A DNA stretch of 64,000 nt from Eledone cirrhosa. Taxonomy: Eukaryota. This document shows positions 1-64,000 of the stretch, piece after piece. Below the pieces are notes generated by a model, which worked only from the letters and a program-made list of their open reading frames with translations, was not told where the DNA came from and made no database searches. Both the position numbers and the translations under genes were made by a program. The stretch spans positions 7,626,001-7,690,000 of the forward strand of contig OZ024761.1 in assembly GCA_964016885.1 (NCBI GenBank), given 5' to 3'. How positions within the stretch are numbered: position 1 is the stretch's first letter; each line of letters begins with the position of its first letter.

Positions 1-252
1 CACAAGAGATGTAGTGGAATAGCAGGCAAACTAACAGGTTGGGAAAACTACATATGCAGTAGATGTACAGGGAAATTTGACACTAGAAGTCGCAATGATA
101 GACACATTTTTTAAATGCAGGTAGGATCTATAGAAATGGTTGATAGCTTCCGGTACCTAGGTGATCAGATTACCAAGTGGCAGGTGGAGAGATGCTGAAT
201 AGGACCCGTCCCATCCTTGCAAGCAGGGAAAAGCGGACATAAGATGATAATG
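1..252 (+). mobile_element. RTE-clade LINE fragment (internally deleted) with (ATG)n tail
   Basis: Translates to HKRCSGIAGKLTG...CSRCTG and VDSFRYLGDQI, matching the RTE copies at 40.2-41.1 kb and 46.1-48.4 kb. Ends in ccttgcaagcagggaaaagcggac...gatgat. Confidence 0.8.
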
Positions 253-367
253 ATATATATATATATAATCTCTTTCTCTATAGATATATCTACCTAGCTA
301 TATGTCTATCTATACCCACCTACCTGTGAATCCATCTGTCTCTCTCTCTCTTTCTGTATCTTTCCAG

Positions 368-563
368 ATCCCTACTGGACAAGGTAAGGACTCTTCTGCA
401 GTACTCCAGTTCCCCTAAACTGGACAAGATACTGCCCCCCATCTACCTGACAAACAGGATCAACAAACTGTTGGACAGGAGACAGAAACTTCGGACAGTG
501 AATTCTATTAGGGCTCGGCCGAACATTCAGTTACAGCGGTCACCTGACTTAGAACGATCATGA
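368..563 (+). CDS. Putative terminal coding exon of an unidentified upstream gene
   Basis: A long polypyrimidine tract and tttccag acceptor (ending 367) precede 1 nt plus 64 open codons of non-repetitive sequence (SLLDKVRTLLQYSSSPKLDKILPPIYLTNRINKLLDRRQKLRTVNSIRARPNIQLQRSPDLERS) and TGA at 561-563. Protein family not recognised. Confidence 0.5.
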
Positions 564-1222
564 TGATGGTGATGATGGCACTGGTGGTGGTGATGGGGGT
601 GATGACAATAATCATGATGATGATGGTGGTGGCGTTAGTGGTGGTAACGAAGATGATGGCAACGGTGGTGATGGTGATGATGGTGATAACCACCGTGGAA
701 ATGGTGATGATGATGGTGGTGATGGTGATGATGATGATGGTGGTGGTGGTGGTGGTGATGGTGGTGATGGTGGTGGTGGTGATGGTGATGATGGTGGTGG
801 TGATGGTGATGACGGTGATGATGATGGTGGTGATGGTGATGATGGTGATGACGGTGATGATGATGGTGATGATGGTGGTGGTGATGGTGGTGATGGTGAA
901 TGTGATGGTGATGATGGTGATGGTGATGATGGTGGTGGTGAGGGTGATGATGATGGTGATGGTGATGGTGATGATGGTGGTGATTGTGATGGTGATGGTG
1001 ATGATGATGATGATAATGATGGGCTTAATGAAGATGGGGATAGTGATGATGGGGATGGTGAGGGTGATGATGATGGTGATGGTGATGGTGATGATGGTGA
1101 TGGTGGTGATGATGATGGTGGTGATTGTGATGGTGATGGTGATGATGATGATGATGATAATGATGGGCTTAATGAAGATGGGGATAGTGATGATGGGGAT
1201 GGTGGTAATTGTGATAATGGTA
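560..1222. repeat. Imperfect (ATG/GTG)n trinucleotide repeat
   Basis: Directly visible; it produces the spurious M/V-, I/T- and S/P-rich ORFs. Confidence 0.95.
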
Positions 1223-1391
1223 TAATATAGACTGAGGCTTTGATGAAAATACCATATATATATAGAGGTTGACATGATGCTGGAAGTTTATATATATAGA
1301 TGACTGATATGATATTGGCTGGTGTAATATCACTAATATAGCCCAGATCAGCCATATCAGGATTGCTGAAAACAGAGCAGTATTATTTTTG

Positions 1392-1580
1392 CAGTGGATT
1401 GGCAGTATCGGTAGAGGGTCGGACGCCATGCTTTCTAGCATAGTTTCGTCCCGTTACAGTCTGAGTTCAATTCCCGCCGAGGTTAACTTTGCCTTTCATC
1501 CTTACGGGGTCGATAAAATAAAGTACCAGTAATGTACTGGGTAATTGCTGGCCTTGTGCCTAAAGTAGAAACAATTATTT
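1392..1580 (+). mobile_element. tRNA-derived SINE, family B (tail gtagaaacaattat)
   Basis: B-box gagttcaattc, conserved core gcctttcatccttacggggtcgataaaataaagtaccagt, and flanking duplication attatttttgcagt. Further copies near 4020-4222(-), 16190-16285(-), 18820-19445(+, several), 21640-21820(-), 45331-45525(+), 49390-49588(-) and 58808-58975(-). Confidence 0.85.
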
Positions 1581-1594
1581 TTGCAGTATCTCAC

Positions 1595-2612
1595 CTATGG
1601 TTTTGGTATCATCTTGGAGAGTGCCATTTTCATTAATTAGAGGGCCAACAGTGGAGCCAGTGACTTTGTGTTTTTTCACAAATGAAAAGAACACTTAGGG
1701 ATTGAGTTTGATCTTCTCAATGGCCCAGGCCTCTTTAGCTACTCTTTGATTGTTGATGATGGACATCATGCTGTTTTGGAGGTTGTGTTTTTTTTTTTAT
1801 TATTCTAGTGATGTAACGGCAGTCAAATGGTTGTGTTGCTGCTGACAGTATTTCAGTTAGTTGATTTTTTGGGTAATTCTTTTTTTTTTCTGATAAGTGT
1901 TCTTCTATTTCTAGGGATTCTACATTTATATTTGTTTACAGAACAGATCTTAATGGGGTTTGTTTTGCACATATATTTGTTACAGTGTCTACAAATGTCT
2001 TCCAATTGACATATGCAGGATCATGATTGATCGCTTCCCAGTTTACATTATGATGATCCATGGCGTCAAATGGATGAATTGGAGATATGTCATCGGGTTT
2101 ACTTTTGGGATGGTGGAATCTCAGATCACAGAGAACCATGTCACGGTCTGATAGTGTCAGTGTGGTTACTGAACATCAGGTCCAACACGTTTTTGTGGCA
2201 CCTTGTTGGTTTGAGCATACGTTGGGACAGGAAAAACTCATCCATGATGTCAAGAAACGATTCTACTGCCTTCTTGTCAGGGGTTGAGGAGGAAAAACCT
2301 GGTATGAAGCTGTTTGTGGACCAGTCAACACTTGGGAGATTGAAGTCCCTCATCATTAAGATGTTGCCAGGGAGACACTGTTGCATGAAACATGTTATGC
2401 TGTTGAGGCATTCCTTGAAGCGTGGTAGAGGAGTTTGGGGTGACCTATAATGTCCACTTACTATTAAGTTGTTGGTTTTACTGTACCCAGAGACTGCTTC
2501 ACAGTATTCATTGGAAAATATCTCCTTAGCCTCTGTTGAAAATGAATCATGTACAAAAATGACAGTTCCGCCCTTTCTTCTGCCAGCACGATCTGTACGG
2601 ATAGTTTTAAAA
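1595..2612 (-). mobile_element. Degenerate CR1/Jockey-group LINE, APE endonuclease region
   Basis: ORF 2141-2638(-) has [34 protein letters not shown] and PTRCHKNVLDLMFSN; ORF 1936-2139(-) has SDHNLI-like and NW linker motifs. Confidence 0.8.
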
Positions 2613-2644
2613 TTATATATATGTATATATACACACATACTAGG

Positions 2645-2689
<45 letters not shown>

Positions 2690-2805
2690 CATACATACAA
2701 AGTGATATATAGATATACATATATATATATACATATATATACATTTATATATATATACAGACATACAAGGTGATATATATATATATATATACATATCTAT
2801 ATACG

Positions 2806-2913
<108 letters not shown>

Positions 2914-2931
2914 CACATATACAAGCTGATA

Positions 2932-3702
2932 TCTATATATATAAAGTTGTAGTTCCTGTCTGTTTGTTCACGAACTCCTCCAATGGTTTTGAAGATAGAC
3001 CCCCCTAACCATATATATTCTGAAACTACATTGCCCAGGGTTCTTGGATAAGTATATTTCATTCTAATCAAAGGGTTCCCCTGGGGCACAAATTTCAATA
3101 ATATTGAGACACCCTAATGGGGGGTTAAACTCCCTATACTGAAAATTTTGGCCAATAAATGGAACAAGATGTGTTGTAACAAGATTGCATGAGAACTTGA
3201 TTGAAGCAACCATTATATTCGGGGCTTACACAGGTCAAGCTCTTCTCATTCCGAGGATTCCACTTATACCAAGTGATAGCGAGTTGCCTTTTACATTTAA
3301 GAGGCTACAGTTCCCAGTGAGGCCATGCTTTGCCTTGAGCATCAATAAGAGTCAAAGTCAAACTTTCAAAACTATTGGTATAGATCTGACAAACCCATAT
3401 TTGTTTTATGTAGCTGTTTCAAGGACTGGAACTTCAAAAATTTCTACATTTTAGCTAATCAAAGAAAGACAAGAAATGTGGTTTACCCTGAAGTTCTTCA
3501 TTAGGACAAAGTATGAAATATATTTTCATGTGTTTATTATGTTAAAAAATAATGTTTTCCAATTTCATGCATTACATTTTACATTGAGTAATATTGAAAT
3601 GCTGAGTTTTTCTCCATAAATTATATCACTGATTTAAAATCAATCATCATTTTCTTACAAAAAAATGAGTGAAACGCAGCAAGGCGTGGGTAATTCGGCT
3701 AG
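2932..3702 (+). mobile_element. Non-autonomous Helitron with PIF1-helicase C-terminal remnant
   Basis: 5' TC and 3' CTAG ends inserted between A and T. ORF 3185-3454 reads LIPRIPLIPSD..LPFTFKRLQFPVRPCFALSINKSQSQT..YVAVSR, typical of Helitron RepHel helicase. Confidence 0.9.
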
Positions 3703-4412
3703 TATATATATATATATATATACACATATACAAGGTTATATATTTATATATATATACACACACACATACAAGGTGATATATATATATATACACACACACA
3801 TACAAGGTGATATATATATATATACATATATATACACACACACACAAGGTGATATATTCTACATTCCTTCTTTCCTTGGATTCAACACTGTTTTCTTATA
3901 TTTTTATACAAAAGACGTTTTGTTTACAATTTCTTGTTTGATAAAATAAAACAATTAACAAAATAGTAATAATAAAAAAAACTGAAGATTGTGTAATTAA
4001 ATTTGCTATGTTTTAATGGTTTCTTATATAGGCACAAAGCCAGCAATTTTGGGGGAGGGGAAAATTTGATTAAATCAACCCCAGCAGCACAACTGGTACT
4101 TTTATCGACCCCATAAGGATAAAAAGCAAAGCTAATCTCGGCAGGATTTGAACCCAGAACGCAAAGGGCCATAACTCTATACTGCAAAGTATGGTGTCTG
4201 ATACTGCCAATCTACCACCCTGGATAATAATATTTTAATAATATTATTAATATTCGGTTTGTTTGCAAGCAGACAACTTCATGACACCATGTATATTTTC
4301 TAGATGACTGACATCATCTTTTTGTTGTTATAGTGCCTTGAGTCTGCTTGCAAATGAAACGAATATTAATATTATTATTCACTCATGAATACCTTTATAT
4401 ATATACATATAC

Positions 4413-4808
4413 ATGATGACCTGGGATGAGGTGATAAAAGCCGACCTTACCCAACTACACCTCTCAAAGACAATGACACACGACCGTGACTTCCCATGGG
4501 TACATGCTGAAGCATATAGACAATATGCCCCCACACCCTCCACCGCAAGGTGGTCGTGGAGGTGCCACGGCAAAAAAGCACCCAGCCCACACTGTAAAGT
4601 GGACGTGTAGGCGCCACGAAAAAGCACCCAGCACTCACTGTAAATGAGGTTGGTGTTAGGAAGGGCATCCAGCTGTAGAAATCAAGCCAGATCAGTTCCT
4701 GTATGAGCAAGGCATGGTCAGCCGACCAGACACTGCACACAACAGGACAACCCGTCTAACCCATGCTAGCGTGGAAGAACGGACGTAAAACGGTGATGAT
4801 GATGATGA
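4413..4808 (+). mobile_element. RTE LINE 3' end fragment
   Basis: TWDEVIKADLTQLHLSK plus the 3' UTR shared with 25430-25860 and an (ATG)n tail. Confidence 0.85.
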
Positions 4809-5339
4809 TATATAAGCGAAACCTACAGTCAGTAGGCACCTCTTAACCAAAATACACCCCCATCCCACTACCCCTACCCCCACCGCCATCCACACCACTC
4901 CTTTCGATGTAAAGCTATGTTGGTACCACAACAACCAGTCCTAAATAAATGAGGTCGTGTAGGTGTCAATAAAAAACACACAGACAGTCCACGCTGTAAT
5001 GTGGCCGTGTAGGTAACACGGTAAAAACCTCCCAGTCCACACTGTAAACGTGGTTGGTGTTAGGAAGGGCATCCAGCCGTAGAAAACTCGCCAGACAGTC
5101 CTATACGAGCAAGACAACCAATCTTCCTTCAAGTGGGACAATTCCCGTCCTGACCCATGCTAGCGTGGAAGATGGACGTTAAACGATGATGATGATGATA
5201 TATATATATATATATATCATCATCATCATCATTTTACGTCCGCTTTTCCCTGCTTGCAAGGGTGGGACAGGTCCTCTTTGTGGCTTGTAGCTTTCAGCTT
5301 ATAACTGTGCCTTGAAGTGGTAATTAGATTAGCAGTATC

Positions 5340-5790
5340 TTGTTGATCTGGTTGATCTTATCAATACTCCCGGGGTGCCGTGTGGAGGTTCCTTGGAACA
5401 TCAAGCATAAGTAGTGAAAGAGTCACTCGCTGGGAAGAAAACCTTAACAACCTCCCATCTGTAACAACAATGGAGCTAAAGGTGAACGGGGCACTCCGCC
5501 CCCACCCCTGGAGCAGATTCAAACTATGCAGTGTGGAATTGCCTAAACAGACTAAGATCTGGTGTTGGACGTGCAAAATGGGGATATTTAAAGGATGGGG
5601 ACTTTGTGTGTGACTGTGGCATTGAACCACAGACTACGCAGCACCTCCTGATATGACCCCTGCTGGAACACCCCCGCACAGCATTGGACTTGGCAGAATT
5701 TAACGAGAAAGGACAGCAATGTGTTCAGCTCTGGTGGAACCACATCTAGCCAACCTTTGTAACTGACACTCTTGGGGACATGACAAGAAG
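5340..5790 (+). mobile_element. Non-LTR retrotransposon 3' end with C-terminal zinc knuckle (RTEX-like)
   Basis: Homologous to 44330-44780(-), which encodes WKCLNRLRSGVGR..KWG..CDCGIEPQTTQHLLICP. Confidence 0.7.
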
Positions 5791-6239
5791 ATGCAGAATC
5801 GTTAGGGCGCCAAATTAAAAATGTCTTGGTTCACTGTCGAGTGTGATTTGGCTGCTATTTCTACCTCGGTGTCTCCATAACAATGTAATTCTTGGGACGT
5901 CTTCTCTTCTGATTTGGTTTAAGTTGTGAGATTTGGAAAAAAAAAAGACAAAGGAAAAATAAAACGCCCAAGAGTTATGTCCCTCTATAGTTATAATATA
6001 AAGGGACATAACTCAGTTGCCATCCACCGTTTAAATAAATCCAGCTCGGACTGGCTTTGTTTTATCTCTATTTGATTTATAAAACGCCCAAGATTTATAA
6101 TATAAAGGGACATAACTCAGTTGCCATCCACCGATTAAATAAATCCAGCTCGGACTAGCTTTGTTTTATCTCTATTTGATTTTGATGATAGTGGAGGTGG
6201 TAGCGGTGATGATGATGATGGAGGTGGTAGTAGTAGTGG

Positions 6240-7125
6240 TGATGACCACTCTACAGTATGGACAGGGTGCTTTTTGTCGTATCGCCTACACGACCACTCC
6301 ACAGTGTGTGCTGGATGCTTTTGGGCGTCACTTCTACACGACCACTTTACAGTGTGGACTGGGTGCTTTTTGTTGTGAGACCTACATGACTACTTTTACA
6401 GTGTGGGCTGGGTGCTTTTTGTTGTGACACCTACATGACTACTTTACAGTGTGGGCTGGGTGCTTTTTATCGTGACACCTACATGACTACTTTTACAGTG
6501 TAGACTGGGTGCTTTTTGTTGTGAGACCTACATGACTACTTTTACAGTGTGGACTGGGTGCTTTTTGTTGTGACACCTACATGACTACTTTACAGTGTGG
6601 GCTGGGTGCTTTTTGTCGTGACACCTACATGACTACTTTACAGTGTGGACTGGGTGTTTTTGTTGTGACACCTACATGACTACTTTTACAGTGTGGACTG
6701 GGTGCTTTTTGTTGTGACACCTACATGACTACTTTACAGTGTGGACTGGGTGCTTTTTGTTGTGACATCTACACGACTACTTTACAGTGTGGACTGGGTG
6801 TTTTTGTTGTGTCACCTACATGACTACTTTACAGTGTGGACTGGGTGCTTTTTGTTGTGTCACCTACATGACTACTTTACAGTGTGGACTGGGTGCTTTT
6901 TGTTGTGTCACCTACATGACTACTTTACAGTGTGGACTGGGTGCTTTTTGTCGTGTCACCTACATGACTACTTTACAGTGTGGACTGGGTGCTCTTTGTC
7001 GTGACACCTACATGACTACTTTACAGTGTGGGTTGCGTGCTTTTTGTTGTGTCACCTACATGACTACTTTACAGTGTGGACTGGGTGCTCTTTGTCGTGA
7101 CACCTACATGACTACTTTACAGTAT
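6240..7125. repeat. 40-41 bp minisatellite derived from the RTE 3'UTR/SINE internal motif
   Basis: Unit tttacagtgtggactgggtgctttttgttgtgacacctacatgactac; the same motif occurs once or twice in the RTE/SINE tails. Confidence 0.9.
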
Positions 7126-7811
7126 CACCTACACAACCATTCATTGAAACACATAGGCCTTGTATTTCATTGGAAATATTGTAACAAAAGGGTTTAAATT
7201 GTCTTTTTTCTGACCTAATGTTTTAATGACCCTCTAGTTTTCACATGTTGAAGCTGTTTCCTAACATGCAGCTTAAGGTCCGCTATTATACATTCCATCT
7301 ACATTATTGGTCCATGTTAGCTAGAAATATATTTAACAAACATGTTTACTACGTGAAAGGATATTTAATGCATACCAAACTATCTGGTTCTTCAAGTTAG
7401 CTAGACAATAGTTATATAATTATGTTAAAGTTAATATATATTTAACCCAGCCAGAACCAACTCTGTGTGTGTGTGTATCATCATCATCATCGTTTAACGT
7501 CCATATTCCACGCTTGCATGGGTTTGGACGGGAATTTTCCCACTTGAGGCAAGAGTGGTTGTCTTGCTCGCATAGGACTGTCTAGCTGGTTTTCTACGGC
7601 TGGATGCCCTTCCTAACACCAACCACATTTACAGTGTGGGTCTGGGAGGTTTTTACCGTGTTGCCTACACAGCCACATTACAGCGTGGGCTGTGTGTTTT
7701 TTTGTCGTGACACCTACACGACCTCATTTGTTTCGGGCTGGATGTTGTGACACCAACATAACTTTACATTGAAAGGGGTGGTGTGGATGGGGTGTGGGTA
7801 GTGGGATGGGG

Positions 7812-7899
<88 letters not shown>

Positions 7900-8279
7900 A
7901 AGTGGAATTAAAGATCCACAATCATCCCCTATGATTTAATGGGCTCAAGTGATCTTATGGACTATTCACACCGCCATGGACGGTACATGTGCTTTCTCTT
8001 TTACATGTGTGTATTTTTAGTTATCTAATACACTTTGAGAAATGGAGTCCATATTGCTACGACATCCACCGATGAGCTATATTTCAGTATGTAAACTCCA
8101 CTTAAAATAGTGAAACACTCTAATTTGAACATGTCCAGATGTTATAGTTATAATTGGATGGTTAGTACACTTTAATATATTTTTTTAATTGATTTATATT
8201 CACCATTCCTTCCGTAGTTAATATGTTCTTCACACTGGTGGTTTTTGATCCCCTATGATTGAACACACTTCTCTCTGTG

Positions 8280-8353
<74 letters not shown>

Positions 8354-8664
8354 GATGATGGAACTTGGCCATTGAAATATGTATATATGTGTTTTTTTCT
8401 ATTATATATATATATATCATATATTAAATAGTTAAACAAGATTCAATGAGTACATCAAAGAATGAATTTTACAGTAGATTGGAAGCACTCTACAGAAAAA
8501 AATTATTTTCCAGTGTTATTAATATTAAAATACAAATATTAATAAAATAGATGTTCTTTTGATCAATTAAATTTTATTATACATATTTCAGAGGTACAAC
8601 AGTACGTCCTACTTTGATTAAATCTGAACCATTTAACATCTCAGGGTATGTCATGTTTCATTAT

Positions 8665-8717
8665 ATTTTGTCTGATGAGGACGTACTGTTGTATATCTGA
8701 AATATGTATAATAAAAT
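8665..8717 (+). ncRNA. Type I hammerhead ribozyme motif in fold-back element 8420-8766
   Basis: Stem I attttgt/ataaaat; core CTGATGA 8672-8678; stem II gga-c-gtac/gtat-a-tct; GAAA 8699-8702; loop tatgta; UA cleavage site 8709-8710. Confidence 0.75.
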
Positions 8718-8771
8718 TTAATTGATCAAAAGAACATCTATTTTATTAATATTTGTATTTTAATATATATC

Positions 8772-9390
8772 ATATCATCATCATCATCATCATCATCACC
8801 GTTTTACGTTCGTTCTTCCACGCTAGCATGGGTTAGACGGGTTGTCCTGTTGTGGGCAGTGTCTGGTCGGCTGACCATGCCTTGCTCATACAGGAACTGA
8901 TTTGGCTTGATTTCTACAGCAGGATGCCCTTCCTAACACCAACCTCATTTACAGTGAGTGCTGGGTGCTTTTTTGTGGCGCCTACACGTCCACTTTACAG
9001 TGTGGGCTGGGTGCTTTTTTGCCGTGGCACCTCCACGACCACCTTGCGGTGGGGGGTGTGGGGGCATATTGTCTATATGCTTCAGCTTGTACCCATGGGA
9101 GGTCGGGTACTCTGTATTACTGCGTGATGCCAGAGGTCACGGTCGTGTGTCATTGTCTTTGAGAGGTGTAATTGGGTAAGGTCGGCTTTTATCATCTCAT
9201 CCCAGGTCATCTTGGGTCTCCCCACTCCGCGGTTTCAATCGACTTCTAGTGCTCTGCATCTTTTTATGCAGCTGTCTTCCTTCATACGCATCACATGTCC
9301 ATACCAGCGCAACCGCCTCTCTTGCACACAGCATTTGATTCTTCTTATGCTCAATCTCTCTCTCAATTCGTTCATGCTTTGTCGTTCGCA
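8772..9390 (-). mobile_element. RTE LINE 3' fragment
   Basis: ERQSMNELRERLSIRRIKCCVQERRLRWYGHVMRM plus shared 3' UTR and (CAT)n on the + strand. Confidence 0.9.
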
Positions 9391-9564
9391 TATATATATA
9401 TATATAATAGAAAAAACGTATATATACATATTTCAATGGCCAAGTTCCATCATCCGATCATGACATAATACCTAGGAAACATCATCAGGTGTGGATTGCA
9501 TAATCAATAAAAGGAATTATGGCAAACACAAACAGAATAAAGAATATACTTGATTTCTATAAGA

Positions 9565-9960
9565 TAAAGTAAACAAACAGGCCCTGATTATGTATTCTCT
9601 ATCATAAATGTAAACACACAGGCCCTGACTATGCATTCTCTTACCTAAATGTAAACAAACAGGCCCTCACGGTGCATTCTCTACCCTAAATGTAAACAAA
9701 CAAGCCCCGACCATGCATTCTCTACCATAAATTACATCAATTATAGTGAAACTTTGTGGTGATACTTTCTGCAGAGGCAACACACTGCATTCAGTGACAG
9801 GCTTCATTGCCTGATAAGCTTGAAGATCAGAAACTATTGAAGTATAGGCCTCTTTGTGATAGGTTTGTCATTGAACTTATAGCGATGGAGACTTCTGGTG
9901 TTCTGTGTCACTGTATCAGCTCCCTACTAGCTGCTATTTTGATGGGGTTGGCCATCCTCA
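9565..9960 (+). mobile_element. Degenerate CRE-like (REL-endonuclease) non-LTR retrotransposon fragment
   Basis: CGDTFCRGNTLHSV../..DKLEDQKLLKYRPLCDRFVIELIAMETSGVL fits the REL domain pattern TC.DT...AE..K..KY..L...F.P.A.ET.G. The upstream ~43-bp repeats contain an RPD(G)-like aggccctgac. Confidence 0.6.
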
Positions 9961-12040
9961 GTGAAACCTATAGCGATGGAGACTTCTGGTGTTCTGTGTC
10001 ACTGTATCAGCTCCCTACTAGCTGCTATTTTGATGGGGTTGGCCATCCTCAGTGAAACCTATAGTGATGGAGACTTCTGGTGTTCTGGGTGTCTGTATCA
10101 GCTCCCTACTTGCTGCTATTTTGATGGGGTTGGCCATCCTCAGTGAGCCCCCTATAGTGATGGAGACTTCTGGTGTTCTGTATGTCTGTATCAGCTCCCT
10201 ACTAGCTGCTATTTTGATGGGGTTGGCCATCCTCAGTGAAACCTATAGTGATGGAGACTTCTGGTGTTCTGGATGTCTGTATCAGCTCCCTACCTGCTGC
10301 TATTTTGATGGGGTTGGCCATCCTCAGTGAAACCTATAGTGATGGAGACTTCTGGTGTTCTGGATGTCTGTATCAGCTCTCTACTTGCTGCTATTTTGAT
10401 GGGGTTGGCCATCCTCAGTGAAACCTATAGTGATGGAGACTTCTGGTGTTCTGGATGTCTGTATCAGCTCCCTACTTGCTGCTATTTTGATGGGGTTGGT
10501 CATCCTCAGTGAAACCTATAGTGATGGAGACTTCTGGTGTTCTGGATGTCTGTATCAGCTCCCTACTAGCTGCCATTTTGATGGGGTTGGCCATCCTCAG
10601 TGAAACCTACAGCGATGGAGACTTCTGGTGTTCTGGGTGTCTGTATCAGCTCCCAACTTGCTGCTATTTTGATGGGGTTGGCCATCCTCAGTGAAACCTA
10701 CAGCGATGGAGACTTCTGGTGTTCTGGGTGTCTGTATCAGCTCCCTACTTGCTGCTATTTTGATGGGGTTGGCCATCCTCAGTGAGCCCCCTATAGTGAT
10801 GGAGACTTCTGGTGTTCTGTATGTCTGTATCAGCTCCCTACTAGCTGCTATTTTGATGGGGTTGGCCATCCTCAGTGAAACCTACAGCGATGGAGACTTC
10901 TGGTGTTCTGGGTGTCTGTATCAGCTCCCTACTTGCTGCTATTTTGATGGGGTTGGCCATCCTCAGTGAAACCTACAGCGATGGAGACTTCTGGTGTTCT
11001 GGGTGTCTGTATCAGCTCCCTACTTGCTGCTATTTTGATGGGGTTGGCCATCCTCAGTGAGCCCCCTATAGTGATGGAGACTTCTGGTGGTCTGGGTGTC
11101 TGTATCAGCTCCCTACTAGCTGCTATTTTGATGGGGTTGGCCATCCTCAGTGAAACCTATAGTGATGGAGACTTCTGGTGTTCTGGATGTCTGTATCAGC
11201 TCCCTACCTGCTGCTATTTTGATGGGGTTGGCCATCCTCAGTGAAACCTATAGTGATGGAGACTTCTGGTGTTCTGGATGTCTGTATCAGCTCCCTACTT
11301 GCTGCTATTTTGATGGGGTTGGCCATCCTCAGTGAAACCTATAGTGATGGAGACTTCTGGTGTTCTGGATGTCTGTATCAGCTCCCTACTTGCTGCTATT
11401 TTGATGGGGTTGGCCATCCTCAGTGAAACCTATAGTGATGGAGACTTCTGGTGTTCTGGATGTCTGTATCAGCTCCCTACTAGCTGCTATTTTGATGGGG
11501 TTGGCCATCCTCAGTGAAACCTACAGCGATGGAGACTTCTGGTGTTCTGGGTGTCTGTATCAGCTCCCTACTTGCTGCTATTTTGATGGGGTTGGCCATC
11601 CTCAGTGAAACCTACAGCGATGGAGACTTCTGGTGTTCTGGGTGTCTGTATCAGCTCCCTACTTGCTGCTATTTTGATGGGGTTGGCCATCCTCAGTGAG
11701 CCCCCTATAGTGATGGAGACTTCTGGTGTTCTGTATGTCTGTATCAGCTCCCTACTAGCTGCTATTTTGATGGGGTTGGCCATCCTCAGTGAAACCTACA
11801 GCGATGGAGACTTCTGGTGTTCTGGGTGTCTGTATCAGCTCCCTACTTGCTGCTATTTTGATGGGGTTGGCCATCCTCAGTGAAACCTACAGCGATGGAG
11901 ACTTCTGGTGTTCTGGGTGTCTGTATCAGCTCCCTACTTGCTGCTATTTTGATGGGGTTTGCCATCCTCAGTGAGCCCCCTATAGTGATGGAGACTTCTG
12001 GTGGTCTGGGTGTCTGTATCAGCTCCCTACTAGCTGCTTT
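9872..12040. repeat. 91/93-bp minisatellite with a 914-bp (10-monomer) higher-order repeat
   Basis: Unit gtgaaacctatagtgatggagacttctggtgttctg...ggccatcctca. The 93-bp 'gagcccc' variants recur at 914-bp spacing (ORF starts 10052/10966/11880 and 10691/11605). Confidence 0.95.
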
Positions 12041-12772
12041 CCCTGTGATTGAACTAGAACACTTGTCATAACACACAGAGTGCCATCATCATCATCATCA
12101 TCATCAACGTTTAACGTCCGTGTTCCACGCTTGCATGGGTTTGGGCGGGGGTATTCCCACTTGAGGCAAGAGTGATTGTCTTGCTCGCATAGGACTGTCT
12201 GGCAGGTTTTCTACAGTTGGATGCCCTTCCTAACACCAACCACATTTACAGTGTGGGTCTGGGAGGTTTTTACCGTGTTGCCTACACGGCCACATTACAG
12301 CGTGGACTGTGTGTTTTTTTGTCGTGACACCTACACGATCTCATTTGTTTCGGCCTGGATGGTGTGGCACCAACATAACTTTACATAGAAGGGGGCGGTG
12401 TGGATGGGGTGGGGGTGGTGGGACGGGGGTGTATTTTGTTAGAGATGCCTGCTGGCTGTAGTAGGTTTTACTATGTATTTAGGTAAGGCGGGTCTTCTCT
12501 GTTACTGAGTACCGCCAAAGGTCTCGGTCCAGTGACATTGTCTTGGAGAGGTGTAAGTGTGTGAGGTCGGAGTTTATCAGCTCGTCCCAGGTTTTTCTAG
12601 GTCTGCCTATTCCGTGGCTACCGTCTATCTTTATTGCCCTGCACTTTGTTATACAGCTATCGACTTTCATGCGCATCACATGTCCATACCAACGTAGCCT
12701 TCTCTCGAGTAAACAACATCTGCCAGTATATATATATATATATACAATATATTAACAAATGGAAACTATATT

Positions 12773-12837
12773 TATTTCATTATAGATATTTCAAGGACAC
12801 CAAGTTAAATTATGGTGTGCTTTCATCAGATAAAATA
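12773..12837 (-). ncRNA. Type I hammerhead ribozyme motif in palindrome 12749-13098
   Basis: Minus strand reads tattttat CTGATGA aag-c-acacca taatttaact tggtgt-c-ctt GAAA tatcta TA atgaaata, with an 8-bp stem I. The mirror copy on + has a TTGATGA core (13004-13010). Confidence 0.75.
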
Positions 12838-13200
12838 TAATATAGAGCAGTTTATAAATAAATATTGAAATACCCTTAAAGAATGCAACCATTACTGTTG
12901 GAAGCTCCCGGATAGTGTATCCGGGAGCTTCCAACAGTAATGGTTGCATTCTTTAAGGGTATTTCAATATTTATTTATAAAACTGCTCTATATTATATTT
13001 TATTTGATGAAAGCACACCATAATTTAACTTGGTGTCCTTGAAATATCTATAATGAAATAAATATGGTTTTATAAATATAGTTTCCATTTGTTAATATCG
13101 TATTTTTACTCCAATTATTTGTTGAGTGCTTTATATCAGTTATAAAAATATTTGCTTGTTGTATCCCAACAATTTAAATAGAACTTCTACATATATATAT

Positions 13201-13545
13201 GGAGGCACGTGGCTTAGTGGTTAGAGCATTGGCCTTGCAATCGAAAGGTTGTGAGTTCAATTCTCAGACCGGGTGATGTGTTGTTTCCTTGAGCAAGACA
13301 CTTTATTTCACATTGCTCCAGTTTACTCAGCTGTATAAATGAGATGATAGGGACTGGGTTCCCTATCATTCCACAGCAAAGTGGTCGTGGTGGTGCCATG
13401 GCAAAAAAGCACCCAGCACTCACTGTAAATTAGGTTAGTGTTAGGAAGGGCATCCAGCTGTAGAAATCAAGCCAGAATCAGTTCCCGTCCCACCCTTGCA
13501 AGCAGGGAAAATCGGACGTAAAATGAAATGATGATGATGATGATA
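13201..13545 (+). mobile_element. tRNA-head, RTE-tail SINE, family A
   Basis: A-box tggcttagtgg, B-box gagttcaattc, RTE-type 3' end cggacgtaaaatga(atg)n. Further copies at 22270-22546(-), 32126-32470(+), 48817-49165(+), 49808-50363(-), 60074-60422(-) and 60441-60779(+). Confidence 0.9.
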
Positions 13546-13680
13546 TATATATATTCAACATTCAGAGATGGATGAGTTGCATAACGTTGAGTGCTTTCAT
13601 AATATTACATCGAGATTTATTTTGAGGAAAGACCAATTCTACCCAGTGGTGAACCACCAAACTTAATCGTATGTATATGT

Positions 13681-15463
13681 ATCATCATCATCACCGTTTT
13701 ATGTCCGTTCTTCCACGCTAGCATGGGTTAGACGGGTTGTCCTGTTGTGGGCAGTGTCTGGTCGGCTGACCATGCCTTGCTCATACAGGAACTGATTTGG
13801 CTTGATTTCTACAGCTGGATGCCCTTCCTAACACCAACCTCATTTACAGTGAGTGCTGGGTGCTTTTTCGTGGCGCCTACACGTCTACTTTACAGTGTGG
13901 GCTGGGTGCTTTTTTTACCGTGGCACCTCCACGACCACCTTGCGGTGGGGGGTGTGGGAGCATATTGTCTATATGCTTCAGCTTGTACCCATGGGAGGTC
14001 GGGTACTCTGTATTACTGTGTGACGCCAGAAGTCACGGTCGTGTGTCATTGTCTTTGAGAGGTGTAATTGGGTAAGGTCGGCTTTTATCACCTCATCCCA
14101 GGTCATCTTGGGTCTCCCCACTCCGCGGTTTCCATCAACTTCTAGTGCTCTGCACCTTTTTATGCAGCTGTCATCCTTCATACGCATCACATGTCCATAC
14201 CAGCGCAACCGCCTCTCCTGCACACAGCATTTGATTCCTCTTATGCTCAGTCTCTCTCTCAATTCATTTATGCTTTGTCGTTCACGTATATTATTGTTAC
14301 ACATCCATCGGAGCATGCAGGCTTCGTTTCTCTCTAATCTACGTAAGTCTTCCACCTTCAGCGCCCAGGTCTCGCTACCATGCAACATCGCTGTTCGGAT
14401 ACACGCATCATACAGTCTGCCTTTCATTCTGAGGGAGAAGCCTTTTGCAGCTAGCAGTGGTAGTAGTTCCCTAAACTTCTTCCATCCCGTTCTTACCCTA
14501 GTTATTGCACTTTCTGAACACCCACCTCCGTTGCTAATTCGGTCACCTAGGTAGCAGAAGCTGTCTACTGTTTCTACAGGGCCCTCCCAGAGATTGGTGG
14601 TACTTGTTTCCTGTGGCTGTTTGCTGTTTGCTGTCTCAGCACAGCTGCTGCATGTGAATCCTACATTCTTAATTAAGCTTCCTGAGATCCCGCTACATCT
14701 CTTGTGTACCCATTATTTGCATTTGGGGCAGAGAATGGAGTTCCTACCTACACCTTTCCTACATACTGAGCAAGGCCATTTCCCTGAGGGGATCTGGGTT
14801 CTGTTTTCTCGTCTACTTACAAGGACCTTAGTCTTTGTCATGTTGACTTTGAAACCCTTTCTTTCTAGTCCCTGCTTCCAGGTTTGGAATTTATTCTCTA
14901 GTTCTACCATAGATTTAGCTATGAGTGCGAGGTCATCAGCATACAGGAGCTCCCATGGGCATCCGGTCTTAAACTCCTCCGTTATTGCCTGCAGGACTAT
15001 GATGAACAGGAGAGGGCTAAGAACAGAGCCCTGGTGGACCCCAACCTGTACGCTAAATTCCTCGCTATACTCATTGCTAATCCTAACTTTGCTGACTGCT
15101 CCCCTATACATGGCTTGTACCGCTTTCACAAGCCATTCATCTACTCCTAGTTTTCTAAGAGCCCACCAGATTACAGCACGTGGAACTCTGTCAAAGGCTT
15201 TCTCAAGGTCGACAAATGCCAAGTAGAGTGGCTTACTTTTAGCTAGGTACTTTTCCTGTAATTGCCTCACAAGGAAGAGGGCATCAGTGGTGCCTCTTCC
15301 TGGTACAAACCCAAATTGCATCTCGTCTATTTTCACCCGGTCCCTAATCAGCTGTGCTATAACTCTTTCTGTTACTTTCATGACCTGGTCCATCAACTTT
15401 ATACCTCTATAGTTTCCTCTATCTAGTGCATCGCCTTTACCTTTGTAGCAGTTGACAATGATG
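13681..15463 (-). mobile_element. 5'-truncated RTE LINE (RT, Cys-rich finger, C-terminus, 3' UTR)
   Basis: ORFs 14713-15396 (QFGFVPGRGTTDA, FVDLEKAFDRV, GVHQGSVLSP, LYADD) and 13978-14427; nearly identical to the copy at 22915-25860. Confidence 0.95.
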
Positions 15464-15611
15464 TATGTGTATATATATATATATATATATAGTTATACTT
15501 TGGGAGGGTCAGGCTACCAATAAAAACACACACACCTTGGTTTTAACTTAAATTTATTATAAATTTCCGGTTGGTTGATTGGTTTGATAACTGGAAGGTT
15601 GTTTATATATT

Positions 15612-15654
15612 GTCAAAGCTCTTTCGTCACACATTCTATGACCTCCTCAGTGAC
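15612..15654 (-). ncRNA. Minimal hammerhead ribozyme motif in a short TA-flanked element
   Basis: Minus strand reads gtca CTGAGGA g gtcata gaatg tgtgac GAAA gagc TT tgac; stem I gtca/tgac, stem II 6 bp. Confidence 0.6.
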
Positions 15655-15974
15655 TAGGTTTTTATTTTGTGTCTCTCCTTTATTCTGTCCTACACCATCT
15701 TATATATATATATAGAATGGAAAACAAAAAATCAGTGATGCATCGAAACTCAATTTATTGTGCATTACAATTGTTTCCCCAGCGAACAGCTCGAGGTGCG
15801 ATCCATGTGTGGATATATCTGACTCTAGACTCGCAGGTTCCTCGGACACGTCTATCCTCTCTCTGGGGTTTTCTGGCCCTACAAGCCTATATCGTCCACC
15901 TTCATCCGCTTTGCGCGTCCTTGTGTTGGTCACTGGTTAGTGACGTCATATATATATATATATATATATATATA

Positions 15975-16167
15975 ACAAAGGAAATGTGGTAAGGAACCAG
16001 GTGGACCATAACGCACCAAAGTAGTCAATACTTAGGGTAGTAGAGTGGGTAATAGGAACGAGTAAGACCCCGACGGCTGAGCTCAAGCCGTTTCGACGGC
16101 TAATTCTGGACTGAATTAGCCGTCGAAACGGCTTGAGCTCAGCCGTCGGGGTCTTACTCGTTCCTAT
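15975..16167. mobile_element. Fold-back element carrying the 3' half of a hammerhead (GAAA-stem III-GUC)
   Basis: Perfect palindrome 16052-16167 with loop tggact (16107-16112); each arm has GAAAcggct..agccgTC. A related copy lies at 41622-41752 in the opposite orientation. Both are flanked by (TA)n. Confidence 0.6.
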
Positions 16168-16889
16168 ATATATATATATATATATATATAATTGTTTCTA
16201 CTTTTGGCACAAGGCCAGCAATTACCCAATGCATTACTGGTACTTTATTCTATCGACCCCGGAAGGATGAAAGGCAAAGTTAACCTCGCCGGGATTTGAA
16301 CTCAGATATATATATATATATATATAATGAATGGTATTAATGGTGGTTGTTAGATATAATAACCTGGTTATTAGATGAAATAACAAGAATGGCTGATTTA
16401 CTTTATATATAAAAAGGTTTACTTCACTTCAGTCAAAAAGAATAATAAACAAGTTACTACGAGTTGAGAAGGTTGACAATGTTATTTTGTTGTTGGTTCA
16501 TGAGGCTGGTGTAGTCTGAGACCAGGAGAGAGAGAATAATGGTCTGTGGTTGTCTGTAGTGGGGATCGCCCACGCATGAACCTGTCCACATCGAAAAGGA
16601 CGGTGACCTAGAATTTGAGTTTTAGGTGTCACCCAGGGTTCAAGGCGTGGACAGATTTCGCTACATATATATGGACAATGTAAATAAACAGATTATGGCT
16701 CCCTCACAATGATAAATTACATTAATAGCGGTCCTTTACGCTCTGAGTTCAAAACCCGCCGGGATTAGCATTGCTTTTCATCCTTACGGGGTCAGTAAAA
16801 TAAAGTACCAGTAACGTACTGGAGTCGATTTTATCGATTTCCCCTCTCCCCGAAAAGGTTGCCCTTGTGCCTAAATTAGAAAACATTAT

Positions 16890-17314
16890 GGCACTACCAT
16901 GCTATTAGCTGTCAGAAGTGAAAGTTTCGTCAACTTTCTCAATGGTTATCAATTTCATGTATAGGGTTGGTGAAAAAAATTTGATAACCATATATTTGTT
17001 TTCTAATTTGACCCTTTTAAGGGCCACCTATATTTTCATTTAAGTTAACTCCACTGTTGGTGAAAATGACTTGTTTTCTACATTGATAACCATGACTATG
17101 AAAATATAAATGATTAAATCCAATTTATTTGATAACTATGACTTGTTTTCTAATTTGGCCCTTAAAAGGGCCACCTATATTTTCATTTAAGTAACTCCAC
17201 TTACATCGATATGCTTTATTAAAATAACGGGTGGTAATACGGAAATAAACGATGTTTACGATTGAGAAGGTTGACGAAACTTTCACTTCTGACAGCTAAT
17301 AGCATGGTAGTGCC
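16890..17314. mobile_element. MITE with ~50-bp TIRs and 8-bp TSD (Merlin-like)
   Basis: TIR GGCACTACCATGCTATTAGCTGTCAGAAGTGAAAGTTTCGTCAAC at both ends; TSD AACATTAT at 16882-16889 and 17315-17322. GG-starting TIRs with an 8-bp TSD fit Merlin. Confidence 0.8.
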
Positions 17315-17584
17315 AACATTATTTATCGTTTTAAACATTTCCTCTCAGATCCCATAAACATAATATCACCACGCAGAAAACATTATAGAAAATTATAAAA
17401 TAAAAAAAAATTAAGAGGACTTATATACAAGAGTAAAAAGTATTTTCTCCTTTAAAAAAAATGAAAAATATATATTATTTCAAAACATCTCAATTAATTA
17501 ATTCATGTATTTTTGTAATTCTTGTTAATTAGTGCAAGAATTGTTTAAGAATATTATCCAATCGAAAGAAAGAAATTTCTTCGT

Positions 17585-17593
17585 ACCGGAAGT
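17585..17593 (+). promoter_or_regulatory. ETS-type motif ACCGGAAGT just upstream of the NCBP3 start codon
   Basis: Perfect ETS/GABP consensus ending 24 nt before the ATG; such sites are common at housekeeping-gene starts. Confidence 0.45.
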
Positions 17594-17617
17594 TTGGGTT
17601 TTGAACGTGATAGAACT

Positions 17618-17803
17618 ATGGCGGAAAGTAGTAAACAGAAATTACCAAATTTAAAGATTTGTATTGATAACAACGAAGGCAGCGACAATGAAGACATTTT
17701 ATTTAGTGATAAAGATGATTATTCGTTTATAGACGAACCTTATTCACACAGAGTTGAATTTAGTGTTCGTCTTAACGAAAATAACGAAGCCAAGAAATTT
17801 GAG
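17618..17803 (+). CDS. NCBP3: NCBP3 exon 1 (MAESSKQKLPNLKICIDN...EAKKFE)
   Basis: ATG in actATGg context; GAG|gtgagt donor; phase 0 joins exon 2. Confidence 0.85.
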
Positions 17804-17874
17804 GTGAGTTAATAATAACTTGTTTGGCATGTAATCATATCTTCTAAAACTTCTCCAGACTTTTTTTCCCGAAT

Positions 17875-18115
17875 AGGCTATGTAGCCGGTAAACCCTAAG
17901 GGATGCAGCGTTTACCAGCCTCTTCCTTCTGTTATCTGTATCTGTTAATGTATTTACGTGGAGATATGTGTGTATGTAACTAAAGTGTGACGTACGTTAC
18001 CAATGGACGGCTAAATGATTTTAACTTGTTTTTTTAACAATTGATGGAAAAGATTTCAAATTGTCTCGGGCCGCAAATCATGGTGTCTGACACACTCTTA
18101 CCGGCTACGTAGCCT
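17875..18115. mobile_element. Small MITE-like element with 18-bp inverted termini
   Basis: aggctatgtagccggtaa ... ttaccggctacgtagcct; no clear TSD. Confidence 0.5.
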
Positions 18116-19638
18116 CTTTCTTGTTATATTATCTTCTTATTCTTGATAGGGTCGTGTGGAGGACAGTGTCTTCAAACACTCCTTCCAGGGGGCCATGTCA
18201 GAAACAACCCTCTCCAACTGGTCCGGCTTTATCCCCAAATGAGACCAGCCAAGCTCTTTCATTTTCGAAATATTCTTCCAACTTTGATAAGACGTAATTC
18301 TAGCCAGCTTTCATTTTCACTTCTCGAAAATGATAGTTTTATGTTAAAATATTAAAGTTGCGAAATTTGACAGAATTTCACCGAAAATCTTCATAACATT
18401 GTTATTACATTATATGTCAGTCCTCAATATTCATATTCAATGTTAAGCAATTTCGACATTTAAAAACAAAAGTAAATTTTTAACATGCCATTGAAATATA
18501 TTTAAACCGGCCATATCCGCGCAGAATTCTCTCACCTCTTTCTGCTCAAACCGTCTGTAATCAGCTGCTCATGCTGATGTTAAGGTATCTTATAGATTAG
18601 ATATTAAGCCTTTACCATGGAAATATAATAGTAAATATAGAGTAATGTATATACTATTGTCCATATCTATATCATGAACACTATCTACGTACCTGTCTAA
18701 CTCTAGCTTCTAATAAACATAAGATAGACGTATGTTCTAACTAGTCTATATATAAATTGCATGTAAAGTGGACAAGTGTAGCAAGTATACTCAATGTTTT
18801 AAGAATATTATTTACATGAGTTCAAATCCCGCCGAGGTTCACTTTGCCTTTCATCCTTACGGGGTCGATAAAATAAAGTACCAGTAATGCACTGGGTAAT
18901 TGCTGGCCTTGTGCCAAAAGTAGAAACAATTATTTACATTTGGTGGATTGCTAGTATAGGTAGAGCGTTGGACAACATGCTTCGCGGCACAGAGTTCTGA
19001 GTTAAAATCCTGCCGAGGTTATAGCTTTGCCTTTCATCCTTACGAGGTCGATAAAATAAAGTACCAGTCACTCATTGGGGTTGACTTAATCGACCCCCCC
19101 ATTGCTGGCCTTGTGCCTATATAAGAAACCATTATTATACACATTGTACGGATGAAAAGCAAAGCTAATTGCACCGAGGTTAGCTTTGCCTTTCATCCAG
19201 ATGGAGGTTGAATGTAATAAATTACCAGTAATGCACTCGGGTTAATCGACTTTCCTCCCTCCTCCTCCTAAACTGTTCGCCTTGTACCTAAATCAGAAAC
19301 CATTACCGGGGTTAGCTTTGCCTTTCATCCTTACAGGAGTTGATAAAACAAAGTACCAGTAACGCATTGGGGTTGATTTAATCGACTTTCCCTCCCCTCA
19401 CAAAAAAAAAAAATTGTTGGCCTTGTGCCTAAATCAAAAATCATTATGTGCATTGTAACTTCACTGAAGACTATGTTGTCAGATTCACACGTGAATCACT
19501 TATAGTAATAACGCTGACTTTCCTTTAACCCAGTGATTCCCAGGAGGCAATTTGAATATCTAAGGGGTCCATTTGAAAATGATGTTAATGAGAGCAAACC
19601 TCGAGTTTTACTTTATTACTTTTACACCAAGGCAACTT

Positions 19639-20990
19639 TGGTACACATTACTGTCAGAAACTCCTGTCTCACCTCCTCCACATGTTATTGTGTATCTGGC
19701 ACCACCTATATGGTACATATTACTGTCAGAAACTCCTGTCTCACCTCCTCCACATGTTATTGTGTATCTGGCACCACCTATATGGTAGACATTACTGTCA
19801 GAAACTCCTGTCTCACCTCCTCCACATGTTATTGTGTATCTGGCACCACCTATATGGTACATATTACTGTCAGAAACTCCTGTCTCACCTCCTCCACATG
19901 TTATTGTGTATCTGGCACCACCTATATGGTAGACATTACTGTCAGAAACTCCTGTCTCACCTCCTCCACATGTTATTGTGTATCTGGCACCACCTATATG
20001 GTACACATTACTGTCAGAAACTCCTGTCTCACCTCCACCACATGTTATTGTGTATCTGGCACCACCTATATGGTACACATTACTGTCAGAAACTCCTGTC
20101 TCACCTCCTCCACATGTTATTGTGTATCTGGCACCACCTATATGGTACACATTACTGTCAGAAACTCCTGTCTCACCTCCTCCACATGTTATTGTGTATC
20201 TGGCACCACCTATATGGTACACATTACTGTCAGAAACTCCTGTCTCATCGGTAGAGGGTCGGACGCCATGCTTTGCAGCATAGTTACGTCCCTTTACGAT
20301 CTGAGTTCAAATCCCGCCGAGGTTGACTTTGCCTTTCATCCTTACGGGGTCGATAAAATAAAGTACCAGTAATGCACTGGATAATTGCTGGCCTTGTGCC
20401 TAAAGTAGAAACAATTATTGTCAGAAACTCCTGTCTCACCTCCTCCACATGTTATTGTGTATCTGGCACCACCTATATGGTAGACATTATTGTCAGAAAC
20501 TCCTGTCTCACCTCCTCCACATGTTATTGTGTATCTGGCACCACCTATATGGTACACATTATTGTCAGAAACTCCTGTCTCACCTCCTCCACATGTTATT
20601 GTGTACCTGGCACCACCTATATGGTACACATTACTGTCAGAAACTCCTGTCTCACCTCCTCCACATGTTATTGTGTATCTGGCACCACCTATATGGTAGA
20701 CATTATTGTCAGAAACTCCTGTCTCACCTCCTCCACATGTTATTGTGTATCTGGCACCACCTATATGGTACACATTACTGTCAGAAACTCCTGTCTTACC
20801 TCCTCCACATGTTACTGTGTACCTGGCACCACCTATATGGTACACATTACTGTCAGAAACTCCTGTCTCACCTCCATCACATGTTATTGTGTATCTGGCA
20901 CCACCTATATGGTACACATTACTGTCAGAAACTCCTGTCTCACCTCCTCCACCACATGTTATTGTGTATCTGGCACCATCTATATGGTAG
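19639..20990. repeat. 72-bp minisatellite interrupted by a SINE (20248-20418)
   Basis: Unit tggtacacattactgtcagaaactcctgtctcacctcctccacatgttattgtgtatctggcaccacctata. The SINE is flanked by a 20-bp duplication tgtcagaaactcctgtctca. Confidence 0.95.
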
Positions 20991-22099
20991 TCTGAGAGAC
21001 AAAAGTTTGTTAGATAATAGGACAGTCTAATACAATAAAATTAATGGCCAAATGAACTATAGAGGAGAGGTGAGAAATTGAAGAAAAACTTACATTTCTG
21101 ATCAACAACAATTCGGCAGTAAAGTTAGATAAAATCTCTCTCTTTCTCTCTCTATATATAGTGTATATATGAGTTGTGATGACACTGGTGCCAAGCTGTA
21201 TCGGTCTTTGCCTTTCCCTTGGATAACATCAGTGTCATGGAGTGGAGAGATTGACATGCAGGGGTGATTGTTTGTCTTCCACAAAAGCCACCTTGTTCTG
21301 GCTTCTGCCTCAGGAAGAAGCATTGAAGGTACAAACCCATGGTCAGCCATGACTAAAAGGGTGGCCTCTCTCTCCCTTTTCCAACCTCTGCACTCTAGGA
21401 GGTACTTGTTTCAGCTCTTGATGCTTTTACATGAATTGGATACTCGGTGTTAAAAACACTGGCTTCTGTTTCTTATTTGTGTAATATTCTGAGTGTCTAT
21501 ATTAAGAAAGAGGTCAATGTTTTAGTTGAAGATATTTTATTTGTAATCCCCCATAATGGTTTCTAATTTAGACACAAAGCCATTAACTGGGGGAAACAGA
21601 AAGTCAATTATATCAACCTCAGTATTTAACCCACTAATAATTGTTTCTACTTTTGGCACAAGGCCAGCAATTACCCAGTGTATTACTGGTATTTTATTTT
21701 ATCGACCCCGTAAGGATGAAAGGCAAAGTAAACCTCGGCGGGATTTGAACTCAGAATGGAAAGGGCCGTAACTCTATGCGTCAAAGCATGGCGTCTGACC
21801 CTCTACCAATATTGCCAATCCTTTTAATAATATTGAAACTAATGGCTTCTGATTTAGACACAAGGCCAACAATTTTTGGGGGATGAGGAAGTCAGTTATA
21901 TCAACTTGTGAGCGTTACTGGTACTTTATTTTATCGTCCCCTTAAGGATAAAAGGCAAACTGGACCTCAGTGGGATTTGAACTCAGAACATAAAGAGACA
22001 TGCCTGAAAACATCTTGTCAGATGTTCTACCACTCCACCACACTAATAATAATAATAATGTAATGTTTAATATATATGTTTTCAACATTTCTTTTGTAG

Positions 22100-22159
22100 A
22101 GAAAGAAATATGAAAATAAAGATGGGAACTTTGTGACGGGCATCGACATCACAAAAAAG
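22100..22159 (+). CDS. NCBP3: NCBP3 exon 2 (RKKYENKDGNFVTGIDITKK)
   Basis: ttttgtag acceptor and gtatgt donor; matches the conserved NCBP3 motif RYENKAG.F.TGID.T. Confidence 0.92.
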
Positions 22160-22914
22160 GTATGTTATTAGGTAGAATTGGTCTTTCCTCAAAATAAATC
22201 TTGATGTAATATTATGAAAGCACTCAACGATATGCAACTCATCCATCTCTGATGTTGAATATATATATATCATCATCATCATCATTTCATTTTACGTCCG
22301 ATTTTCCCTGCTTGCAAGGGTGGGACGGGAACTGATTCTGGCTTGATTTCTACAGCTGGATGCCCTTCCTAACACTAACCTAATTTACAGTGAGTGCTGG
22401 GTGCTTTTTTGCCGTGGCACCACCACGACCACTTTGCTGTGGAGTGATAGGGACCCCAGTCCTATCATCTCATTTCTACAGCTGAGTGAACTGGACCAAT
22501 GTGAAATAAAGTGTCTTGCTCAAGGAAACAACACATCACCCGGTCTGTTTTTAAATTGATTCCTATGGCTGGATGCCCTTCTTTATGCCAACCACATTAC
22601 AGTGTGTACTGGGAGCAGCACTACCACCTTATAGGGAGGATTGGGTGCTTTTTATTGTAGCACCAGCACTACTGCTTTGTAGGGTTGACTTGGTGTATTT
22701 TGTCATGACCCCAGCCTTACAGGGTGGTCTATATGCTTTATGTCATAGCACCAACATTACCACCTTACAGGATGGACTGGGTGCTGAATTAAATGCAAGA
22801 ATTGCAGGAGCTGGTCTAGTAATGTGCCAACTTCAGCATTTCATAATCAGAAGAAGAGATGTAGGTGTAAAAGCCAAACTCACTATCTTCAATTCAGTGT
22901 TCATGCTTACCCTT

Positions 22915-25860
22915 CAGGACTTCCTAATCATTGCAGGAGATTTTAACGGACATGTAGGTAAACACTGCGACGGCTTCAATAGAGTACATGGAGGCCATGG
23001 AGTTGGCACAAGGAATGAGGAAGGATTCAGACTTCTAGAATTCTGCGACGCCAATGACATGTCGATATGTAACACAAACTTTAAAAAACCCGACAACCAC
23101 CTGATCACCTATAGATCAGGGGAGCACTCTAGTCAGTTAGATTTTATCCTCATCAGAGGACGTGACAGATGGACGGTCGTAAACACAAAAGCCTTCCCTA
23201 GTGAGGAATGTACATCCCAACATAGCTTAGTTGTCAGCGACCTCACGGTCAGAACTAGACGAGCCCTGAAACAGAGGCCAACCTGGAGAAGAAAGATCTG
23301 GAAGCTGAAAGTCCCCTCAACCAGTAACAGATTTAAAGATATTTTACTCAACGCCTACGACAGTAAAGAAGAACAGATAGAGACATTTAACGTAGAAGAG
23401 AACTGGGAGTTCCTAAAAAATAACTTACTAGAGGCGACGGATGAGGTTTGTGGCTGGAGTAAGACCTCAAGCAGGAGGAGAGTGACTTGGTGGTGGAACA
23501 ATAAGGTAGATGAAGCAGTCAAGGCCAAGAGACAGGCATGGAAAGAATGGAAGAACGGGGGGAGCAGGGTACATTACATAGAGACCAAGAGGGAAGCTAG
23601 GCGACAAGTATACTTAGCTAGGAGGGAAGCAGAGGATAGAAAATTCAAGCATGTTTTACAACGTGAGGACCAGAAACAGGAGGTATTCAAGATTGCGAGG
23701 CAGTGTGTCAGAGATAGTTGTGATGTCATTGGAGAGAAGTGTATCCGGAATGATAAAGGTGAGCTTGCCCTCACAAGTGCTGAGAAGAAAGATGCATGGA
23801 AGAGTCATTATGATAGATTACTAAATGAGGAGAATGCATGGGAAGAAGAGACCCTACCCCACGTAGACCCTATAGAGGGACCAGCAGTACAAGTCAGCGG
23901 CAGCGTAGTAAGTAAGGCAATCAGAGATATGAAGATAGGGAAGGCAACCGGTCCATCGGGTATAGCTGCCGAGATGCTGAAGGCATCTGGGTCTGTAGGT
24001 CACACTATAACCACACGTATTGTTAACCAGGTAATACTAGAGGGGGCCATACCAAAAGATTGGTGCAGTAGCATCATTGTCAACTGCTACAAAGGTAAAG
24101 GCGATGCACTAGATAGAGGAAACTATAGAGGTATAAAGTTGATGGACCAGGTCATGAAAGTAACAGAAAGAGTTATAGCACAGCTGATTAGGGACCGGGT
24201 GAATATAGACGAGATGCAATTTGGGTTTGTACCAGGGAAAGGCACCACTGATGCGCTCTTCCTTGTGAGGCAATTACAGGAAAAGTACCTAGCTAAAAGT
24301 AAGCCACTCTACTTGGCATTTGTCGACCTTGAGAAAGCCTTTGACAGAGTTCCACGTGCAGTAATCTGGTGGGCTCTTAGAAAACTAGGAGTAGATGAAT
24401 GGCTTGTGAAAGCGGTACAAGCCATGTATAGGGGAGCAGTCAGCAAAGTTAGGATTGGCAATGAGTATAGCGAGGAATTTAGCGTACAGGTTGGGGTCCA
24501 CCAGGGCTCTGTTCTTAGCCCTCTCCTGTTCATCATAGTCCTGCAGGCAATAACGGAGGAGTTTAAGACCGGATGCCCATGGGAACTCCTGTATGCTGAT
24601 GACCTCGCACTCATAGCTGAATCTATGGTAGAACTAGAGAATAAATTCCAAACCTGGAAGCAGGGACTAGAGAGAAAGGGCCTCAAAGTCAACATGACAA
24701 AGACTAAGGTCCTTATAAGTAGACGAGAAAACAGAACCCAGATCCCCTCAGGGAAATGGCCTTGCTCAGTATGTAGGAAAGGTGTAGGTAGGAACTCCAT
24801 TCTTTGCCCCAAATGCAAACAATGGGTACACAAGAGATGTAGCGGGATCTCAGGAAGCTTAATTAAGAATGTAGGATTCACATGCAGCAGCTGTGCTGAA
24901 ACAGCAAGCAAACAGCCACAGGAAACAAGTACCACCAATCTCTGGGAGGGCCATGTAGAAACAGTAGACAGCTTCTGCTACCTAGGTGACCGAATTAGCA
25001 ACGGAGGTGGGTGCTCAGAAAGTACAATAACTAGGGTAAGAACGGGATGGAAGAAGTTTAGGGAACTACTACCACTGCTAGCTGCAAAAGGCTTCTCCCT
25101 CAGAATGAAAGGCAGACTGTATGATGCGTGTATCCGAACAGCGATGTTGCATGGTAGTGAGACCTGGGCGCTGAAGGTGGAAGACTTACGTAGATTAGAG
25201 AGAAACGAAGCCTGCATGCTCCGATGGATGTGTAACAGTAATATACGTGAACGACAAAGCATAAATGAATTGAGAGAGAGACTGAGCATAAGAGGAATCA
25301 AATGCTGCGTGCAGGAGAGGCGGTTACGCTGGTATTGACATGTGATGCGTATGAAGGATGACAGCTGCATAAAAAGGTGCAGAGCACTAGAAGTTGATGG
25401 AAACCGCGGAGTGGGGAGACCCAAGATGACTTGGGATGAGGTGATAAAAGCCGACCTTACCCAACTACACCTCTCAAAGTCAATGACACACGACCGTGAC
25501 TTCTGGCGTCACGCAGTAATACAGGGTACCCGACCTCCCATGGGTACATGCTGAAGCATATAAACAATATGCCCCCCCCCCCCCACCGCAAGGTGGTCGT
25601 GGAGGTGCCACGGCAAAAAAGCCCCCAGCCCACACTGTAAAGTGGACGTGTAGGCGCCACGAAAAAGCACCCAGCACTCACTGTAAATGAGGTTGGTGTT
25701 AGGAAGGGCATCCAGCTGTAGAAATCAAGCCAGATCAGTTCCTGTATGAGCAAGGCATGGTCAGCCGACCAGACACTGCCCACAACAGGACAACCCGTCT
25801 AACCCATGCTAGCGTGGAAGAACGGACGTAAAACGGTGATGATGATGATGATGATGATGA
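22915..25860 (+). mobile_element. Near-complete RTE LINE (partial APE endonuclease, RT, PHD-like Cys finger) with one premature stop
   Basis: IAGDFNGHVG, NTNFKK, SQLDFIL, SQHSLVV (APE); LYADD RT; CSVC..C..C..WVHKRC..C..C. TGA at 25336-25338 where other copies have GGA (RWYGH). (ATG)n tail. Confidence 0.95.
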
Positions 25861-26892
25861 ATACAAGTGGATGAAATCATCATCACATCCATTCTTCCAT
25901 GCTAGCATGGGTTAGACAGGCTGTCCTGTTATGGGCAGTGTCCTGTCGGCTGACTTTGTCTTGCTCATATGGGAACTGATTCTGGCTTGATTTCTACAGC
26001 TGGATGCCCTTCTTAACACCAACCTCATTTACAGTGAGTGCTGGGTGCTTTTTTTTTCCGTGGCGCCTACACATCCACTTTACAGTGTGGGCTGAGTGCT
26101 TTTTTTTTTTGCCGTGGCACCTCCACGACCACCTTGCAGTGGAATGGTAGGGACCCCAGTCCTATCATCTCATTTCTACAGTTGAGTAAACTGGAGCAAT
26201 GTTAATATATATATTTTTAACTGTTGGTCATAAATGATAAAAATTGATTGCCAGCTAAATTAGTTATAGAAATATAAAATATGTGGGCAGGGTTCCTATT
26301 TACGATTCCGCAAATATGCTGTGGTATCCATGAACAATTATTAGTTAGGTTCAAAGGAAAATGCCGCAAATGCAGGGTGTACAGTGTGTGTATATATATA
26401 TATGGATGAGGTTTTAAATTTGCATTACATTTATTTTCATTGGAGGTTTTGTAAGGAGAAATGTAAGTATGTGGGATAGGTGAGGGGAAGAATTAGAAGG
26501 AAGAAATGGATTGAGAAGAGGAAAGAATGATAGTGGGGTACATCAATTGGTAGAGGTGGGGATGGAGTGATGCTTTGGCCGTTTATTAGTAACTCGACGT
26601 TGCAATCCCTAAACTATATATATATAAACGGAAAAGCTTGAAACTAGTACAGCGTTCCTTTGTCAGTGTTGAACAAATGAGCAACGATGGTTGCTAGACA
26701 CTGTACGGCTTAATTTGGGATGTTTGTTTACAAACACACCGAGCATTATAATAAATGTTTGGTGAATCCATACGTACATGTATATATGTGTGCATGTATG
26801 TATATATATATATATATACTACTGTACGTCTGTATATATATATGTATGTACGTATACATACTTGTATATATATATATGTACGTATACATACT

Positions 26893-26925
<33 letters not shown>

Positions 26926-27201
26926 TCTTGGTAAAAAAGTACATTACTAGAATTCCAATACGTTATAAAATAAATTGGGTGGGTTGTGTGTGTGTGTGTG
27001 TGTGGGGGGGGTCTCAATATGCAAACTAAACGACTAATTCTGGTTTTAAAAAAAATCAAGGTGGACAACCTAGAAAAATTATCAATTTTCCAACCCTTCT
27101 CCCTGCTTATTCAAAACCTCCTATTATTTGGGACCTGAGAGTATATGGATGTTGATAGCTCTAGTTTTGTTTTCTACAAAACTATTTTTTTAATAGAAAT
27201 A

Positions 27202-27686
27202 CTAGCCGAATTACCCGCGCCTTGCTGCGCTTCACACATTTTTTTTGTAAGAAATCGATGATTGATTTTAAATCAGTGATATAGTTTATGGAGAAAAACT
27301 CTGCATTTCAATATTACTCAATGTAATGCATGAAAAATTGGAAAACATTATTTTTTGTAATATATCAAATCAAAATTACATTATTAAATCTCATTCTTAT
27401 TTTGTTTCTTATAATTTTTTTCAAAATGTGAATTCAAAACTTTTGTGAATAGGCATATCTTGTCATTTACCTATGGTTTAAATTTCATATAAATCGAAGG
27501 GAAAACATTTTCAGCGGGGGTTTGTGCCCCCAGGGAACCTTTTGATTAAAATGAAATATACTTATCCAAGTACCCTGGGCAATGTAGTTTCAGAATATAT
27601 ATGGTTATGGGGTCTATCTCCAAAACCATTGGAGGAGTTCTTGAACAAACAAACAAACAGACAGGAACTACAACTATATATATAGA
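27202..27686 (-). mobile_element. Non-autonomous Helitron (same family as 2932-3702)
   Basis: Reverse complement of both termini of the 2932-3702 element (TC start, CTAG end). Confidence 0.85.
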
Positions 27687-27745
27687 CATATATATTATAT
27701 GGAAGCGAAAACCAACCCAAACCAAGCAGTGTGTTTTATTATATA

Positions 27746-28574
27746 CTAGCAGTGGTACCCGGCGTTGCACGGGATAAGGTATTTTTGAATGCGGGCCACC
27801 AATAGACAGCCTGGACAATATGTAAAGAAAATAAACTGAATACTCTAATGGCTGGATAATCTTTAAGATTTTCCTCAGGTTTTCATGCGGGCCCTAGGGG
27901 ATCAAGAAAATGAATTTTTTTTATGTGCATAATATGCCTTGAAATTTCAGGAAAATCGGCTAGATGTAACGCCTCCAAAAAGCCCTAAGAAGCTGAAAAA
28001 ATGAAGTATTTCACCTAATGCGGGCCCTAGGCCATAAGAAAGTTGGATTTTTTTTGCTTACAGTATGAAGAAGAGACTGACTAATACATAGTTACAATTT
28101 CAAGGAAATCGGTCTAATGTAACGCCTCAAAAAACCCCCTAAAAATGTTAAACAACACAGTTTTTCACCTGATGCGGGCTCTAGGAGATAACAAAAGGTG
28201 AATTTTTTATGTGCATAACACTCCCTGAAACATAAGTAATACACATGTGAAGTTTGAAAAAAATCGGTTGGGTACTTCTCGAGTTTTAGGGATTCAAACT
28301 CACACATACAGAGACAGACATCCTCAGGGAAGTGACGTAATGCAGACAGACAGACAGATATAAGGGCGCGACGTTATAAGTATGTATCTATCTAAAAAGA
28401 GAAAGACTAAGAATTATAGAGCGAGATCGCTAAATCGCCTAATTGCTCAGAACACTCCCTGAAACATAAGTATTACATATGTAAAGTTTGAACAGTCGGT
28501 TGGGTGGTTCTCGAGTTTTAGGTATTTGAACTCACACACACACAGACAGACATCCTCAGTTTTATATATATAGA
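27746..28574 (-). mobile_element. Non-autonomous Helitron, second family
   Basis: CTAG end with subterminal hairpin cccg..cggg and a TC(tatatataa) start. Internal segment shared with 45700-45915 and 57633-57920. Confidence 0.75.
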
Positions 28575-28651
28575 TTTTTGGCAATATTATATCAATATGA
28601 CCCTCCCCAAATATAACAATATTTTTTTATTTTTTATTTTGATATTTCCAG

Positions 28652-28740
28652 GAAGAAGAAGAGAAAAGGGAAGAGCGAGCCCGTCGCTTTGGTTTGGATG
28701 TCAACAACTATCACGTTAGCTTAGATGAACTTTATGCTAG
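28652..28740 (+). CDS. NCBP3: NCBP3 exon 3 (EEEEKREERARRFGLDVNNYHVSLDELYA)
   Basis: tttccag acceptor and gtatgt donor; conserved K.E.RA.RF motif; ends in phase 2. Confidence 0.9.
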
Positions 28741-28863
28741 GTATGTACTTGTTTTTATCAGTATTTCATCATTATCAACATAATTATTACTAATAGAGGT
28801 GTATATGAAAACATATATGATATGTTTATGTGTAATAAACATATGAGTCTTACTATGAATGTT

Positions 28864-29379
28864 TTAACCCTTTAGTGTTCAAACCGGCCAGAATTCTCTA
28901 CCTCTTTCTGTTGAAACTGGCTGTAACTGGTCACTCAAACTGATGTTAAGGTATTGTTTTCAAAATCTCATAGATTCGATATTATGTGAGATAAAGCCTT
29001 TACCATGAAAATATAATAGTATATATAGGGTAATGTAAATGCTATGTGAGATAAAGCCTTTACCATGAAAATATAATAGTATATATAGAGTAATGTAAAT
29101 GCTAAAGGTTTAAAATTCTTATTTTCAAAATTTACTGAAACCCACATTACATTAGAGATATGGTAATGAAAAAGTTAACGCTTTAGTGTTCAAACCGGCC
29201 AGAATTCTCTACCTCTTTCTGTTGAAACTGGCTGTAACTGGTTGCTCAAACTGATGTTATGGTATTATTCTCAAAATAAATACTTTCAAAATCTCATAGA
29301 TTCGATATTATGTGAGGTAAAGCCTTTACCATGAAAATATAATAGTATATATAAAATAATGTGAATGCTAAAGGGTTAA
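28864..29379. mobile_element. Two adjacent piggyBac-type MITEs (TTAA-CCC...GGG-TTAA)
   Basis: ttaaccctttag ... ctaaagggttaa termini. Related copies near 18500-18660, 31935-32533, 32561-33502 (longer), 43548-43760 and 50477-50693. Confidence 0.75.
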
Positions 29380-29852
29380 AGCTGTGATCATGCTTGTATA
29401 GATTGGATGTGTGTGTGTTTTATATGCTTGCATAGATTGGACAAGTGTGTGTGTGTTTTTTCCTTTTATATGCTTGCATAGATTGGACGAGTATCTCTCC
29501 AAGTATAGCAATATCATTTCTAGAAACAATTCCTGTGACAGCAATAGCAGCAGATTCAATTCACTGACGGCCTTTACCATTTTGATAACAAAACACAAAA
29601 CAAAAATCTATTTAACTCCCCCTCCCGCCCCAGAAAATAAATCAATTAAACCCCTCCCCTCAAATATATTTAAAACAAACATCCCCCCTCCAAAAAAGAT
29701 TTACTCCTCCCCACACAAAATAAATCAATTTAAAACAAACAAACCCTTCTCACCTCCAAACAAAACTATTTACCCCCCCCCCCCCCCAAAAAAAGGATGA
29801 AATTGCCAAAAGCCTGTGCCAGCCTTCTATTAGAATTATTTTATTTTTCCAG

Positions 29853-30010
29853 CCTTGGTATCCGAGAAGAAGACTTACACAAGGATGAGCGGGGAATTCG
29901 GCTGCAGACTGTTCACATTCGTGGGGTCCAGGACATGAGTACCAAAGATGTGTTTCATTATTTTCAAGAATTTGCTCCCTCTACCGTGGAATGGATTGAA
30001 GATAATTCCT
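29853..30010 (+). CDS. NCBP3: NCBP3 exon 4 (RRM-like domain: RLQTVHIRGVQDMSTKDVFHYFQEFAPSTVEWIEDNSC)
   Basis: Hallmark NCBP3 motif GVD.MST.DVF.YF..Y.P..IEW.DD.SCN; ttccag acceptor and gtaagt donor. Confidence 0.95.
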
Positions 30011-30224
30011 GTAAGTTAATCCCTTCCCTTCAGTTATACCATCCCCGGCTTCTTTTCAAGTTATTAGTTGTAGTGGTGGTGGTAGTGGTGTATTTAGTAT
30101 AAACAAAGTTTCATACACTTGACATGTATGGCACTTTGTTTATACTAAATAAGCTCTCTTGTAACAGATTGAGTACTGTTTTCCTTGATCTTTCATCTAT
30201 GGATTTCTACACACACACAGCTTG

Positions 30225-31615
30225 TTACCAATATTTATAGACTGCTACCAATATATATAGCTTACTACCAATATATATATAGCCTGCTACCAAGCTACCA
30301 ATATATATAGCTTGCTACCAATATATATAGCCTGATACCAAGCTACCAATATGTAAATAGCCTCCTACCAAGCTACCTATATGTAAATAGCCTACTACCA
30401 AGCTACCAATATGTAAATAGCCTGATACCAAGCTACTAATATGTAAATAGCCTACTACCAAGCTACCAATATAAATAGCCTGATACCAAGCTACTAATAT
30501 GTAAATAGCCTGATACCAAGCTACTAATATGTAAATAGCCTGATACCAAGCTACTAATATGTAAATAGCCTGATACCAAGCTACTAATATGTAAATAGCC
30601 TGATACCAAGCTACTAATATGTAAATAGCCTGATACCAAGCTACTAATATGTAAATAGCCTGATACCAAGCTACTAATATGTAAATAGCCTGATACCAAG
30701 CTACTAATATGTAAATAGCCTACTACCAAGCTACTAATATGTAAATAGCCTGATACCAAGCTACTAATATGTAAATAGCCTGATACCAAGCTACTAATAT
30801 GTAAATAGCCTACTACAAAGCTACTAATATGTAAATAGCCTACTACCAAGCTACTAATATGTAAATAGCCTGATACCAAGCTACTATGTAAATAGCCTAC
30901 TACCAAGCTACCAATATGTAAATAGCCCGATACCAAGCTACTAATATGTAAATAGCCTACTACCAAGCTACCAATATGTAAATAGCCTGATACCAAGCTA
31001 CTATGTAAATAGCCTACTACCAAGCTACCAATATGTAAATAGCCTGATACCAAGCTACCAATATGTAAATAGCCTACTACCAAGCTACCAATATGTAAAT
31101 AGCCTACTACGAAGCTACCAATGTATAAATAGCCTACTACGAAGCTACTAATATGTAAATAGCCTGATACCAAGCTACTAATATGTAAATAGCCTACTAC
31201 CAAGCTACTAATATGTAAATAGCCTACTACAAAGCTACTAATATGTAAATAGCCTACTACGAAGCTACCAATGTATAAATAGCCTGATACCAAGCTACTA
31301 ATATGTAAATAGCCTACTACCAAGCTACCAATATGTAAATAGCCTGATACCAAGCTACTAATATGTAAATAGCCTACTACAAAGCTACTAATATGTAAAT
31401 AGCCTGATACCAAGCTACTAATATGTAAATAGCCTACTACCAAGCTACTAATATGTAAATAGCCTACTACAAAGCTACTAATATGTAAATAGCCTGATAC
31501 CAAGCTACTAATATGTAAATAGCCTGATACCAAGCTACTAATATGTAAATAGCCTGATACCAAGCTACTAATATGTAAATAGCCTGATACCAAGCTACTA
31601 ATATGTAAATAGCCT
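30225..31615. repeat. 30-bp minisatellite in intron 4
   Basis: Unit gcctgataccaagctactaatatgtaaata. Confidence 0.95.
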
Positions 31616-31652
31616 GCTAACAAATTTGTAATTTGTTTTTTACTTGTTTCAG

Positions 31653-31907
31653 GTAATGTTGTTTGGTCAGACGGCATGACAGCAGCCAGAGCCCTGAACA
31701 AATTAAGTCGAAGTCGAGATGACATTAGTTCTTTAACCAACACCAATGAGAGTTTGTCTGCTAAAAGTCCAACTGCCGACGAGGAAAGTCAGGATAAATG
31801 TGAGAAATTGTTTGACCAAAGTGAAATAACAGAAAACGATGAGAAACAGAATGATGATTCCAAGATGAACGTTGATGAAGATAGCAATATTTCAGCTGCC
31901 TCTTCAG
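31653..31907 (+). CDS. NCBP3: NCBP3 exon 5 (NVVWSDGMTAARALNKLS...)
   Basis: tttcag acceptor; continues SC-NVVW.D..TA.RAL; G|gttaga donor; phase 1/1. Confidence 0.92.
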
Positions 31908-33711
31908 GTTAGAGCATTCAGTTATTTTATTTTTTAACCCTTTACCGGCTGTATCCGGCCAGAATTTCCTCATCTCTTTCAGTTCAAATCAGCTGTAACT
32001 GGCTGCTCATGCTTATGTTAAGGTATTGTTCTCAAAATAAATAACATCAAAACCTCATAGATTCGATATTTGAGATAATTATGTGAGGTAAAGCCTTTAC
32101 AACAAAAATATAATAGTATATAGATGGAGGCACATGGCTTAGTGGTTAGAGCATTGGCCTTGCAATCGAAAGGTTGTGAGTTCAATTCTCAGACTGGGTG
32201 ATGTGTTGTTTTCTTGAGCAAGACACTTTATTTCACATTGCTCCAGTTTACTCAGCTGTAGAAATGAGATGATAGGGACCCCAGACTGGGGTCCCTATCA
32301 TTCCACTGTAAATTTGCCACGGCAAAAAAGCACCCAGCACTCACTGTAAATGAGGTTGGTGTTAGGAAGGGCACCCAGCTGTAGAAATCAAGCTAGAATC
32401 AGTTCCCGTCCCACCCTTGCAAGCAGGGAAAAAGTGGACGTAAAACAAAATGATGATGAATGATGATGATATAATGTAAATATTATGTGAGGTAAAGCCT
32501 TTACAACAAAAATATAATAGTATATATAGAGTAATCTAAATATTAAAGGGTTATGGTTGATTAACCATTTAGTATTTACATTACTATGTCAAATCTCATG
32601 TTTTCTATTCACATTATTTTGAGTTAATTATACTCAAGAAGGTTATCAACTATGTTTATAATTTTGATATTATTTATTTTGAGAACAATACCTTAACATA
32701 AGTAAGAGCAGCTGGTTTGAACAGAAAGAGGTGAGAGAATTCTGGCCAGTTTAAATGCAAAGAGTAAATCATACTCAAGAGGGTTATCAACTATATTTGT
32801 TTTGAAATTTGTTGTTGGGTATTGATTTGTCTCTTTTGCCACAATTTTGAAGAAAGTTTGAGGCAAAAACAAAAAGAAATCCAGTGCTTTAGCATCGGGA
32901 GGTAATATGTGTTGTGGACTAGTATTTTCAATAAAATCGGGAACATGTATTGGTGTGCTGTTTTTTTACCACATTGGGGGAACATTTTCAATGGTGTCCT
33001 GGAGATCTTCTTTGCTTTCACGATCAAAACAACAATCATCGTCGGATGAAAATTCAGTTATATACATCTGATTCATTTGAAGATAAATCACTGATATTAT
33101 CTTTTGTTTCTTCTTCATTTTGAATGTCGTCATGTGTAAAACCTTCAAAGTCGGTATCGCTACTTTCACAAGCCATGTTGATACACACCAAAAAAATTGT
33201 ATTTCCAGCATTAAAAAACACTTGTTGTTTCAAGTTATTTCACTATATTAAGTGTTATTTTTCGTAGTTAAGGCCTTATCTCGCAGTAATCTCGGATCAA
33301 CGAGATTTTGATGACCTTGCGGGGTCGATAAAATAAAGTTCCAGTAATACACTGGGTAATTGCTGGCCTTGTGCCTAACGTAGAAACAATTATTGTTTGT
33401 TTTTAGAATGATATCTTCGTGTGGGTGTCTTTGGCCGGTTTCTGCTGGTTTGAACAAATAAAGGGGAAATAGTTTTGGCTGTTTTGAGTGCTAAAGGGTT
33501 AAACTGCTTTTTCGAACTGTTCTTTTTCTATGAACTTTTTGAAGCCTTCTCATATTTCATGAAAGGTGGCTCTGGTGACATAAAACTAGGTGTCACCACA
33601 TGGCTCTGTAAGAGCAAGACATGGTCATCTGATCTGACTCGTCTCACAACAGGCTAACCCATGCTAGTGTAGAAAAATGGCTGTTAAACTGATGATAATG
33701 ATGATATATAC

Positions 33712-34779
33712 ACAGTACACCCCTGGCATTCGCGGTCCCGGTTATTCGCAGAATTTTCTTTAAAACCTAATAATTGTTCATGGAAACCAGCGCATATTCA
33801 CGCAATCATAAATATCTTCCACAATTTTTTTAATGGCTTTTTTCGAGGGTTATATATTTTTTAATGCTAAATTATTAACAACAATATAACAGTATAATAT
33901 AACAATATAATATAACAACAATATAACAATATAATATAACAACAATATAACAGTATAATATAACAATATAATATAACAACAATATAACAGTATAATATAA
34001 CAATATAATATAACAACAATATAACAGTATAATATAACAACAATATAACAGTATAATATAACAACAATATAACAATATAATATAACAACAATATAACAGT
34101 ATAATATAACAACAATATAACAATATAATATAACAACAATATAACAGTATAATATAACAACAATATAACAATATAATATAACAACAATATAACAGTATAA
34201 TATAACAACAATATAACAGTATAATATAACAATATAATATAACAACAATATAACAGTATAATATAACAATATAACAACAATATAACAGTATAATATAACA
34301 ACAATATAACAATATAATATAACAACAATATAACAGTATAATATAACAATATAATATAACAACAATATAACAGTATAATATAACAATATAATATAACAAC
34401 AATATAACAATATAATATAACAACAATATAACAGTATAATATAACAATATAATATAACAACAATATAACAGTATAATATAACAACAATATAACAGTATAA
34501 TATAACAACAATATAACAATATAATATAACAACAATATAACAGTATAATATAACAATATAATATAACAAAAATATAACAATATAATATAACAACAATATT
34601 CTGTATTTTCAGGCCTATTGGATGCCCCTTCACATAAGACATTCCCTTTTTTATTATATTTTATGTTATATTTTGACATTCATAGGCTTTTTTATGGACC
34701 ATGTCCAATATTCGTTGTTTTTCACTCTTTATGGGTGCTCTAGGAATGTCACCCCTGTGATTACCAGGGAACAATTGTA
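33712..34779. mobile_element. pogo/Tigger-like MITE containing an expanded AT-rich repeat (33875-34598)
   Basis: cagtacacccctggcattcgcgg ... ccctgtgattaccagggaacaattgta. A related copy without the expansion lies in reverse at 51707-52000. Confidence 0.6.
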
Positions 34780-34828
34780 TATATATATATATAGTTATTA
34801 AACTGAATCCTTTTTTTTCTTTGACTAG

Positions 34829-35001
34829 CATCTCAAAGTGAAAGTAATTGTGAGAATGAAATTGAAAGACAGACAGAAAATAAAACAAGGTCAGGGGTTG
34901 GCATCGACAGTGAAGATGTAGATACACAGTCATCAACACCTCAACAGACTGATATGAAAAGTGAAGGGGAGCTGTCCAGTTCTGAAGATGATGCTGACAT
35001 G
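34829..35001 (+). CDS. NCBP3: NCBP3 exon 6 (acidic low-complexity: SQSESNCENE...EGELSSSEDDADM)
   Basis: Polypyrimidine tract and tag acceptor, gtaaat donor. The open frame bridges phase 1 (exon 5) to phase 0 (exon 7). Confidence 0.8.
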
Positions 35002-35449
35002 GTAAATATTTATTGTTTTTTCTAGAAAAAGACAGTCCACCCTGTAAGGTGGTTGTGTTGGTGACATGACAAAAAGAGCCCAGTCCACCCTGTAAGGTAG
35101 TTGTGTTGGTGACAACAAAAAGAACCCAGTCCTCTGTGAGGTGGTTGTGTTTGTGACATGACACAAAAGCACCCAGTCCTCCTTGTGAGGTTTGCGTGCT
35201 GGTGTTAAGAAGGGCATTCAACCATAGAAACCAAACTAAAATTCAGCTCCGCATGAGCAAAACATGGTCACCTGACTCATACAAGCATGGAAAATGGACA
35301 TATGATGATGTGTGTGTTTGTGTGTATATATATATTTATATATATATATATGTATGTGTGAGTGTTAGGTAATTCCAAAGGAAAACAGAGTGCTCTATGT
35401 ATAGAACAGAGCTATTTAATTAGAAAGTGAACATCACAAAATATAACTA

Positions 35450-35517
35450 CTCCATTACCAAAGGTTTCTGGGTCCCAGATGATAATAATATACGTCTGGA
35501 CTGGTCGTCAGACAGAG
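35450..35517 (-). ncRNA. Hammerhead-like motif in palindrome 35413-35630
   Basis: Minus strand reads ctctgt CTGACGA ..gtccaga..tctgggac.. GAAA cc ttt gg TA atggag. Stems I and III are good; the base of stem II is mismatched. Confidence 0.5.
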
Positions 35518-35834
35518 ATGTTATAACATCTCTGACGACCGATCCAGACGTATATTATTATCGTCTGGGACCCAGAAACCTTTGGTAATGGAATAGTTAT
35601 ATTTTGTGTTGTTCACTTTCTAATTAAATATATATATATATATTTAGGTTTTTAGTTCACCACTGGATAGAACTGGTCATTCCGTGTGGTCAACCTCGAT
35701 GTAATATTGTGGAGAGCACTCGACGTAATGCAACTCACCCGTCTTCGTTTGTGTAGTTGGTGGTACGAGTATGGAGTTAATTATTATAAAATAACAGGAG
35801 GCATGGACTGGTGTAATTCCTTAAAAGGTTTATT

Positions 35835-35892
35835 ATACTATGATCATTTCAATGACCGGGTTCAGTATGAATCTAGTGACATCATCAGGTAT
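35835..35892 (-). ncRNA. Hammerhead motif in fold-back element 35783-37036
   Basis: Minus strand reads atac CTGATGA tg..ttca tac tgaa..catt GAAA tgatca TA gtat. Loop III tgatca is a perfect palindrome. Confidence 0.6.
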
Positions 35893-36231
35893 TCGAAATA
35901 TAACAAAGGAATATAATAGACAAAATCCATGGGGCTGAAAATCAGAGACATGAGGGCGGCCGAACATTTAGCATATTCGACCCCGGTTGGCCGCCCTCAA
36001 GTGGTGATTATTAAGCCTACTTATGCCCATCTGGTGAAGGGGCGTAGGCTTATAGTGTACTACTACCACCCCATCACAGACAGAGGCCAGCGTTGAGATC
36101 AGGTTACAATCAAGCTGGGGTCGAAGCTGCTAAATGTTCGGCCGTCCTCATGTCTCTAATTTTCAGCCCCATGGATTTTGTCTATTATATTCCTTTGTTA
36201 TATTTCGAATACCTGATGATGTCACTAGATT

Positions 36232-36951
36232 TAATAATAATAATAATGAAATTATTGTGTAAAGTGCTCAGGTGCACTACAACTCGTCAATATAGTACAT
36301 AGAATAATACACAAATGCCAGGGAAGTACATGTTTGTATGTGTTAGCTGTAGTGTTGGCGGATCTCGGGAAGCATGGAGGCCTTAAAGGATGCAGTGTCT
36401 CGACAGCTAACAACTGATGCAGGTAGTTTGTTCCATGCTTCAGCAACTCTGAGCGTGAAAAAATGTTTCCGAAAGTCATGGGAACTGTGCTGTTTTCTTA
36501 CTTTGTGGGCATGTCCACGTGTGTTAGACACATGGAAATCGAAAAGGCACTCAGGGTTGTTGTTGGCAACATGGTTAACAATTTTGTGGGTGTTTACCAA
36601 GTCAGTTGCCAGGCGTCGGAGCTTCAATGAATCCATGCCCAGGGAAGCAAGGCGCTCAGAGTATGGTAGATGCCTGATGGAGGGTATTCGCTTGGTTGCA
36701 CGTCTCTGAACAGTTTCCAGGCGGTCAATGTCCTGAGCAAGATAGGGGTTCCAGACTGGTGATGCAAATTCTAAGTGTGGTCGCACCATAGCTGTATACA
36801 GCCTTAAATAGATATCTGGAGAGCGGCTGACAAAGGTCTTGCTGAGTGATGCTAAGACACCCTCGGCCCTCTTGACAATTTTAGAGACGTGCCTCGTCCA
36901 ACGCAAATCGCTGCTGACCGTAATGCCCAGGTCACGTTCACAGGAAGACTT
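36232..36951 (-). mobile_element. 5'-truncated CR1 LINE
   Basis: ERDLGITVSSDL, LYTAMVRPHLEFASPVWNP, LETVQRRATK, TRGH..K, FFTLRV...WNKLP; (TTA)n tail. Confidence 0.92.
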
Positions 36952-37289
36952 TATACTGAACCCGGTCATTGAAATGATCACAGTATAATAAACCTTTTAA
37001 GGAATTACACCAGTCCAGCCTCCTGTTATTTTATAATATATATACTATATATATAGTATATATCTTGATAGTTGATCAACAAGATCCCAGACCTCATTCG
37101 CTTAAAGAGTTAACGAGTAGGGTGGAGCTTGTCAAATGGGACCGAGGAAACAACTCTGTCAGCTGCAACTCCAGGCAGAAGGAGCAACGTGAAATAAAGG
37201 ACATAACACACCCCCCGATCTTGGAATCGAACTCACAACCTCACAATTGTGAATCCATTTCTCTAACCACTCAGCCACATGCCTTCACA

Positions 37290-37430
<141 letters not shown>

Positions 37431-37489
37431 TATTTACATATACATACATATTTTACTCTTTTACCTGTTCCAGCCATCCGGCTTAGCCT

Positions 37490-39965
37490 GTGTTGGCTGA
37501 CCATTGGTGTAAGAGGGAGCTTGTTGCTGCTGCCCTTAGCTTTCCCTCGTACCGTGCTGTGGGCTCATCTGGTATCCTGGATAGCAGAATGTCGAGATGT
37601 TTCTTGAAGACATCCACATCCAAACCATGTAGATCTCTCAAATCCCTCGGTAGCTTGTTGAAGAGTTGAGGCCCTTTGAATCCCAGGCTACTGCAATATC
37701 TGCTCCTTATTCTAGTTGGCACCACACAGTGAAATCCTGTTTGGGGCTTGGTCCAGTTCTCAATGCCAAAGTTTGGTGCTAGTCCCTCCAGGATTTTCCA
37801 TATATATATCACTGCGTATCTCTCCTGTCTTCGTTCCAAGAGTAGAGGTTCAGTTCTTATAGCCTCTTCCAGTAGCTTATCTCCTTCATCGTCACAATCC
37901 TCTTGGTGTAGCTTCGTTGGATTGCTTTGATATTATGGGGTGACCACAGCTGGGAGCAATAGTCCAGGCAGCTTAGGACAAATGTCCTCCATAGTGTCAA
38001 CATGGTCTCTCGGCCTCTTGTCCGGAAAGTCCTCAAGATCGAGCCAGTGAGTCGTCTGCACATTGTCGCAACCCTCATGATGTGTGAAGAAATAAATGCA
38101 TCATCGTGTCTATCCCCACGTCTCGTATCGATTTCGACACAAGAATTTCAGTCCCTCCTGGTCCAGTGTAACTGTGTTGTACTGTATTTGTGTTTGTAGG
38201 TTGGTATTGTAGGGCTTGAAATTTGCCAGCATTAAACTGTATGTTGTTGTCTTCAGCCCATTTGTATATGGCATCCAGATCTTGTTGTAAAAGGGCAGCA
38301 TCAGCTGGGTTTTTGATTGCCTGTGCTACCTTAGTGTCATCAGAATAGCTAGTGAGGGATTTTGTATGTACTACAGAGAGCATGTCTGAGAGAGTCACCA
38401 AGACTGTGCCCTGGGGCACCCCACTTGTTATTTATGTTTTCTTTGAGAGGGCCCCATTTGCTGTAACTGTCTGGCTTCTGGCTTTTAAGAAGTCATGCAG
38501 CCACTCACCTACTTTTCCAGTCTGTGTAGTTTGTAACATATACCGTGGTCGACCTTGTCAAAGGCCTTCGCAAAGTCAAGATATATCACGTCCACATGTG
38601 AGCTGTCCAGCAGTTGTTTCTGGACCTAGTCGTAGTGTTGTAACAGCTGTGTAAGGCAGCTTCTTCCTGGGAAAAAGCCATGCTGTGTGCTAGTTAGGTG
38701 GTCATTTTCCTCAAGGAACATGATCAGTTTCTTTCTGATGATTCGTTCCATGACCTTACTGATATGTGACGTCAGAGAGACTGGCCTGTAATTTTTTACC
38801 TCCAATCAGCTTCCTCCTTTATGGATAGGGCATAATGTGCCTTCTTTCAGCTCCCTAAGTAGTCGACCACTAGCCAAAGAACTTCTGAAGAGGATCTTCA
38901 GTGGAGTTGCTACATGTTTTTAGGAGGACTGCTGGGAATCCATCAGGTCCAGCAGCTGAGTTTGTTCTAATTTCGTTTATGGCGGATACCACATCTTCCT
39001 CCGTTATGTCTATGCGGTTGATGGTCGACATTTCTTCATGGAGTGTTGTAGCATCAAAGAAATCCTCTGGCTTTGTTATTTGCATGTGCTTCAGTGGACA
39101 TGTGAACACACTTTTGTACTGTTCATTCAGTATTTCACTTATCTCTTGGGAACCGCGGTTAATGAACTGTCTTTATGGAAGAGTGGCCCGATCTTGTAGT
39201 GTATCGAGGCAGTTTCTTTTACAAATTTAAAGGAGGACTTAGGATTTGTTTTAATATTTTCTATGGCCCTGATTTCTCTCTTTGCCATCTTCTCATAGGA
39301 AAGTTTGAGTGCAGTTTCAATTTCATGTAGTGCACGTTTCAAATAGGATTCCTTCTTGTTTTTTTGTTGTGCATTTAACTGGTTTGAGAGCTTAGTTCTT
39401 CGTCTTATAAGGATTTTCCTGTCTGTAGGAATAAGATTTTTATGTCCGTTGACCTTTTTCTCCAGGACAAACTTATGGATTGTATTGTTGTCATGAAATG
39501 TTGAAAATGTGTGCTGGTGTCTTGTGTGGTGATGTTGTCGCTCCATTTTTGCTTCTGGATCTCTTTCTGGATCTTTTTCCAGTTAGCCTTGTGAAAGTTT
39601 AAGGAGGTCGCCCACAGGCCATTTGACCTTTGGTAGGTTAAAGTCTCCCAGGAGTAGAATGTTGAGGCCCTGGTCTAGTTTGTCAAGGATCTCTTCCATC
39701 CTTCTGAGGCTATCTTCAAATTTACCCTCATGACTAGGGGCATCGTGTGGCCGATATGTGACGCATATTACTGTCTTTAGTTGCTTCATATGTACTATCA
39801 GTGTGTCACAGATGGAGTTTGAATGTGTCAGCAGTACAATTGGTGTGACATCTTCACGAATATACAGAGCAACCCCACCAAGAGTTCTCTCCTTCCTGTC
39901 TGAACGAAATACAGTATATTTTGGTATATGTATTTCCATATCTGCTACACTGCTTGTCAGGTGCG
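37490..39965 (-). mobile_element. Degenerate CR1/Jockey-group LINE (APE and RT)
   Basis: YTVFRSDR..GGVALY, TYRP, LLGDFNLP, SAAGPDG, PQGTVL, YSDDTK, LDYCSQLWSP and ERRQERY in broken minus-strand ORFs. Confidence 0.9.
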
Positions 39966-40229
39966 TTATTTTGACAATATATAAACAACCTTCCGGTTAT
40001 CCAATCAGCTGAAATTTATAATAAATTGAAGTGAAAACCAACAGGTGTGTGTGTGTGTGTGTGTTTTTATTGACAATATTACCCTACCAAAGTATAATAA
40101 TATATGTAAATATTTATTTATTATTAGTACAGATTAAAGTTTAAGTAAAGAATCGCTGCTTTCACCTTATTCTGGGATCTCCTGAAACTACAATTTGATC
40201 TGCGGTTTTTATGTACATACACATATATA

Positions 40230-41070
40230 ATCATCATCATTTTACGTCCGCTTTTCCCTGCTTGCAAGGGTGGGATGGGTCTTTTTCAGCATCTCTCTAC
40301 TCGTCACGGTCCTTCGTCGTCTCCACCGTGAGCTTCAGCGATCTGAGGTCTGTTCTCACCACCTCCGCCCATGTTTTTCGTGGTCTACCTCTACCACGTC
40401 TTCCTTCAACTGGCATTTCCTGGCACTTCTTCACCCATCGGTCATCCTCCATGCGCATTACATGTCCATACGACCTCAGTCTACTCTCCCGTACACTACT
40501 TTCTATCCCTCTCAGACACAGTTTCTCCCTCAACACATTTATGCTGGGTCATTCACGCACATTGACATTGCACATCCAACGGAGCATGCTTGCTTCATTT
40601 CTCTCCAGCCGTCGCATATCCTCTGCAGTTGCTGCCCATGTCTCACTACCATCATATAACCAGCTTTTCGTACGCAGGGAGAAACCCTTCTTCGTCAGCA
40701 GATGAAGCAGCTCCCTAAACTTCTTCCAACCCGTCCTTATTCTAGATACTATGGCCTCGGAACAGCCCCCTCCCATGCTAATCTGATCACCTAGGTACTG
40801 GAAGCTATCCACCACTTCTATAGCACTCGCCTGCATTTGAAAAATGTGTCTATCAATGCGACTTCTACTGTCTAATTTCCCTGTACATCTACTGCATACG
40901 TATTTCTCCCTACCTGTTAGTTTGCCTGCTATCCCACTACATCTCTTGCGTACCCAGGATCTGCATTGTGTGCATTTTATAGAATTTATGCTAGGTCCTT
41001 TTCTGCATATCGAACATGGCCATTTCCCCGACGGAATCAGAGTTTTGTTGTCCTCTTTTCTACTCATCAA
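40230..41070 (-). mobile_element. RTE LINE 3' fragment (second subfamily)
   Basis: GKWPCSICRK..RCSGIAGKL and LERNEASMLRWMC. Confidence 0.9.
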
Positions 41071-41409
41071 CATTATATATATATATATATATATAACCAA
41101 AGATTAATATGGTTCATTGATTATTCAACGAATACAATTTTACAATAGATTAGAGGCACTCGACAAAATTTTCCTGGAGTATTTAATATTATTCAAAATA
41201 TTAATAAATGAAAAATATTCTCATAATCAAAATATATATTTTATTATACATATTTCAAAGGTACAATGGTGTTTAAGTACGTTTTCATTAGACCAAATAT
41301 AAGATTTGATATGTGACATACCACTACAGTCTTGATTATTCAATTCCAATACTGCCACTATTGGAATTGAGTAATCAAAATTGTAGTGGTATGTCGCATA
41401 TAAAATCTT

Positions 41410-41474
41410 ATATTTTGTCTGATGAAAACGTACTTAAACACCATTGTACCTTTGAAATATGTATAATAAAATAT
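41410..41474 (+). ncRNA. Intact type I hammerhead ribozyme motif, sense to NCBP3 intron 6
   Basis: atattttgt CTGATGA aaa-c-gtac ttaaacaccatt gtac-c-ttt GAAA tatgta TA ataaaatat, with a 9-bp stem I. It lies in the right arm of hairpin 41215-41495; the mirror arm has a CTAATGA core. Confidence 0.78.
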
Positions 41475-41748
41475 ATATTTTGATTGAGAATATTTCTATT
41501 TTTTTTTCCTGAAACTGCTTCTTTATAATAAACTTTCAATAATATTTTTCAAATTATTAACTTAATAAAAAGTGGCCCCGGGTGCAACCGGGCTCAGCTG
41601 CTAGTATATATATATATATATATAGGAAAAAGTATGACCTCGACGGCAGAGTTCGGGGTCATACTTTTTCCTATTTCCCACTCTACTACCCTAAGTATTG
41701 AGTACTCTGGTGCGTTATGGTCCATCTGGTTCCTTACCACAATTCCTT

Positions 41749-41779
<31 letters not shown>

Positions 41780-42327
41780 AATATAATTCCTATCGAGCCC
41801 TCTTTGGATTTTGGTCTTCATAATTATTATTAATACTAGCTGGCCCCATGCCGTAAAAAATTATGGCTAATTGTAATATCTATACATAATATAAAAAAGA
41901 GATGTTTGTTTGTTGGTTGGTTCCTTTGTGCTCACTCACACAAGTGATACAAACACACAAACAGTCAGTCACCTCTAGTGTGTGACAGACAAATACAAGG
42001 CTTTTATATTTTAGTAGATATATATATATAAATATTTGTTTTGCAAGGTTTTTGATATGAAATCGTGTGTCAAAACAAATATTGTTATACAGAAGTGAAA
42101 ACCAACCAAACAGTGTGTTCTGTTATTATTTCTGGCAATATTATTACAACAATATGACCCTCCCCAAGTATAACAATATATATATATATATAAAGCAAAC
42201 AGAAATAACAAAGTAAACAACATAGCTCAATGAAAAAATATTTGTTTTACGCTATAGTAAGATATAGTAAGAAAAAAGTAATGTGTGTGTACATATATAT
42301 ATACACACACGCACGTGTGTGTATATG

Positions 42328-43060
42328 TATCATCATCATCACTGTTTTACGTCCGATCTTCCGTGCTAGCATGGGTTAGACGGGTTGTCCTGTTGTGGGC
42401 AGTGTCCGGTCGGCTGATCTTGTCTTCCTCATACGGGAACTGATTCTGGCTTGATTTCTACAGCTGGATGCCCTTCCTAACACCAACCTCATTTAGTGAG
42501 TGCTGGGTGCTTTTTTTTGCCGTGGCACCTCCACGACCACTCTGCAGTGGGAGAGTGTGGGGGCATATTGTCTATATGCTTCAGCTTCGGCTTGTATTCG
42601 TGGGAAGTCGGGTTTCTGTATTACTGCGTGACGCTAGAGGTCACAGTCCTGTGTCATCGCTGTTGAGAGGTGTAATTGGGTAAGGTTGGCTTTTATCACC
42701 TCATCCCAGGTCTTCTTGGGTCTCCCCACTCCGCGGCTTCCATCGACTTCGAGTGCTCTGCACCTTTTTATGCAGCTGTCATCCTTCATACACATCACAT
42801 GTCCATACCAACGCAACCTCCTCTCCTGCACACAGCATTTGATTCCTCTTATGCTCAGTCTCTCTCTCAATTCATTTATGCTTTGCCGTTCGCGTATATT
42901 ACTATTACACATCCATCTGAGCATGCAGGCTTCGTTTCTTTCTAATCTACACAAGTCTTTCACATTCAGCACCCAGGTCTCACTACCATGTAACATTGCT
43001 GTTTGTATACACACATCATACAGCCTGCCTTTCATTTTGAGGGAAAAACCTTTTGCAGTA
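42328..43060 (-). mobile_element. RTE LINE 3' fragment
   Basis: AKGFSLKMKGRLYD...ERRLRWYGHV...GRPKKTWDEVIK plus 3' UTR. Confidence 0.9.
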
Positions 43061-43097
43061 TATGTGTATATATGTATGTATATGTGTGTGTGTGTGT

Positions 43098-43144
<47 letters not shown>

Positions 43145-43217
43145 TTATTTTGAAATTCACATGCTTGGGTTTACTATGAAGCTATTTGTTTAAAGTAATA
43201 ATTGTCTGTTTATCAAG

Positions 43218-43389
43218 GACAAATCTAGTAGACCAAAGTCATCGACACGCTCACTTGAAACAGTTGCGCCTGCTCCGCCTGATTCTTGGAAAAATCTGGA
43301 AGACATATGTTGGCCCCCGGGGAAGTGGCGTCTTGGTGTTTTAACCAACAAAAATAACCAGCATTTATTCATGAGATATGCTACAAAAG
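43218..43389 (+). CDS. NCBP3: NCBP3 exon 7 (...WPPGKWRLGVLTNKNNQHLFMRYATK)
   Basis: Conserved LFMR(F/Y)ATK motif; G|gtacaa donor. The aag acceptor is weaker, so the 5' boundary is less certain. Confidence 0.85.
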
Positions 43390-44329
43390 GTACAAATGGT
43401 TTATTATTTTCAACATGTCATCTATCTGTTTTTACAGATTTGTATTCATTTTTCTTTTAGTTTTTCTGACTGTTTTTGATACCAACCCAGCCAAAATACA
43501 TGATTTGGTCCCATGATGCAAAACCACCATTTTAAAGGGTTCCTGCTTAACCTTTTAGCATTTACATTACTCTATATATACTATTGTATTTTCGTGGTAA
43601 AGGCTTTACCTTACATAATTATCTCACATAATACCAAATCTATGAGATTTTGATATTATTTACTTTGAGAACAATACCTTAACATCAGTATGAGTGGCCA
43701 GTTACAGGCGGTTTGAACAGAAACGGGTGAGAGAATTCTGGCTGGGTATGGCCAGTTTAAATTAAAACCTTCAAAATATAATTTTATATTAAAACATTTT
43801 GTTGTATTACAAATACTATCTTAACAAAATTTATAACTTCAGTAAATCTTTCCCAGATCCTTCTTTTTTGGGGAGGGTTGTGGTGGAGCAGAGCCCTCAA
43901 ATACAACTTCCATAAGGTCCAATCAGAAGCAACTGTCTCCAACTGATCCAGTTAAATCCCCAAGTGAGACCAACCTAGTTTATGGATGTTATCCAACCAT
44001 TTTGCTTGGGGTGTGTCTCCTGCCAGTTGGTTTTGCCTGTAAAATCTGTCCAGTGATTCATTCCTTAGGCATTCTAACTTGTTCATAATATTGGAGCTCT
44101 GATCTCTCAATTCGGAGAATTAGCAGCTCTACCTGGAGTGACTCTCTCATCTCTGAGCTACACACTATCAAGTAATATTGAATGATGATGAAGAGTAGGC
44201 TGTGTGGAGTAATGTGTGTTTGTCAGCTTCTTTGATGCTGTAGTCTAAAAGTTTAAATCAAAAGTCTATCTCAAGCCCGGAGGCTCATTAGGCTGGTGCT
44301 TATCCTGGCTTCCTTAGCATTAAGCAAAT

Positions 44330-44780
44330 TCTTCTTGTGTCCATAATAGTGTTACAAACCTTGGCTAAATGTGGTTCCACCACAGCTGAACACATTGCTG
44401 CCTCTTCTCATTAAACTCTGCCAAGTCCAATGCTGTGCAGGGGTGTTCCAGCAGGGGGCATATCAGGAGGTGCTGCGTAGTCTGTGGTTCGATGCCGCAG
44501 TCACACACAATGTCCCCATCCTTTAAATATCCCCATTTTGCAAGAGTGACTTTTGCACGTCCAACACCAGATCTTAGTCTGTTTAGGCATTTCCACACTG
44601 CATAGTTTGTGTCTGCTCCAGGGGTGGGGGCAGTGCCTCGCTTGCCTTTAGCTCCATTGTTGTTACTGATGGAAGGTTAAGTGACTCTTTCACTAATTAC
44701 GCTTGATGTTCCAAGGAGTGTGACACTCTTTAGGACACTTTTCCTGGATTTAAGGTGTCTTTTGGCTGGCAACTGAGAGT
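44330..44780 (-). mobile_element. RTEX-like LINE 3' end
   Basis: ORF 44365-44598 with WKCLNRLRSG and a CDCG..H...C knuckle. Confidence 0.7.
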
Positions 44781-45242
44781 ACAAGACTCCCCCCCTCCCT
44801 GTCCTGGCAGCTAAATAGTAGCACAAAGTTTGAAGAGTTCAATATTGGGGTTTATAGTGTGACTAATACAGGTGGTGAATTGGCAGAGTTGTTAAGACAT
44901 CGGATAGAATGCTTTACGGTATTCGTCCCACCTCATTGCACGGTCTGAGTTCAAATCCCGCCGTGGTCAACTTTACCTCTCATCCTTTCAAGGTTGATAA
45001 AATAAAGTACCAGTCCCGTGCTGGGGGTCGATTCTTCCTCCATAGAATAAAATCAGCTGTGTTCAGACCTGGAGAGGGTTGGGCTCTGCCAGGTTTAAAA
45101 GTGCCCTAGACACACCATATGACGGGTGCCTCTACAACTCCACAAGGAGTTGTGGGATCTTTATCCTTTTACCTTTTAAGGTGACTAAAGCTAGTGGCAT
45201 GGTTGCGGTCTGATGATCACATGGTTTCATCTTTTGTTGCAG

Positions 45243-45314
45243 CTGACCGAAAGTTACCTGGCGCTGAGAAACGGAGTCAGTATTATGTAAGACACGGCAA
45301 CCCCAACTATGGAG
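45243..45314 (+). CDS. NCBP3: NCBP3 exon 8 (DRKLPGAEKRSQYYVRHGNPNYG)
   Basis: Matches conserved D.K..GA..RSQYY..YGNPNYG; tgcag acceptor and gtaagt donor. Confidence 0.93.
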
Positions 45315-46072
45315 GTAAGTAATTTCTGCTAGGGCGGTGGATTGGCAATATCGGAAGAGCGCCAGACACCATACTTTGCAGCATAGAGTTGTGGCCCTTT
45401 ACGCCCTGAGTTCAAATCCCGCTGAGGTTAACTCTGCCTTTCATCCTTATGGGGTCGATAAAATAAATAAGTACCAGTAATGCACTGGGGTAATTGCTGG
45501 CCTTGTGCGAAAAGTATAAACAATTAATTAACCTGCTATCTTTCATTAAATATTTTATTGTTAGTGAGTGGGGATGGGGGTGTTGTTGTTTACTTGAAGC
45601 ATTGTGGAATAGGAAATACAAATTTAAATAAGTTTAAAAGCCCTAAAATACATACAAGATTAAAGGTGTCAAGGTAAGACCTACACACTGTCTCCCTAAA
45701 ACTCGAGAACCACCCAACCGATAGTTTTCAAACTTTACACATGTAATACTTATGGTCCTGTGAGTGTTTTCAAATTTTCAATGCTCAAGGGACCACATTA
45801 GGCGATTTAGCGATCTCTCTCTATAATTCTTAGTCTTTCTTTTTAGATAGATACATAGATATAACGTTGCGCCCTTATAATATCTGTCTGTATGTCTGGC
45901 TGTCTGCATTACGACATTATGTGTGTGTATATATGTGTATATATGTGTATATAGTGTGTGTAACGTTTTTCGAAATATTTACTTCTGCGTTTACAGATTG
46001 ATTTTTTTCAGTTTCAGAAGATCCCGTTATAGGGTGAAAGCAGCGATTCTTTGCTTAAACTTAAATCTGTTA

Positions 46073-46111
<39 letters not shown>

Positions 46112-46118
<7 letters not shown>

Positions 46119-48400
46119 CATCATATCATCATCATCATTTTACGTCCGCTTTTCCCTGCTTGCAAGGGTGGGACGGGTCTTATTCAGCACAGCATCTCCC
46201 AGTTGTCACGGTCCTTCGTCATCATCACCGTGAGCTTCAGTGATCTGAGGTCTGTTCTCACCACCTCCGCCCATGTTATTCGTGGTCTACCTCTACCACG
46301 TCTTCCTTCAACTGCCATTTCCTGGCACTTCTTCACCCATCGGTCATCCTCCATGCACATCACATGTTCATACCACCTCAGTCTCCCTCTCGCATACTAC
46401 ATTCTATCCCTCTCAGACACAGTTTCTCTCTCAACACATTCATGCTGGGTCGTTCACGCACATTGACATTGCACATCCAACGGAGCATGCTTGCTTCATT
46501 TCTTTCCAGCCGTAGCATATCCTCTGCAGTTGTTGCCCATGTCTCACTACCATGTAACATCGCGCTCCTCACACAGGCATCATATAACCGGCCTTTCATA
46601 TGCAGGGAGAAACCCTTCTTCGTCAGCAGAGGAAGCAGCTTCCTAAACTTCTTCCAACCCATCCTTATTCTAGATACTATGGCCTCTGAACACCCCCCTC
46701 CCATGCTAATCTGATCTCCTAGGTACCGGAAGCTATCCACCACTTTTATAGCACCTGCCTGCATTTGAAAAATGTGTCTATCAATGCAACTTCTGTCTAA
46801 TTTCCCTGTACATCTACTGCATACGTATTTCTCCCTACCTGTTAGTTTGCCTGCTATCCCGCTACATCTTTTGTGTACCCAGGATCTGCATTGTGTGCAT
46901 TTTATAGAATTTATGCCAGTTCCTTTTCTGCATATCAAACATGGCCATTTCCCTGATAGAAGCAGAGTTTTGTCCTCTTTTCTACTTATCAACACTTTTG
47001 TCTTAGCTAGGTTCACTCTCAGTCCTCTTGCTTCCAACTGCTGTTTCCATAGCCAGAATTTATTCTCTAGCTCCTCTACTGATTCTGCTATAAGAACCAG
47101 ATCGTCAGCATAGAGAAGTTCCCATGGACAGCCAGTCTTAAACTCCTCTGTTATGGCTTGGAGGACTATAATGAACAAGAGCGGGCTGAGGACCGAACCT
47201 TGATGTACTCCTACTTGTACCTGGAATTCCTCACTAAACTCCATTCCTACTCTGACTTTACTGACAGTACCTCTGTACCACAAGCCATTCCTCAACACCT
47301 AGTTTCCTCAGGGACCACCAGATGACAGATCGGGGTACCCTATCAAAGGCCTTCTCAGGTCAACAAAGGCTAAGTATAGTGGCTTAATTTTCTCTAAGAA
47401 CGTCTCTTGTAATTGTCTCACCGAGAAGAGGGCATCTGTTGTACTCTTCCCAGGCACAAAACCAAACTGCATCTCATCTAGTTTGACCCTTTCTCTAATT
47501 AGTTATGCTAATATCCTTTCTGCCACTTTCATAACCTGATCCATCAGTTTTATACCCCTATAATTGCTCCTCTCCAGAGCATCCCCTTTACCTTTATAGC
47601 AATTTATGAGAATACTGCTGCACCAGTCTTTGGGTATGACACCACCATATATAGCCTGATTGATGATGCGTGCAACAAGTTTAGTGCCTACGTCCCCTGA
47701 TGCCTTCAGCATCTCAGCAACTATCTCCGATGGTCCAGCAGCCTTACCATTTTTCATTTCCTTAATCGCCTCTTGGACCCTATATTCGTCAATCTCAATA
47801 GCTGGTCCCTCTGTCGGATCTACTGAGGGTAATTTCTCTCTCTCCCATTCGTTCTCCACATTCATTAGTCTCTCATAATGACATTTCCAGGCCACCTTTT
47901 TCTGATCGTTCGTGACACTAAGTACACTGGCATCATTCCGGGCACATTTATCTCCAACAACATCCTGATTTGCATTGACACACTGCCTTGCAATGTGGAA
48001 CACCGCACGCCTCTGATCTTCCCGTCGCAGAACATTGGCAAACCTCCTACTCTCATCTCAGCCTCCCTGCGTGCTAAGTACACCTGACGTCTAGCTTCTC
48101 TCTTAGCGGCTGTTTATCCTTCCCTACTCCCACCCTTTTTCCAAGCCTTCCATGCTAGTCTTTTGTCTCTAATGGCCTTATCTTCTGTGCTGTTCCACCA
48201 CCAGGTCACTCTCTGTCTGGTTGGAACTCTGCTCCAGCCAGAAGTTTCATCAGTAGCCTGAAGTAAGTTGTCACGTTAGAAATTCCAGTTATCTGTCATA
48301 CATCTCTAAATCGTCTTCTTTTTCGTTATACACATCTTGTAGGGCTTTCCTAAATTTGTATTTTAGTGAAAGGTCTTTTAGCTTCCAGACCTTTCTTATT
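46112..48400 (-). mobile_element. Degenerate RTE LINE (second subfamily)
   Basis: ORFs 46378-47298 and 47503-48003 with NYRGIKLMD, GVHQGSVLSP and LYADD. Confidence 0.93.
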
Positions 48401-49805
48401 ATATATTATATATATATATATAATTATATATTCCTCTACAGATATTTTTGCATACACAATAACAAAATATAAACAAACGTATTTATTTCACGAGGCTCGA
48501 TAAAGATAAATATATATCAAATATATAAGAACCCTAGAGCAAATCCCGAGCAACACCGGGCCATTCTGCTAGTAATAAAAAATATAATATATACTATGTA
48601 TAAATATATATATATTATTTATTTTACTATATTTATATATATGTATCATTTGATATTTAATATACTAATATACTATTATACTAATATACTATTATACTAT
48701 TATACTTTTTTAATGCCCCCATAGGCCTCAGTGTCCCCTGGACCTTCTCTACACCCCTAGGGGGGGGGGGTATTGCCCATTTTGAGAACCTCTTGTTTAC
48801 TGCAAATTTACACAATGAGGCACATGGCTTAGTGGTTAGAGCATTGGGCTTGCAATCGAAAGGTTGTGAGTTCAATTCTCAGACCGGGTGATGTGTTGTT
48901 TCCTTGAGCAAGACACTTTATTTCACATTGCTCCAGTTTACTCAGCTGTAGAAATGAGATGATAGGGACCCCAGACTGGGGTCCCTATCATTCCACTGCA
49001 AAGTGGACGTGTAGACGCCACAGTAAAAAGCACCCAGCACTCACTGTAAATGAGGTTGGTGTTAGGAAGGGCATCCAACTGTAGAAATCAAGCCAGAATC
49101 AGTTCCCGTCCTACCCTTGCAAGCAGGGAAAAGCGGACGTATAATGAAATGATGATGATGATGATAATATATATATATATATCATCATAATAATTATATA
49201 TATATATATATGCTTTGCAGCATAGAGTTATGGCCCTTTATGTTCTCAGTTTAAATCCTGCCGAGATTAGCTTTGCCTTTCATCCTTACGGGGGTCATAA
49301 AATAAAGCACCAGTTATGCACCGGGGTTCATTTAATCGACCCCAAAATGCTGGCCTTGTGCATAAATCAGAAACCATTATTTTGGAAATAATTGTTTCTA
49401 CTTTTGGCACAAGGCCAGCAATCACCCAGTACATTACTTGTACTTTATTTTATCGACCCCTGACCCTTGTAAGGATGAAAGGCAAAGTTAACCTCGGCGG
49501 TATTTGAACTCAGACCATAAAGGGACGTAACTCTTTGCTGCAAAGCATGGTGTCCGACCCTCTACCGATACTGCCAATCCACCGCCCTATTTTGGAAATA
49601 ATGAAAAACCTTTTTTATTGTTAAGCTGGTGTGACAGTGGTGGAATGACACTAATTATTAGAGCTTTGGACAACATGCTTTGAAGCATATAGTTACATCC
49701 CTTTACATTCTGAGTTATGTGCTGAGATGCTATAGAATAGCTTATAAAATAGGGTGAAGACCCTTAAGGACAGGAAAAGAAGTTGTCCTTGGCTACTACA
49801 TTCAA

Positions 49806-49837
<32 letters not shown>

Positions 49838-50922
49838 TTTACGTCCGCTTTTCCCTGCTTGCAAGGGTGGGACGGGAACTGGTTCTGGCTTGACTTCTAC
49901 AGCTGGATGCCCTTCCTAACACCAACCTCATTTACAGTGAGTGCTGGGTGCTTTTGTGCCGTGGCACCTCCACGACCACTTTACAGTGAGTGCTGGGTGT
50001 TTTTTTGCCGTGGCACCTCCACGACCACTTTACAGTGAGTGCTGGGTGCTTTTTTGCCGTGGCACCTCCACGACCACTTTACAGTGAGTGCTGGGTGCTT
50101 TTTTGCTGTGGCACCTCCACGACCACTTTACAGTGAGTGCTGGGTGTTTTTCTGCCGTAGCACCTACACGACCACTTTACAGTGGAATGATAGGGACCCC
50201 AGTCTGGGGTCCCTATCATCTCATTTCTACAGCTGAGTAAACTGGAGCAATGTGAAATAAAGTGTCTTGCTCAAGGAAACAACACATCACCCGGTCTGAG
50301 AATTGAACTCACAACCTTTCGATTGCAAGGCCAATGGTCTAACCACTAAGCCATGTGCCTCCATATATATATATATATATAGCAGGGTAAATGGACATTA
50401 ACTATACATAATTTTGTATTGTAGAAAATTGACTTTGTAGCAATTGGTGGCAGTGGATGGTCTTATTTATATAGACTTAACCTGTTAGTATTTAAACCGG
50501 CCGTATCCGGCCAGGATTCTCTCACCCTTTTCTATTCAAACTAGCCATAACTGGCTGCTCATGCTGATGTTAAGGTATTGTTCTCAAAATAAATAATATC
50601 GAAATCTTGTAGATTTTATATTATGTAAAGTAAAGTGTTTACTGTGAAAATACAATAGTAAATATAGAGTAATGTAAATGCTAAAGGGTTAAGCTGGAAG
50701 GTTTTAATATAAATATAAACACTTCCAAACAGGCGTTTTTGTAGGGGGCAATTTCAGATGGGTTGGTATGAAAAAGATTAAATCATTGAGACGACTACAT
50801 TTTGAATGTATTTAAGAATGATTATAAGTGAGTAATATAGGCAGTGAATTAGCAGAGTAGTTAGAATGTCAGATAGAAGCTTTGTGGTATTCCGGCTCTA
50901 ACTCTCATTTTTCTCATTTCAG

Positions 50923-50950
50923 GTATGAAAGGCCTCATTAGCAAGTCTCG
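50923..50950 (+). CDS. NCBP3: NCBP3 exon 9, 28-nt microexon (GMKGLISKSR)
   Basis: tttcag acceptor and gtaagt donor; completes NPNYG-GMKG.IS.S.K; phase 1/2. Confidence 0.9.
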
Positions 50951-51382
50951 GTAAGTATAAATATATATACACACAGACACACACACGCCTATATATATAT
51001 ATACATACGTACATACTTACTTATACATTCAAAGCTAGGCTTCACAGGAACAGAAAGATCACAACTAGTTAGGAAACTACAAGTACAATCCATTAATGGA
51101 ACAGTAAAAATATGTAAAACATTTCAAAAATTTTGCATCTAATAACTGCATATACATATGTACAGATACAAAGCATATATACACGCACACATACAACTCA
51201 AACCATACACATCCACACGTACAATAACATCCATACCTGCACATGCATGCATGCAGACATATCTACCTAGTTGATGTGTAAATTCCAATGAGAGAGTCTT
51301 GTGTCTATGTTAGAAACCGACTCTCTCTCTCTATTGGGAAAACTTTGTGAAATTATAAGACCAGAAGAACATACATACATAC

Positions 51383-51690
51383 ATGGTGGCTGCCTCTGCA
51401 TTATCGAGTATAGCCATTGCACGATATAACATTATTAGTAATTATCAAATAATTCTATCGGGCAATGCCTGTGCGTGAAGATATTTTTTAAAGTGAGGAA
51501 AGACTGTGCGCTGAGCCAATCCCACTCTCTGAGAGACAGTAGCTATAACCTGAAAAGAAGAAAAGATCAACATCATCGGTAACTACTGAGCCGCAGGTTT
51601 TATATCGGAGTTATCCCAGTTTCCTGAGTTGCCCTCTCCTAGAAGAAAGCCCTGACAAAGGCTAGGGGGTCCTTCACTCCCAGTGGTTTA
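51383..51690. repeat. Dispersed ~300-bp repeat, second copy at 60792-61092
   Basis: Both copies share tggctgc..ttatcgagtat..gccattgcacg..gagccaatcccactctctgag..ggtccttcac.cccagtggttta. Class not determined. Confidence 0.7.
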
Positions 51691-52930
51691 CATACATACA
51701 GACAGACAGTTGTCCCTCTGTATTCATGGGGGTTATGTTCCTAGAGAACCCGTGAAGAGTGTCCATACAAATGTCTATAAATGTCAAAACATAACATAAA
51801 ATATTGGCCGGCAAATACGGTTTATTGTTGTTGTTACTAATTTAGCGTTAAAAAGCGTGGAAAAATATATATTGCCATAAAAAAATCGCGGAAGATATTT
51901 ATGATTCTGCGAATATGCGGTGGTTTCCATGAACAATTATTAGTTGGGTTCTAAGGAAAATTCCGCTAATAACTGGGGCCACGAATGTCGGAGGTACACT
52001 ATATATATCATCATCATCATCATCATCATACGTCCACTTCTCCTTGCTTGCAAGGGTGGGATGGGTCTTATTCAGCACAGCATCTCTCCATTCGTCACGG
52101 TCCTTCGTCATCTCCTGTGACTTTCAGTGATCTAAGCTCAGCTCTCACCACCTCTACCCATGTTTTTTCCTGGTCTTCCTCTACTGCATCTTCCTTCCAC
52201 TGGGATATCTTGGCACCTCTTCATCCAGCTGTCATCTTCTGCAGCACATGGCCATACCGAAGCAGTCTTCTCTCCCGCACGCTACAGTTTATTTCTCTTA
52301 TACCCAGTTTCACTCTCAACTCGTCCATGCTTGGTCGTTCACGCACACTGACATTACACATCTATATATATATCATCATCATCGTTCTTATTTAACATCC
52401 ATTTTCCATGCTAGCATGAGTTAGATGGGTTGTCTCATTAGAGACAAGTTGGGTCTGGTGACCGTGTCTTGCTCATGTAGGACTGCTTCTGGCTAGATTT
52501 CTATGGCTGGATGCCCTTCCTAGTGTCTACCACATTTATAGTGTGGGTGCTTTTTGTTGTGATTCCTACTTAACCAATATATATGTAAATGTGGTTGCTG
52601 TTAGGAAGAGCATCCAGCTATAAAAATCCCAACCAAATTTACAGTTCCGTTTGAGCAAGGTACGGCACAGCCAGCTGGCCAGACTTGTCTCATGACGTGG
52701 CCGACACATCTAACCCATGCAAGCATGGAAAAATAGACGTTAAACGGTGATGATGATGATATATACATATATATCATCATCATCATCCCCGTTTAACATC
52801 TATTTTTCCATGCTTGCATATATATATATATATATGTATATATGCAAAAGGCAAACAAATAAAGCAAACAACACAATACAATGCAGAAATATATTATATT
52901 AGTTTTACACTTGATATAGTAGGGAAAGAG

Positions 52931-52966
52931 TCTTAATTTTTCGGATGCTAGTCCTTCATCAGAAGA
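52931..52966 (-). ncRNA. Minimal hammerhead-like motif
   Basis: Minus strand reads tctt CTGATGA a gga ctagca tcc GAAA aa TT aaga, within a TA-flanked AT-rich element. Confidence 0.45.
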
Positions 52967-53500
52967 AAGAATGAGAAATTAAAGAAGAAATAGAAAGATT
53001 GAGGAGGCGGACGGAAATGGAAAAACATTTTTTTTATATATTTATATATATATATATATATTGGAAAATGTGTGAAATCCTTGGTATAGTTAGGTATATT
53101 TGAAAAAAGGAAAAGAATGACTTCACTTGTAGTTCTAAACAATTTAATTTTATAATATTACAATTTTACAATTTAGCTATGTAGGTCTAGTAAGTTCTTT
53201 GTTATATATATATAACATTATACATAAGTAAATTTGTCACCAATATACATAACATCTTGATGAAAACAGATTGCTAGAATAAATCTCAGAGAAGCAAATA
53301 CATATAAAACATTTTCTACCAAATCGCCGAGTGGTATAGATTTTAACAATAAAGTAATCTAAAAAGAACACTTAACAAACATCTTTCCCTGGGGATACAG
53401 TCTTAGTTAAGCAACCTAAAGCTACAAGGTTTCAAGTTTGCTTGACTAAGTATATTATACTTTGGTTCTCTATTTTCTTCTCTCTCTCTTTGATCTGCAG

Positions 53501-53601
53501 CAAACGACGGATTCGTTCTGTGAAGGACGACATATCCAGTGACAGCGCCAAAGAGGACAATATGGATGCTACAACCGTGTCTGATCAACTGGAACTGTCT
53601 G
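53501..53601 (+). CDS. NCBP3: NCBP3 exon 10 (KRRIRSVKDDISSD...)
   Basis: Strong polypyrimidine tract and cag acceptor; G|gtaaat donor; phase 2/1; KRR continues the conserved S.KRR. Confidence 0.88.
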
Positions 53602-53744
53602 GTAAATAGGAATATTTCGGCTGTTCTCTAAGCTCTGTGTATTTATTACATATACTGCTAGTGTTGTTGTTGTTGTTGAAACTCTCTTAACCCCTTTATC
53701 AAAATAAATAACATTAAAATCTTGTAGATAAGATATTATGTAAG

Positions 53745-56415
53745 ATAATTAAATGAGATAAAGCCTTTTCCATGAAAATATAATAGTATGTATAGTGAAA
53801 TGTAAATGTTATATGGGATATTATATAAGATAAACCTTTACCACAAAAATACAATAGTATATATGGAGTAATGTAAATATTATGTGAGATAATTAAATAA
53901 GATAAACCTTTACCACAAAAATACAATAGTATATATGGAGTAATGTAAATATTATGTGAGATAATTAAATAAGATAAACCTTTACCACAAAAATACAATA
54001 GTATATATGGAGTAATGTAAATATTATGTGAGATAATTAAATAAGATAAACCTTTACCACAAAAATACAATAGTATATATGGAGTAATGTAAATATTATG
54101 TGAGATAATTAAATAAGATAAACCTTTACCACAAAAATACAATAGTATATATGGAGTAATGTAAATATTATGTGAGATAATTAAATAAGATAAACCTTTA
54201 CCACAAAAATACAATAGTATATATGGAGTAATGTAAATATTATGTGAGATAATTAAATGAGATAAACCTTTACCACAAAAATACAATAGTATATATGGAG
54301 TAATGTAAATATTATGTGAGATAATTAAATGAGATAAACCTTTACCACAAAAATACAATAGTATATATGGAGTAATGTAAATATTATGTGAGATAATTAA
54401 ATAAGATAAACCTTTACCACAAAAATACAATAGTATATATGGAGTAATGTAAATATTATGTGAGATAATTAAATGAGATAAAGCCTTTACCACAAAAATA
54501 CAATAGTATATATGGAGTAATGTAAATATTATGTGAGATAATTAAATAAGATAAACCTTTACCACAAAAATACAATAGTATATATGGAGTAATGTAAATA
54601 TTATGTGAGATAATTAAATGAGATAAAGCCTTTACCACAAAAATACAATAGTATATATGGAGTAATGTAAATATTATGTGAGATAATTAAATGAGATAAA
54701 CCTTTACCACAAAAATACAATAGTATATATGGAGTAATGTAAATATTATGTGAGATAATTAAATGAGATAAAGCCTTTACCACAAAAATACAATAGTATA
54801 TATGGAGTAATGTAAATATTATGTGAGATAATTAAATGAGATAAACCTTTATCACAAAAATACAATAGTATATATGGAGTAATGTAAATATTATGTGAGA
54901 TAATTAAATAAGATAAACCTTTACCACAAAAATACAATAGTATATATGGAGTAATGTAAATATTATGTGAGATAATTAAATGAGATAAAGCCTTTACCAC
55001 AAAAATACAATAGTATATATGGAGTAATGTAAATATTATGTGAGATAATTAAATGAGATAAACCTTTACCACAAAAATACAATAGTATATATGGAGTAAT
55101 GTAAATATTATGTGAGATAATTAAATGAGATAAAGCCTTTACCACAAAAATACAATAGTATATATGGAGTAATGTAAATATTATGTGAGATAATTAAATG
55201 AGATAAACCTTTACCACAAAAATACAATAGTATATATGGAGTAATGTAAATATTATGTGAGATAATTAAATGAGATAAACCTTTATCACAAAAATACAAT
55301 AGTATATATGGAGTAATGTAAATATTATGTGAGATAATTAAATAAGATAAACCTTTACCACAAAAATACAATAGTATATATGGAGTAATGTAAATATTAT
55401 GTGAGATAATTAAATGAGATAAAGCCTTTACCACAAAAATACAATAGTATATATGGAGTAATGTAAATATTATGTGAGATAATTAAATGAGATAAACCTT
55501 TACCACAAAAATACAATAGTATATATGGAGTAATGTAAATATTATGTGAGATAATTAAATGAGATAAAGCCTTTACCACAAAAATACAATAGTATATATG
55601 GAGTAATGTAAATATTATGTGAGATAATTAAATGAGATAAACCTTTACCACAAAAATACAATAGTATATATGGAGTAATGTAAATATTATGTGAGATAAT
55701 TAAATGAGATAAAGCCTTTACCACAAAAATACAATAGTATATATGGAGTAATGTAAATATTATGTGAGATAATTAAATGAGATAAACCTTTACCACAAAA
55801 ATACAATAGTATATATGGAGTAATGTAAATATTATGTGAGGTAATTAAATGAGATAAAGCCTTTACCACAAAAATACAATAGTATATATGGAGTAATGTA
55901 AATATTATGTGAGATAATTAAATGAGATAAAGCCTTTACCACAAAAATACAATAGTATATATGGAGTAATGTAAATATTATGTGAGATAATTAAATGAGA
56001 TAAAGCCTTTATCACAAAAATACAATAGTATATATGGAGTAATGTAAATATTATGTGAGATAATTAAATGAGATAAAGCCTTTATCACAAAAATACAATA
56101 GTATATATGGAGTAATGTAAATATTATGTGAGATAATTAAATGAGATAAACCTTTACCACAAAAATACAATAGTATATATGGAGTAATGTAAATATTATG
56201 TGAGATAATTAAATGAGATAAACCTTTACCACAAAAATACAATAGTATATATGGAGTAATGTAAATATTATGTGAGATAATTAAATGAGATAAAGCCTTT
56301 ATCACAAAAATACAATAGTATATATGGAGTAATGTAAATATTATGTGAGATAATTAAATGAGATAAAGCCTTTATCACAAAAATACAATAGTATATATGG
56401 AGTAATGTAAATGCT
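53745..56415. repeat. 72/73-bp satellite expanded inside a piggyBac-type MITE
   Basis: Unit attatgtgagataattaaatgagataaa(g)cctttaccacaaaaatacaatagtatatatggagtaatgtaaat, bounded by ttaacccc (53688) and ctaatgggtt (~56422). Confidence 0.93.
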
Positions 56416-57925
56416 AATGGGTTCAAAACATTTTGATTCCAAACTGTTAGAAACCACCACTTAATCTATGATAAAAAGCTGTTTATATTTATCTAATCTA
56501 AAAACTTTTCTTTGTATTTTTCGTAGTGGCATCGCGTTCTTATATTTCAGAGGTATAAGGTTAGGAGGAGAAGGCACACCATTAGATATGCTGCCTTTAA
56601 GTAGGGGGGGGGGGATCCAAAATGTCTCTGGAGCAGTGTCTGTAGAAGGGGATTCATCAAATCTCAACCGTTACCCGGCTGTTAATGGGGGAGAGGGAAT
56701 CAAAGTGTGTGTGTGTTGGGGGGGGGGGGGGGGACAAGGGAATTCCTCAGGCGGTTAATCTTGTCATTGGTGTGAGTCATTAGTAAACGCCTACGTTTTT
56801 GTTACCGAGAACAACCCGAACGAAGTTTCACCTCAAAAACGGCCGCAAACAATTCACGTACAGGTAGCATGAATATATGCCGACATACGGTTTGATATTA
56901 ATTCTTCTAAACAATGTCATAGAAAAGTTGGAGTTTAAGTGTTAAGAAATAGAATTGCTTAGATATAGTACTCTAACATAAGAGCATTAAAGATGGGTTT
57001 TATTGAAAATCCAATGTGGGCCTGTTGGGTAGTGTTAAGGTTGCAAGCAAAAAGACTGTTGTTTAAGTGAAAACAAATGGAGTTACTTACGTTTAAAAGG
57101 ACAATTCGTGTAATGTAAATTCAATAGGGAACGCACGCGTTTATATCCCAAGAACAATCTTCCGATGATCCAACACCTCGAAATATCAACAGACTAATGA
57201 GTTGTTGCCTTGTTTTGGAGGACTGAGTTGTGGGAGGAGGAAGGGGAGTAGTTGGAAGGAGGTTTTAAGATGCAGTAGCAGTATCTCCTCTTCCCCCTCT
57301 CTCACTTGGAGGACTGAGTTGTAGGAGGAGTTGGAAGGAGGGTTTAAGATACAGTAGGAGTATCTCCTCTTCCCCCTCTCTCACTGAAACGGCTTCTCTT
57401 TCCTCCTCTATTGTAAAGATGTCTTCAGGAGTTCCCCAGGGGTTCCATTATTGATTTTATTGAATTCCAATTAGCCAGTCTTGACCCTGAATATTAGCTT
57501 AACATGTGTGTAAAGTTTCACTATGATCGACTCACTGGTTTAGAGGCCAACTGGTAACACACAGACAGACAGAAATTGCCATTTATATAGTAGACTAGCA
57601 GAAAACCACCCGAGGGGGCGGTTTTCTGCTAGTCTATATATCTAAAACAGAGAATGTCTGTCTGTCTGTCAGCTCACTAAATCTTGAGAACCATCCAACC
57701 GATTGTTTTCAAACTTTAGACATGTAATACTTATGGTCCTGTGAGTGTTTTGAGCAAAAATTATTTCAAATTTTCAATGCCCTAGGGACCGCATTAGGCG
57801 ATTTAGCGTTCTCTCTATATAATTCTTAGTCTTTCTTTTTAGATAGATACATAGATATAACGTTGCGCCCTTATAATATCTGTCTGTATGTCTGGCTGTC
57901 TGCATTACGTCATTATGACGCGCTC

Positions 57926-57960
<35 letters not shown>

Positions 57961-58119
57961 GTATTGTAATGCAGACAGCAAGACATAGCTTTCCTTCCTC
58001 TTTTCCAGCGTCTCTCTCTCTCCCTCCCACTATCCCCCTCTTGTAGTCTGTCTCTTTCACTCTCACTCTCTCTCTACGCGTCAAACAGAAATTGCTGGTT
58101 ATATATTATAAGGAGATAA

Positions 58120-58705
58120 ATAATATAATATATACTATGTATAAATAAATATTATAATATATACTATGTATAAATAAATAATATAATATATACTATGTAT
58201 AAATAAATATTATAATATATACTATGTATAAATAATATAATATAATATATACTATGTATAAATAAATAATATAATATATACTATGTATAAATAAATAATA
58301 TAATATATACTATGTATTAATAAATATTATAATATATACTATGTATAAATAAATATTATAATATATACTATGTATAAATAAATATTATAATATATACTAT
58401 GTATAAATAAATATTATAATATATACTATGTATAAATAAATATTATAATATATACTATGTATAAATAAATATTATAATATATACTATGTATAAATAAATA
58501 TTATAATATATACTATGTATAAATAAATATTATAATATATACTATGTATAAATAAATAATATAATATATACTATGTATAAATAAATATTATAATATATAC
58601 TATGTATAAATAAATAATATAATATATACTATGTATAAATAAATAATATAATATATACTATGTATAAATAAATATTATAATATATACTATGTATAAATAA
58701 ATATA
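58120..58705. repeat. ~27-bp AT-rich minisatellite
   Basis: Unit tataatatatactatgtataaataaata(a/t). Confidence 0.9.
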
Positions 58706-59687
58706 TACTTTTTTATTTTACTATCTTAACTATAATAAAGAAAGGATTGCGTCCAGAATATATTTTTTTACCCCGTTTGTAAAATAAGTTGGATTACTTT
58801 GAATAAATAATTGTTTCTACTTTAGGCACAAGGCCAGCAATTATCCCAGTGCATTACAGGTACTTTATTTTATCGACCCCGTAAGGATGAAAGGCAAAGT
58901 TAACCTCGGCGGGATTTGAACTCAGAATGGCAAGGGCCGTAACTCTATGCGTCAAAGCATGGCGTCCGATCCTCTAAATAATGAATGAATATTACATAAT
59001 ATATGTGCTAAATTTCGTGGCTGTTGATTAAATATATTTTATAGCTTATTTAAAGATCTTTAAAATTCACTTCTTTAAAATTTTCAAATGTCAACACTTC
59101 CGGTTAATGGCCGTTATATTATAACACTTATAAAAATATTGCATATATTTCTGTCACTAATTTTCTCCTAATGAAGTTTATATATAATATCGTCTTTTGT
59201 TAATGTATCATGGATTACGTTACTGATTACATACATAAGACAATGTAACACAGTCTTCATTCAATTTCTATGTATTATATATTGCCAATTACGATTTTAT
59301 TTGATCATATATACTTGCGTATAATATCACTATACACACTACACATGCTAGCAGATATATAATATCGTCTTTCTTTAATGTATCATGGATTACGTTACTG
59401 ATTACATAAGACAGTGTAACACAGTCTTCGTTCAATTTCTGTGTATATTATCAATTACGATTTTATTTGATGTATCATATCTACATGCATATATACTTGC
59501 GTATAATATCAATATACACACTACACGTATTTATAATATGTATTATATGATATTTAATATACTATTATATCATCTCTATGCCTCCACCTCCCACCCCCCG
59601 GGGAGGGGGGGGGGCGGTAGTGCCCACTTTGAGAACCTCTGTGTTAAATGATGATGATGATGAAACCTATATCTCCAATTTCTCCAG

Positions 59688-59844
59688 ATTGGCCTGGTAG
59701 ACAGACGCATGATCCAACACCTGTACAAACAACAACAGCAGCAGCAGCAGCAGCAGCAACAGCAACAGCAGCACCGCCCCCAGCAAAACAGCGGATGATG
59801 AGGATGTACGCAGATGATGTGGAAGCTGAGCTGAAGGCCAGAAG
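59688..59844 (+). CDS. NCBP3: NCBP3 exon 11 (WPGRQ..AAAAAAA..RMMRMYADDVEAELKAR)
   Basis: Conserved M.MYAD.VE motif; tccag acceptor and gtgagg donor; phase 1/2. Confidence 0.9.
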
Positions 59845-61232
59845 GTGAGGAAGAGAAATATAATACAATCCATGGTGTGGTGCTTTCTTGATGATACACC
59901 CCCTGGGGTGGGGATCTGCATCTCATTTATGTACTAGGGTCTTGTGTTCTATCTTGACATGCACAAGGAAGGTTGTCATGACTGTGATTGACACAACTGA
60001 AGGGTCCTCACAATCTTTGTTTGACAAGCTATCTACAGTTGAATGCCCTTCCTATCACATATATACACACATATCATCATCATCATCATCATTTCATTTT
60101 ACGTCTGCTTTTTCCCTGCTTGCAAGGGTGGGACGGGAATTGATGCTGGCTTGATTTCTACAGCTGGATGCCCTTCCTAACACCAACCTCATTTACAGTG
60201 AGTGCTGGGTGCTTTTTTGCCGTGGCACCTCCACGACCACTTTGCAGTGGAATGATAGGGACCCCAGTCCCTATCATCTCATTTCTACAGCTGAGTAAAC
60301 TGGAGCAATGTGAAATAAAGTGTCTTGCTCAAGGAAACAACACATCACCCGGTCTGAGAATTGAACTCACAACCTTTCGGTTGCAAGGCCAATGCTCTAA
60401 CCACTAAGCCATGTGCCTCCATGTGTGTATGTATATATATATGGAGGCACATGGCTTAGTGGTTAGAGCATTTGCCTTGCAATCGAAAGGTTGTGAGTTC
60501 AATTCTCAGACTGGGTGATGTGTTGTTTCCTTGAGCAAGACACTTTATTTCACATTGCTCCAGTTTACTCAGCTGTAGAAATGAGATGATAGGGACTGGG
60601 GTCCCTATCATTCCACTGCAAAGTGGTCGTGGAGGTGCCACGGCAAAAAAGCACCCAGCACTCACTGTAAATGAGGTTGGTGTTAGGAAGGGCATCCAGC
60701 TGTAGAAATCAAGCCAGAATCAGTTCCTGTCCCACCCTTGCAGGCAGGGAAAAAGCGGACGTAAAATGAAATGATGATGTTATATATATATGATGGCTGC
60801 TCCCTCGTTATCGAGTATGGCCATTGCACGATATACCATTATTAATAATTATTAATTAAATCGTGCAATGCCTGTGCATGAAGATATTTTTTAAAGTGAG
60901 GAAAAACTGTGCACTGAGCCAATCCCACTCTCTGAGCTACAGTAGCTATAACCCGAAAAGAAGAAAAGTTCAACATCATCAGTAACTACTGAGCCGCAGG
61001 TTTTATGTCGGAGTTATCCCAGTTTCCTGAGTTGCCTTCTCCTAGAAGAATGCCCTGACAAAGACTAGGGGTCCTTCACGCCCAGTGGTTTAACTGAGTG
61101 ATCGGGTGTCCAGCCCGACTATTTCTATGTCCCCGTGCATATACATACACATGCACCCATGTATATACACACATACATACATATATATACATACATGCAT
61201 ACATATATATATATATATATATACATACACCC

Positions 61233-62485
61233 ATGGGCTGGGTGCTTTTTGTCATGTCACCATCACAACCACTTTGCAGTGTGGGCTGGGTGCTTTTTGT
61301 CATGTCACCATCACAACCACTTTACAGTGTAGGCTGGGTGCTTTTTGTTATGTCACCATCACAACCACTTTACAGTGTAGGCTGGGTGCTTTTTGTCATG
61401 TCACCATCACAACCACTTTACAGTGTAGGCTGGGTGCTTTTTGTCATGTCACCATCACAACCACTTTACAGTGTGGGCTGGGTGCTTTTTGTTATGTCAC
61501 CATCACAACCACTTTACAGTGTAGGCTGGGTGCTTTTTGTCATGTCACCATCACAACCACTTTACAGTGTGGGCTGGGTGCTTTTTGTTATGTCACCATC
61601 ACAACCACTTTACAGTGTAGGCTGGGTGCTTTTTGTCATGTCACCATCACAACCACTTTACAGTGTGGGCTGGGTGCTTTTTGTCATGTCACCATCACAA
61701 CCACTTTACAGTGTGGGCTGGGTGCTTTTTGTCATGTCACCATCACAACCACTTTACAGTGTGGGCTGGGTGCTTTTTGTCATGTCACCATAACAACCAC
61801 TTTACAGTGTGGGCTGGGTGCTTTTTGTCATGTCACCATAACAACCACTTTACAGTGTAGGCTGGGTGCTATTTATCATGTCACCATCACAACCACTTTA
61901 CAGTGTAGGCTGGGTGCTTTTTGTCATGTCACCATCACAACTACTTTACAGTGTAGGCTGGGTGCTTTTTGTCATGTCACCATCACAACCACTTTACAGT
62001 GTAGGCTGGGTGCTTTTTGTCATGTCACCATCACAACCACTTTACAGTGTAGGCTGGGTGCTTTTTGTCATGTCACCATCACAACCACTTTACAGTGTAG
62101 GCTGGGTGCTTTTTGTCATGTCACCATCACAACCACTTTACAGTGTGGGCTGGGTGCTTTTTGTTATGTCACCATCACAACCACTTTACAGTGTGGGCTG
62201 GGTGCTTTTTGTCATGTCACCATCACAACCACTTTACAGTGTGGGCTGGGTGCTTTTTGTCATGTCACCATCACAACCACTTTACAGTGTGGGCTGGGTG
62301 CTTTTTGTCATGTCACCATCACAACCACTTTACAGTGTGGGCTGGGTGCTTTTTGTCATGTCACCATCACAACCACTTTACAGTGTGGGCTGGGTGCTTT
62401 TTGTCATGTCACCATCACAACCACTTTACAGTGTGGGCTGGGTGCTTTTTGTCATGTCACCATCACAACCACTTTGCAGTGTGTG
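61233..62485. repeat. 41-bp minisatellite derived from the RTE 3'UTR/SINE motif
   Basis: Unit ggctgggtgctttttgtcatgtcaccatcacaaccactttacagtgt(g/a). Confidence 0.95.
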
Positions 62486-62729
62486 CTGGGAGGCTTTACT
62501 GGATGTACACTTCAGCCTGTCCTCATGGGAGATGTATGGGAGTGGGTGAGTTGGTGCCTACTATACATAGTTCAGTTTCGGCCTGTGCCCATGGCAAGTC
62601 AGGTCTTCTGTATTACTGTGTAACGCCACAGATCTCCATCTTGTTTTATTGCCTTTGAGTGCAATTGGGCAAGGTCAGCTCTTATCATATATATATATAT
62701 TCATACATATACACAACACAACATATATG

Positions 62730-63215
62730 CATCCAGGCCGAAACAAATGAGATCGTGTAGGTGTCACAACAAAAAAACACACAGTCCAAGCTGTAATGTG
62801 GCCGTGTAGGCAACACGGTAAAAACCTCCCAGCCCCAGACTGTAAATGTGGTTGGTGTTAGGAAGGGCATCCAGCTGTAGAAAACCTGCCACACAGTCCA
62901 CGCTGTAATGTGGCCGTGTAGGCAACACGGTAAAAACCTCCCAGCCCCAGACTGTAAATGTGGTTGGTGTTAGGAAGGGCATCCAGCTGTAGAAAACCTG
63001 CCACACAGTCCACGCTGTAATGTGGCCGTGTAGGCAACACGGTAAAAACCTCCCAGCCCCACACTGTAAATGTGGTTGGTGTTAGGAAGGGCATCCAGCC
63101 ATAGCAAACCCGCCAGACAGTCCTATGCGAGCAAGACAACCACTCTTGCCTCAAGTGGGAAAACTCCCGTCCAAACCCATGCAAGCGTGGAACACGGATG
63201 TTAAACGATGATGAT
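62730..63215 (+). mobile_element. RTE-tail element with an internal ~122-bp triplication
   Basis: Three copies of cacagtcca.gctgtaatgtggccgtgtaggc...ggcatccagc followed by an RTE-type tail ttaaacgatgatgat. Confidence 0.75.
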
Positions 63216-63250
63216 ATACCACACACACACACAGACACACACACACACAG

Positions 63251-63284
<34 letters not shown>

Positions 63285-63330
63285 TTGTACCACAAGAAAT
63301 GTGTCAACTATTATATCAATTCTGTTACAG

Positions 63331-63787
63331 GTCTGGTCATTCTAGTGTATCACACAGGATTGGAGGCAGTGGAGGAGCGCGTGGTGGCTCACTATCACAC
63401 AGGATTGGCTCTAGTAGTCACAGCATACAGCCCTGGGCCGGCAGCTCGTCGGCCTCTGGTAAGCATGTGAAAGATGCCCGACAGCTTTTATCCAGATCGG
63501 ACAAAGCTGGCATTAGCAAGTACCAGAAAGAACGACTAGCTGTGAGAAGTGACGATGACGATGATGATGATGATGATGAAGATGATGACGATGAAGAAGA
63601 AGAACAAGAAGACGAGAGGGAGGAGGCGGAAGAATCGGAGGACTCCAATAACACCGATGCTCGACCGTTCTTTAACAGTGGCAGTGACCTTCGTGCCAAA
63701 CTTGAACGGAAGCGTATGCAGATGCCGTCTTCTGTCTCATCTACATCCGGCCACTACCCTCGGCTGAAGATTGAAGTCTTAGATTGA
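63331..63787 (+). CDS. NCBP3: NCBP3 exon 12 (terminal; SVSHRIG...DARQLL...acidic tract...DLRAKL...LKIEVLD*)
   Basis: ttacag acceptor; phase 2 matches exon 11; RIG, D.R..L and DLR motifs; TGA at 63785-63787. Confidence 0.88.
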
Positions 63788-63811
63788 TTTACTGACCAAC
63801 TGACACACTTC

Positions 63812-64000
63812 TATCAAACTGACTGACTGACAGCTAAACTGACCGACTGACAGCTAAACTGACCGACTGACAGCTAAACTGACCGACTGACAGCTAAACT
63901 GACCGACTGACAGCTAAACTGACCGACTGACAGCTAAACTGACTGACTGACAGCTAAACTGACTGACTGACAGCTAAACTGACCGACTTACAGCTAAACT
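63812..64000. repeat. 20-bp tandem repeat in the presumed NCBP3 3' UTR
   Basis: Unit gactgacagctaaactgac(c/t), running off the window end. Confidence 0.9.

Follow-up and report, generated by a model that had tools for sequence, protein, structure and literature searches.

Three octopus loci with type I hammerhead motifs whose helix II covaries, probably inverted 3′ ends of Penelope-like elements

The window, that is the whole 64,000-nt stretch of Eledone cirrhosa DNA analysed here, has three loci at 8.4–8.8 kb (A), 12.7–13.2 kb (B) and 41.1–41.5 kb (C), each with one intact type I hammerhead core. What kind of element left them, and was its RNA fold under selection? An earlier note had described three diverged hammerheads that share a covarying helix II with a C-C mismatch after the third pair. 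We find that the loci are very probably 5′-truncated, inverted 3′ ends of three related families of Penelope-like elements (PLEs), and that helix II covaries among their type I hammerhead motifs.

The window DNA is repeat-rich and animal, with NCBP3 exons spread over 17618–63784 on the + strand. One exon is 96% identical to the Octopus sinensis protein and 94% to that of O. bimaculoides, the other exons being far lower. Locus C lies inside an NCBP3 intron, and loci A and B are upstream of the NCBP3 start codon.

Hammerhead motifs and layout of the loci

By the standard hammerhead numbering, the type I core (CUGANGA, GAAA, A15.1-U16.1 and H17) is complete at +8672 in A, −12829 in B and +41419 in C. 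A scan allowing one core mismatch returned four motifs in the window, these three and +13004 of B (C3U), with stem I of 7 (A), 8 (B −), 8 (B +) and 10 bp (C). The earlier range of 7–9 bp for stem I thus fits A and B and is exceeded by C. The strict full descriptor occurs three times in the window and is absent from all 300 locally resampled windows, so the motifs are not chance matches.

Elsewhere, matches to the core pattern had both stems in none of 52 distinct viral DNA sequences (85 loci) and in none of nine other loci (two metagenome, seven prokaryote). Metagenome contig L086, with eukaryote-like DNA, matches both core halves at 1355–1409 (−) and forms neither stem, being a chance match or a decayed copy. 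A covariance model from the six arms recovered only those six in the window, and none in L086 or L087. No hammerhead family was among the 4 gathering hits of Rfam or its 116 hits at E ≤ 5 in the window.

All three loci consist of two 5′-truncated copies of one 3′ end, placed head to head. The tail is one-sided at each of them and about 100 nt long, adjoins a TA run or (TA)n, and belongs to the long copy, the short one ending about 100 nt earlier. From the predicted cleavage site to the element end there are 158 nt (A), 138 nt (B) and 147 nt (C). The tails share a homologous motif at 8485 (+), 41156 (+) and 13124 (−), as claimed before, and those of A and C are 74% identical over 206 aligned columns.

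At locus A, the long antisense arm (8522..8610, −) has helix II with the C-C mismatch, GAAA, helix III and the 3′ strand of stem I, and its 102-nt tail (8420..8521, −), homologous to that of C, forms the 3′ end of the long copy. The short sense copy (8610..8766, +) is 5′-truncated and contains hammerhead A (8665..8717, +), composed of stem I (8665–71/8711–17), the core (8672–78), helix II (8679–98, with C8682 opposite A8695), GAAA (8699–8702) and helix III (8702–09). Its predicted cleavage site is after A8710. A 13-bp direct repeat around the locus may be a target-site duplication, the left copy (8410..8422, +) being tentative within a microsatellite and the right one at 8763..8775 (+).

At locus B, the short arm (12749..12911, −) contains hammerhead B (12773..12837, −) with an intact core at 12829–23, predicted cleavage after 12781 and a helix II of 3 bp, C-C and 6 bp. 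The long arm is at 12921–13098 (+), and the 92-nt tail follows at 13099–13190 (+). At locus C, the short arm (41356..41504, +) lies on the sense strand of NCBP3 and contains hammerhead C (41409..41475, +) with an intact core at 41419–25, predicted cleavage after 41465 and a helix II of 3 bp, C-C and 4 bp. The long arm is at 41203–41354 (−) and its 105-nt tail at about 41098–41202 (−).

The intact core is found only in the short tail-less arm at all three loci, and each tail-bearing arm fails the core pattern. The long arm of A is cut at A9 (8610) and has no CUGAUG core, that of B has C3U at 13004, the sole substitution between the two arms of B, and that of C has G5A (core at 41285–41291). Core loss in the tail-bearing arms would fit selection for uncleaved templates; with three cases, it could be chance.

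The surroundings hold other repeats. A tRNA-derived repeat with head-to-head 347-nt arms, 97% complementary, is at 60084–60779, and the same repeat begins directly after the tail of B at about 13200. Beside locus C, a GC-rich hairpin followed by CTAGT (41570–41608) has what we take to be a resemblance to a Helitron 3′ end. The inverted arms of C, within the NCBP3 intron, would give a double-stranded RNA of about 150 bp.

Helix II and its C-C mismatch

The helix II strings proposed earlier are present: GGA-C-GTAC/GTAC-C-TCT in the antisense arm of A, AAG-C-ACACCA/TGGTGT-C-CTT in B and AAA-C-GTAC/GTAC-C-TTT in C, each followed by GAAA-TAT(G/C)TA-TA. The layout of 3 bp, a 1x1 mismatch and then 4–6 bp is common to the three loci. 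As to the mismatch itself, the claim of three hammerheads with C-C needs an amendment. The core-bearing arm of A (8672, +) reads GTAT-A, making a C-A mismatch, and C-C is in the core-less arm; the two arms differ only at these two adjacent bases over 89 columns. Thus, C-C is present in 2/3 complete hammerheads of the window and in 5/6 arms.

The proposed covariation was confirmed. In the six-arm alignment, four of the seven shared pairs change on both sides, one changes on one side and two never change, no pair is broken, and the mismatch column never pairs in any of the six arms. The covariation score of 0.302 was reached by none of 500 shuffles (0.190 ± 0.026), and slid registers gave at most 0.105. 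G-U pairs are intermediates in such compensatory change.

The two arms of any one locus lack independence, and the shuffle takes no account of relatedness; tests with one arm per family were therefore added. The permutation then gave 0.012. Over 123 ungapped columns, identity in the flank 3′ of the ribozyme is 56% (A-B), 70% (A-C) and 56% (B-C), and in a neutral three-branch model fitted to this identity, the chance of all 21 cells staying paired is 2 × 10⁻⁴ to 8 × 10⁻³ over 12 settings. Selection on the helix II fold in the source elements is therefore supported at the sequence level. Three of the four two-sided changes separate lineage B from A and C.

Reads from 4/7 listed runs, covering at most three samples and two studies, were aligned to locus A at 80% likeness. 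They gave 1871 and 2072 matching contigs and 2330 and 2216 matching raw reads. Over the core, contig depth sums to about 4 × 10⁵ against 7–27 for 16 listed records, and though not a copy number, it suggests thousands of copies of family A or more. In so abundant a family, natural variants by the thousand could be used to test the importance of individual positions. Molecule ends of the reads were rejected as indicators of cleavage sites, as the libraries are RAD-seq DNA with ends at or near TTAA sites.

Among the best-supported 40 of 121 variant rows, none falls at 8671–8693 or 8699–8717. Pairing is kept by the G/A variants at 8670 opposite U, by C at 8694 in about 100% and, at 8718 opposite U8664, by A or G in 85–97%; the outer stem I variants 8663 A>T and 8721 A>C, both common, break pairs. 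Position 8698 is C in 91–92% of the contig depth and 54–60% of the raw reads, giving G10.1-C11.1, the pair that is strongly preferred in type I hammerheads, not absolutely. This pair is G-U in the window copy of A and A10.1-U11.1 in B and C.

For the mismatch, the variant rows listed at 8695, its 3′ base, hold only insertions and loose ends with no substitution. In the loose-end consensus sequences, a single 6-bp distal helix carries one or the other of two 12-nt loops II, both C's being present (106 and 124 reads of one run, agreement 0.67 and 0.76). Hence helix II is longer in other copies of family A, its distal part having 6 bp like that of B. The reads point to C-C in family A, the 3′ C not being counted directly.

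Was the mismatch kept for a role or just inherited? By the same neutral model, both C's would survive in the three lineages with a chance of 0.03–0.25, and the feature was chosen after being seen, so selection on C-C is unproven from three families. These figures are suggestive only, and we put selection on C-C itself at about even odds. Of the earlier claim that the fold was selected, the part on helix II pairing therefore stands and the part on C-C is not established.

Slightly short of an even chance, we judge, is that the mismatch is inherited in the same elements from an ancestor common to all three families and has no role at all. This agrees with the chance figures, with the loss of C-C from one arm of A and with single published hammerheads that have other mismatches there, U-U in Clonorchis 2 and C-A in S. 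purpuratus 1 (Figure S3 as interpreted, in the portion of PMC4209133 covered). It agrees less with the flank, where only three of the 28 columns containing any C are invariant, or with helix II itself, where the adjacent pairs changed on both sides and the two unpaired C's did not. Moreover, a single change to G would gain 5.5–6.7 kcal/mol and none is seen, and loop II varies within family A in the reads while both C's remain.

The C-C loop may instead be kept to loosen a long helix II, at a cost of about 5.5–7 kcal/mol relative to a closed pair, or as a contact point. That such a conserved loop, three pairs from the core, is a functional module in an abundant octopus lineage of PLE hammerheads is a tentative and rather doubtful reading. 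If true, C-C would dock stem I or the element's protein in place of the usual contact between loops I and II. This would be a new way of tuning a hammerhead, in a new structural subclass missed by the Rfam models, and an entry point to the activation of PLE ribozymes; otherwise, the result is routine annotation of a repeat missed by the current Rfam. A pseudoknot of loop II was rejected after a search of B and C, B having only AU-rich 5–6-mers and C none.

Source of the inverted copies

The PLE features seen are an inverted 5′-truncated copy joined at the 5′ end at 3/3 loci, a hammerhead close to the 3′ end, a TA run next to every tail and the palindromic helix III of the PLE minimal hammerheads, full in A and C and 6/8 in B. 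The high abundance of family A in the reads matches an element family as well. Counting against PLEs are the tails of 92–105 nt compared with the published 30–40 bp, the absence in all three of the extra nucleotide that is typical after A9, the A10.1-U11.1 pair of B and C, the lack of an Rfam match, the unfavourable helix III duplex of B and the preference of window hammerhead A for another fold. EN+ PLEs have a reading frame that encodes a telomerase-like RT with a GIY-YIG endonuclease. No GIY-YIG match or linked PLE reading frame was found in the 113 of the window's 217 open reading frames that were scanned, and the 41-aa open frame of arm C, used as a protein query, gave no match; the window copies are truncated before any such frame.

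The RVT_1 frames of the window were rejected as partners, having the AP endonuclease or PHD finger of the LINE type. One such LINE has a 927-aa frame at 22555–25338 (+) with AP endonuclease, RT and then a PHD finger after RT, and fragments of its type are at 13.9–15.5, 38–41 and 46–48 kb.

In a source PLE, about 140–160 nt would separate the hammerhead from the 3′ end. On a tandem transcript, two copies would pair through helix III as a dimer, which would bring about self-cleavage of the precursor RNA after AUA as in the published class, probably with assistance from the element's protein. Reverse transcription from two start points would then yield the long and short arms.

Helix III is an 8-nt palindrome and as a monomer hairpin is unfavourable at +4.7 kcal/mol. 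As a duplex, it has 8/8 in-register pairs in A and C (−2.2 kcal/mol) and 6/8 in B, where two central mismatches make it unfavourable (+2.7 kcal/mol). In isolation, motifs B and C favour stems I and II; hammerhead A of the window favours another fold, with helix II pair probabilities of 0.04–0.07. In the whole-locus folds, the ribozyme is buried in a hairpin. The window copies are likely silent by these predictions, because transcription always reaches the antisense arm before the ribozyme, which this arm is predicted to trap in the long hairpin.

The reads also bear on how the copies arose. Of 24 joints, 15 are listed, and in 12 of these a long antisense copy meets a sense copy at truncation points other than those of the window copy, so the head-to-head layout recurs with independent junctions. 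About 320–340 reads per raw run extend upstream of 8609 with a common sequence, showing that the window copy of A is truncated. Both arms of A carry minority bases at 8698/8590 and 8718/8570, as expected from copying off one template.

Some observations touch on splicing. A splice-donor-like motif, GGTAT(G/T)TC, is 20–45 nt upstream of each core (about 8645, 12957 and 41387), and the read-derived sequence upstream of 8609 contains a pyrimidine run ending in TAG. PLE ends frequently contain an intron.

Other sources were weighed against these results. The source might not be a coding PLE's 3′ end but a short non-autonomous PLE derivative or a retrozyme-like RNA borrowing a PLE enzyme. The lack of a reading frame in the above searches and the abundance of family A are in its favour, and animal retrozymes have been argued to derive from PLE ends (10.64898/2026.07.22.740005, in the part covered). 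But the head-to-tail tandem monomers of retrozymes are missing here, no array covering these loci among 69 rows, and the copies are 5′-truncated at many points in a family that extends upstream of the window copy. We consider such a source unlikely. A foldback or MITE-like DNA element moving as a whole inverted repeat, with the hammerhead as a relic, would account for the long, near-perfect arms, and the read joints could then be central deletions of one palindromic ancestor. Nevertheless, the tail is one-sided, the centres differ between the loci and each locus has arms that resemble one another more than they resemble most of the family. The stems also stay paired as RNA, G-U pairs included, and DNA transposition would exert no selection for this. 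We judge this origin very improbable.

Least probable of all is that the intronic copy C cleaves the NCBP3 pre-mRNA and thereby regulates the host gene. The copy does have an intact core in the intron on the gene's sense strand, and stems I and II are favoured in its isolated motif. Yet the fold predicted for the whole locus puts its core inside a hairpin (−199 kcal/mol), transcription passes through the antisense arm first and there is no dimer partner in the same orientation nearby.

Comparison with known systems

PLE ends are known to carry type I hammerheads with long helix II, palindromic helix III and low dimer activity, a dimer being the presumed cleaving form where helix III is palindromic, as far as the covered portion of PMC4209133 goes. 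Pairs on opposite strands lie 100–700 bp apart there. This published class, missing from the earlier note, lowers the surprise of the present loci. In the literature searched, the octopus motif is without description and nothing joins hammerhead, C-C mismatch and stem II; the PLE-hammerhead survey of Lunse et al. 2017 and the Repbase and Dfam libraries lay outside that search and may contain the motif.

The palindromic-helix-III examples of D. willistoni, Aedes aegypti and Saccoglossus share the type I topology, the long helix II and a helix III implying dimers. The published copies are dispersed singly or on opposite strands as here, and helix II is bulged in D. virilis. Stem I differs, being 7–10 bp and AU-rich here but 4–5 bp there, and so does the junction, where no nucleotide separates A9 from 10.1 here and A10.1-U11.1 occurs in 2/3 families. 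The Saccoglossus 2 and Marsupenaeus examples also miss a feature of the PLE minimal consensus that is absent in A, B and C. A mismatch common to diverged families is not described in the covered portion of PMC4209133.

Animal non-LTR retrozymes are short non-coding repeats with type I hammerheads, as are the present loci, but they form head-to-tail tandem arrays in contrast to the head-to-head truncated pairs here (covered parts of PMC7229834 and 10.64898/2026.07.22.740005). In O. vulgaris, PLEs make up 6.83% of the genome in 190 families, and the covered part of that study does not mention ribozymes (PMC13282606).

PLEs in general leave an inverted truncated copy with a 30–40 bp tail at (TA)n targets, according to the parts of PMC8557442 covered. 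In the same parts, the Hydra-clade PLEs, including Hydra-1_Obim of Octopus bimaculoides, have the same (TA)n targets, a 3–4-bp helix III, cleavage often after A and a type I hammerhead about 100–200 nt from the 3′ end, as here. The hammerheads listed for the clade, that of Hydra-1_Obim among them, have different sequences and a fully paired helix II. The present 11–12-nt motifs were absent from the supplement searched, where line breaks can hide matches. Hydra-clade elements are recognised by an RT with DKT and RWK motifs and an EN lacking CCHH, and Neptune too favours microsatellites, so loci A–C, which have no linked reading frame, are not assigned to a clade.

PAc, a Poseidon element of Anolis, has two RT start sites and a protein-assisted hammerhead (PMC11167929, in the part covered). 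The two starts explain an optional tail and its targets are AT-rich, both like the present loci. PAc, the one element tested, transposed in vitro without cleavage. Its reading frame begins at stem II and its tail is 30–40 bp; here, no long frame starts from the core ATG in the copies of the window, and the tail has about 100 nt.

The octopus loci therefore differ from the published consensus by the missing nucleotide after A9, the long AU-rich stem I, the tail of about 100 nt and the shared C-C loop. The covariation across these diverged octopus families supports that the fold was under selection in their elements.
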